From Hydrolagus colliei (lineage: Eukaryota), in the NCBI GenBank assembly GCA_035084275.1, contig CM068745.1:14694001-14758000 (forward strand): 64,000 nt of DNA. The letters are read 5' to 3'. The notes under the pieces are model-generated. The model was given only the letters and a program-made list of their open reading frames with translations. It searched no databases and was not told where the DNA came from. Positions 1-64,000 of this stretch are shown here, one piece after another. Numbering within the stretch: the first letter of the stretch is position 1; every line of letters begins with the position of its first letter. A program made the translations under genes and the position numbers.

Positions 1-589
1 CATTTTTGTCCTTTAAACCTTGAATACTGGATAACATTAACTCAAAGGGATTGTCAGCCTGCTTTATATTTGTGCAGTAGAATATTTCCTCTGTGAGATT
101 CTGTGAACAACACACACGACTTGCTGAAGTAAAAGGTTAAGTACAAAGCAAACTACATTTCACTTTGAAACAGAAATTGACAGCAGGCGGTGAAATATTT
201 AGAAATACAGCACTACCTCTTACCCTTTCCCAATTCTCCTTTTTGTCCTATTTCACTGCGTGTTCTGTTTTGGTTATTTATTTGTTCAAAAAATATCAAG
301 GTCATAATGTGCTTTGTTTAGAGGATATATGGTTTTGTTAGCATAGATCAATAACTGAAAATCTTGTATGATCTTTTATGATAATAATAACAATCCTTGC
401 ATTTGATATAGCGACTTGTCACGTGTTCCAGCACCCTGCGATGTCCTCTGGATGTGAAAGGTGTTATACAAATGTAATTTTGTTGTTGGTGTCTCAAAGC
501 GCTTCACAGAATATGCTGTAAATTAAATTGACTGTATACATTTTCGGCGAAATTTGACAGCCAATTCCACACAGCAGTGTCCCACAAAT

Positions 590-736
590 TTGTTTAAAAA
601 AATAGAGGGATTAGGGGATATGGGGATAGGGCAGGTAATCAAAGTTAGGTGAGAAGATCAGCCATGATCTTGTTGAATGGCGAAGCAGGCTCGAAGGGCC
701 GAATGGCCTACTCCTGCTCCTAATTCTTATGTTCTT
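590..736 (+). mobile_element. CR1 LINE 3' end nested in a SINE
   Basis: agatcagccatgatctt..gaatggc..gggccgaatggcctactcctgctcctaattcttatgttctt CR1 3' UTR and tail. Confidence 0.85.
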
Positions 737-1694
737 AAACAACAACAAATTTACATTTATAGAGGGCCTTTCACGTCGGGAGAACAGTCGTGGATTGAGA
801 GAACAATTTAATGCAGGGAACTGTCAGTATTTATACAAATTTCACGATCTCTCTTTATACCCGGGCAGGAGAGGAGCAAAATCCTAAACAAAGTGGGTGC
901 TTCTGTTTCTCAGTCTATGAGATTAATCAAATTATTTAACAATGAGGTTATGGAGTTTCAAAGCTGCAAAAGATTATAAAAGTCACCACAATTTTTAATA
1001 CCTTTACAGTGCATCACAATACAGTATATGTTGTCAAGGCTTAAAAATATCCGATGTTTTTTTTAAGATATGACTGCAGTATGAACGTTGTTTGCAGACT
1101 GTGCCTTCCTTTTGTAACCTGGAGGGCATTTTTTCGCAACTAGTGTCCACACATAACTCTGCAGCCGCTGTGATTAAAGGGTCCATATTGAATTCCCGGT
1201 CATTTTCCTTACGGTTTGTGCTGCTGGTGGGCAGCACCTGAGCGATGCACTGGTTCCATTTTTTTGTTTCCACTCCCCCCACCATTCACAGTCTCTTGTT
1301 TATCTTTGCCCACAAGCTATATCTTGCACAAACAGATCAAATTACACTGTTTTGAAAAATCCAAACTTTGCAAAATATTTTCAATGTTACATAACAGCAT
1401 TCCTTTTTAATCTTTTTTCCAACAGTGAATTTTCCTTCCCTGACATTACGCAAATCCAGCTCCACCACATTGCAGCTGCCAGAGTGTAGAAATCCTGGGA
1501 TCATATTCGTGAGGGTTGTGTTTACACTTTGGCTCTATCTTCTCCTGGGAAGAAGGCTGCAATTTAGGGTTGAATGAAATGTTTTCTGTTTACCCAAATA
1601 CTCGACTTGAAACTGTTAGATATTTGCTGATGTGTAATTAGTGGGTGTTTTACTGCAATGTAATTTTCCTTAATATCGATAAACATACAAACAG

Positions 1695-2030
1695 AATAGA
1701 ATCATAGAACCATAGAATTATTCAGCACGGAGGGAGGTCATGCAGCCCATCGTGTCTGTGCTGCCATTTTGTAAACTGCTATCCAAACCAATCCCACTCC
1801 TACACTCTCCCCATAGCCCTACAAACTTGTCCTCCACAAATAATGATCTACTCTCTTAAAAGTTGGTATCGAATCGGCTTCCATCACCCTTTCAGGCAAT
1901 GCATTCCAGATCCGAACAACTCATGTGGAAACATTTCTCCTCATCTCCCCTCTGTTTCTTTTAACAACTATTTTAAATCAGTGTCTTTGGGTTACTGATC
2001 CACCCGCCAGTGGAAATAGTTTCTCCTTCT
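1695..2030 (-). mobile_element. CR1 LINE 3' fragment ((atagaatc)n-tail family)
   Basis: atagaatcatagaacc tail, caggcaatgcattccaga (WNALP), ccagtggaaatagtttctc. Confidence 0.8.
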
Positions 2031-2640
2031 CAAAATTTATATTGAATAATATAGGCTTATTGGTAGTGTTGGTAAATTTGCCAACAAGGGCAGAATAAAT
2101 CCAATTAAAAGCCAAAGTGAAACCAATGTAATTCAATAAAATAATAATTGGTTGAAGTCAATGCTGCTGAGATTTAGGTGGAGGTCCATTGATTTGATTC
2201 TATATGTGCTATTGAGTTGCTGATCTATGTTGAGCAAGTAGGTGACTGTATGTCTTCCCGCAACAGAAGGCTGCCATCACACACTTACACACACGTACCC
2301 ACCAAAGAGTGACACTAATGATACTGAGCAACATACCAGTTCTGTAATTGATGGAGCCAGAATAAAATTATAAAAGGGTTTGATAAGGCTAACATAATTT
2401 GGCTGATTCCACTGGTTGGAGGGTCTGTAACCTGGAAACAAAAATGTATGTTACTGTAATAACTACGGGATCAAAAAGAGAATTTAGAGGAACTACTTGA
2501 TGCAGAGGATAGTTTGTGGAACTCGTTTTTGTTAGTTATGAACTGCTCACACTAACCAGCCTCTCAATACGAGTAACAGAATCAATTAGCTCCACTGACT
2601 TACATAAAATGGCAATTGAATACAGCAACAAATAATTAAT

Positions 2641-2682
2641 AAAATGCAAAATATTGTGGATGCTGGAAATCTGAACCAAAAA
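2641..2682 (-). mobile_element. Fragment of the tail of the same Penelope-like element, fused to a 5'-truncated SINE
   Basis: Reverse complement ttcagatttccagcatccacaatattttgcatttt resembles the tail at ~31728-31763. Confidence 0.5.
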
Positions 2683-2684
2683 CT

Positions 2685-2907
2685 AGGGCGAAACCTTGGG
2701 CAAGTTTCCTTACTCCACAACCCTAATAATAATCCTTCAAAAAAAACAATAATGAATTGGTCATTTCAATCCATGACTGTTTGTGGGACACTGCTGTGCT
2801 CAATTGGCTACCGCGTTTCACCCACAAATATACAGTCAATTCATTTTACAGTATATTCTGAGAAGCGCTTTGAGACATCTGGAAGACGTGAAAAGCGCTG
2901 TATCAAA
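2685..2907 (+). mobile_element. SINE2, 5'-truncated (other partial copies at ~381-800, 14350-14440, 33605-33730, 40145-40260, 44865-44980)
   Basis: Body from gggcgaaaccttgggcaag to the tail stem-loop. Confidence 0.85.
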
Positions 2908-3597
2908 CTTCTTGAACCGCTCCTGTGGTCACCTGCTTCTCTTTCCCCCTTGAAACTGTGGTTGAATTAGATTGTGGAGAAGTCTCAAAATGAACGGGGA
3001 ATGAGTAGAGACTCAGGCAGAGTACAAACACCATTAAAACACCAAGGCCAACTGCGTAAGAGGGCTGAGTGGCCTGTACATTCTTTGTAGAGTTTTGTAC
3101 CTAGTCAAGGGAGGTGAACACATAAGCCTGAAAATTCGTTTCTGGCTCCTCTTTAATGTGGACACCACACGAGGCAATCTGTGAATGAATTTTTGTATAC
3201 TGCAATCGTTTTGTGCGGTTGCTGAATACAAGCAAATAATCCTGCCTTAGTGGTAGTGCCTTGGTAACTTCAGTTGTGAATCACATCATAGTTTGTTCTT
3301 ATGTAGAAGAAAGCATCATTTGAATTCCTATTTAGACCGGTTTCTAATCACCCAGCCTGGTTAAAGCTGCAGCAGCAATATTGAGCACACCGTTTTGAGC
3401 TCGTAGGACAGAGAGCAGCTGTGAATGAGACCCGAGTGTGTCTGTCCTCCAAGGAGATTGACCAGTTTTATCATGTTTAGTCAGTGCTTGTGGTTTGTCA
3501 ATGCATGTGCTCACCTGAAAGAAAAAGAACCAAAAAGATAGTTTCAGTCAATGTAAGTACTGTGTGTGCCTTGTCTCTACAACAATACATTAATTCC

Positions 3598-4520
3598 AAT
3601 AACAGCAACAACTTTGATTTATATAGCGCCCTCCACCCGGACGGCGTCTCAGAGCGCTTCACAATAGCAGATCCCGGGACCGAGCCAGGGGCAGGGGTAG
3701 AAAGGTAACCAAAGGAGCGGTCGAAGAGAAAGGTCTTTAGCTGTGACCTGAAACTGGGAAGAGAAGGGGCGAGGTGAAGGGAGTGAGGAAGGGAGTTCCA
3801 GAGCCTTGGGGCGTGGTGGCTGAAGGCACGGCCACCGAGGGTGGAGCGGAGGACTCGGGGGACATGGAGGAGACCAGACCCAGAGGAGCGAAGGCAGCGG
3901 GTGCTGGGTTGGGGGGGAGAGTAGATCAGAGAGGTAGGGGGGTGCAGAGGAGTGGAGGGATTTGAAAACACGGGTGAGGATCTTGAAGTCAATCCTCTCT
4001 GGGATAGGGAGCCAGTGAAGTCTGGTAAGGACTGGGGTAATGGGGGAGCGAAGCTTGGAGCGGGTGAGTATGCGGGTGGCAGAGTTTTGGATTAGCTGGG
4101 TTTTGTGGATTGTGGTGGAGGGGAGACCGGTGAGGAGGGTGTTGTAATAATCTAGCCGAGAGGTGACAAAGGCGTGGACCAAGGTTTCAGCAGTATTTGG
4201 GGTGAGGTATTGCCGGAGACGGGCGATCCGTCAGAGGTGGTAGAAGGCGGTGCTGGGGAGGGACCGGATGTGGGGGAGGAAGACAGTTGGGGATTGAACC
4301 CGACGCCTAGGTTGTGCAGAGGTTCGGAGAGTTTTAGGGGCAGGCCGGGAAGGTGGAGGAGGTGAGAGCCGTGCGAATGGAGACGTTGACGAGAGCCAAA
4401 GAGTATGGCCTCCGTCTTGTCAACATTCAGCGGCAAAAAATTTGCGCTCATCCAGCTCCTGATGTCTGACAGGCAGGCTGACAGAACATCAGGGGACTGG
4501 GGGTCACAAGATGAAGTGGA
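3598..4520 (-). mobile_element. L2-clade LINE 3' fragment (ORF2 RT C-terminus plus 3' tail), frameshifted
   Basis: ORFs 4152..4451, 3649..4182 and 3498..3992 give WM..NFL.LN..KTE, HAFVTSRLDY.N.LL.GLP, ITPVL..LHWLPI..RIDFK and GGRAFS..APRLWNSLP; (TTG)n-like tail. Confidence 0.92.
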
Positions 4521-5268
4521 GTTAGTGGTTAAGTGGTAAATGCATTACATGATATACCTCAAAACTGTAGAGATCAGAAAGGTCGTAGATTAGATCTCTG
4601 AACTGTGTTGAATCAATTCACTACAGTTAGAACAGAATTAAGTTTTGTGATGTGATGGAGGTGATGGGGTGGGTGGTTGGGAGAGACTCAAACTGCTAGA
4701 ATTTGCTGTCTACACCGACAGATGTACTGTGGTCACTTGGGTGGTGGGGTGAGCGTCAAGGATGGACCTCAGTATGGATCAAGGAAAGAAGAAGCTAGTT
4801 CCTTGCAAAGGGGAAGAGGCAATCAGAGGACAAAGTATCAAAGTGCTCTCAATCACAGAGTTAATTTCAAAACATTACAACAGCTAAATCCTCTCTCACT
4901 TGGAAATGGTGCATGGCCAAGGAGACTAGTCTAGAACAGAATTGGGGGTCAATTGTGCCTTGATTTAGTAGGATTTTATCATTGAAGCAACTTGAAATCT
5001 GACTCATGGGACTGCTGTTCCAATTTCGTCTATATTTGTAGCAGATCCGTTGAGCTGGCTCATGTCACACATCAGCAGGAACACCCTCCCAAATTAGATT
5101 CAGTTAGAGCCAGGTTCCCATGAGGCAGCATCATATTCCAAATTCTATTAAAAATCATTGTAATACCAATCTGAATATGAATAGGTTACAGAGATAACAC
5201 ATTGAGCTAAGATGCTCCTTGGTTGGACAGTGATGAGGATTTTGTTTACAAAGAGAGGGTCAATATTT

Positions 5269-5552
5269 GTAGTCCTGTAGCACAGTGGTTAGAGCACTCG
5301 CCTTGCAAGCGAGGGACCTGGGTTCGATTCCCGCTAGGGAAAAACCTTGGGCAAGTTTCCTTACTCCACATGCCTGACAATAATCCTTTAAGAAAAAACA
5401 ATTATAAATTGGTCACTTCAATCCACAACTGTTTGTGGGACACTTCTGTGAGCAATTGGTTTCGCCCACAAATATACATTAAATTTACTTTACTGTATAT
5501 TCTATGATGGGCTTTGAGAAGACGTGATAAAGCACTATGCAAGAATTATTAT
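5269..5552 (+). mobile_element. tRNA-derived SINE (SINE2), full length
   Basis: A-box gtagcacagtggttagagc, anticodon-like arm ctcgc-cttgcaa-gcgag, B-box ggttcgattcc, conserved body, (att)n tail. Confidence 0.9.
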
Positions 5553-7530
5553 AATAAGATTCACCATTTGACATGGGGAAGATTTCCAATAGGTAGAAAA
5601 CACAGAAACTATTCCAAAATAAAGTTACATGAATAAAAATAGGTTAGACAAAGAATAGAGGAAGAGAATTTAGAAGGAAAAAGTGATGACATGGGTTAAG
5701 CTTCTGAAATGTTTTATTAATATTAAAAATTCTGCTTTGTACTTATTTCTATTGTTTGAATAGAATGAGAAAAATAAAGTTAACTACAGTACATCATTTA
5801 TATTGCTTTACCACTATAATACAGTGTGCAAGTTGAAAACATACAGGCTTAATTGGAGTCATAGTAAAAAAATCTGGATGAACCCATTGACAGTCCAAGG
5901 GTTAGGATCAATCAGTATATTTTCTTAAATGATTTAGGAAGCATTCTTAAGTTACTCAGTTATTCATAACTACCGTTCAAGCCTAACCAAACGGATTCAA
6001 ATGTATTTTTTAAATTTTTCACTTCATCCTTGTATTTGATGTAGTGCCTTACCACATCAAAGAACTTCACAGAGTTTCCTATAAAATGTGGTAACTATTT
6101 GGTAGATGAATTGCAACAGCCAATTTATGCACAGCAACATGCTACAAATATGCACATGGCGAATGACCAATTTTAGCCAGTAGACTGTTGGTCAGAATAT
6201 CTTTGTTTCTCAGCCGTATCCATGAGTTCAAAGTCCCAAATGTCTGTCCTAAAATTGCCCTTCATAACTCTAGATATGTGCCTTGTAAGTAAACTTATGG
6301 ATTTGCTTATTTCTAACCAATATAACAGTGTATATACTTCTATAAGATCCCCTCTTTCTTTTCAAGGTGAAAAACCCCTTGCGGTGCACTTTGAGACGTC
6401 GATAAGATATGGAAAGTGCTATGTAAATGTAAGGATTATATATTACTATTATTATTGAGTTCCCAAACCTGCACCATCAGTGTGCCTAGTTTTCAGGTTG
6501 GGCCATATAAAGGTTATTTAATATTCCTGACTCATCACTCATATAATTCTCACAGTACCCATTGAAAATGACAGTACTTTATGAAGAATCCACACTGCCC
6601 TCATAAATGGTGACCTAGATTAATAGCTTATTCTCAGAGATAACTGCTGAGAGAATAATGATTTTTCCTACCCCTTTGTTTCCAACAAAGCAGAGAAAGG
6701 GAGGCTGAGAAAGAGAGATCACAGTTTTCATCCCTCCTTTCAGAGATCCAGGAGATATTAAGATTTCTTGTCTGTCCTTTGATTTAGTTCACTATATTTA
6801 AGTTGAAAAGAAGATACAGCTGGCAGCTTCAACATTGGCTAGAGTAGAAAACGTTTCTCATCATGACCTTTCTGTGGCAAGAAAGAAATACTCATATTTA
6901 TTACTCTTCACTCTATGCCTGGTTAATATCAGTAAGTCTAATGATTCTCCAAACAAATTTGTTGATCAAAATTGCTTTTATTTTTCAAGGAGTTCTTGCT
7001 AAAGAAACATACAAATCATGGTCGGAACTAATATTGACAGAAAACATACTACAGACACTGTGAAGCTCCCAATGGAATACAGATCCCTTTTATTCCCCGC
7101 CTCCTCCCTGGCACCAGATAAATCACTGGCACTTGACATCCTCTTTAATAAGTACTATAATAATAATAATAATCCTTGTACTTGATGTAGCACCTTTCTG
7201 TGTGTAGGTGGGATGTATGGAATTTGCAGTTTGGATACTCTTGCGCTTGCTGTTTCCACATCTATCAGACACCCAGCTGACCAAATAAAAAAGTTGTCTC
7301 AAATCTAGTGACTGTGAAGTATTTTGGAGGCAAACATGGCAGCCAATTTGCACTCAGCAATGTCCCACAAACAACCATGAAGTAAATGACCGATTTAATA
7401 TGGGGGATTATTTACCAATGAAAGAATCCTGAAAGGTATGTTAATAGTGATGACCATGTAAAATGCCAGTGACAATTAATCCGTTATTTAATGAAAACCT
7501 TAATTTTGTTCATCCAATATACTGCGACTC

Positions 7531-7835
7531 GGAGTCCTGTAGCTCAGTGGTTAGAGCACTCGTCTTACAAGCGTGAGACCTGTGTTTTGAATCCAGGCAG
7601 GTCAGGGCGAAACCTTGGGCAAGTTTCCTTACTTCACACGCCTAATAATAATCCCCCCCCCAAAAACTATAAATTGGTAATTTCAATCCGTGACTGTTTG
7701 TGAGTCACTGCTGTGCGCAATTGGCTGCCACATTTCTCCTACAAATATAGTCAATTCACTTTACAGTATATTCTGCAAAGTGCTTTGAGACGTCTAGAAG
7801 TCGTGAAAAAGCGCTATATCAAATGCAAGGATTAT
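7531..7835 (+). mobile_element. tRNA-derived SINE2, full length
   Basis: Same head, body and L2-like tail as the other copies. Confidence 0.9.
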
Positions 7836-8124
7836 AATGTGAAAGTTTGCATATGGTTGAGTTGAGCAGCACCTAGAACGTCTAATAAAGCCCCTAATCA
7901 TGGGATTAAAAGATCTGATAGTAAATTGGGGGATTAGGCTTGATGGACTGAATGGCCTCCTTCTTTTCCTTGGTTCCAATGTTCCTAAGAACTGATACTA
8001 ATAGTCAACTGAGAACCTTCAGTATATATGGAGTATTGTGTCCACTGAGTAAAATACTGTGTTTAGTGAACAAAATACAATCACTGTATCCTGTGTCCTT
8101 GCATATAGTGAGTACTGTGTAATG

Positions 8125-9000
8125 GCAATGTTGGTTGATCGGAGAACATTGCATCAAATTATTAGACAATGCACGGACAGTAATTGAGCCTTGTAACAGG
8201 TTACCATTCGCCCTGAAAGATAAACACAAAACAGAATTGAAGAGCATTGAGTCGCTTGACATGATTACAATAGTTGATGCGTCCATTAAGTAAACTAGTT
8301 CCTAGAGGTTGTACATCAATCAAACAGACAAATACTTGAACTGTGAAATATAAGCAAGGCTATTCAGAATGAACACCACAAAATACCCATGCAACAAGTA
8401 ATGATATCACACTTTGCAAAGAGCTAATATGTTCTCCGAATTAGATATTTTGTAAAGATTCTGGCACCAATGATGGCTGGATAAAACAAGCTAATTCATG
8501 CCTCTGTATTTTTAATATATCCTTTGGAAGGGATTGCTACCCCAACTCTTAGAATTTTATAATAATAAATAATAACCTTGCACCTTTCATGTCAAGAAAG
8601 GTGTCTCAAAGTGCTGCACAAGATATACTGCAAAGTGTAGTGACTCTGTATCGTGACAGCCAAATCCCAGTCATTCGTTAATCATGCTACACCACATTTT
8701 ATAGAAATAATGTAGTAGAAGCTGGATCTTCTTGTAATACCATGACATTACATTTATACAGTGCCTTTCATGTCGTGAGGATGTCCCAAGGTGCAGGACA
8801 CCAAATTGGAGGAAACAATAAAGATCATTCTGACAGTGTGATAAAGCGCTATATCAAATGTAATGATTATTATTGTTTATATAACTGAGCTGCTTATGCC
8901 AGATTCAATCGAGTCTATTCTAAGAAGTACAGCACAATTATGCCGGTTCTTGAATTTAACTACTCCGAAGATCATGTTGCTGCTCCAACTGTTTTCTGTT
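8125..9000 (+). mobile_element. Degenerate Ty3/Gypsy (K02A2.6/Mag-like) pol RT relic, interrupted by SINE/L2 tails
   Basis: Hand translation with stops and frameshifts: EHCIKLLDNARTVIEPCNRLPFALKDKHKTELKSIESLDMI, SKAIQNEHHKIP, LCIFNISFGRDCY, KKYSTIMPVLEF, in the motif order of Gypsy RT and its connection domain. Confidence 0.65.
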
Positions 9001-9529
9001 TTTTTTACAATGATATACGTGTCATAGCATAATTGCTGCCTTGTTTGTGCTCAGATTTCCTTAGATCAATGCGGATGTGTGTGACATGAAAACAATGTGT
9101 ATTGTTGATCATGTGACTGCTAGTATACCGAAAAGTTATGCTTTAAGGTATTGCATTTCATAATATGTCAAATAAACATGTGCCATAACAGTATCATCTT
9201 ACCAGACAGAGTTTCAGCAGTTTTCCTTAATGTACCTATTATTCCTGTAAAGAGTACCATGTTCCTTAAACTACTGTACTATAGATGATCAGTGTATTCC
9301 ACATGTGACAGTATTAAGTCTTAAGTGCTCTGTGACACAACCCCACTATATAAATGCAAGTTGTTGTTGTTAAATTGATGCAAAATCTGATCTTACAGCA
9401 AAAAGAAAAGTGATTCAGCACATAAAGTTTCTCAGTCGCCTGGAGCTTTACATTACCTATTCAGTCTGCCTATTTTGGTTTTGCGTTCTAGCTACCTCTG
9501 CTTTCCGGATAATCGGGATTCCACAAATA

Positions 9530-9895
9530 TATATTTTCATATCTGCGATCTCCTAATCCCCTACCAACCTGCCCGCCCCTCTGCTCAGCAGGCACCGGCC
9601 TGCCCCCCGACTCACCTGCCCCACCATTGGCGGGCGAGCCTTCAGCCACTCTGCCCCCAACCACTGGAACTCCATCCCACTGTCCCTCTGCCTCGCCCCA
9701 CTTCCTGGCCTCCTTCAAATCCCGCCTCAAGACCCTCCTCTTCAATGGTCTCATTGGTCACCCCAAATGTCCCCCTTTCCCCCAAAACTCCCAGTCCCTG
9801 ACCCCAGCTAGGATCTGAAACAATGACTGTCCATCGCCTTGGGACGTCCTCCAGATGTGAAAGGCACTAAACGCGTAATTTTGTTGTTGTTGTTT
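9530..9895 (+). mobile_element. L2 LINE 3' fragment
   Basis: GGRAFS..P..WNS region, gatgtgaaaggcact..(ttg)n tail; similar to 19280-19755. Confidence 0.85.
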
Positions 9896-11614
9896 TAAGT
9901 TTCCACTTGCTTTAATTCTCTCTTACCATGTTTAAGCTCTAGAGATAACCTGGAGGCAGAGAGAGAGTGAATAGGAAGCAGAGTGTTCTGGATGGAGTAG
10001 GTCAGTCTGGTTTAATAATATTATTAATTATTGCTATTAATTGTTATTAGGAGCACAAATCACACATACTTCCCTTTGGAAATAAATCAGGAGGATGTCT
10101 CGTCTGAATCCTTGAAGCTTAATTTGTTATAAATCGGGTTTAATTGTTCAACATAACCACCTGAGAAAGTGAAGTTTAGCTTCTCCTCATAGTCAAGGGA
10201 TTTAGCGTAGAACTTAACCTTGCTCATTTCGCTCTCACCATCCTCCCTGCTGGTCTCTTAATAAACTGCATTGTGTGGTTGAACTTCAGACATCTTAGTA
10301 TAGATAAACTTAACCACAGCCTCTGCTATTTTCTTGGGAGGAGGCGGTTTGTATGATGGGGGGGCCTTGATTCATTGTCAAACCAGGAGAGGATGTGGAT
10401 GAGCTGAAGAAGAACCAGGTAGCATGTCCAGCTGAGACCATCCCACTCATTTGAGCAAGATTGTGGAAGTCTGTATCTTCAAGTGAGGCTGAAGAGCCTA
10501 ACAGTCTAGTCAGTCATTAATAACAGTGCATATCATGTATGTGCAGTGAGACAGCGAAGCTTCCCACGCTTGAAGTACATACTCACAATGCACAGGAATC
10601 GATTTCCAGCCTGATGTCCTGGCAGGGGCCATGTTTAATATAGGAAACTGGCTAGTGAGCCAGGTGTACCATACTTGTGGTATAGAATACGTCCTATACT
10701 ACAAGTGATTAAACCGAGATCCTGCATGTTGAAATCGACCCAGTCAGCTACATAGAAAGCCCACTGCATTATCTGTTGTCAACAATCATCCGTTTTCATT
10801 CCTTCCAATGCAAACCTGTCAAAAGTACAAAGGTCCGACTTACAAATAACAATGTTTTGAAATATTTTCACAGCAGAAATTAGAAATATAAATGACACTG
10901 CTTGACCTCTGAGTGACCTTCGCAACCCTTGATCGCATTAGTTGTGGGTGGAGTAATTTGTTGAATACTCTCCGCTTACATGGTTTAAATCCAAATGAAT
11001 TTGTTCCACTTTAGTTCTTGATCCTGTTGATGTGACATTGGGACTATCTGTCAGGGAGGTTGGTGAATGGGTTAAGAGCGTCTTCATGTTATATCTGCCT
11101 TATGACAGAGTGCAGTATATGTGACATTCACAACCTTGGTCTTCTGTTAAACAACTGGAGACAGACATGTGCACTAGTGTGAACATTGGCAATTGACACA
11201 TCGAGGGATATTACCGCCCTAGCACCCGGTAGCAAGGTTGATTCTGCATGACTGACTGAGGGCAAAGTTAGCCAGATGTTTGGAACTATTTAGATGGGTT
11301 TGATTTATCCCACAATCAATCCTCATTTCAGAAGAGTTCCATAAGCAGCTTTTATGTAAACAGGGATTTTCATTCCTAATTGCTAAGACCATGAGCTTTT
11401 TAAAACGCATTTCTCATAGCGTTCTGGTTCCTCTCAATGTAGTGTTGGACTCTGACACTGACGACTTCATTTGAGTCAGAAACAGCACGGATCTGACGCT
11501 CAAACTGGCCTGCTCACTGAGGCAACGTTTTAGCAGATCTGGGCTGGACCAGTAGCTGGAGAGTACAGATCACCTCATTCCCCAGAACCACATTTTCCTG
11601 GCTTGAATGTATAT

Positions 11615-12510
11615 AATAATTATAGTAATCTTTGCATTTAATATAGTGCCTTTCACATCAAAAGTCCTAAATTACCGTAAAGCGCAGCAGGCAGTTTGGC
11701 ACACAGCAATGTCTCACAAACAATCAGGCAGTGAATGCTCATTTTTCTCTAGGAGATTGTTGTTCATGTTACTGGAAGTAATGTGCTTCTCTCTTTGAAT
11801 AGTTCCGTGAGATCATTCTAAACAAGCATGTTTAAAGTCTCACCTGAAAACTGGAACCTCTGTGCAGCATTGCCCTTCACTAGAGTGTCAGCCTAGACCG
11901 TGGCTGTCCTAGTGAGGACATAAGAACATAAGAAATAGGAGCAGGAGTAGGCCATTCGGCCCTTCTAGCCTGCCCCGCCATTCAATCATGGCTGATATTC
12001 CATTCTAACTCCAGCTACCTGCCTTATCCCCATACCCCTTAATCCCTTTATAAATAAGAAATCTATCTAACTCAGTCTTGAATATGTTCAAGGACTGAGC
12101 ATCAACAGCCCTTTGGGGTAAAGAATTCCATACATTCACCACCCTCTGAGTGAAGAAGTTTTTTCTCAACTCAGTGTGAAAAGGCTGACCCCTAACTATA
12201 AGACTGTGACACCTGGTTTTAGATTCTCCAACCAGGAGAAACAATTACCCACTATCTACTTTGTCGTGCCCCTTAATAATCTTATAGATTTCTATAAGAT
12301 CCTCTCTAATTCTTCTACATTCCAGAGAATATAGGCTCAACCTATCGTCATAACTCATCCCCCTCATTCCAGGTACGAATCTAGTAAACCTACGCTGCAC
12401 TCCCTCCAACGCAAGTACATCCTTCCTTAAATAAGGAGACCAAAACTGCACACAGTATTCCAGGTCTTAAACCCACAACCTTCAGAAGCAGGAATTAAAC
12501 AAGCTAAACC
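11615..12510 (-). mobile_element. Deu-domain SINE interrupted by CR1, head-to-head with another Deu-domain piece at ~12515-12700 (+)
   Basis: ctctttgaatagt..gagatc, agtgtcagcctaga | CR1 | aaacccacaaccttc. Confidence 0.6.
11917..12465 (-). mobile_element. CR1 LINE 3' fragment ((ataagaac)n-tail family) inserted in a Deu-domain SINE
   Basis: ORFs 12245..12451 and 12005..12244: QFWSPYLRKDVLALEGVQRRFTR, RKNFFTQRVVNVWNSLP. Confidence 0.92.
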
Positions 12511-13909
12511 AGACTGTCACCTTGTCGGAGGTGCCATCCTTCTAATTAGATGATAAACGAAAGCCAGCCTGCAATCAAGTGGATTATAAAGATCCCAGAT
12601 CAATATTACAAAAGAGAAGGATGTTTCTGTCAGGATCCTGCCAAAAACCTCCAGATAAAAACAAATTGATTATTCACCGAATGGCTGTTGGTTGGGTCTT
12701 ACTTTTATCAGCCTGTAAAAGATAGTCGCTGAAAACTATCCCTGACAATAATAATAATAATCCTTGCATTTGATATACTCTAGCACCTTATCATATCGTC
12801 GAGACGTCTCAAAGCACTTCATAGAATATACCGTGAAGTGAATTGAACTATATATGTTGTGTGTGCAAAACGAAACACACATAAAATGAAATAATTACCG
12901 TAAAGCGCTTTTATGTTTATCACATATCAATGTGATAAACATGCTAAAAACAATTCTTCAATATTGCAACATATCTATCAAAGTTTAATATATACTGTAT
13001 CATGATTGACACTATTACTGATGATTGTTTCATTTATACGAAAGGCTGTCACCGCTCATGTTCACTGCAGGACATCTGAGTTGTAACGCTCTCACACTCC
13101 TGAGAGAACTGTCACAAAGCTCAGTTACTGAGCCCACATCTTCCTCAGTGCCTGACAATACATTCCCTTAACAAAGATAATTACAGCGAGGCAGCACAGA
13201 TCGTTTCTACCCACTGACACGAGGCAAGCTGCAAATCGCAAAAGAAATGTCACACTCCACAGTGGATAAAATTGCAGAACGAATTTCACTGTCTGCATGT
13301 GTTATTTATGAGGCAGTCAGACTAGCTGGCACAAGCACTGAAATACAGCATGGCGTCCCGTTGATTAATGTGCAGGGCCAACCCCAAGCCCATTTCATCA
13401 ATCCATTCGTAGTCCTGACCTTGCAGTCAAGGGAGCAGAGTTCAACTCTGGCAGCCAATTTGGTCCTAACCTTAACATCGCACACAGTACCCCTTTTGAT
13501 GGTTTATATAGCCTGATTTTATCTGAAGATACATTATAAAAGGAAGAAAGCTTTCCTAAATATAACTCAGTCTGCTTCATATAATAGGTTAGACGCTTTT
13601 GACATTCCCAGCTCAGTGCATAATAAAAGTCGCTTCATAAATATTTCAGTGTTGAGTCGGCACCTTTTGATTTCTGTGTCAGTACAAATTGCCCCGTATC
13701 AATACATTTTTCATTGTCAACTATGAATACACACATCGCTTTGTGGCCAGGGTGATGGATATTGACAAAAGCTTTGTGTAATTATTCATTTTAATAGTTT
13801 TTAAAATGCGTTCTAGGGTATTGTTAACTGAATTAAAAATCCTCAAAGTCTCCAAGCAATATCTGGGTCACCTCATGGTATAATAACAATTCTTGAATTC
13901 CTTGCCTTT

Positions 13910-14206
13910 GATAATAATTGTTGCGTTTGATATAGCACTTTTTTTTATATCTTCCAGACGGGTCACAGAATATACTGTAAAGTGAATTGACCATATATTT
14001 GTGAGTTAAACGTGGCTGCCAATTGTGTACAGCAGTGTCTCACTAACAGTTGTGGATTGAAATTACCAATTTATTACTGTTTTTTGAGGGATTATTATCA
14101 GGCATGTGGAGTCAGGAAACTTGCCCAAGGTTTCGCACTGCCTGGAATTGAACCCAGGTCTATTGCTTGTAAGACGAGTGCTCTTACCACTGAGCTACAG
14201 GACTAC
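13910..14206 (-). mobile_element. tRNA-derived SINE2, full length
   Basis: Reverse-complement copy ending ...cactgagctacaggactac. Confidence 0.88.
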
Positions 14207-14589
14207 AGTAACATTGACATGCGTAGAAGCACATTTCCAGGTAATTTCAGTAAATTGTAGTGACAGTATAATAGTCTGCAAACATGGCAGCCAATCTGCA
14301 CACAGCAATGCCTCACAAGTAGCAATGGAGTCAAAGGTCAGTTTTATACGTCAATTCACTTTACAGTATATTCTGAGAAGTGCTTTGAGTTGTCTCAACA
14401 ACATGATAAAGCGCTATATCAAATGCAAGGATTATTCTTATTCCTGTATAATGTCTACAGACCCACTTCCAAAACACTGTCAGAAAATCCCTTCACTTTT
14501 CACAGATTGCCATTGTATCTTTGCCTACTTGAACAAGTGGGGGGACTTTGGATTAACGTTTCATCTGAAGGGCAGCAACAGATATGAAA

Positions 14590-15520
14590 CAGTACACATA
14601 ATCCTCATGGTGTCTATTTTCTATTGTTTGTTTTGTTGAAGTAACACATATGTTTGAAATACAAACCTTTTGGCCTCTTTGTTCTAGATTTGGAGCCTCT
14701 GAATCTGCTACTTATCATAATGCTGGCCGGACTGTAAGGAGCATTTCAGCTGTGACGAATAGAGTAAAATGCAACATATACAATTACATAAGTCAGAATC
14801 AGAAGTTCCCTTTGATATCTCGGTGCGGAACATTAGGAGTTAACATTACTATCAGAATTTTGCTGGGTAGTCCAGCTCTTATATTCCTGTGTGAAATTCT
14901 GGTTCATTAAAAAAGAGCAATTAAGCATGGGACCTTTGAAGGCATGAACACGGAAATAGAGCAAAATTGGAACAAAGTTTAATATAATCTCTGACTTGGC
15001 CAGAGTCTTGGATATTGAATCGTTGAAACATAGAATATTTCAGCACAGAAGAAGACCATCAGCTGTGCTGCTCTCTGTAAATGCTATCTGTTCAGTCTCA
15101 CTCCCCATTCTTTACCCCATATGATGGCTGTGTAGCACTGAGCTTGGAGCGGGCATTTAAGCTTACACAATACCTTTTGACTGATAGAGAACGAGCCATG
15201 CGTGTGTGTTCCCCTGGAGCATTCACTGACAGCAGCATTTGCACTATGCACACAAACTGAAGGTTCAATTTCTGACCCTATTCAGCCAACACTAAAGATG
15301 GGTAAAAAGCCTTTATTTTACCCTCTAGAGCAGTACACATAACCCTCATAATATCCATTTTCTTTTTTTTTTTACGTGACAAATGTTTGATAAACAAAGT
15401 CTGCCTCTTTGTTATAGATTGCGAGTCTCCGAATCTGTTACTTGTCACATTACTGGGCAACCTGCAAGGAGCACTTCAGCTATGATGAATAGAGGAAAAT
15501 GCATCATATACAATTATACA
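14590..15520 (+). repeat. Local direct duplication of ~200 bp (14590-14790 and 15331-15520)
   Basis: agtacacataa.cctcat ... gcctctttgtt.tagatt ... gaatctg.tactt.tca ... aaggagca.ttcagct.tga.gaataga...aaatgca.catatacaatta in both copies. Confidence 0.85.
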
Positions 15521-15936
15521 AATCTATCCAGTATTCTGTCCCCTGGAAGACAGTGATTTAACAAGATACTTGACTCTACTGATGCCACTTCATCATTTCT
15601 CTTTCAAGAGGTGTTCTCCATACTGCTGTTCATTGCTTTTTCCAATATTTTCAATTACACCACATGCGATTCTCAGCCTCTGGCAGGGTACCCCTGAGCT
15701 ATACACTAACAGGTTCACATCAGGCAAAACAAGGTGGCTTTCCTTCCCAAAGGAAGGTGGTGGGGGAGGGAGAATTCACAGCCCCAATAACAATGGACAT
15801 TGAAAACTCATCCTTTGACGACTTGTGATATCAACCTGCCTTAGTCGGTAGCACTCTTGCCTCTGCATCGAAAGATTGTGAGTTCAAGACCATCATGGAC
15901 CATTTAAGGTTTTGTAGACTAGGCTAACATTCTGAT

Positions 15937-16241
15937 GGAGTCCTGTAGCTCAGTGGTTAGAGCACTCGCCTTAGAGACCTGGGTTCAATTCCAGGCAGGG
16001 CGAAACCCTGGGCAAGTTTCCTTACTCCATATGCCTGATAATATTCCTTCAAAAAAAGCAATAAGAAATTGGTCATTCCAATCCACAACTGTTTTTGGGA
16101 CCCTGCTGTGTACAATTGGCTGCCATGTTTCGCTCATATACACTGTCAATTCACTTTACAGTATATTCTGTGAAGCGCTTTGAGACGTCTACAAGATGTG
16201 AAACACGCTCTATCAAATGCAAGGATTATTATTATTATTAT
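15937..16241 (+). mobile_element. tRNA-derived SINE2, full length
   Basis: ggagtcctgtagctcagtggttagagc ... aaatgcaaggattattattattatt. Confidence 0.9.
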
Positions 16242-17153
16242 TCCGGTGCCGTGCTGGGGAAAAGCTGCTTTCTTTTGCGTTCTAGAGAGGCTGTTTTTGC
16301 AGCTTCTTCCAGCGCACACTCTTCTGAAGACAGGCGATCAAGATGCTCCCTGGCCACCATTATGTCTCCCCAGTTGTCTCCTTAGTCCCCAGTTGTCTCT
16401 CTCACTCAGCTGCTGAACAGCAAGTAATAGTGATGACCAATCTGATCTCTGCTCGTCTCTAGTTCCACTGCAATAGATGGGCAGACACAGCAGCTTAGTC
16501 AATGGTCCTTTTAGACTTTATCAAGAAAAGAGGTTGTTTAAAAAATAGTACAAGCAGCAGTTTCCGTTTCAGTAAAAGTCATTTGGTAAGAGTTGTTGGG
16601 AAGCTGAAGAGCAAAGAAAGACATCAAAGGATTTGATTCTCAGAGTATTCATTTCAAAACACTCATTCAACCTTAGGTTTCATTGGTAAAGTGGGGCAGT
16701 AATGTCCGAGAAACAGTCGTGGATTGAGTGATCAATTGTTTTTTGAGGGATTATTACCCCCAGAAAGGAATCTACCAATCGGCTAACATGTGCATTAGTC
16801 TAGGTAAATCCATGTTCTAACCATTGTTTTTTTTCTTAATTGAATATTTTTTGATTCATGGCATAAATAAAACTGTAAAGGTTGGCCACCAATTGTCTTA
16901 TGGTTTCCTGGTAAAATAATGTGTTCAAAACATCACAAACATCTCACAGGATTTACCACAAAGTGTAATGATTGTATGTTCCGCAGGCAAAACATCAATT
17001 TGGTAACAATCATTACCATTCAACTCATTTTTGTTTTAACCATTGAGTTTTTTCCTAAATTGCGTACTAGAATACGTGAAAGCAATTTGACACTATTTTT
17101 CAAATTAAAATCAGCAAAATTGCTACCCCAACATCCTATTTGCAATGATTGTG

Positions 17154-17262
17154 ATTGAAGGAATTTGATCAGATTTTTGAAGGAATTTGAATGAATTGAA
17201 GAAATTTGATCAGATTTTTGAAGGAATTTGAAGGAATAAAAGGAATTTTATCAAATGTTTGA
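17154..17262 (+). repeat. Minisatellite, ~41-bp unit x2.5 built from tgaaggaatt sub-repeats
   Basis: attgaaggaatttgatcagatttttgaaggaatttgaatga repeated. Confidence 0.85.
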
Positions 17263-18227
17263 GATTAGGCAGGAGGAGCACTTGGTGAGACCAGCCATTC
17301 ATTTGCTTCCATCTTGACACTGAAGCAGTAACTGTCCAGCGCCTTGGGACGTCCTTCTGACGCAATGTGCTTCACAAAGCCATATCAATTTGCCATTGGA
17401 ACCCCCACACTCAATAGACTACATCAGCGATTAAATATATGAAAATAAAATTAACTGCGCAGCTGGAATGGATGGATTGTGAGGCATCGGCAATTGGGGT
17501 CTTGCAGTCAAGTGTTTGATGCAGAGCCTATAAACAATCTGTTTGCTCTACATGTTGGCACACTGTACATACTGCCGGGATGATCTCGCAAGCCCACTGC
17601 CAACTGTGTATTGTCTGCCTGACTGCACATTCATTTCGTTTCAGAGAATTGCTTCAGGGTGTACACAGTTGGAGCAGGGCTCTGACCTGAGTAATTTAAA
17701 CTGTTACTTTGACGTGAACAGGCCCATTGTATTTAGCTGCTGTAGCAACTATTTCCCACCAATCTTATTTGTAGAAATTGCAATGTCTCCAACAAGATAG
17801 AAATTGAGTAAACAAGAAAGACTTTGCAATCCCAGTAAATTGCCTAACTATCAAATAATAGTGTCTGTTTATTGCTTTCTCATTTAACAAAATTGAGGTG
17901 AAAAGGTGATGTTTGCTGCTTTGCAAGAAATTTGATTTGTTTCTATTTTGAACCCACATAGAGTCTTGAAAGCCCCGGTTGATGGATTTTTTATGTCTCT
18001 TTGTTTTCCTACATAAAGATAGTGTTGATTTAAAAAATATGTTCCCCATTGGTAATCACATGTTGAAAAAAACCTGTGTATGGGAATCTATGTTTTGAAA
18101 GTCATATAGATGGACCCAAACTTAATTTTTTAGTCAAGCCTTTCTGTTGCATTTTTAAATAAATAATACACAATAATAGTTCTTGTATTTGATAATAGCA
18201 TTTTTAGCACATGGAGATGTCCCAACT

Positions 18228-18523
18228 GAGTCCTGTAACTCAATAGTTAGAGCCCTCGCCTTGCAATCCCTCCCAGATTAAATTCCAGGCAGAAACCTTG
18301 GGCAAGTTTCCTTACTCTACTCACCTGATACTAATCCCTCGAAAAAAAACAATAATAAATTGATCATTTCAATCCACGACTGTTTGTGGGACACTGCTGA
18401 CACAATTGGCTGCTGTGTTTCACCCACAAATATACAGTCAATTCACTTTACGGTATATTCTGTGAAGCACAAGACGTTTACAAGATGTGAAAAGCACTCT
18501 ATCAAATGCAAGTATTATTATTA
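18228..18523 (+). mobile_element. tRNA-derived SINE2, full length
   Basis: Same consensus. Confidence 0.88.
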
Positions 18524-18534
18524 TATCTGTTAGT

Positions 18535-18916
18535 TCAGGGTTATTAGGGAATACAGGGCAATGGCGGGAAATTGGACCAAAGGTACAGATCAGCTATGAT
18601 TGTATAGAATGGCAGCACAAGCTCGAGGAGCTGAATGGCCTACTCCTGTTTCTATGTTTCTACAGTGTAATCATAGAATCATAGAATTTTACGGCACAAA
18701 AGGAGGCCATTCGGCCCATCTAGTCTGTGCCGGCTCTTTGAAAAGAGCAACTCAATCCCACTGCCCGTGCTCTCCCCATAACCTAACAGACCTATTCTCC
18801 CTAAATAAAGATCTAATTCTCTTTTAAAAACTGTTATCAAATCGGCCTCCACCACCTTTTCAGGCAATGCATTCCAGATCCAAACAACCCGCTGAGTGAA
18901 AACATTTCACTCAGCG
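18535..18916. mobile_element. Two CR1 3' ends tail-to-tail (+ 18535-18660; - 18668-18905)
   Basis: gaatggcctactcctgtttctatgtttcta on +; atcatagaatcatagaat tail and ORF 18679..18867 on -. Confidence 0.8.
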
Positions 18917-19279
18917 ATTTGAGCGGACTGGGTGAACCCAATGGTTTGCTTCTGTTACTATTCCCTCATAGAAAAGTAAGTAGTTTTAGCTCATTCAAGC
19001 TAATCTGAAGGATAAGGTGGAAAAAGCTTGAAGTGTGCCCTCCAGATGTTTCAAAAATATTTCCAGCCTAAATAGTTAAGAATTTCTGTAAATTTCCTGA
19101 ATTTCAACTGTCTGAAGCCTGTGCATTGATCCGTAAAATTTGAATCTCAGAATTAAAAGGTTGAGAAATCTTTCTCTCGCCACAGTTCTTTTATTTGTAC
19201 TCCCCTCTCTATTTTCTTCTGTCTGTCGCAATCTAATTTCTCAATTGCTTATCTTTCAGTTTACTGTCTGTTCCAAACT

Positions 19280-19755
19280 CCTTGACCCCATCTTCCCCAT
19301 CCTCACCCAACACCATTGGCTCCCCATCATCCAGAGGATTCAATTCAAGATCCTGGACCTTACACTTAAAGCCTTCCACAATCTTGCCCCACCCTACATC
19401 TGTGATCTCCTATCCCTTTACCAACCTGCCTGCCCCCTCTGCTCAGCAGGCTCTGGTCTGCTCTACATCCCCTGACCCCCCACCCACCCACCATTGGCGA
19501 GCGAGCCTTTAGCCACTCTGCCCCCAACCTCTGGAACTCCATTCTGCAGTCCCTCCGCCTCGCCCCCTCCCTGGCCTCCTTCAAGTCTCGCCTCAAGACT
19601 CTCCTCTTTGATGGACCCATCGGCAACTCCTAATCCCCCACCTTCCCTCCCATCTCCTGTCCTCAGCTTGGCTCTGAAGCAGTGAGTGTCCAGCGCTTTC
19701 GGACGTCCACCTGATGTGAAAGGCGCTATACACGTGTAATTTTGTTGTTGTTGTT
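19280..19755 (+). mobile_element. L2 LINE 3' fragment
   Basis: PILTQHHWLPIIQRIQFKIL...FHNLAPPYICDLL; tail cagcgctttcggacgtcc..gtgaaaggcgctata..(ttg)n. Confidence 0.9.
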
Positions 19756-20683
19756 GTCTCTCTGTGCCAACACTTCTCTATTTGACTGCCCCCATCTCTT
19801 TTTCTGGGCCTTTCCGACACTCTGTTCTTCCGTCTCTGTTGTACCTCTGACTATTATTTTCACTATCTTTCAGCTTTTCTCTCATTCATGATAGCACTCC
19901 AGCTCTCTGCTTGTCTCTATCTAGCTTCCAATTACATGCACACATTTTAAAACATTTCTAACTTTCGATGCATTTTACTTAAAAGTCCCACTTTGTATGA
20001 AGAATTAAAGTCAACTCCATTACTTGATATTGTTTGTATAAATGCATCGTGCATGAACCAAGAGGTTTTGCCCTTAAAATGTTATACTGATTGTCACTCT
20101 TAAAAGTGGTTTTGTGATAATTGTTCCTTACCAGATCTTATCAGATCTCAGCCTAAAATACCCTACTATTTTAAAACATAAGATTACACAATACAATTTA
20201 CATGTGTATGGCACCGTTGACATTGGGGAGCTGAGTCTGGAACAATATTCAAAACGGATTGAAGATACCTGAAGAACAATAATATTAAAAGATACAGGGA
20301 ATGGCAGGAAAATTAGTTTGGATCGGTTAGCTCTCATGAAGGGAGCGCGCCCCAATCCTGACACAATATGCCAACTTCATAGGATCAGTTTGGGTAAAGA
20401 AGGCCCTTCAACCCATCTGTCCTCATTCACACAGAACAACTCACTCTGCTAACCCCCTCCCACCATCATAGTTTCAAGCTGCCATTTAAATGTCCTGAAT
20501 GCAGCCACCCTTCCTGGTACCTGTTTCAATCATTAATTACCTTCTCAGTAAAGAAAAAAAAAACTGGTATCGTATCTGAACAGAAATTACCCTTTGCAAC
20601 TCTAAACATTTGTCTGGCTCAGTGCATCGTAAAATATTGATCTGGGTTCATTTTTCTTTTTTTTAATTTTATGCACTTCTTGT

Positions 20684-20980
20684 GGAATCCTGTAGCTCAG
20701 TGGTTAGAGCACTCGCCTTCCAAGTCTGAGACCTGTGTTCAAATCCATGCAGATCAGAGTGAAACCTTGGGCAAGTTTCCTTACTCCACACGCCTAATAA
20801 TAATCCCACCAAAAAATAATTTTAAAAAATGGATCATTTCAATCCACGACTGTTTGTGGGACACTGGTTTGCGCAATTGGCGGTCGCATTTCGCCCACAA
20901 ATATAGTCAATTCACATTCTGTGAAGCGCTTCGAGACATCTAGAAGACGTGAAAAGCGCTATATCAAATGCAAGGATTAT
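20684..20980 (+). mobile_element. tRNA-derived SINE2, full length
   Basis: Same consensus. Confidence 0.9.
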
Positions 20981-21214
20981 TTTTCTTCTATATGAGGTTC
21001 CATCTGAGTGCTCTCCTCTCTGGACTGAACAGCACCGGCTTGTCTAATTGAAAAGCCTCCTAAAAGGTATTTGATTCTACAAAGCATGAAGCTGTAGTGG
21101 ATTATTAGCTTTCTGTCTCCAGTATGTACTGTTCAATGGATGTATCAAATTCTGCAATATATCTCTTTGAAAACTTGACAAATGCACAAATGTATCCATA
21201 TATTTCAGTTGCAC

Positions 21215-21220
21215 TTTATT
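21215..21220 (-). promoter_or_regulatory. Candidate distal polyadenylation signal AATAAA
   Basis: tttatt on + strand, followed on the - strand by GU-rich tatggatacatttgtgcatttgtc; ends a repeat-poor AT-rich tract. Confidence 0.35.
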
Positions 21221-24200
21221 ATACAGTAAAAATAACTTACGTACATATACTTAATAAATGATATATTTCAAACAAGGAAAAAGTGCTTTTTTTTATATTG
21301 AATGCTTTCTCTAACAATTGAATACATATAGTATAGTAATGACGTGAAGACACATCTTTCCTGGTGATCTCTTGCACTTAACACAATAACACAATGTTGT
21401 TGAGTGACTTGAAGTGTCGGCAATAGCTGTAGATTTGTTTAATGGCACAAACATAGTTTTATGTTAGAAAACCAGAAACCCACAATTATCTATTTAAACT
21501 CTCAACCATCAAAATGTGGACATCTGTATTTTTTTTTAAATGGCAGAATTTTTAAATTAGCTGAATTATATTAAGTTGTACGGGAGGCAGAAACATAATA
21601 TAAAACAATTCTGGAATGCTAGCAGAGGATGATCTGTTGGCAGTTAAAGACATTTGTCTGGCAGAGCGTAGTTTAAAAGGAAGATGCTGTTTCAGATTGA
21701 ACTGGATTTATTTTGTGTAGTTGGTTGTACTGAACTGGACACAACTGGACAAAATAGAATGTGTATGCAGAGGTGGTAGGGGGAAAATAGTCCTAATGAT
21801 TGAAGCCCATGTCAAAAACAAATAAAGCTTTATCTACAAGGCAGCAGAAATAATACTATAATAACACATTGTCTGGATTAAGACAGATTTACAAAAGCAC
21901 TACTGTGTTTCAGTACTTCGAGTTTACAAATCAAACCCTTCTATTTAATGGTCATGAAAAGAGAATCATTTTAACTTTAGCAATTGGTAATTGGCTGGCA
22001 TCATGTGCCATTAAATTGACATCAATGCTTTCTGACAAACCATGATTCCCATTGCAATTATTTAAAAAAGCTTGTTGACTGCAGGCTTTATACCAGAGCT
22101 TGTATAAGAGCTGAACTGCGATTCCAGCGCAACATTCAACATTGAGAAGAAGCTGCATTATTCAAGTACTTTAATTAAAATAAGAGTTGTCAGTTACATC
22201 ATCATGGGCAGCATGGCAGGCAGTTGCTAAATATAACTGTGTCAGTGATCACTGGAAAGAATTGATACAAAATCCAAATTAGGGGTACTGTTACATAAAT
22301 TGTTTCATAGATTTTGCTGCAAAGCAAAATGACTGCATAGACGATTAAACATCCAGTTATTCTGCTTTCTTAAGAGTAACAAAAAGACTTTAAAAAATGG
22401 CCTAATGAAAATGACTGTAATTGTGTAAATGAAATGGTTGGCTGGTATGTATCTTTCATACAAACCTACATATGTAAAACATTCCTATCTAACTGAGCTA
22501 TCATGGCCGTTTGGTTTGTGATGTACAATATTTAGGATTTTATTCACCCTGACAAATTTTGTGTTGAGAAATGAAACACTTTGCAATTTCAAGCACCCAT
22601 GTACTCCCACATTAAATAAAAGTTAGACCCAGACTAGACCCTGTGCTCCACGTCAATCTCCAATCCAGAAGAGAATTTCATACTACAGTACTGTACGACA
22701 AAATTATACTTGTTTCCCAGCACCAGCCATCTTGTGACTTGTCTGAGTGGGATTGCCGTTTAATGTTGTGCTGAGACTACACAAACACATTTCACACAGG
22801 ATTCTTATAGTTAACAAACAGAAGAATATATTCTCTATGATCTGGGCTGGATTCAAACACTGCAGTTCTTAGATGAGGCTACATGAGTCAGGTAATGTGC
22901 AAATCCAGCTCACTGGATGGTACATGCATATTATTGGATAATGTAATTCGTGTTTCATAGCACTGCAAACACTGGCTTGGCTTTCAATAGCAAATTAAAT
23001 CATTGCACAGTAAGTCTCCTTTCAATTTTTGAAGCTAATTAAACGAAATAAATGGCAGCTCTCATTTCTTTAGTACTTTTGTCTTTTTTTGCCCCTTTTT
23101 TTCTTAAAACCATGGTATATTTTAATATATATAAACAACAACAAAATTACACTTGTGTAGTAGCACCTTTCACATTAGGAGGATATATATATATATCTGT
23201 ATACATACATATACAGCATATATATACGTACGTAAATTACACAAAGCAAATAGTCAGCTCTTGAAATCTTCTTACCACATGTTCCTCATTATTTACATGA
23301 TAGATTTTGTTAATAATAACAGCCCAACACAGTCATTGGCTAAAGGATTTAGCTTCTTAACCAGCCTCTGTGGGTCGAATTACTGGAAGGTGGGAGAGAT
23401 GTGCAAGAAGGATACTGTTGTAGTACCTTCCAACAAGGGAAAGGCTAACTCACGGTTTGAAGATAATGCAGTACAATCAGAAATAATCCACGTTATCTGC
23501 TCACTACAGAAAAAAAAGTGCTTTATGTCATAGTTTAAAAAAAAGGAAGAAAAGCAAAAAGTGCTGAGAAGCTGTAATAAATCGACATACAGTATATAAA
23601 ATAATATCTGAGGAGGGTTCGAGGAGATATGAAAAGTGAGTGTGAATCTGTTGTCTGGCAGCTCTCAGTGTACAGTGTGTCTCAACCTTGGACGAGTGGG
23701 ATATGCGAAGAAATGAAAGGATGCAGTAGAATCCTGGAGACGGACTCTGATACACAAGCTTTGATATGAACCACACTTCGGATAAAACACATTTTCCATT
23801 GACTTAACAGCAAAACAAATGTAGTCATTGCATGTTTGGTTTTTAAAAAAAAACAATTTAGTATTTCCTTTTTGCTCAAAAACATTTCATGGATTTGGGC
23901 CTGGGTTCTCAGCTCTTCCATAACAATACTGTTCCGGTGTCCACTTGAACAGAGAGGCGAGCAACTCTGAGGCTTGTTACAAGCTTGTTGTATCAAATTG
24001 GTCAAATAGAATCGATCACTCGCCTTCACAGCTGTTTTCGGGTCATTGCTGGACACAAACTGTTGTATTCACCCACAAGATTACACGGCCACAGCACTTT
24101 ACAGTGTATCCTGTCAAGCGCTTTGGGATGTCACCCTGATGTGAAAGGTATTGTACCAAATGTAAGGATTATTATTTGCCTTCCCAGTTTTTGCCACACT

Positions 24201-24329
24201 GGAATACAAGCCAGTATCAGCTGAACTGGGGCTGGCAACTTGCCCCCATGTGGACCAACCTATCTGTATTCCATACCTGGTACATCGGCACCATGTACTC
24301 CACCTCCCAAAATATTTCCTCTTTCTTTC

Positions 24330-24720
24330 CTTGTCAAGGTTCTCCCCACTTCATTCCTCAATGGCATCGATTCTTCTTTAGGTGGTAACTCGCCAAGGTG
24401 ACCATCCTTTATGCGTGAGCCAACACAGTGACTCGATCACAAGAAGGTTACAAAGATATGCTGTTTGGCCCGTTTGAAAATGAACAGGCTGCCTTGAACC
24501 ATGTGGAGCACAGCTGATCCCAATGCCGTTCTCATTCCACATCCACACTCGTACACTTTCCACCAAGAAGACACTGAATAGCGATAAGTAGCAGGAACCC
24601 TGCTGATTTCTCTCTCCACGGCCGTCAACTGTAGCTCTCTTATTGTCTCAGATCAACTAACTCAGGCCAGGATTTGAACCTGGGCAATGCCTTTCACAAT
24701 ACACTGAGCCACCAGATAAG
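24330..24720 (-). mobile_element. LF-SINE-like relic (similar pieces at ~4518-4830, 27720-27830, 30800-30920, 34920-35120, 53025-53110)
   Basis: Recurrent ggttcgatcc..tgtgc.gagttagc.gatctcagc head and atggtcac.ttgg body motif, resembling LF-SINE from memory. Confidence 0.45.
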
Positions 24721-24917
24721 CTCCAGGTTTCTCATTCATTCCAACGTATCTAAGATAATGGATGTTATTAGACAGGGGGCAGGTTGATGGATATCAATGG
24801 CCCACAAAATATGTGAATCTGGCTGCTACAACATCATTCCTTTTTGCTGCTTGAGTACATTAGTAATATCAGAACAGACGCTACCAATACATTTCTTTGC
24901 ATATCCCTTCAGCTGCC

Positions 24918-24923
24918 TTTATT
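24918..24923 (-). promoter_or_regulatory. Candidate proximal polyadenylation signal AATAAA
   Basis: tttatt on + strand, ~335 nt downstream of the stop codon after an AT-rich UTR-like stretch. Confidence 0.45.
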
Positions 24924-25257
24924 TTTAACACGCAAATATTTTTAAAGCACTTGTTCTTTCTTAACCAAAAGCAGTACAAATACATTTTTTGTTAAAACAA
25001 AACACAGGCAAGCAGATTACAAGAGTTTACAATTATACAAGACCTGCAAGTACAAAAAAAATACAATCTTTTTATCAAGCTTATTTGACAAAGATCAAAT
25101 TTGACAATATGTCAAAAATGTGTACGGACCTTTTACAGCTACTTAGACTGGGTGTTAATTAACTATCTCTTAATAATGTTATCTTACAAGATGGCTTGAA
25201 CTGAACCAGAGTTCAACTATCTGAAATAATACGTGAGGCTGTTTTACAGATTTTTTT

Positions 25258-27167
25258 TTACACATAAGACTCTTCAGAGAAAAACACTTGTTCAAAGTCT
25301 TCAAATTTCTGATTATTGCAATGGTTCTTCTGCCATTCCTTCTTGCTGTGGATCACAGCTTCAGTCACTTCCTGCGTTTTCAACAAGCAGTTTTCAGCAT
25401 CGGTCTGAAGGAAATATTCCTTCACTGCTCTGGCTGCTTTGGAGGAAAGAGTGACAGAGCATCTGCTCCTCAGCTCCTGGTCAGTCATGTGCGGCCCATT
25501 CCTGTGATTGCTCGCAGGTGACAGCTGCTTCTCTTGATAGATTTTGCTCGACCTTCTCTGTGGGCTCGTAGTAGCTTCAGGCTTACCAATGTTCTCCTGA
25601 CTTTCAGTTTGAAAGCCCCTCTGCACAGCGCTGGCTGACTCAGAGCAACGCCGAACCCCTGCTCTGCGGACAAACCGCTCGCCCAAGGTGAACGAACGAG
25701 ACTGCGGTCGTGAGACTGTCTGAAGACGTAACGATGAACTCTGTCCATAGAAGATGGTCTGAGGAATGTGATTGAGTATCGTCTGGGTTGGGGACATCTC
25801 ACTGCCTGTGCTCTGGGTGGGAGATCTGCAAGGTTTGGAGACTCCCAGGTCTTGCTGAGAATGCGCTGAGTCAATGTGATCCCGCTGACAGGAAGGGACT
25901 GTCAAACCCTTCTCCTTTGATAGTGTATTGCGCAGTGGTGACCGAATTGCCTCCTGGTATGAAGGTGGTCTACCGGGGGGACTCCTGTTTGGGCTCTGGA
26001 CTGTCCCTGGTGCCATCAGGTTGCCACCGGTCACGTCTTTATGTTCTTCAAAGAATGTCTGACACGACCCTTTTCCAGGTGACGCAACAGACAGCTCCAC
26101 CTGTGAATCCGCAGTGGAAGCCTTCAGTGAGGTTCCAGGTTTATCTTCCTGTTTACTTCCTTTCTCCTTCCTCCTGAGGGTCCAGGTCCCACTTTTCTTC
26201 AGCCAACTGTTAGGGTGAAGGGTGACGGGGTTCCTCTCCGCGATACACTTGGAGTTCTCCTCCTTTGCCCTGGAGGTTCTCTTGTGTTTCTCTAATGGGG
26301 CAGCGCCAGAGCTCGGCCCGGGAGACAGGAGGCCGGAGAAGTGTTTAAAGAGACTGGAAGCGGTGGGTGTAGACGGCTGGCTTTTCTGAGCCTGAATCAC
26401 GGAGCAGGTTGGAGCAAAGGTTTCACTTGGGGTAAAAACAGAGCACTCGGAGTTGTGAGAAAAAGCGCTATCCAGGGAACTCATTGAAGAGGCCGAGGGT
26501 GAGGAACCAGGTGAGGACAAACTAGAGCAGCTGGCGGTTGAGGGGATGTTGAGTTTGAGGGGTGGCGGTGGCTGAAGCCGGCTTCTGCTCTGTGATCCCT
26601 TCTGCGTCCTTCTGTGAGTGTTGTTGCTGGTCTTATCCAGGTCTATGCCCATGTTCAGACTGCGGTTTATCAGCTTTTGTCCCTCGATCTGCAACATGCG
26701 CAGTTGAGTGATGTAGCTGTTGTCGGAGTGGGTCATGACGGCATCGCAGCTGGTTTTTCGGATGACGGACTCGTGGTTCTGTCCCAGCTGAGCCAGAGCA
26801 GCAGGAGGCGCTATACTGGGCTCCGAGCAGCGTCTGTGCCTTCTGGGCACCGTCAGCCACTCGGATGTCGAGTAACCCGAAGTGTTGGAGCTCAGGGGTT
26901 CGCTGTCGGAGAGCTCACAGCTCGGAGGGTTACGGGGCCCACCGGGGGGAATTTCCCAGGCTGTGGTTTTTAAAGGGACCTCATTCTGAACCCCTTCGTC
27001 CTCAGGCTGGTCCAGGTCGCAGTCGCTCCAGGTCAGCACCGAATCCCTGCTTCTGTTTTCCTGGCTCCTCTTGGTGATCAGGTCGGACAGAGGGGAATCT
27101 GTGTCGTCGTTCAGTTCGTTTTCCAGGCTGTCATAAGACGAGTCGTGCATTTGAAATGAGGACACGT
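25258..27167 (-). CDS. ARHGAP20: ARHGAP20-like terminal coding exon (DVSSFQMHDSSYDSLENELN...FFSEESYV*)
   Basis: Acceptor cttctttgcag; 635-aa ORF 25258..27165; Ser/Pro-rich tail with RRCSEP, PPSY and a terminal ESYV. Confidence 0.93.
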
Positions 27168-30100
27168 CTGCAAAGAAGAAGCAGAAAGGCTACCTTAGCA
27201 GCAAATTTGTTAACCGAGGCTAAACTCCCAGCCCAAAATAGAGGGAAATTTAACTTGGAAACTGTACCGGCATCATAGAATTGCAATATAAAGATAAAAA
27301 CAATGGCTAAATGCTTGCTCCATCTTTGGTTCGTTGTGATTATATCTCCCTCCTAAGGAGGGTTGTGGAGGGGGAATATAAGCTGGTCAGAGAGGTAGGA
27401 AGGTGGGAGGGCATGTAGTGATTTGTACACGTGTGAGGATCTTCTAATCGATCCATTCTGCGATAGAGAGCTTGTGGAGCTTGGCAAGGCATGGAGTGAT
27501 GGGCTGTGGAGTTTGATGCGGTCGAGAATACGGGCTGCCGAATTTTAAATTAATCGGATTAATGGTGGAGCTTGGGAGACCGACAAGAAGGGTATTGGAA
27601 TAATCGAGGCAGGAGGTGATGAATGCACACATAAGCATGAGCAGATTCCACAGGCTCTCTGGGTAACAGTCAAAATTTGTCTAAACAAATAGCCATTGGG
27701 GTTTCTTGTAGCCCTTGCAATTGCCATGGTGACAACAGCTAACTTAGCACAGATCAGGTCCATGACTTTCTGGTCTCTAGTAATGACCAGTGCTGCACAA
27801 TGCAGTGCATTTACCCACTGGACTATCGATGAATTTCATCATTATTGTCTGTCTGTAGACGACAGGGAACAGGTTAAATTTATTTACCTGAGCCGTCTTC
27901 TGTACTTTCACACTTTCTGGCTTGTAAGTCCCCAATGAGGCTGGTGAAATCATTCCCAAAAATCCTGCGGCAATTTTCAATTAGAAACTGCACAAAGACA
28001 GCAACCTGCAAAACAGGAGAGTGAAACACGGTTATCTTGTTGCTCCTGTGAAATTCTATCCCATCAACAGGACAAAAACAACCTGGAGGCATTAAATTGT
28101 ACACAGCATACACACACACACACACAGGTAAAGATACACGTTTTCTGCCCTCCAATAGAGTAGCAAGATAATGATCACATTAGTGTCTTTGACCTACACC
28201 TAAACTCTCTGGGATTAGCTGAGCAGGGTGTATTCAAGTGCTATGGGAAGCTACCTACCCTGTGATACACATGCAAGGTCTTGTTGTTGTTATCGCTTCA
28301 GGAAAGGAGTGCGTACACTATAACTGATGAATGAACACCAAACACATGTGAAACTCTTTTTGGTTTGGGTTTTGTTTAGGGATAGTGATTGGTGTCTGCC
28401 TGTGTCTGGCACCCACTGACCCAAAAAAGTGATAGCCCAGCCAACGTGGCTCTCTCCGTCACGTCACAGCGCATTTGAAAATGTGCCGTTCACAGAAAAC
28501 AGTGACTCCTGATGGTAACTGGAGGTATGTGACATTCACTATGGGACCCATGTATCTAACTACAAAATACACAGTCATCACGTTACACTTTACCACAAAC
28601 CCTGTGAAGCATCTGAGACCTTCTCACAAAGTAAAAGCCGCTATATGAAATGCAGGGATTTTATTATTTATCACTTTCAGGCTTGTGTAAATGGAGTTCC
28701 TGTGAGGGGTATGTGTGTGCGTGTGTGTAACACACACGTTCATGTTCTCAGAGGAGTCACTATTTATGCTTCCAGATTGCAAACAGCACATTTTCAACCC
28801 CAGTACGTGACGCAAGGCAAAAGGAAAGAAGCCAAATTTTCTTAACCTACACTTTGCCCGCGAGCAAAACTCAAAACAAACTAGAGAATTCTTGGAAAAT
28901 ATATTTTAGTTGGCGTGCCTTAACAAAAAATGTTTTAAGTCCCAGAGCACTTTGGGAGCTAACCTCACAAACCCTGAATCTGCTTCTCCTCTCCACTCGG
29001 GAGACGTGTGGAGTTGAAATAGCAACACATGATACAGCCGAGGTGAGGAAACTTGCTCCGTTTAAATCCCTATCTCAAGGTGAAGCCATTGTGAAGGAAG
29101 TCTAATTCATTATTTCTTCGGGATTACTTATCAAACTTCCACAACTTCCACTTGTGTGAGTGTGATGATAGTGAGATGGATCTTCCCCCAACTTTACCTT
29201 GAGGGAACAGAGTAGAACATTGTGGTTCCAGTCTTGTCAACCCAAACACAAATGTACACACTCTGGTCCACAATATACACGCAGTCACTACACCTTACAG
29301 TACTTTGAGACGACTCAACGATGTAATAAGGATTATTATTTATCATTACACTGTTGGCATTATTGACACATAGCTCAACTGTGGTGGTGGTTATTCAAGT
29401 TCACTTGGGTCTAAATTTTTCTTTAAAAAAGATTCCAGCCTCCCAACCAAAAAACTCACCCCTTACCTTACCTTTCCAATTTTCTTCTCTCTCTTCTTCC
29501 CTCCTATCTTGTGTTAGGTCCCAAAGATGCCTAGCAATCTGCAGAACTGTGTCCCAAAATGAGACCATGCACTCAAATGAGGCTGAGAGATAACAGCACA
29601 GATGGAGGCCGTTCGGCCCATCGTGCCTGTGTCAGCTCTTTGAAATCCAATTCCAATTCCCTTTTGAAAGTTACTAAAAAATCTGCTTCCACCAACCTTT
29701 CAGGCAATGCATTCCGCACTGTAACAACTCTCTGGGTAAAAAAATTCTCATAATCTCTTCTCTGGTTCTTTTGCAACTATCTTAAATCTGTGTAGTCTGG
29801 TTACCGACCCACCTGCCAAAGGAAACAGTTTCTCCCTATTGATTCTGTTCTTTCCTTATACTATTTTAGATTTTCTTTTCATTCAAATAATTGTCCTGTT
29901 CCCTTTTAAAAGTTCAATTTGTTCTGTAGTTTGTAATGGTGTGTTCTATATGTGCTTCTCTGACGACTGTTGAAAGTAGCTGCCTGGGCTTTCATGCGCT
30001 CTGGGAAGCTATCCTGCACGAGAGCGCAAAATGAATGCATGTTGTTGTTGCCTCTCACCTTCTTTGTTGACTCGCTCTCAATCTCTGGGCTGCAGGGAGT

Positions 30101-33100
30101 GGGAGGCCATAAGATACTGGGCGCGATGCAGACAGCCAGGTTAAAGGCATTCATCTGGTTCTCCTCAGCTTGCTGCTCGATGCTGTGAAGAACTCCAAAA
30201 ACATGATGTAGGAGCAGATTGTTGATTCTTGGAAGTAATTCCAGCAGCCTGGAGAAAATTAATCATCAAGCCACAGGGTCAACCATAACATCAGAATTTA
30301 TTTTATTTTTTTAATCAATATAAATTGGTGGTTGGGCCAACAGCCTTTCTGACCCCACTCTGGAACTCTTTCCCAGAGTCTCATCACATCCCTTTCCTTG
30401 CCTCTGTCTCAAGACCTTCCTCCTTCATTGCACCTTTTGTCATCTTCCCCCACCCACCCCCCCATCCCTCTCAAACCCAACTCCAGTTCAGATGTATCTC
30501 TCAACTGCCCAGTGACTTGCGACAACTTCCTGACGTGAAAGGCACTATATAAATGCCATTGTTGTTGTTTTGGAGCATTAAACTGTGACAGAGCTTGACC
30601 CCAACCTAAGAGAGGGAAGCTGATCATAGTCACAATCAAAGAGGAAGGTCTTCAGGTACGATCTGAAGAAAGGCAAAGACGGGAAAGGCGGAGGGATTGT
30701 GGCACTCACAGTATATATATTCCCATAATTTTTTCAATCAAATCAGGATGATTTCTGTTTCCACTGCCTTTCCTATCCCAGGGGCCCTGAGACTAATTGT
30801 AGGACTACTCTTAGTTAGATCAGCTAACTTAACACAGACTGAGGATCGAACCTGGAACCTGGTATATCTGGCTCAACTCCACTCTGTGGAGCAAATTCAC
30901 CATCCAAACTCACTGAGGGTTTTGACATAAATCATCACAAGATTTCTTGAACCTCAACCAACTATTTTGGTTCAAGGCAGAATGCTTTTTAGCACCACAG
31001 TTTGACAATTTAATACATCCCAGACATTAGCTTTTTGTTTCTGAGTGCAAATGTTAGATTGTAGATCTTTTTTCAGCTCTACTCTAGATTGTACCATTAA
31101 TATTTTTAATTACAATAACATGTTGCTGTAGAAAATAATAGATCAAATATCAATTCTTGGAAAACGCCAAGACCCTCTGTCCTGGAATACTGCCGTCAGT
31201 TTAATTCTTATCATTTTTAGACTAATATTTCTGGCATCACTGAAGCGTAACTCAAGTATTCAGTGACATAATAGGGAAAAGCTGGCAATAAATAATTAAT
31301 AATGAAGGAGCTGAAATGTGCTATTGAGAAGTAAGTAACCCTTGGTAAACAATCCTGATAAGGATATAAAATCACATTCAAGACCTTGAAAATATTAAGA
31401 GTTCGAAGCGTTTTTCTCTATTGCATTGTTACTCTACTAAATAATTATTTTAACAAACCACTGAGGGATGCTTTCCATTATGGGGGATACAGATATTGTA
31501 TGTACTAGGAACAAAAACAGAAGTTGCTGGGAAAACTCAGCAGGTCAGGCAACATCCATGGAGAAAGGAAAAGGAGTCAACATTTCGGGTCTATAACCCT
31601 TCGTCAGAACCGTCAGAACTTCGTCAGGTTCTGACGAAGGGTTATAGACCCAAAACGTTGACTCCTTTTCCTTTCTCCATGGATGCTGCCTGACCTGCTG
31701 AGTTTCCCCAGCAACTTCTGTTTTTGTTTCAGATTCTCAGCTTCTGTAGTATATTGTGTTTTGTTGTATGTACTAGGGCTTGATTATTGCTTAAATGGAA
31801 CTATTTGTGGGGTGTAACTGGCATGCTTGTAGTTAACAATTCTCACATAATCATGCAGCGAGATATTGAGAGCAGTAATGCACTATATTACAATTTACAT
31901 TTATATAGTGCATTTCATGTTGAGAGGATGTCTCAAAGTGCTTAACAGAGGGGAAAGATAACTATAAACTGGGTCAAAGAAATGTGTTTTGAGAGATGCC
32001 TTCAAAGATGGGAGGGAGGGAGTCAGAGGGACTCCAGGATAGTTTCTGAGTGATTGCTGTTGATGGTGGGGCAGGCAGGCAAGAGAAATAACACTCAGTA
32101 CTGAAATGCTAATTTACTTCCATGACTGTGATGGTGCGAAGCACTCAGCACTCACCACACCTTGCAAGATCTTCTACTGACCTTTGGATCTCCTTTATCT
32201 TCTCCTTGTGACTTCCCCTTTCCATTGCTGTCATCCAGCTGTTGTACAGCTCTGCGGAGAAAATACTGCCAGGAATATTCCGAAGGAAGTCCTGAATTTA
32301 CAATAGATAAATAACTGTTTAGGAGAGTATCAAACATTACAAATTTTTAAAAAACTTTTCCACTGACTCTTTGCTACCTCTCCAACTTGCTTGTACCGCA
32401 CTTCTCAACCCACCCCCTTTGCTCAGCTGGCTCCGACTTTCTCTCGTTTCCTCTGCTCCAGTATTGGTGGCCATGCTTTCAGTCACCACGCCCTGAGAAT
32501 TTGAATCTCTTTGCCTCAATCACTCTGCATTGCCTTAGCTTGTCCGTCTCAAGACCCTCCTCTTCTTAGGTCCTGCACTGCTTTGGTCACCTCTCCTTTC
32601 TCTCTGGTTTGGCGTCAAGTTGCGCCATTGTTAAGTGCTCCAAGATGCTACCCCACATGAAAAAGACTGTATAAATGCAAGTTGCTGCTGTTGTATTTCA
32701 CAATTAGAGAATCCCTAGCAAAAGTTAACATTTCAAGAAGCAAAAGGAGAGAAAAGTGTTGGGGCAACATAAAATGTATTTTCCAGATATCTCTATGGGT
32801 TATTTCTGTTTTATAAATAATATCATTGGTAATATTTTTTTTAAATGGGCGCTTACATAATTTGCCCAAAGGATTGCTTCAGAAAGGATTGTAAAACGCT
32901 TTGCGAATTATCCAAGATTTCTTAGGTAAAGTGGACTGACAGCTGGATTAGTTCTTTTTCCATTTCAGTACCTGAGCCACAACCCACATTCTGACCGTTA
33001 TGCATGTCACAGACTCACAGGAAATCATGTCAATTAGAAGCCCAAAATCTTCTCTGATCCGTTGAAGGGAAAACTGTGAGTTTCCACATCCAGCGATTTA

Positions 33101-36100
33101 TTGCAATAATTATGTAACTTGAAAGTATAGAAATGGTGTCAATTATATTTACTTTCTAAGGTTCTGCGGCATTTAAAATTGGTTCACTCCACCTAATGAA
33201 TCGCACTGGGATTATTCATTTTCCAAGAGGCTCTTCCTTGCAGGCACAGTGTGCTAATGGGAGGTGCTTATAGTGGTCCCATGCCAAGAATGCAGCCTTG
33301 TTTCACTGAACACTGTTGCTCTGTTGCCAGAGTGAAATATCTTTTTTGACATCTATACTATTCAAACTGTAAGAACTGTTCTACTGTAGGATTAGAATTT
33401 TATTCTGCTTTCTTTGAGATAATTGAACAGATTGCCAAGTGCGTCCAGCTGCTTCTTGATTCAGAGGTGTAAAAAATATTCATTTATATATATTTTTTAA
33501 ACAGGGATACATTTTTCCTTTCACTCCCCTCCTCCCCCAGGTGGTTGATCAGCTTCATGCATATTTTTTTGATCTTGGGATGGAGTTGGGTCTATTGGCT
33601 ATTCATCCACGTTTCGCCCACAAATATACAGTCAATTCACTTTAGAGTACTGTATATTCTGTGAAGCGCTTTGAGATGTCTAGAAGACGTGAAAAAGCGC
33701 CATATTAAAATGCAAGGATCATTATTATTACAGACAATGAATCGCGGTACCAGCCTGATTAAGTTGGTAGCACTCTTGCCTATGAGGTTGTGGGTTCAAT
33801 ACCCTTTGAGCTCACACTCTGGGCCAGAGGTCTCCACCAGTTGATCACCTCGCCATTAAGCATGATTAAAAAGACAAGAAGGATCGATAGAACTGTGTGA
33901 CTATTTCGTCCAATTGAAAACAGAGCCAGGTGCATGAAGTGGAGATAAAACGATAAACTTTTTTGTTGAGATTGCGGTAAATATCGCTTCTTGTTTTTAG
34001 CGAGCATGTGCGAGATGCCACCTTGAGACAATCAACCGGTTGAAAACCCTGGTCTACGTTGCCACCCCAAGCTGCATTGTCAGAGATGTCAGCCTTAAGA
34101 TGAGATATTAAACTGATGTCCTTTAAGAACATAAGAATTAGGAGCAGGAGTAGGCCATTCGGCCCTTCGAGCCTGCTCCGCTATTCAATAAGATCATGGC
34201 TGATCTTCTCACCTAACTCTGATTACCCGCCCCATCCCCATATCCCCTAATCCCTCTATTTTTTAAAAATCTATCAGTCTCAGCCTTGAAAATGTTCAAG
34301 GACTGAGCATCTTCAGCCTTCTGGGGTAGTGAATTCTGAGTGAAGAAATGTTTCCTCAACTCTGTTCTAGAAGGCTGACCCTTAATTTTAAGACTGTGAC
34401 CCCTGGTTATAGATTCTCCTACCAGGGGAAACAGTCCCTCAGTGCCTACTTTATCTAGCCCTTTAAGAATCTTATATGTTTCTACTTGTGGAAGTTAAAG
34501 ATCCAAGTGGACTATTCAAACAGAGAAGGGAGTTTGTCCTTGCGAATAATCCCCCAAATTAACCTAGAACTGATTATTTACTTCATAGCTGTTCATGGGA
34601 TAATGCTGTGTGCAATCTGGCTGTACTTTCACCTGCACAGTCAATACAAGTTAAAGCAAATACTGTGAAGCCCTTTGACACTATAGCAAATGTAAGGATT
34701 ACGATTATTTGTCTGTAACTTCACCAACCCTGAGGAAGCATGAATTAACAAGAACATTTAACAACTACAATTGCAATTGGATAACAACAGCAATAGGAAT
34801 CATCATTTCCCCTCAGAGATGGAAGGTTCCTGAATTAGGTCTTTTGGAAGGTGCTTGAATTAGGTTTTTCTCTCTGCAGCCCACACAAAAACTGATGACA
34901 GATTGGGAGGAAATCATCCAGGGTTCTCCTCATCTCTATGCCATGAAACCTGCTGAAGGTATACACTGGGGATGGAGCTCAGTTGTGATATCCCTCCCAT
35001 AGTCAAACAACCTGCTGACACTCATTGTCCACGACCATGAAAAATGGGCATGTGGACAAGGTATCAGAGTACAGGCAGCCAAGGACCCAACAGGACTCCA
35101 TGCCTCCACAAGAGGAAATTTGGTGGAAGTGACTTTGTCTGAACCCTACTTTTTAGCCGTTTTATTGCCGTGAGCAAATTGCTGTGTTTGCCCAGAAAAC
35201 ACATTGTCACAACCCCTTCGAGTACATCCCATAAAGTGCAGTTGATATATTTTTGGCTTTTTAAATTCTATATGAGTCATTTTCTGGCCTTTTTATGTTA
35301 TTGCATACTTGAAAGGATTTGGGGAAAGAGCTGGAAAGATTGATGTCAAGGCAAGAGGGCGACTTTGAGAAAACAGGTAGCATTTAGAAAACATGCTAGG
35401 ACAAATGTGTTGAGCCCATACAACAACTGATGACAGATTGGGAGGAAATCTGTCTGTGTCATTTACAAAACCATTGGTGTGAAACTTTCTGATCACAATA
35501 ATATCCAGGCAACAGTGTAAAGAGAAGTCCAGGGTTAATGCTGTGCAAATGATGATTTGTGTCAATGAAAGATTGAAGGATGGAAATGACTTGTGTGCAC
35601 ATTTTACCTCTGTGCTACTTTCCTGCCTTTGCCTCACTGAGCATGGAAGCTGTACCCTCACATCAGGAAACCTGAATAACATTTCATTCCCAGCAATGGT
35701 AAAATGAGAGAGGCAGTTCATGCATATGTGAAACACAATGCAGCCTGACTCCATTAATTAAAGTGCCTTACACCAGCATGGCAAGCTCCTCATTTAATCA
35801 GAAAAGGGTGAGTTGTAAATTTAGATTAATAAGGTTTTGGAAACCTTTGGTAGCATGATCATTTTCTGTGCTGCAACAAAACAATAATGACAACTTGTAT
35901 ATATAATATAATAATAACCCTTGCATTTAGATGTAGCACTTTTCATGTCTTCGAGACATCCCAAAGCACTTCACAGAATATAATATTTGTGAGCGAACGC
36001 CAATTGCATGCACACATCAGTTTCGCATAAACAGACGTGAATTGAGTGATCAAATTATTTTTTATATAAAAAATAATTTTGAGAGATTACTATCAGGTGT

Positions 36101-39100
36101 GTAAAGTAAGGAAACTTGTCCAATGTTTCGCCCTGCTGGGAATTGAACATATGTCTCTCGCTTGCGAGGTGAGTGCTCTAACCACTGAGCTGCAGGACTA
36201 CAACTGTATCAGGACTCCATCTTGCATTAAAAAAGTGCCCTTCACTTAGGTGATGCCTCTGAGTGCTTTACAAGGACACGCCAAGCAAGGAAGAGAATGG
36301 CGGAGGAAAGTAGCCATAAATATTTCCCTCCCCTAAGTTCCTCTATTCCCTTGTCCCTCTTGTACACATCCAGTTTTCTCTTAAATACATGGAATAGGAG
36401 ACAGAAATGAAGTGGCCTCTCTTAACGTACTTTAAAAACAGCAGCGGTGACAAACACGGATTCATTGGCTAAGTGCACTCCTTCACCAAAATTCAGCTTC
36501 TCCTTCAATTCTTTGCAGGCTTTAGCATTAGCCGAGCGTCTGAAAATCCCCCTGGTGAACGGACCTTCATGAAACAGAAATGAAAGCATATCCTGCAATA
36601 CAAAAGTGGGGAGGGGAGGCACCATGAATATATGATGAACATTTAACTGTAACTATGTAAACCTGCCTTCCGAATCAGCCCCGACACTTCTAACTACCTG
36701 TATATTGTCACCAATAACAGAGGGCGATTAGAAGGTACATATTGGAGAACAAGAGTAATAGACGTGTGAAAATCGCACAGTGAGAGAATAAGTACAGATT
36801 AAGATTCCATCTCATTGGTATATTACCTGAATTTCTTTTTACAATGCGATTTGATTTAACTTTAAAGTTAAATCATAAAATATCCTCCTGTCCCCTGCCC
36901 TCCCCTCAGCATACCTTGCAAGTAAAAGTCTGTGGTTCCAAAGCACTAGATTAATTTATGTTCCTTTGCTGTAGCCATTTTGTCACTCACCATTATTGGC
37001 TTTGGGAGATTGTCATCCTCACAGATGGCTAGCAGTGGCAGGCCAAAGAGCTTCCCTGGTGTTAGGGAGGTGGGAGACAGAGGCATGCTGTCTAACTGAG
37101 TAGAGGAACCACGCCAGAAGGCCCAGCTCATAATCGACCTTTTCCTTTTAAATTGCTTTTGACTTAGCTCTGCAGAAAGGAGGGGGAAAAACAGCATGAG
37201 GTAAGAGAGGTTTTCTGGAAAACTCATATGTGAAGCATATTCCAGCGTTTGTGTTTCACAGCTGCTATGGTTACCAGAAAAAAATCATATAAATATTAAC
37301 ATCTTGACTGGCCTTGTAGGGTGGCTGTGAGGAACTGTCTTGTGCTTGAGATGAAAACATTCTCTTTTAACAAAACAATTTTAGAATTTTTGCAAACAGC
37401 TGGAAAAAGAGGTATTTAGTGCCACTATGACCTTGTGGTAATCACTTGTGTTTGTTATTTTCTTCAAAAACAAATTGAACAGTGCATTGGAAAGGCACAG
37501 TACTATGAGGTAAAACAACATCCTGTCTCGATTTAAAACAATTCCATATCTTTTATCAGACACTGTGATCGCCTAACTTGCTAATTCACCACACAGCAAA
37601 CTGAATGAAGGAAATGTAATGCTTGTGTAATTTGGAGCATACAAAATATTATAAACAATGTTACAATGGGACTGCTAGAAAATTAAACTATTTAAAAGAA
37701 CACAAACTGCATTTGTTTCTCCTGCATCTGTCTTTTGTCCGTCTACACTCCAGTGTTGTTGAACTTGTTAGGGTAAAGCTGCTTTAATATGAAAGGCTGT
37801 GCTGGTCACTGCAATGCTTAATATATGGCTTTGGTGTAATATCGTAATATCGTGGTTCTGCCACCAGCTTGTCGGTGGCACGAGTCTAGAGCTGTCAGAA
37901 GGATTTGTTCACATCCAGTTTGAGACACTAATAATTGCTGTTGTTGTGGTGGTGATAATATTAATGATAATAATCCTAACATTTGACATTGAACCTCAAT
38001 ATTGATATTGAACAGAGGCATGTGGAGAAAGGAAACTTGTGCAATGTTTCGCCTTGTCAGGAATCAGCGCCTTGGGTCGTCCTCCTGACGTGAAAGGCGC
38101 TCTATAAATGTAATTTTGTTGTTGTTGAATCAAACCCAGGTCTCCCTTGCGGCCTAATCATTTTGTTGATATGTCACAATCCGCTTCACGGGATATACTG
38201 TAAATTTTGTGGCCGTGAAATAGGACTGTATGAAAAGCACGCAACAAAAAGGTTATTCGGCCCATCAATCCTATACTCGCTACAAATCACACACAAGCTC
38301 ATCTCATCACTAAACGTTACCCACTCACTGCCAGGAAAAACATTTGCATGGATATTCCCTGACCTCCCAAAGGTAATCCCACAGAATTGCAGAAACCATT
38401 GTGGCTACATTTTCTTCAACAGGAGTAATCCTGTATGATAGCACAAGCCTAAAAGAAGTGCAGTTGTAATGATGAACTTTATCAATCTGCTCCCCTTTCA
38501 TACAATTCTAAACTTGATGGACCAAATGGTCTGTTTCTGTGATATAACCTCGTTGATAATAATTTGCATTTGATATAGCAGCTTATCACATCAGGAGGAC
38601 ATCTCAAAGTGCTTCACATGATTCACTGTAAAGTACTGTACATGAATTTGTAGGAAAATGTGGCAGCCAATTTGCATATAGAGATGTCTCACAAAGAGCC
38701 ATTGTTGGCCAGACACGGAGAGCAACTCCCTTCTCTAGAATTGATACAAGACATCACGTCTTTCAAAGTATGAACTCCACTTTAAATGCATCATTTCAAA
38801 TAAAATATCCTTTCATTATTTTTTCTTATTAATTAGATTCAAACTCGGAATGAATACTTAAACCCACTGAGGTTTAACAATTGGTTCTTTTCCCTTGCTG
38901 TTTATAGAATCCTGCTCTAAGGATAATATTGATCCAAGCAGAACATTTCTTGGCAAAGTAGCTGTGCAGCATTTATTGGAGTTTAACAGTGTAAACAAGC
39001 AGTGGTATCCATGTCTGGGGGGAGAGCACAGAGGGCATGTTAAAGAGGGAGATGGGATTTGCTCTTTTAGTCACTCAGCTCCAGTTCTGCCATGTGTAAT

Positions 39101-42100
39101 TTCGTGCCATTAAATCAGTTGTGTCAGCATGACAGGCCCTAATTGTATCATAAATTCCAGTAAAATATCCATGATACGAAAGCCAATTCCTGGTTCTATC
39201 TAATCTCTGCTACATAGTGTTTGTGTTGTATTGAATTATAATTCTTAAAGTTGTAATTCCACTTAATGCTTGACATACCCTTGGCAGAATTCAAAATCAA
39301 AATCAAAATTGATTCATATTGGGTCTAATAATGTTTGAGACATCTCAAAACGCCTTACAGAATACACTGTAAAATAAATTCACTGTATATTTTGTGGGCA
39401 AAACATACTATTTTAAATCACCCAGCATAGTCTTAAATGCAGTATTAATTTTGAAGCCAGTTTTCCATCATTTCTGTTAAGAACTACTGCTAACTGAAAG
39501 CTAAGACAAAATTCAACAATCGACCAAATTCTTGACACTGGTGAGCAAATGGTCAGGTTTGAAGAGGTCAATGAAGATTGCTGCTCTAATAGCTGTGAAC
39601 CCTGCTTTAGTGTATTTAAAATAAGATACAACTGGTTCCAGGATTAGAAAAATAATAAATCTTGCTTAGCAGCAACCAAGACAGCGACAAGGAATTTTGT
39701 GAGAGAAATGCTGACCAAACAATTGTGCTGAAACTGGAAGGGATTTGCTTCAGATCAATGGCCAGGCTAAACAAATGGATGGAACAATAACAACAACTTT
39801 GATTTATATAGCGCCCTCCACACTGAACGGCGTCTCAGAGCGCTTCAAAACAATGTGACATTTCATAACAGAATCAATGTGATACATCATATCAATAAGA
39901 CCACATTATGTAATGTCACATTCGTCACTCCCACAATTAAATTCCACAACCTTATTCCCATTGCATCATGTCCGCTAGAACTCTATGGAGGTGCTACAGA
40001 CATTATCAATGAGGTTAATGAAGGATGAACGCGGAAACCTCCATCTCCTTTCCATAAAATACCAATTTCCATTTACAGTATATAGCGGCTTTCAGTTCAG
40101 GAGAAAATCCCAAAGCCCTGAGATGCTGCTAGATTTCTGATGATTTAATAATAACAATCCTTGCATTTGAAATAGCACTTTTCACGTCTACTAGACGTCT
40201 CAAAGAACTTCACAGAATATACTGTGAAGTGAATTGGCTGTATATTTTTGTGGGCGATTTTCATCATTTGGATTATTTTAATATTAGAAAGTCACTTGCC
40301 AGTATTAAGCATCTCACGTTAGATAAGCAGAATGAGTAAGCTCTGAGTTCAACCGTAGTCACATCACAGATGTGTCAAGCATTTGAACAGTTACAGTGGA
40401 AATGTGACCGTACTGTAATCATTTTTCCTCTCTTTAAATCCTGAATGTTTATTTCAAGGCACTGTTGTTATAGGCAATACGGAAAAACAAGGAGGAAAAT
40501 ATTTCTGAAGCTACAAGTGTTGTTTTTTGATGTACAAAAATGATTTCAAGAAAGGTCATTTCCCATTTGGCAGCAAATGCTTTCGTTTCTCGAGCTGAAT
40601 TCCCGGTGAATAGTAAACTGGCAGGAATTTGAAAAGGGAGGTTTTCTTTTCATAATTGCAGGTATTAGAATAACTGTTTCCCTGAAATCCCAAGGGAAAA
40701 AATCTATAAGTTTTCCTTTGTTCCGGAAGAGAGAAAAAAAAAATCCCATACCTTTTCTCCCATTTTTCAAACACAATCTACTGCCACATAACACTATTCA
40801 ACATCTGTCATCCATCTGGAATTTGAAGCTCATTTTTCACTAAAGGATGATGCCAGGTTTAAATAATAAACCAATAACTCTTAAGTTTATTTGACGGACT
40901 TCAACATCTGTGAGAAATCCTTACCAGTAATCTGCTGGCTCGATGCCAAATGTGTTGGCTTCAGTGTGAACTGGCACTGCATATCCACGGGCAACTGCTC
41001 GATGATGAAGGACCTTTGGAGGTCCAGAGGGAAGATGGAGTCTTTGCATCCTTGTGGCTGGCCAGCTGCTTCTCGAATATGACTCATTTTAATGCTGAAT
41101 GGATATTCATGGCCTATTGCAAAAAAACAAAGCAAATCTTCTAACCCGTCCAAAAAAACCACAATAATAAAATTCTGAAACATCAAATCAATTTGTCCCA
41201 ATGACATCCTATAAATATAATATTATGAATTCAAATTATAATTAAATATTAGTAATGCAAAAGCCTAGTTCCTAGTACCATTTGAAGTATGGGACTATAT
41301 GTTGATTGTGGAGCTCCTGTGGTTTAGCGATTAGAGCACTTGTCTTGCAAGCTGGGGAGACCAAGCTGGGAAGACCTGAGTTCGAATCCAGGCAGGTCAG
41401 GGCGAAACCTTAGGCAAGTTTCTTTACTCCTCACACCTAATAATAATAATCCCTCCAAAAAAACCACAATAATAAAATTGGTCATTTCAATCCACGACTG
41501 TTTGTGCGACACTGATGTGCGCAATTGGCTGCAATTGCCCACAATTGGCTGCAATTGCCCACAAACATACAGTCAATTCACTTTACAGTATATTCTGTGA
41601 AGCGCTTTGGGATGTTGATAAGATGTGAAAAGCGCTATATCAAATGCAAGCATTATTATTATTATTATTGTGTTTGTTGGAGAATAATTGTTAAAACGCT
41701 AAATTCCTCTAGATTTCATCTATTCATGTTGTATTTTTGATCATGCAGAATTATGTCAAATTTCTAAATACAGCATCAATTTTGAAGTCAGTTTTCTGTA
41801 AGTTCTTTTTAATAACTACAGAAATCTGACTTCAAAATTGAACAATTTGCCAAATTCTGACCATTCTAAAATACTACATAAATGGAATAAATCTGAACCG
41901 AGGTAGAATTTCACCCAGGTTTTTGTCACCAGATTATTTAATAAAAACAATTATCAAACATACTTGAAGTTGCATGTGATGTTTTAGAAATGCAATAATT
42001 GCACATCTTTTTAAGAAATACGATAAGAAATCCTGCATATTAGACCATATATTTCTATAAACTACACCTAACATAGAATCCACATCATGAAGCTGGAGTC

Positions 42101-45100
42101 CACTCTGCAGTGAATGGATGTTTTTTCCCTATATTTACTATAATGCTCAAAGAAATGTTCACAAATCCAACCAACAACTTCAAAGGGAGTAGACCAAACA
42201 TACCAGAAGGATTCTCCTAGTCCCAGTCATTTTTATGGCAATTTAGCACCAATCAAAAAAAATAGCCGTCTTGGCACTGAGGTTCATTTAGCTGAGGTTA
42301 TTGCTTGATATTGTATCTCGGCCAACAAACTTCAGTGTAAAATGTGTCATTCACGTCATGGTTGTTAGTGGGAAAATGCTATGTACAAATTGACTGCTAT
42401 GTTCTCCTACAAACATAGTCTTGCAGTAAACCCTGTGAAGCGTTTTAAAACATTTCAAAGGTGTGATAAGGCACTATGTCAAATGCAAGATTTGTTGTCT
42501 TATAGTATTTTACATAGAATTGCATAAAATCACATAAAGCACAAAAACAGGCATTTCAGCCTAACTGGTCCTTGTCCATTGTTATACTTCATGCCTCCAT
42601 CCCTCATGTTTCCCCTCTCTTATGCCCCTCTATTCCCCTCTTCCTCATGTCTGTATCAAGTTTCTTCTTACATACATTACTACTCCAGTCATAGCTTTTG
42701 GCAGTAAGTTCTACATTCTCACAACCTGAAGGCATGAAGAAGTTCTGATGTTGATGTTAGAACATAAGAATATAAGAATTAGGAGCAGGAGTCGGCCATT
42801 CGGCCCCTCGAGTCTGCCCCGCTATTCAATAAGATCATGGCTGATCTATATGAACTCCACCTACCCACCTTATCCCCATATCCCTCAATCACTTTATCCA
42901 CAAGAAATCTATCAATCTCAGTCTTGAAAATGTTCAAGGACTGAGCATCTACAGCCCTTTGGTGAAGAGAATTCCATAAATTCACTACCCTCTGAATGAA
43001 GAAGTTTTTCCTCAACTCAGTGCGAAAGGGCTGACCCCTAATTTTAAAGACTGTGACCTCCGGTTATAGTTTCTCCAGGATTTTACTCTGTGCTACTGGA
43101 TTAACAACACCATTACAAGGATTAAATCAAATCATCATAAATAGCATGGAGGTATTTAATTATTCTACAGTGCTATCAATAGACACTGTGGGAGGATTTG
43201 TATTTTGCAATACTATTCACCATCTGGAAGATAGATCCATGAAAGTAAGAGCCAAGATCCAAAAGGACAAGTGGCATCATATATAATAATAATCTTATAG
43301 CAATACAATACACTTTGCCCACAAATATAAGCATTCCTCCACAGGGTAAATCTTGTAAAGCACTTTGGGACATACTCCTGTAAAAGACGCTATAACAAAT
43401 GAAATAATTATTACGTTTATCTAGTGTCTTTCATATCAGAAGGATGCTTCAAAGTGCTTGAAAAAAGCTGACGGGGCCCCGAGCTAGGGATTGAAGCCAA
43501 GGTGGGAGAGAAAAAAGAATGAAAGCTTGGTCAAAGAGATGCATTTTGAGACAGACTTTGAATGAGGGGAGGGAGTGAGTCAGAGTAGAGGTGAACAGGG
43601 CATATCGTAGAGGAAACAATTCACTAGATTGGGAGCAAAGTCCAAGACAGTTAAAACTGAGGTCAGGAAACTTTTCTTCAGACAGAAAGTTGTGGAGATG
43701 TGGAATGCTCTGCACCAGAAAGCTGTACAGTAATTGCTAAATCAATTGGAAGGTTTAAGAGAGATATGGACAGATAGCTAGATTATAGAGATACAAACGA
43801 GTGAGGCAAAGGGCAGGGCATTGGGAGTCAAAGTTTTGCTAAAATGTAATAAACAAGTGGAACTGTACGTGATGGTCTGAATTGCCTCCTCCCTTTTCCT
43901 TTTATTGTGGTGTGTATTCCTCTATTTCAGGTATACAATTGGAGAGTAGAACTGATATTGAGGGAGTTAAGAAAAAAACACTGAACCTCAAAGCAATAAA
44001 AATTAGCTGTTTAGTGAAATCAGTTTTTCTAATAACACAGCGGTGATACTGAGTCTAGAACTCATTTCTGTGCAAATTCCATCCCCAACTGAAAAATATT
44101 TGTTTGCATTAGAGGTGGAGAGCTGGGTGGGTGAGGGAAGTCTGTAGAAAATCTTAAATTAACCCTGTTTGTTTTTTAAGACTTTCCATTTAAAAATAAA
44201 TGGTAAAGCCTCAAATATTTCCTTACAAAGCTTTGGACTTGGGTACATTTGCCACTGAGTAAGTCAGAACCACCTTGAATGTTCAGTGACTAGGATAGTA
44301 CATACATTGTCAATTGTGTTACTCGTACTGTATGTGATATCTTTGAAAACTATGTGCATTCATTCGCTTTTCAGATCTCTCTTGCGACTGAGTGCTGGAC
44401 CCTGGGAGAAACTTAAAGATCCTTCACAGATTAAGATTCTTCACAGGAGAAATTTTGCACACAGCAAGTTGCTTGGATCTGGAAGGCATTGCCTGAAAGG
44501 GTGGTGGAAGCCGATTCTAAAGCAAATTTTTAGAGAGAAGTAGATAGTTATTTGGGGAGGATAGGGTTGCAGGATTATGGGGAGAGCGCGGGGAAGTGGT
44601 ATTGATTTGGACAGCTCTTTTCAAAGAGCCGGCACAGATACGATGGGCTGAAAGGCCTCCTTCTATGCTGTATAATTCTATGATTCTATTATTCTTTGAT
44701 TAGCACTGTAGAAATGAACACATCAGCCTGGAGACAACATAATGAAGCTGGTTGTTGGTGATCGATGGAGGTAATGGAAATGTTTCAGGATGAAGTGTAA
44801 CTGTCTTTTCACCAAGACGTCAATGACAAAGCAAAAACCTAGGCCATTGACTAAGTCAGCTAACTCGCACACAAATATACAATCAATTCACTTTACAGTA
44901 TATTCTGTGAAGTGCTTTGAGACATCAATAAGATATGAAAAGCACTATATCAACTGCAAGGATTATTATTATTATATTATAACTCAATGTCCATCTCGGG
45001 CATCAGGTGTCACAGATGCATTTTTGCATCTGTAGAACTGATTCATTGTCCTCAGAAGCAATTTTCTCAGTATCATTTTGTAGCTGAATGTTGTCTCTGT

Positions 45101-48100
45101 GATCATTGCAATTACACTTTGCAGCTCTGTTAAGGTCACTGGTTCTCCTGTGTCATCTGTAGACATTCTGTGTGCTTCAGAGTAACAATTCTCCCTTTTC
45201 CGAAAAGCCTCTCCATGCGTTGTTGTCATGTAATGCTCAAAAGTGCTTGCTCTGCCAGAAAACATTCTCCTCGTCTTATAATGTAAAATTTATTCGATCA
45301 CATGTGTATGAAATGCTCTGTTTTTGAAGCATGGTTTCCTGTCCACAATTCTCTGTGTTGGTCACAAACCAATCTATTTGTTCCATTTCTTGGCAATTCA
45401 AAAATGGCCTCACCAACTTTTAGGGATACAATTTAATAATAGTCCTACCATTTGTTATAAAGCCTTTCACATTCCAGTAATGCCAGAAGGATGACTCAGG
45501 ATTTATTGTGAAGATCAAGTGAATACCAATTTACTTAGGAGTTTGTTGGCCAGGACACCAGGAGAAACTCCATTCTTTTTCCATCAAGATCTTTAGCGTT
45601 CACCTGAACATGCACACAAAACCTCAGTCTAACGTCTTACCTGAAGGACAGGTCCTCTAACAATGCAACACTCCCCCAGCATCAGCCAAGACTGTGAGAG
45701 TTCAAAGTCCCGACATGGGGCTTAAATCCATAACCTTCTGACTCTTTCTCGAGGCAAGAGTACTACCAATTAAGCCAACTATTGATGAATTTATCATTGC
45801 TAATAAATGAAGGTGTCTAGCATTCTGAAGGCAAGCATGGCCTATTCATTGCATATTTATAATTGGGCATCTCTTTTAGGTCAGAAAAAGAATGCTCATA
45901 TTAGTAATTGGCACTTAATAGATATACACAGAGGAAATGTACACTCTGGCATGTAAAATGGGATAATAATAATCCCAGATAACACCCTTCAATGTTAACC
46001 TTGTGAAGAGAAATTGCCAAAGCTGGGAATGTATGCACTGGGTAAGAAATGATTGAGAGAATAATGCTTTTATTTTAAACCAACGCAGCTACGGTCTTGT
46101 CAACATTCATCATTCAATCCTAGAATCTTATGGCACAAAAGGAGGCCATTCGACCCATCGAGTCTGTGCTGGCTCTTTGAAAAGAGCAATTTAGTTGTAG
46201 GAAGTTTTCGCTCATCCAGGCTTCGATGTCCGCCAGGCAACCCAAGAGGACCTGGAGTTCAGGCTAAACTTTAGGATAAATTATATACACAAGCTAGCTC
46301 CAAAATCCTATTGAAAAATGACCCAAGAAGAGATGGTCTGAAGAGAGGTGATGAGGCAAACATTGACATGGTCTCCATCCAAAACAAGAACAATGATCGT
46401 GTCTCTCTTTGTTGTGATCGGAACTGCATGAACTGGGGGAGGACTGCATTGTCGGAGGTGCCATCTTGCAGATGACAAGTTAAATTGAGGCCCCATCTGC
46501 CTGTTCAGATGGACGTTATAAGATCCTGTAGCACGATTTAAAAAGGGACAGGAATTTGTCCCTGTATCCAAGCTGAGAATTCCTGAGATAAAACTGGTAG
46601 CTCACTACTTGACTGATTATGGGCATTACTGTATACAAACTGGCTGCCACATTCCCCTACAAAATATATGGTTACTATGCTTTACTGTACAAAGTGAATC
46701 GTTTTGAGACATGAAAGGTGCTGTATTAGCTGCAAGCACAGAATATTATTATTCCATCAACCAAAGATTTCATTGCAGGAAATTGCTGGCTGTAACAAGG
46801 AGTGTGCAGCCATAAAAGAGAGGGCCAAGCTCTTCAATTAAACAGTCATATTTCCAAAGAAAGTTCCAAATCAATGTAAGACCAGTTCTTTTTCTGGAAG
46901 CAACTTGGCCTCATCTTTTATGGCTGTGCAGTCTCTTTTACCTCAGTCAGCAATTTCCTACAAGGCAACCTTTGGACCGTGATATCCCTGCATATACAGG
47001 ATATTCCCAGGCATTCCTTTTGTGGATACACAGAGGCATCTTTCATCTGAGCTTCCACTCTCACTTCCTCTTTGAAAACAGTTCTATATACTCTCAGTCC
47101 CTTTCAATCGCACACCTTCTCAAAAATACAACCAAATATCTCACAGATGCATCTTGATGAATCCAGAAATTCAATAGGGCCAAATCCAAAATGTCAGATA
47201 CCTTCTTGTAGTTAATAAAAATAATGCCCATATTTTCTCACTCATTTATTTTAGAAATTTGAAGTCATTTAAGCTAGGTGCAAAAATCGCTTTGGCAGCA
47301 ATGTAGCCCAGTTAGATAAGAACATAAGAATTTGCTAAGAGAAAGAAGACCAAGATACATCTAGTTCACCTTCCACCACCCTGGAAGTCACCTAACATGT
47401 CATGTCCCAAACTATAAATTGTATTCAAGATATGATTGTGCAGCAGAAATCGATCTAATTTGTTCTTTGTTCAACAGGAGGCTTAGTGTGTCTTCTATCA
47501 TTGTGTTGCTGCTAGCTAACTATCTGACCATAATATGTTTTGCACATCAACTTGGCACCTATTTTAGCTGGAACACTGATTCAGTCCAAATAACTGGGAA
47601 ATGTTCTCCCTTTAAAATAGACATGTGCATCCTAAATGGAACATCTCTGAGCAAAATAGAGCTTGGCTCACTTGCAGATGTTATACACTAAGAATTTGTT
47701 TAAAAAAACTCACAATAAGAAATTGCATTTACATAGCAGCCTTCACACAGGAGCGCATTTTAGAGGATAGCACAGTGATGGGGTTAGGTGCTAAACGAGG
47801 GAGAAAGAGAAACAGGTGACCAAAGGAATGGTTCAAGAGGTAATAATAATCCTTGCATTTAATATAACGCTTTTCACATCTTCTAGACGTCTCAAAGTGC
47901 TTCACAGAATATACTGTAAAGTGAATTGAATGTATATTTGTGGGCGAAACTCGGCAGCCAATTGCATACAGCAATGTCCCACAAACTCATGCATTGAATG
48001 ATCAAACTTTTTTTTTTTTTCTTGAGGGATTATTACCAGGCATGTAGAGTAGGGAAACTTGCTCAAGGTTTCATCCTGCCAGGAATCAAACCCAGATCTC

Positions 48101-51100
48101 TTGTTTGCTAGGTGAGTGCTCTAAAGTTACAGGACTCCACAAGGTAGGTCCTAAATTGAGGTTTAAAGAGAGGTAGAGGGGAAGAGGCAAAGGGAGGCAG
48201 TGTATTTGAGGCAGGGAATCCCAGAGATTAGAGTTGTAGCACCCTTCACAAAGGATAGCATCTTGAAGTACTTCACAGGGACAGTGAAGTTAATTGATAT
48301 CCTAACTTTCAACAACTTTATTGTAGATCTCACCTGATCCATGGCAAATGTTGGATCTCATTAGACACTTAATGGTTGTTTAAACATTTTGCCATCCTGT
48401 TTGTAGTTGTTCAGCTCTTTACTTCTTTCAAGGACATGAAATTCAACTGTGGAGAGCTTTTCCTCTCTGTATTTTATTGACTTTGCAGCACAAAACTAAT
48501 TCTTTGTTATCGTTTTGATCTTCTGGATGATGACATTTGTCTTTAGTGTATTCAAGTTTTTTGGCATCGATGATTAAGTTAGATTTAACTGACATTTCAT
48601 GCTTTATCTTCTGCATCATCTCATTGTACCTTGGCTTTGGTTTGGTTTGGCAGTTAGATGTGTTTTTATGAGATATCATTATTCATGAAGATCTAAAAGC
48701 ATGTCCAAGGTCTTGTGGATATTTTTACCCTCTTAATTCCAATAACTTCTTCAGCAGAGTCTCTCAGACTTGGCCATCAGCTCACCTCTGTCATACTTCA
48801 ACCACAGGAAATTTATTCCCACTACTATCTGAGAAGATTGAGAGACAACACGATTGCTGTCTGTAAGATTCTAAAGGGGCAAGACAATATAGATCATGTC
48901 ATGTTGTTTCAACTTGTCCAGAATAGTAAAACCAGAGGACATGGCCTGCGATCGAAGGGTGGTAAATTCAGAACAAATCTACGCAAACACTATTTAATTG
49001 AGCAAATAGTGAATAGGCTCCCTATGGAGATGGTTGAAGCAAATAGTGTTCATTCTTTCAAACACAGATTAGATAGTTTTCTTTTAGGGAATAACATTAT
49101 GATATAGGTAGATAGGTAGTTTGGGACATATGTGCAAGCGATTGTCAGGAAGGTGGAAGGCAAACTAAATGGACCTTGGTCTTTTTTTGTCTAGCATTTC
49201 TTGTGTTCTCATGTTCGTATCTCTACAACTGGTGGGTTTTGGAGTATTTCCAGGTAAAGTCCATCTTCTTTACAGAACTGGAGCATAGATAGTGTTTAAA
49301 TGCTCAGTGAAGGTTTGTGGTCAGGACTACTGTCAAATTTGCAGTGCTTATTGACAAGGGTGGATACTGAGTAGCATACTAGCAATACTAGCATATTGCA
49401 CACAGAACAATTATTTAATTCATAACTTTTTGTGCTGACGATGTGAAAAGGAAAGCTCTTGGGGGTTCAGTTTAGAGCTGAACTGGCCCTAACATAACAT
49501 GTTTGCTAACAGAATGCTGGAATCAAGCCAGTCATCTGTGGCGGTCTTGGTAGTCTAGTTCCTGAGCCAGACAGGTCTGTAGTATTCCAGGGTACAGTTT
49601 AGGATAGCACAGCCAGCCTGGCTCATTAACCGGACTTGGAAGGGCAGATAAGTCACTGCGAGCAGGGATTCCTTCCAATTGGCTCCTGTTAACTCTGCAT
49701 AACCTAACGGATAATCTGGACCTAGCTGGACAAGTTGCGGGAAAGTTTGCCAAACGGTGTTATCAATCACAAGCTATGCAGTTTTAACTGGTTAGACTCC
49801 AGCAGTAAACCAACACACACTCTGGCGTCCCCAAGCCTTGGTTCTTGCCAACCTATACCAAATGCTTTCTGGAATTAGATAAGCAGGAAGCGTCCCTCCA
49901 GGGAGAGAGTGCGCATTCCATTCCAACAATCTATCTCTGGAATTTCCACATGTCGATGGGATGCATGGAATTCTCAATTTGATTTGGATACTCTTCAGCG
50001 CGGTGATGGGTTTCCGCATGTGTCAAGACACTGACGAAAAAAACAACTTGGGAATCTTTCTTGTACTGTAGTCATTCAAGTTGCCATGAACACATTTTCC
50101 CAAGGTCTGGTTTCCAGATGACAAAATTGTAAAACAACCTCAATACTGACAGTCATATCCAATGCAGAACCACAGAAATGTACAGTGCAGAAGGAGATTA
50201 TTTGGCCGATAGGTTTATGCAAATTCTCAGAAAGAATTATCCTTTTATTTCCCATGTCCTGCCTTTCTCCATACCCTTTTCCATTTCTCCTTTTCAAATA
50301 TTTATCTAATCCCCATTTAAAATGTAATATTTTAGCTTCCAGGTAGGGCATGACTAAAACAAGTCAGGCAAAGACTGAACAATAATGCAGATTTCAATAT
50401 ACAGTGAAAGCCTGTTTATCCGGCAACTGATCAATCGTAATTTCCGTATAACAGGCACATCCCCCAAAAAGTCTGCATTCGATTAACCAGAATTTATCTG
50501 GAAAAAGCTTCTTTTTTTTTTTTTGCGTCTTCGGCCGAATATCCGGCACGTGCTTTAACTGGCATTGGCCAGGTCCCGAGGGTGCCGGATAAACGGGCTT
50601 TTACTGTACTTAGTTGATAATGAATGCAACTGATTCCTTAGACTTTTTTTTAATGGAAAATGATGCAGATTGCTTTTCATAAAAACAATACTATAATTTC
50701 TAGCACCACTTCATCATAATGCTATTATTCTAAACAGGCTGAATTCTGTTTTTAACAATTGTGACATTGTTTAATGTCAATATATGCAAATACGCGTCAT
50801 GATTTCATTTCATAAATACACAAAGTCTGTGACTATAAACAGATATCTGGGGAATAATGTACAATAATGTAATGTTTCACTGCAGAGAGAATTTATTATT
50901 GGTGTGTACTAGTGCGGGAGATGTTGCGGAATAACACCTTCAACATAAATGATTTATTTGGGGAATGATTAAAACGATGGTTGTATGAGGTAGATTTTGC
51001 GGTATTTCTTAACTTTATTTCTGTGTTAAGAAATACGAATGGGAAAGTATGTTAGTCACCAAAAACTCAAGGAAAATCCTTTCGTAAAGTAGGTTGAGCT

Positions 51101-54100
51101 TAAGCAGCAGTCAGCATCACAGATGGAATTTCTTAAATAATAAACCCCCATCAGGAAACATTGCAAAAATTATCGACCCATCATTTTCCAGTCCTCTGTG
51201 GACTGGATAAACACATCTTTTAAATAATTCTGTAACTTACCGATCAGAGGATAGTGGGCATCTTCTTTCCCAGAGTTGACCCAAAGCTGATAATCTTTAG
51301 TGCTGCCCTATATTGTAAGAGCCAAGTAAGATATAATCAGTATGGCAGACATACTAAGAATGAAGGTGAATAGTAGATGGAGAAAATCGCAAGCAGTGTC
51401 TATTTGCAATGAAGAATGCATGACTTAGAAAAAATAGAAACAGCTTTAAAGAGCTGACTAAAGCCAGTCTGTACTTAGTAACAAGTCCACAACCAGTAGT
51501 GGGAACAAAGCTTAACCCACTGTGGTACTCTGAGATATGTGGTCTGTGTGGTTCAGCCATCCTGTATATTAGTTAATAATTCTACTTGCTTTGCTTAGTA
51601 TGTGTTCTAAAATACATTCAATGTTTTAAGTATGCATATTTAATGCTTTTTGTCAAAACTGCTACAAAAAGGTAACAGATTTGACATACTTTCTCATGAT
51701 AATTATGCATCATGTGCAAACCATGCATCAAATACCATTTTCTAATCTTGGCCTTAAGTGCAGAACATAATACCGGTGCCGTTAATTTAAATAACAAAAA
51801 ATCCTTTTGATTGTGTAAAGGGTGATACTGCATGGAGATAGGTCATTTCAACCCAACTAGTCTGTGTTGGTGTTTATACACTATACAAGCCTCCACACCT
51901 CCTAATCTCCCTATTCCCTTCTCCCTTGTGTGTTATCATGTTTTCTCTTAAGTATAAAAATGATGTTCGCTTCGACCACTGCTCCCAGCGGAGAATTCCA
52001 TATCCTCACCACCTTCTGTTTTGCTTGTTACAAAATCAAGGATGCCTGTGATTTTCTCTGTACACATACATTTATTTATACATGGTTTGTAACTGGCATA
52101 TAATATATCCAAATACAGACATAATTTATCTTGTTATTTTTGGATCCATAATTTTTTTTTGCTGAAGTCAGCTCCCACTGCCAACACTGACTACAAGAGT
52201 GCTCATATTTGATGTTCGACAGAGCAGCAGATATCACAGGATGATAACCTGTGTTTAAAGCTCTTTTTAATAATATATTTAACTCTGAATCTTGGATGAC
52301 ATTCTCACAAATTTACAACCCCTGAAATCATTCTCAAACCAAATGTATTTGATCATCCAAAGTCCCATAAAATCGGATGAGAATAGGTTTTGATTTACTC
52401 TTCTTGGTTAATGAAGGTTTTGAATTATAGAAGCTAGTTACATATTTATCATATTTAGTCATGATTCATTTCAAATAATAAAACCCTGATGTGAGTTTGA
52501 AGGACTCTTTATGGACTTGGACATCTCTGAAGATTGGGGATAACTATAAATAGACCGAAGAATTAATTAAGTAACAAAATGAAAAAAATCAAAAGTAAGA
52601 CATCTATTCCAAAAATAGATGTCACTTGTTATGAACCAACTTACTGTGATTGCAAACTGCTGAAGTGCCATGGCAACAACATCATTCGCAGTGTCTGTGT
52701 TGTTCACAGTTAGGACCTTTGACTGAAAGAGAAAGGGGGAAAATTTTCAGTGAAATCTATAGATGTCTCCATAAAAGGACCTTGGCAGCGAACTCAGTTT
52801 TATGTCCAAAGGCAAATTGTAAGGGCAGGGGGTGCTGGATATGAAATTGCTGCTAGAGATGAGTTTGTTGACCTCACTGTTATAGTTCAGATCTGGAGTT
52901 CAATTTTTTTGCTGACTCCTTTGGCTAGTTTCAGTCTTGTTGTAAATATCTATTATGAAATGACACTGGATTGAAATGGGGGATCAGCAGATTGTTTAGA
53001 TTTGACATACAAAATCCTGAAAGCCATTGGCTCTCAGTCTATTTAGTCAGTACAGTAACATGTTCGATCCAGTTTGTGCCGAGTTAGCGGATCTCAGCCA
53101 GTTCAGCATTGCCATGTATGGACATTGGGTGCAATACAATAACAAACAAACAAAATTACATTTGTAGAGCGCCTTTCACGTTGGGGAACGTCCCAAGGCA
53201 CTGAACAGTCAGGGGTCAGGACCTGAGTCAGGGTTGGTTGAGAGGCATAGAGCCTGCTGAATGGAGGGAATGGACAGATTGATAGGGGGTCAGCAGGTCA
53301 GAGAGGTAGGAGGGGGGAAGGCCGTGGAGGGCCTTGAAAGTGAGGACAAGGATCTTGAATTATAATAATAATCCTTGCATTTGATATAGCACTTTTCACG
53401 TATTCTAGACATCTCCAAGCGCTTCACAGAATATACTGGAATTGATAGCAGAGGCAGAGAGATGGAGTTGGGTACATTTGGAAATTGATTCTATGTTTGA
53501 GGATTATGTCACCAAGGGGGAACATGCAGAGGTAGATGTGGAGGGTGGTCTAGTGGCAGCCATTGATGGTGAAACAAGGGACAAGCAGGAGGCTGGAGTC
53601 ACTACATGTGAATAGACTGGAAACGTTGGCAAGACTTGCAGATGAATAATGACTATTTGACGGACTCATTGGAGGGTGCCTGACACCTGTGAGACACTGC
53701 CCATGGTAGGATAAAGTAGTAAATAAAGTAGTAAATTCAGGCAGGCAAGGTGTTATTTTCCCCCAAAATTTATAACATGTTTATTCAGTGATTTCTCATC
53801 AATTCTGTGAAGTGATCCGCACGAGCGATAAAAGCTGGCAACATTTTTTTAAATCAAGCCACCCAAGGGCAAATAGGAGAATAAATCCAGAATATAAAGA
53901 GAATATTCTGATTTATCTTTTACAGATTGTAGAACGCTTGTATATTTTAACCCCTTTCAGTGTTTGGGTCAATTTTATTAAAAGAAATAGATCTACTAAT
54001 AATTTATTTTAGTGGATTAGTGGTTAGAGCACTCGCCTGGTAAGCAAAAGATCTGGGATCGATTCCCAGCAGGACAAAACCTTAGGCAAGGTTCCTTACT

Positions 54101-57100
54101 CCACATGTCTGATGATAATCCCCCAAGAAATAAAGTATAATAATAGTTTGGTCACTGAATCCCTGTTTTGGGGACACTGCTGTGCATAATTGGCTACAGC
54201 ATTTATCCCACAAATATACAGTCAATATACTTTACTGTGTATTCTGTGAAGTGCTTTGAGACATCTGGAAGACTTGAAAAGCGCTACATCAAACGCAAGG
54301 ATTATTATTATTATTATTTTGTTCCCATCTCAGTCCCTTGTACAACAACAACAAATTGCACTTATAGACAGTGGTACCTTGGAGGGATTGTGAGTGTTGA
54401 CTCACAGTGATAGCATAGAAACGGCAGAAAGAAACCTAAAGGTACATTATCATCAGACTACTGGCTTGAAACCGGGCAGCCGCAGACTTCCTCAAACCTT
54501 CCTCTGAAAGGAACCTGGGGAACTGTGTGTTTCAGAAACAGCACAGTTACTCGAATTTTAGCTGCAAACTGGGAAATTTCAACAGTTTATTGGTAAGCCT
54601 CACAAAATCTGTCACAGATATTTTAATAGATAACAAAATCCTTTCTGATGCTGTTATGAAGCTGGATTTTCATTTGTATCTAGTTATATTGGGGAGTTGG
54701 GGGTCGGGGGTGGGGGGAGTCCAAGCAATTAATTAAAATCAAGTTGAACCACGGTTTCACTGTTGCTCTGTTCCCTGTATCCTGGCAGCTGAGCCACGCG
54801 TTAGTGATCACCACTATTCAGCTTGACTGTCTGATGCTGCTCAGACAAGATAGGTAACTTAGTGAAGCTCTCAGAACAGGTTTGAACTTTTATTGATTTC
54901 CTTCCAGAGCAAAGAAGCAAGATGTGCTCCTCCCTCAGCTTAGTAGATTTTGCTTTACAGACTATTCAATAACTAATTTAAAGGACAGTTTGCTTTAATC
55001 GTTTACTTTTGGTCGACTCCTCAGGCTCCATCGCACGTGCAGAGGAAGGACAGTGTGACTGGCTGTGGCCTATATAGAGAACACTTAGGAGTTCGGAAAT
55101 ATACAAGAACCACATTGTTACAGGTATAATTATTAGTGGTTCTCAAAGGATTCAAACACCTCCACCATTTAATTGTGTCTGTAACTTGAGTGCAGGTAAT
55201 AATAGCAGACTAATGAGAAATGTGAAAATTGATAAGAGTGCTAAATAGGTGAATCTGATATATGTTATATGTATATATATATGGATACCTCTGGAATTCC
55301 ATCCCGCAGTCCCTCTGCCTTGCCCCCTCCCTAGCCTCCTTCAAATCCCACCTCAAGACCTTCCTCTTCGACAGTCCCATCAGTCACCCCGAATCCCCTC
55401 CTTTCCTTCCACCCTCCCTGATCCCGACCCCAGCTCGGGTCTGAAACATTGACTGTCCAGCGCCTTGGGACATCCTCCTGACGTGAAAGGCGCTATACAA
55501 ATATAATTATATTGTTGTTGTTACATTTCAGGCTCCTTCTGTTAGTTCCTGATCATGCTTCCCTGGTTATGAGGCATATATTTATGCTGACATAAGGAAA
55601 TAGTTTTCCTCACACTGTTTGCTGTATTGTTTCATTGCCAGATGGCATCAAAATAGAAGCCCATTTTGTATCGGATGGAAGAAAGGCTACTGTTATCTCC
55701 ATGGTCTAACCTGGAATATCTACAATGTTGGTATTTGACAGAATTTAAAAATCGTAAAGTATGAAAATAATAAGAAGAATGTGGTATATACAGAATATAC
55801 TGTAAAGTGAATTGAAGTGAAGTGTCCCACAAACAGTAATGGATTGAGTGACCAAATTACTATTCTTTTTGGTGGAGTGTTGGGGTATTATTAAGCCTGG
55901 AAAAATGATTCACAATCGACTAACAACCGGGTTCCAATTTACTGCTAGGTAAACAGGCGTGCGGAGTAAGGAAATTTGACCAACATTTCTTCCGAACAGG
56001 AATTGAACCCAGGTATCTTGCTTGTAAGGCGAGTGCTCTTAACCACTGAGCCATAGGATTCCACATAACTGTCAGAGCTATATCCCATCTCCTCCCAGCT
56101 GTTCATTCTCATACCAACCATTTTTCAATTGGTCTTGCAATTTGTAAATAGATGATCGCACGAACGAACAGCAAAACATAAGTGATGCACTTCCCATTCC
56201 TTTTAGGAATAATGCAGTTTGGACTGAGTGTCCAGGTGCTAGAAATAATCAATGTTTTAAACTGATAGACTTCGGCCTCATTTTAGAGTCTATTTTCTTA
56301 TCAAGAAAGTCTTCAAAATCTCTCCTTTGTGCTCTCCTAGCCACAATCTTGAATTCATACTCAATTCTACTCGCAAACATTTTTGACAATTAAATGATAC
56401 TTACATGTACGCAACTTCCAACATCCCTGGTAATGATTTTTAATGGAGTGCTTTTGAATAGCAGCTTTTCTTTCTCTTGTTTAATAAATCTGAAAAATCA
56501 GGAGACAAAACAATGAGGCACTATCATAATGATCACTTCTCCCAATTTTCATCCCAACATAAGTTCAGTTTTCTGCCATCGCCATTGACTTAAAAAACTT
56601 CAGGGAATGATAATCACCATAACAAGAACAAAATTATATTTGTCGAGCGTCTATCATGTCGGGAGGAAGTCCCAAGGTGCTGAACAGTCAGGGGTCAGGA
56701 CCCGAGCCTGGGCGGGGGGAACCCTTGATATGTAAACTGTGCATCTTCTAAACTCAGTAAGATCTAGGGTTCCAAACATCTTAAATTTCCTCTCCTTCCA
56801 CACCAAGATTGTATTTTACAAATACAATAAACACAAGAAATACACTCACAAAATACGTTTAGTAATTTTCACATCTGAAAAAAAAGCAATCACTACACCA
56901 AGCGAAGTGGAGTATTAAAAACTAAATAGTAGTATGCTGCACAGTATATATACACATTATCTATAGATATATTTAAAACAATGCTCCTTTTCTCTCAAAG
57001 CTCCTCTATTCAGTAGGCAATCTGTTTATACGATTCAGAGCCAACACTTATTGGAGCAATATAGAGGCTATATAAATGTAATTTTGTTGTTGTTGTTATT

Positions 57101-60100
57101 GAAACTCTCTTAAAGTGTTTCATGGGATGTATTGTAACGTGCAGTAATTGTGTTTTTTTTTAGGAGAACAAAGCAGCCAATTTATGCACAATATCTCACA
57201 AACAATATGGCATCACAGGAATACAGCTTGAAACACATTTCCTGCAAACGGTTGGATTGGTGACGTGGTCCATAGTTTGTGAAATTGAAAAATGATTAAT
57301 CCATTTATATTGGCACATATACGTTGCTCACACCACATACCCAACAATACAAACTGCAGTGCATTACCTTTGGAGGAATGAAAGCCATTTTTCCTTCTGT
57401 TCTGATGTGCTGTAACCACATAAGTCAAATCAGATCAATAAGATGCACAGAAAGTGAGTACAGTAATCCACAAATACTAAATCAAGGAAAGTTCACTGGT
57501 CAGGTGGCCGATCACGACTGCGCTGGTGCTAGCTTTCCCCCGGATCTATCTACTCTAATCCTGCCCCTTGCTTTTTCCGTACATTTCAATGCTTTCTTAA
57601 TGCGTTTATTTAATTTCCCTTTCAACGCTGCAATTGAATCAGCTCCAGCAACCACATTCCAATAACCTATTGATGCCCTGCTGGCTATGACTCAGTGATC
57701 AGCACAAATAGTTTTTTGTTATTTATCCTACCAAATCCATTCATAATTATGACAGCTCTATTAGATCCCTGTCATCTCTCACTGGTCATGTTTTCAGGAT
57801 TCCCCCACACAACTATATTTCCTGTCACTGTCCGAGCGAGGAAGAGAAAAGACTGTACACAGCCTGAAGGAGCACACTAGAGACACTCCAAGAATCAGTG
57901 TTAATTGCTCTGAGAGAATTGACTCTTATGAAAACCTTATTAAACATAGTTGACAAAGAAGTTTATGCATTTCAGCTGTTTTCCCACTAGAATTGTTTGG
58001 GATTCATTTCACTTAGCCAAACAGACACTTGGCAGTGTGATGTAGAGCAGATGATTGATTTACACTGGTTCATAACACCATAGGACACAACTAGATGTGA
58101 TATAAATCACTCCTTTGAACAAATGTGCAGCCTGTAGTGCTGTCTATTTATTGAATTATTGTCCCTCATTGACCTGCAAATTTCCCTTTTTTAAAACTAA
58201 CAAACCATTTATTCCCCATCATTGCTTGATGTATATGAGCTGCTTCATTTTTAAAGTTGTCCTAAACCTGGGTCTAAAATGGTACATTCACAAACAACAA
58301 CAACATAAAACTCAATTTAAATAGAATAGGGTCTTGGTGTGCCTCAGTGATGGCGTCAGTCACCAAACAAGGGGAGGTGGACATAGGATTCGATTCAACT
58401 AAAGTGGATTGTAAGTAACCCAACCAATGCAGTTCGCAAATATCACATTTTAGATTCCTTTATAAGGGCAGGAATCTGAACCTGATTGATGAAGATGAAG
58501 GTGTATTATGTCCTTTTGAATATTTTCACATAACCCTGTATTGATTCTATTCACCACCATAGGTTCGTTTAAAGTACAGATTAGAAGTGGTTGAGCTAAT
58601 GTACCTTGATAACATTCATGATTTTCTACCTTTGACAAAAGTGTTAACTTTCCCAGATATTAGATCCAATAAACCTAACTTCTGACTGACTTGTCAGTCA
58701 GCTTCTGGTTGCCCTCCGACTATCATCCGTTAGGGCTGGGGAGGCAAGTTGGGTTAAATTAACTCCATAGTCTCCTGATTGAAGGAAACTGGACCTGAAT
58801 TCTCTATATGTAGTGAAATTAGTATGTAAGTGTGTTTGAAAGCTGAGCCAGGCAGTTCACAGTATTCCAGCAAGGGGATTGATGATTGACTGGGTCATCC
58901 ATGGGATTTAGAAGGGAAGAAGCATCACTGGGATATAGGAATTGTTCCATTTGGCTCCTAATAAACCCTGCAAGACAGCGTCTGGCAGAGTAATGCGAGT
59001 AGCGAAAGCAGCTAAAATCCTACCAGTGCCATGTTCTAATTATTGTGCAATTTTAGCTCCTTCAATTCCAGACCAGCAGTACCTCCGATGCCCACAACTT
59101 TGAGGGTCCTTAATACCTCAATGTCTAGCAATCTGTGTTGCGTTATCTGAGTATAGACTAAGCAGAAGCAGGCATTGTTTTCTCTCTTCTCTCCCAGGGG
59201 AGAGATTGTTTACTGTAGAACTCACAAACAAAAACTTAACTGTGATCTCTAAGTGGCTGGAATTGGAGGCTCTTAAGCATGACATGTGTTAAACTCCCGG
59301 CTGACAAATAAAAAAAATAATGCAGTTGATTTACGCTGCTATTAAGCCAATGAATGTAAGCACTGAACAGCATGTAGGATAGGCTAATATTGTGACTGGA
59401 GTGAGAGGCACTGAGACGTGTTCAATAAAGTGAAGAGGTTATCATTGAGCTGACTTTCCACTTCTATGATCCCGCCTAAGTGATGCCAATGTATAGGGTC
59501 ATGGAGCTATACCAGTACCTGAAAGTAGCCACGCAGTTTGTTGTGGGCCAGCCCATAACAAAGGATCTATCCGGGCTTGTGCTTCCCTCACAGACTTCCT
59601 CCAAACATGATGCTGTCCACATCTCACAGATCTGCACACGGTTCTTCAGCTTGAAATGAGATGCAGATCTGTAGCAAAATACAAATGAGAAAATAGGAAG
59701 GTGAGTTGGGTAGGGTGGGTTTTCGGGAAGGATGAGATCAAATGGGCTAACGATCCTTCTTTATACAAACTAGTCTTGTGATCTTTGAAGGTGATTTAAT
59801 ACCATTTCCCCATCTTTTCCCCCATACATGGAGTCCTGTAGCTCAGTGGTTAGAGCACTTGCCTTATAAGCGAGAGACCTAGGTTCGTTTCCAGGCAGGG
59901 TGAAACTTTGGGCAAGTCTCCTTAAACCATACGCACAATAATATTCCATCAATAATTTTTTTTTAAAAAATTGGCCAGTTCAAACTGCGACTATTTTGGG
60001 ACACTGCTATGCACAATTGGCTGCCGCTTTTCACCCAGAATTATACAGTCACTTTGCAGTATATTCTGTGAAGCACTTTGAGACATCTCAAAGACGTGTA

Positions 60101-61908
60101 AAGCGTTACATTAAATGCAAGGATTATTATTATTATTAAGGATATTATAATGGTATCTCCCAAGTGTCTATTTCATTTTTAAGCATGACATTAGTACACT
60201 GACACATGAAAGATAGTGGGGTTACTGGAGGGTTATGCTTCCATAATCCAACACACAGCAGGAGAGAAAAATAGAGAGAAAACTATAATATCATTGTTAC
60301 ACTGTTTATTAGTCACTATGCAAAAGCAAATTTTCTGTTTACCTTAACATAAGCAGATAGCTAAAACTAAGCTGTGATTTGGTGTTTAATAATGATTTAC
60401 TGCTTTGACTTTGCAAAGCATTTTCCTGTCGACAAAGCTTATATCTGCTTGTCTTGAGAATGATTGGTTACATTGGCGCAATGTGTATGTGGGAGAGTGT
60501 TGATGCATTGTGCACAGTTTCCACTAAACTTTCCATTTAGTAAGAAGGTAACGTAGCTGGAGGGTGGTTCGGCTGAACCGCAGTGAACCAAAGCAGAAGA
60601 ACTGCAGCCTGTTAGCCAGATCAGAGGGTAGTCAAATAGCCAGTCAGCCAGTTATCTGACACAAGCGGAAACCCATCACCATGCTTAAGAGTGTCCAAAC
60701 CAAACTTGAGTATTCCATGTATCCCACCCTAAACATGGAAATCTCAAGAGATAGATTGTTGGAGATGCGCACTCTATACCTGGACGTTCGCATGCTGCTT
60801 ACCTAATCCCGGAAAGTATTAAGACACAGATTTTCTTGCTTCCAGCATTTCATTCAAACAGGTATTGCGTGAATCGAATGCATAACAGAGAATTGCAAAA
60901 CTTATTCCATGATTGCTCGCTGAATCTCCTCTAGCGCCTTCAATAAAAAGTAAAGAAAACATCCAGTCTCACACAGCAGCCTTGAGACATCTAGAGGTGC
61001 ACACAAGCTGTTGTTTGCACAGGCGTCTCCGCTCTGGGCTGTTTTATTTTTAAAAACATTTCTGTTTATCTAGTGGTCTGTAGCAAAATGTTGATTTTTC
61101 CTGCAGAAATGTACATTGCCTTTTTTTTCCTCCAACTTTCCAGAAGGTTTGGGCTCAAATATACAGACTTCAGATGCTTGTAGTTATAGCAGCCACAACG
61201 CGGTGGATAAGACTATTGGTTGTTTCTCGAAACCACTTTTGTTTCAAAATCTATTCTAATCCATTCAAACAACAACAACAAAATTACATTTGTATAGTGC
61301 CTTTCACATCGGGAGGACGTTCCAAACACTCCGAGAGTCCTGGAGCTCAGTGGTTAGAGCGCTCGCCTTACAAACTTGAGACCTGTGTTTCGAATCCAGG
61401 CAGTTCAGGATGAAACCTTGGGTAAGTTTCTTCACTCCACATGCCTAGTAATAATCCGTCCAAAAATAACCTATATTAAAAATTGTTAATTTCAATCCAC
61501 AACTGTTTATGGGACGCTGCTGTGCATAATTGGCTGCTGCGTTTTGCCCACGAATATACAGCCAATTCACTTTACAGTATATTCTGTGAAGCGCTTTGAG
61601 ATGTCTAGAAGATGTGAAAAGCGCTAGATCAAAATGCAAGGATTATTATTTATTATTTAGCCTCCGGTATTTCAGTTACTTTATGTTACAGTTTGTGCAA
61701 TAACCAACTGTGAAATGGAGACTTGCTCATCTCTTACTTTGATTTGGCGATGACCAAGATGTCATTGAAGAGGAACAGGTGTCTCTCTTGGGTTTGCAGC
61801 CCAGTCTTGAGCTGCGTGTGTCCTTCCATGACAAAGGCTCTGTTTGGTCCTATGATTGACTGAACGAGGGAGCAAAGCTCGGGGCTGACAGGAGACAGGC
61901 AGTTTTCT
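25258..61908 (-). CDS. ARHGAP20: ARHGAP20-family Rho GTPase-activating protein (PH + RA + RhoGAP + long Ser/Pro-rich tail); 13 coding exons, 5'-partial; possibly a paralogue (ARHGAP20-like)
   Basis: Exons of 171,150,42,85,78,67,189,179,162,110,190,118 and 1910 nt have canonical AG/GT sites and join in one open frame (~1150 codons). Motifs QERHLFLFND, SFVMGWPTTNCVATF, DYQLWVNSGKE, GIFRRSANAK, NQMNAFNLAVCIAPS and DSSYDSLENELN match ARHGAP20 as I recall it. Confidence 0.92.
27340..27640 (-). mobile_element. Old L2 LINE fragment in the last intron
   Basis: ORF 27444..27638 AFITSCLDYSNTLLVGLP...ITPCLAKLH. Confidence 0.75.
27888..28005 (-). CDS. ARHGAP20: ARHGAP20-like coding exon, end of RhoGAP (VAVFVQFLIENCRRIFG...STEDGS)
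   Basis: Acceptor gttttgcag, donor gtaaat, 118 nt, phase 0/1. Confidence 0.93.
29600..29840 (-). mobile_element. CR1 LINE 3' fragment
   Basis: ORF 29573..29776 NFFTQRVVTVRNALPERLVEAD. Confidence 0.8.
30059..30248 (-). CDS. ARHGAP20: ARHGAP20-like coding exon, RhoGAP (LLELLPRINNLLLHHVFGVLHSI...NQMNAFNLAVCIAPSILW...ESTKK)
   Basis: Acceptor ttttctccag, donor gtgaga, 190 nt, phase 2/0; RhoGAP NxM...NLA..P motif. Confidence 0.94.
30325..30570 (+). mobile_element. L2 LINE 3' fragment
   Basis: PLWNSFP, ctcaagaccttcctc, gtgaaaggcactatataaatgccattgttgttg tail. Confidence 0.7.
31510..31763. mobile_element. Palindromic Penelope-like (pLTR-derived) insertion with 14-bp TSD and hammerhead-like cores
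   Basis: Inverted arms 31510-31611 and 31627-31728 (4 mismatches in 102 bp), unpaired ~35-nt tail, direct repeat ttgtatgtactagg at 31496-31509 and 31764-31777; CTGACGA-hairpin-(G)AAA in each arm. Confidence 0.75.
31575..31611 (-). ncRNA. Minimal type I hammerhead-ribozyme-like motif (putative)
   Basis: Minus strand reads GGUU CUGACGA A GGGU-uauag-ACCC GAAA U GUU GACU: core boxes, 4-bp stem II, short stem I GGUU/GACU, NUH=GUU. Confidence 0.5.
32182..32291 (-). CDS. ARHGAP20: ARHGAP20-like coding exon, RhoGAP (DFLRNIPGSIFSAELYNSWMTAMERGSHKEKIKEIQR)
   Basis: Acceptor aattcag, donor gtcagt, 110 nt, phase 0/2; translated by hand (the ORF track shows another frame). Confidence 0.92.
32380..32692 (+). 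mobile_element. L2 LINE 3' fragment
   Basis: ggtggccatgctttcagt, ctcaagaccctcctctt, tataaatgcaagttgctgctgttg tail. Confidence 0.65.
33760..34710 (+). mobile_element. Deu-domain SINE (SacSINE/AmnSINE-like) interrupted by CR1
   Basis: Head ggtagcactcttgcct..ggttgtgggttcaa; Deu-like gctgcattgtcagagatg..gatgagatattaaactga | CR1 | aaagatcc...ctattcaaa..gaagggagtt; L2-like tail. Confidence 0.65.
34126..34485 (-). mobile_element. CR1 LINE 3' fragment inserted in a Deu-domain SINE
   Basis: aagaacataagaattaggagcaggagtaggccattcggccc tail; same family as 590-736 and 11917-12465. Confidence 0.88.
35910..36201 (-). mobile_element. tRNA-derived SINE2, full length
   Basis: Reverse-complement copy. Confidence 0.88.
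36431..36592 (-). CDS. ARHGAP20: ARHGAP20-like coding exon, RhoGAP with arginine finger (DMLSFLFHEGPFTRGIFRRSANAKACKELKEKLN...)
   Basis: Acceptor gtattgcag, donor gtacgt, 162 nt; the GIFR catalytic Arg is intact. Confidence 0.94.
36991..37169 (-). CDS. ARHGAP20: ARHGAP20-like coding exon (ELSQKQFKRKRSIMSWAFWRG...GKLFGLPLLAICEDDNLPKPIM), start of RhoGAP
   Basis: Acceptor ctttctgcag, donor gtgagt, 179 nt, phase 1/0. Confidence 0.93.
40925..41113 (-). CDS. ARHGAP20: ARHGAP20-like coding exon, end of RA domain (GHEYPFSIKMSHIRE...QCQFTLKPTHLASSQQIT)
   Basis: Acceptor ttgcaatag, donor gtaagg, 189 nt, phase 1/1; inside ORF 40887..41207. Confidence 0.92.
41310..41668 (+). mobile_element. tRNA-derived SINE2 with two internal tandem duplications
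   Basis: caagctggg(g/a)agac x2 in the head; caattggctgcaattgccca x2 in the body. Confidence 0.9.
41731..41872. repeat. AT-rich palindromic MITE-like element; diverged copy at ~39430-39535
   Basis: Inner arms 41777-41804 and 41814-41840 are nearly perfect; imperfect outer arms; similar sequence near 39430. Confidence 0.55.
42758..43080 (-). mobile_element. CR1 LINE 3' fragment
   Basis: ORF 42779..43015 RKNFFIQRVVNLWNSLHQRAVDAQSLNIFK. Confidence 0.88.
44440..44690 (+). mobile_element. CR1 LINE 3' fragment
   Basis: ggaaggcattgcctgaaagggtggtggaagc ... attctatgattctat tail. Confidence 0.8.
44985..45420 (-). mobile_element. Possible degenerate Gypsy RNase H / integrase-linker relic
   Basis: Pieces AIF..AKKWNK*IG, VDRKP and IRRGECFLAEQAL resemble LAIVFA.KKF..Y..G / TDHKPL / Y.PGK...ADAL in the right order; multiple frameshifts. 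Confidence 0.35.
46430..46750 (+). mobile_element. Deu-domain SINE fragment (another on - at ~45540-45780)
   Basis: ctgcattgtcggaggtgccatctt..gttaaattgaggccccatctgcctgttcagatggacgt..aagatcc, the Deu domain as I recall it. Confidence 0.7.
47841..48138 (-). mobile_element. tRNA-derived SINE2 inserted in an L2 remnant (47720-48240)
   Basis: Reverse-complement copy; L2-like sequence continues on both sides. Confidence 0.85.
48830..49215 (+). mobile_element. CR1 LINE 3' fragment (third family)
   Basis: ORF 48715..49107 RRLRDNTIAVCKIL...KTRGHGLR...FRTNLRKHY. Confidence 0.8.
49490..50040 (-). mobile_element. Dispersed repeat, possibly the C-terminal relic of an IS3EU-like integrase-core transposase
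   Basis: Matches 60640-60870 in inverted orientation; one frame spans ORFs 49792..50019 and 49555..49770 and contains EWNAH..PGG...YLIPE. Confidence 0.4.
50402..50606. mobile_element. Tc1/mariner (Tigger/pogo-like) MITE, 205 bp
   Basis: 24-bp TIRs cagtgaaagcctgtttatccggca / tgccggataaacgggcttttactg (2 mismatches), TA on both sides, CAGT start. Confidence 0.85.
51241..51307 (-). CDS. ARHGAP20: ARHGAP20-like coding exon, RA domain (GSTKDYQLWVNSGKEDAHYPLI)
   Basis: Acceptor aatatag, donor gtaagt, 67 nt, phase 0/1. Confidence 0.92.
52645..52722 (-). CDS. ARHGAP20: ARHGAP20-like coding exon, RA domain (SKVLTVNNTDTANDVVAMALQQFAIT)
   Basis: Acceptor ctttctctttcag, donor gtaagt, 78 nt, phase 0/0. 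Confidence 0.9.
53140..53360 (-). mobile_element. L2 LINE 3' fragment (internally deleted), abutting a SINE tail at 53362-53440
   Basis: caaaattacatttgtagagcgcctttcacg tail and the ggatcttgaat (FKIL) motif. Confidence 0.7.
54013..54318 (+). mobile_element. tRNA-derived SINE2, near full length
   Basis: Same consensus. Confidence 0.88.
55285..55522 (+). mobile_element. L2 LINE 3' fragment
   Basis: LWNSIPQSLCLAPSLASFKSHLKTFLF plus the typical tail. Confidence 0.85.
55790..56062 (-). mobile_element. SINE2 long variant with extra central segment
   Basis: Same head and body plus an extra ~65 bp containing cctgtttacctagcagtaaattggaacccgg. Confidence 0.8.
56405..56489 (-). CDS. ARHGAP20: ARHGAP20-like coding exon, PH-RA junction (FIKQEKEKLLFKSTPLKIITRDVGSCVH)
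   Basis: Acceptor tttttcag, donor gtaagt, 85 nt, phase 2/0. Confidence 0.88.
57368..57409 (-). CDS. ARHGAP20: ARHGAP20-like coding exon, PH C-terminal helix (TSEQKEKWLSFLQR)
   Basis: Acceptor ggttacag, donor gtaatg, 42 nt; contains the PH-helix Trp. Confidence 0.88.
59519..59668 (-). CDS. ARHGAP20: ARHGAP20-like coding exon, PH domain (SASHFKLKNRVQICEMWTASC...SFVMGWPTTNCVATF)
   Basis: Acceptor ttgctacag, donor gtactg, 150 nt; translated by hand, absent from the ORF track. Confidence 0.92.
59830..60137 (+). mobile_element. tRNA-derived SINE2, full length
   Basis: Same consensus. Confidence 0.9.
60640..60870 (+). mobile_element. Second, internally deleted copy of the 49490-50040 repeat
   Basis: gcggaaacccatcacc...agagatagattgttgga...gcttacctaatcccggaaag match the reverse complement of 49865-50030, then jump to cttgcttccagcatt, matching ~49510-49530. 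Confidence 0.6.
61335..61657 (+). mobile_element. tRNA-derived SINE2, full length, preceded by an inverted L2 tail (61268-61330)
   Basis: Same consensus. Confidence 0.9.
61738..61908 (-). CDS. ARHGAP20: ARHGAP20-like coding exon, start of PH domain (ENCLSPVSPELC...QERHLFLFNDILVIAKSK)
   Basis: Acceptor tttttgcag, donor gtaag, 171 nt, phase 2/2; inside ORF 61734..62027. Confidence 0.9.
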
Positions 61909-62821
61909 CTGCAAAAAATGAAACAAAACAGAGTTGAACGTGAAAGGCAATCTTCCATTACTACACCATTATTACACAATTCAAGTTCACCAGAGTCCAA
62001 TAAAAGTAAACTAGGGGATGAAAACACATGTAAATATACCCTCTGCGTTACTAGGACTTTGTGATGTAAGCCGCCCCTTTTCAGGAAATCCTATGTCACG
62101 GTGACCTGTAAGGCTGTGGATCCAAACAGATTGCGGTTGGTGCCGAGGTCTCACGAGTTGGCATGACGTACGCAGGATTCCCTGCAGAAAACGCAGCTTC
62201 CCCCATGACGCTGTGTTTCTAGTACGAGGTGCGTGTAACAAACCAGTTTTGCCATTTGACTGCTTTTCCAATCAGTCCCAGAGTCTTCCACACAGCAAAC
62301 TGCAACAAATATCTCACAAACAATTTATTCCTGGTTATCCAAGGTGCAGAACCTAACTAAACACCATGCAACATAATGATATAGTGATAATTGCCCTTCA
62401 AAACCTTCAACCAGCTAGACTTTTGTGCTCCAAGTCCTCAATCGGGGCAGAGATACCTCTCCTACTATTATGGGACATGCGCCATCATGAAACCTTCCAG
62501 TATGGAATAGCAGTCTCACTGTGTAATGTCAGGAGAAGGATCTCTGCCTGCTCTTGGGGAATTAGTTTTATTTGGCGATAATAATAATTTACATTTATAC
62601 AGTAGCTTCACATGATCTTTAAATCCTGTATTGCTCGCTCCCTACTCGCTGTGCTCCGCCATGAGTGGAGCACAGCGAGCCTTCAGCTTTGTGCTTGTGT
62701 TTCCTGTATCTCTCTTCTATTTGGTTTTACAACCTCTTTTCCTGCCTCAAAAACCTTCTAAAAATATATTCCTTCATCCAACGGTGACTGGGTTAATATC
62801 CTTAAATGACCGTGTAAATTT

Positions 62822-63128
62822 ACTTAATAATAATAATCCCTGCATATGATTTAGCGCCTTATTTGCACTATATGCTGTTGAAATGTCTCAAAGCACTTCA
62901 CAGTTTATGAAAGTGGATCAACTGTGTAATTTTGTGGGTGAAACGCTGCAGCCAATTATGCACAGCAGTGTCCCACAGTCGTAGATTGAATGACCAAATG
63001 TGGTTTTTTTGGAAGGATTATTAGTAGATCAGCCAACCAACTGGGTTCCTACTTTCTGCTAGGTAAACAGAGGGCTGTAAGAAAACTTGCCTAAGATTTC
63101 CCCCTGTCTGGGAATCAAACCCATGTCC
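62822..63128 (-). mobile_element. SINE2 long variant (diverged)
   Basis: Tail, body and the ctgggttcctactttctgctaggtaaacag segment shared with 55790-56062. Confidence 0.7.
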
Positions 63129-63465
63129 TCTTATTTCATGGCTGTTTGGTGTGATACATTTGGGGTCCAAATTGGCTACCTTTGTTCATCCACAACATAT
63201 ACTCACTACTTTTTGCAGTATATCCTGTGAAGCGTTTTGAGACATCTTCCCGACATGAAAGACACTATATTAAACATAAGGATTATATTTTCCCCCCCGC
63301 ATTTCTGAAACACTTAGATTTTGTTTGAAATTAATTAAAAGGAGCTTCACAACACAAATCATTGAGATTATTAATTGTAAGAGTCACACAAGATGCTGGT
63401 CTATTTACAACAACAACTTGCATTCATATAGTGGCCACAGTGCTTAAATGTATGAAAATTGATTA

Positions 63466-63574
63466 CTGTATATCTCCACGTATAAGGCGCACTTTTTTGC
63501 ACGTCGGAAGATCTCGAAAATTGGGGGTGCGCCCTATACACAGATACAAGAAATTTTGAGCCTTGGAAATACAG
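63466..63574. mobile_element. Tc2/pogo-like non-autonomous DNA transposon end or MITE
   Basis: TA|ctgtat...atacag|TA ends and an internal inverted pair gtataaggcgcac / gtgcgccctatac. Confidence 0.55.
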
Positions 63575-63771
63575 TAAACAGGAGGGGCGGCCGGTGCGCT
63601 GTCAGCCGGGGTTTGGTCAGTGTCCAGCGGGGGTTGGGGGGAGCGGGTGATGGGGCTTCAGCCTCAGCCGCCCGGGCATCAGCAGCATCAGCGGACTTCA
63701 GTGCTGTGCCTGCTGCCTGCCTTCTGCCAAACCCAGTCTGCCTGCCTCCCTCCCTGCCGCTCTCTCTCCCT

Positions 63772-63943
63772 NNNNNNNNNNNNNNNNNNNNNNNNNNNNN
63801 NNNNNNNNNNNNNNNNNNNNNNNNNNNNNNNNNNNNNNNNNNNNNNNNNNNNNNNNNNNNNNNNNNNNNNNNNNNNNNNNNNNNNNNNNNNNNNNNNNNN
63901 NNNNNNNNNNNNNNNNNNNNNNNNNNNNNNNNNNNNNNNNNNN
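63772..63943. other. Assembly gap (172 N) flanked by GC-rich (CCTG/CT)n low-complexity sequence
   Basis: Run of n in the sequence. Confidence 1.
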
Positions 63944-64000
63944 CGGCCTGCCTCTCTCCCTCTCTCTCTCCCTGCCTGCCTGCCTGTCTGCTTCCCTCCC

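Follow-up and report, generated by a model that had tools for sequence, protein, structure and literature searches.

An intron of ARHGAP20 in Hydrolagus colliei carries a 254-bp insert in which two hammerhead-bearing repeat ends are joined head to head. The pair likely arose by one Penelope-like retrotransposition and is probably inactive today, because each hammerhead motif carries a mutation and the two are predicted to be base-paired within a single long hairpin. We give this reading a probability of about 0.7. All coordinates refer to the window, that is, the whole 64-kb stretch of DNA that was analysed, and the features of the insert and its host intron are as follows.

30249..32181, - strand: ARHGAP20 host intron between two RhoGAP-domain exons
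31496..31509, no strand: left copy of the putative 14-bp target-site duplication, 14/14 match to 31764-31777
31510..31611, - strand: inverted 5′-truncated copy without tail, hammerhead-sense on the - strand, 98/102 complementary to 31627-31728
31575..31611, - strand: minimal type I hammerhead in which G12 (31586) is retained and U replaces C15.2 (31582), with the cut predicted after 31579
31612..31626, - strand: junction filler made of repeats of the arm's own 5′ end, from direct view of the sequence
31627..31728, + strand: direct 5′-truncated copy, hammerhead-sense on the + strand, from the arm alignment
31627..31663, + strand: minimal type I hammerhead, G12 changed to A (31652), predicted cut after 31659
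31683..31763, + strand: ATG-led frame, putative start of the ORF of the parent element, open through arm end and tail
31729..31763, + strand: one-sided 35-nt tail, from the arm alignment and the family end points
31764..31777, no strand: right copy of the putative 14-bp target-site duplication, 14/14 match to 31496-31509

The first-pass annotation had described an insert of this layout, and its measurements held throughout. The exact flanking repeat TTGTATGTACTAGG is identical at 14 of 14 positions on the two sides, for which the chance is about 2 × 10^-6 over 300 places, and the insert between the two copies spans 31510-31763. The two arms of 102 nt differ from perfect complementarity at four positions (31532, 31552, 31582 and 31586), the 15-nt spacer between them is built of micro-repeats, and the unpaired tail is found on one end only. 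Read on the - strand, this spacer comprises a repeat of the CTGACGAA box, 8-9 nt long, and a repeat of GTTCTGACG that measures 9 nt. The frame that opens with the ATG at 31683 has 15 codons to the arm end and 27 codons with the tail. The target is 64% AT. Contig record 23 of run X4 (31723-31928) spans the right junction with 0 differences, and an X4 contig covers the left junction with only 26 letters inside the insert.

The insert had also been placed in an intron with its - arm sense to the pre-mRNA, and the gene structure bears this out: ARHGAP20 lies on the - strand, with the intron running from 32181 to 30249, and therefore the left arm is the one that is sense to the pre-mRNA. The insert begins 404 nt behind the intron donor. 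Assignment of the gene was made by Pfam RhoGAP and RHG20_PH matches, and its last exon has 89% identity to Callorhinchus milii versus 43-58% to sharks and rays among the matches listed. An acceptor-like site at 31505 (- strand), with a pyrimidine tract and TAG, is formed by the arm end and the target duplication together. It has 14 pyrimidines in 17 positions, the range being 10-17 in 13 acceptor-like sites picked near ARHGAP20 exons; it is predicted to sit inside the hairpin helix described below, and the nearest GT[AG]AG-type donor behind it is 591 nt away. The short end of the repeat family is also located at an acceptor-like TTTCAG (31727-31732, + strand). X4 and the window differ at 31329, where X4 lacks 4 bases, and also at 32132 and 32349, each of which is a polymorphism or an assembly difference in the intron or flank.

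The hammerhead pattern reported earlier was recovered on both arms, with C3 at 31631 (+) and 31607 (-). Each arm has the C3-A9 box, an extra A after A9, G10.1-C11.1, a helix II of 4-5 bp and a helix I of 4 bp, two of which are G-U. According to Cervera and de la Pena (PMC4209133), the minimal hammerhead is marked by an extra base between 9 and 10.1, G10.1-C11.1, a palindromic 15.2-16.2 and a helix I that is short; the same paper already reports dual minimal motifs on opposite strands, 100-700 bp apart. The loss on the + arm of the catalytic G, which is described as the general base (PMC6155905), was seen again as A at G12, and so was its retention on the - arm. The - arm is mutated as well, having U instead of C at 15.2, a change that was present in the earlier pattern but was given no weight there; it is intact at C3-A9, G12-A14, A15.1, U16.1, U17 and G10.1-C11.1. 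Neither arm combines G12-A13-A14-A15.1 with a palindromic 15.2-16.2, as the + arm has G12A and the - arm has U15.2-G16.2. Both changes, of G12 on the + arm and of C15.2 on the - arm, are located at CpG sites. The latter turns the self-complementary ACGU into AUGU, and the calculated energy of the 4-bp dimer helix III is +2.6 kcal/mol for AUGU versus -1.7 kcal/mol for ACGU.

Both strands of the 64-kb window were scanned with a relaxed minimal-hammerhead descriptor made for this analysis, a check that had been proposed together with a search of Rfam. With any base allowed at position 12 the descriptor found just these two sites, with G12 required it found 1 site, and in 100 order-1 Markov control windows it found 0. 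The Rfam search gave no hammerhead family, either in the 7 matches obtained with E up to 10 or in the 8 that reached the gathering threshold. We infer that this miss arises because the models are based on canonical motifs, which have helix III, and that it is no argument against the motif. The 7 matches at E up to 10 were all rejected as generic hairpin or chance, and among the Rfam matches mir-577 and MIR1507 were far under the gathering score and reflect the hairpin only. Scans for the minimal-hammerhead pattern gave 0 sites in viral contigs, 0 in prokaryote genomes and no match in phages; metagenome scans gave 0 and then 7 loci, which we discarded as chance, the matches being only 21-23 nt long and the contigs having 53-67% GC.

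On the transcribed strand the predicted fold of the insert is a helix of 102 bp without interruption (-201.3 kcal/mol, z = -27, 0/200 shuffles), in line with the hairpin of about 100 bp that had been anticipated. The helices of the hammerhead have a probability of <10^-15 in this model, and a fold forced into them lies +49 kcal/mol above the hairpin. Read on the - strand, each of the four arm differences is a C-to-T change, and therefore the pairs are kept as G-U in the pre-mRNA. This could be a hint of selection for the hairpin, although the chance of such a pattern is about 1 in 8.

Self-cleavage at the insert is unlikely under the predicted fold. The idea that the - arm might cleave as a dimer was not supported: the sense arm carries U15.2, no second sense hammerhead was found in the 64-kb window (ARHGAP20 extends beyond it), and the motif would be trapped by the antisense arm, which is made first. 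That the - arm is a working ribozyme cutting the intron, singly or as a dimer, is therefore hardly credible to us, even with its core intact at the positions given above and with a motif of Anolis that cuts in the presence of its protein (PMC11167929). The palindrome needed by the dimer helix III is broken by U15.2, and the hairpin competes with the single sense motif at the energy difference given above; published minimal motifs showed no cleavage as monomers and poor cleavage as dimers (PMC4209133), and 8/9 Xenopus dimers were without cutting (bioRxiv 10.64898/2026.07.22.740005). It is somewhat less far-fetched, though still quite improbable, that the hairpin has been kept for an effect on the host, as a substrate of ADAR or Dicer or as a modifier of ARHGAP20 splicing. 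The predicted helix is unbroken on the transcribed strand with all four differences as G-U, and both the distance of the insert from the donor and the pyrimidine-rich acceptor-like site at 31505 favor it. Nevertheless, an arm divergence of 4% with two CpG changes resembles neutral ageing, every young inverted pair would fold likewise, and the nearest donor of the GT[AG]AG type is far past the acceptor-like site.

The family to which the insert belongs was viewed in Logan contigs of four runs (X4, X6, X12 and X13; 4 of 13), mapped to 30900-32400 at 80% likeness. The contigs are short, and the 21,770 mapped records include those of a second repeat at about 31870-32070. In X4, the summed contig depth, which is no copy number, was 4 × 10^5 to 5 × 10^6 over the arms of the insert versus about 70 on the flanks, and contigs of X6, X12 and X13 did not cover the flanks adjoining the insert. 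This result shows that the insert belongs to a very abundant repeat family.

Absence of the conserved core from the family had been named beforehand as a result that would speak against the hammerhead; the core is kept in the majority sequence of loose ends in X12 (33 records, agreement 0.77) and X13 (16 records, 0.71). The loose-end majority reads helix II GGGUC/GACCC (5 bp), a 3-nt loop, GAAA, C-G and UU, and the family majority thus has GAAA together with the palindromic 15.2-16.2, unlike the arms of the insert. The G at position 31652 accounts for 32-58% of depth, although the left arm, too, is matched by records that carry G, and the C15.2 state at 31582 for 40-55%. The 40 variant rows considered, out of 52, leave C3-A9, A13-A15.1 and U16.1 unvaried. 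At 31644/31594, both arms have A versus G in about 88-90% of the X4 depth, and therefore one source copy gave rise to both.

Records extending upstream of 31628 numbered 230 in X4, 177 in X6, 44 in X12 and 18 in X13, with an agreement of 0.38-0.48, and therefore many family members exceed the insert copy in length. The 3′ ends of the family fall at two points about 35 nt apart, at about 31729-31731 or about 31761-31765, and the records leaving at the former pass into AT-rich sequence of low agreement. Many family records hold one arm only. Among the best 15 of 188 joints, 12 were head-to-head at differing points (5 in both X4 and X6), one was an internal deletion and two were going back; one of the latter is a 95-nt tandem at the short end, from 31731 to 31637, present in 2 X4 contigs. 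The 5′ edge of the hammerhead (31607-31612 / 31628) is the end of several other copies as well, directly behind a CAG in the upstream majority sequence of the family, and it is possible that this edge is a splice or start site of the element RNA.

Within the window, a remnant of the family arm end and tail lies at 2638-2683 on the - strand (43-46 nt, 74% identity). Its score of 42 is the best of 740 tiles (mean 21.6, sd 3.6), it adjoins a SINE-like stretch, and no flanking duplication was found around it. Other weak local alignments in the window, with scores of 39 and below, were set aside as chance. In the chondrichthyan literature on Penelope and hammerhead elements we found no description of the insert family, which is not mentioned in the accessible portions of PMC6155905, PMC4350176, PMC6431247 and PMC7936874; it may well be present in Repbase or Dfam.

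Judged from its sequence, the insert very probably derives from, and works like, a Penelope-like element, with no clade assignment. None of the 127 ORFs of 75 aa or more in the window had a Pfam match to RT or GIY-YIG, and no RT or GIY-YIG sequence was found within the insert; protein searches with the short frames (34 and 51 aa) gave 0 matches, such short queries being weak tests. Matches of a short frame in the Atlas at 0.76-0.77 were below the Atlas noise level and were dropped. As no RT/GIY-YIG partner was found, Penelope-like membership rests on structure. The earlier suggestion of a non-autonomous mini-element derived from a Penelope-like element (PLE) can thus be retained in part: the Penelope-like origin agrees with the minimal hammerhead, the head-to-head copy, the 35-nt tail and the long putative target-site duplication, whereas a dedicated non-autonomous element is not established, because the family runs on upstream and a heavily 5′-truncated insertion fits equally.

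Penelope-like insertions are known to have an inverted 5′-truncated copy next to the 5′ end and a tail of 30-40 bp at one end (PMC8557442; PMC8969392), and the rotifer cases show the head-to-head orientation, duplications of 8-10 bp and a 31-bp tail (PMC3846280). The insert has the inverted 5′-truncated copy in head-to-head position, as do the 12 family joints of this kind, and no partial tandem copy (pseudo-LTR), of which the 95-nt tandem is the one example among the best 15 of 188 joints. Compared with Penelope/Poseidon and Neptune (PMC8557442 Fig. 2 legend; PMC3846280), the insert shares the head-to-head truncated copy, the one-end tail, the putative target duplication, the hammerhead near the 3′ end and the short ATG frame entering the tail, but differs in having no ORF remnant between the heads. 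The rotifer pLTR holds the first 12 codons of the ORF, or 22 with the tail (PMC3846280), versus 15 and 27 codons in the frame of the insert. With the minimal hammerheads of the PLE type (PMC4209133), the motifs share CUGANGA, the extra base, helix II with G10.1-C11.1, GAAA, N-N and UH, as well as a 4-bp helix I, the lack of helix III, thousands of dispersed copies and pairs on opposite strands; they differ by G12A on the + arm and U15.2 on the - arm. Table S1 and the Fig. S3 alignment of that paper, in their accessible portions, contain no chondrichthyan species.

Similar features are found in Poseidon of Anolis carolinensis (PAc), whose protein, in vitro, nicks and extends both strands on an uncleaved RNA template, with two internal start sites that define the tail (PMC11167929). 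The likeness to PAc includes a hammerhead upstream of two end points bracketing the tail, insertion from uncleaved RNA and an AT-rich target. PAc has its ORF start at helix II and 26 nt upstream of the cut (PMC11167929), whereas in the insert the sole ATG-led frame that reads through the tail without a stop has its ATG 24 nt downstream of the cut. Non-LTR retrozymes (PMC7229834; bioRxiv 10.64898/2026.07.22.740005) are likewise non-coding, carry a type I hammerhead and are derived from or related to the pLTR, and they are reported from one chondrichthyan genome with a mean unit of 363 bp (bioRxiv 10.64898/2026.07.22.740005). They are, however, head-to-tail tandem units releasing circular RNA. 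The motifs of the insert are located one per strand, so that no two head-to-tail units exist on the same strand and no unit could be released; with neither a head-to-tail array nor a canonical hammerhead in the insert, the retrozyme-like designation was not upheld.

In the mechanism that we propose, a Penelope-type RT/GIY-YIG protein would have nicked both strands, 14 bp apart, at an AT-rich site, and the 3′ end of an uncleaved element RNA would have been copied twice from two start points. Both arms begin 32 nt upstream of the cut site, which argues that the template was uncleaved. The distal start would give 137 nt, comprising arm and tail, and the proximal start would give the 102 nt of the arm alone; each copy would end at the hammerhead's 5′ edge, at which the enzyme may have stuttered, with two restarts of 8-9 nt, before the heads were joined. 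Fold-back self-priming, as proposed in PMC3846280, would lead to the identical product and would explain the second arm equally well. The length of the flanking duplication, 14 bp, speaks against a Penelope-like insertion in being longer than the 8-10 bp of the rotifer cases (PMC3846280). Later CpG decay would have altered G12 in the motif of one arm and C15.2 in that of the opposite arm. During transcription of ARHGAP20 the antisense arm would be made before the sense motif and could capture the latter on its emergence, and the hairpin would be removed together with the intron.

In a MITE, a constant internal part is flanked by inverted repeats that form the two ends of the element. The long inverted arms and the flanking duplication of the insert could recall a MITE or a fold-back DNA transposon in which the likeness to the hammerhead is incidental, but its right terminus, with the 35-nt tail, lies outside the inverted repeat, junctions vary from copy to copy, many records have one arm only, and none of the 100 control windows contained the motif; we regard this origin as very improbable. 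Better served by the data, yet in our estimate still unlikely, is a dedicated short non-coding element of about 137 nt, reaching from hammerhead to tail, whose 5′ end is fixed by transcription or splicing and which is mobilized in trans by a Penelope-like protein. Six of the 12 head-to-head joints among the best 15 of 188 have an arm end at 31607-31612, and in five such joints the bridging letters are too few to accommodate a longer arm. The upstream majority ends in CCCCA before G31628, which creates CAG at the start of helix I, and an intron of Drosophila virilis also ends at the start of helix I (PMC4209133); non-autonomous derivatives of the pLTR are known (PMC8557442; bioRxiv 10.64898/2026.07.22.740005). 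On the other hand, the 18-230 records per run that continue upstream of 31628, at low agreement, speak against such an element, and the list from which the best 15 of 188 joints come is biased to arms ending where the query ends. We therefore prefer a single Penelope-like insertion of two truncated repeat ends.

On that preferred reading the insert is probably an unremarkable, inactive relic whose kind is already known, and the single locus matters little, as all its features are within the published account of Penelope-like insertions. Its value is that of a compact example of the mechanism, with two end points, an uncleaved template and a junction stutter, and of an entry point to an abundant repeat family of chimaeras that carries minimal hammerheads. 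If 5′ ends pile up at the hammerhead edge, thousands of natural junctions would bear on the choice between two-strand priming and fold-back self-priming. A more speculative extension, which we hold to be rather doubtful, is that an ORF-less RNA of about 137 nt headed by the hammerhead has been hugely amplified in chimaeras as a Penelope equivalent of a SINE, with its 5′ end at the ribozyme edge, perhaps a splice acceptor, and that priming on two strands yields self-silencing head-to-head pairs which seed introns with 100-bp dsRNA.

Several other features were observed in the window. The second high-depth repeat fragment, at about 31870-32070, lies 100 nt to the right of the insert and has inverted partial matches at 30517-30555 and 32655-32684. 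An old imperfect palindrome (41711-41894, 184 bp, 71%), an inverted pair (46761-46975, 70 bp, 76%) and a perfect 28-bp A/T palindrome (36052-36079) are present, and the hammerhead descriptor found no motif in these three. Open frames at 3500-4544 (-), 9391-9818, 19137-19777 and 48697-49107, which had no Pfam match at E 0.01, resemble, on inspection by eye, decayed C-termini of LINE reverse transcriptases (L2/CR1-type). Eight tRNA-like matches at the Rfam gathering score (5274, 7533, 14133, 15939, 36128, 54012, 55988 and 59832) have imperfect acceptor stems and are likely the heads of tRNA-derived SINEs; SINEs of holocephalans have been described (PMC5499810).
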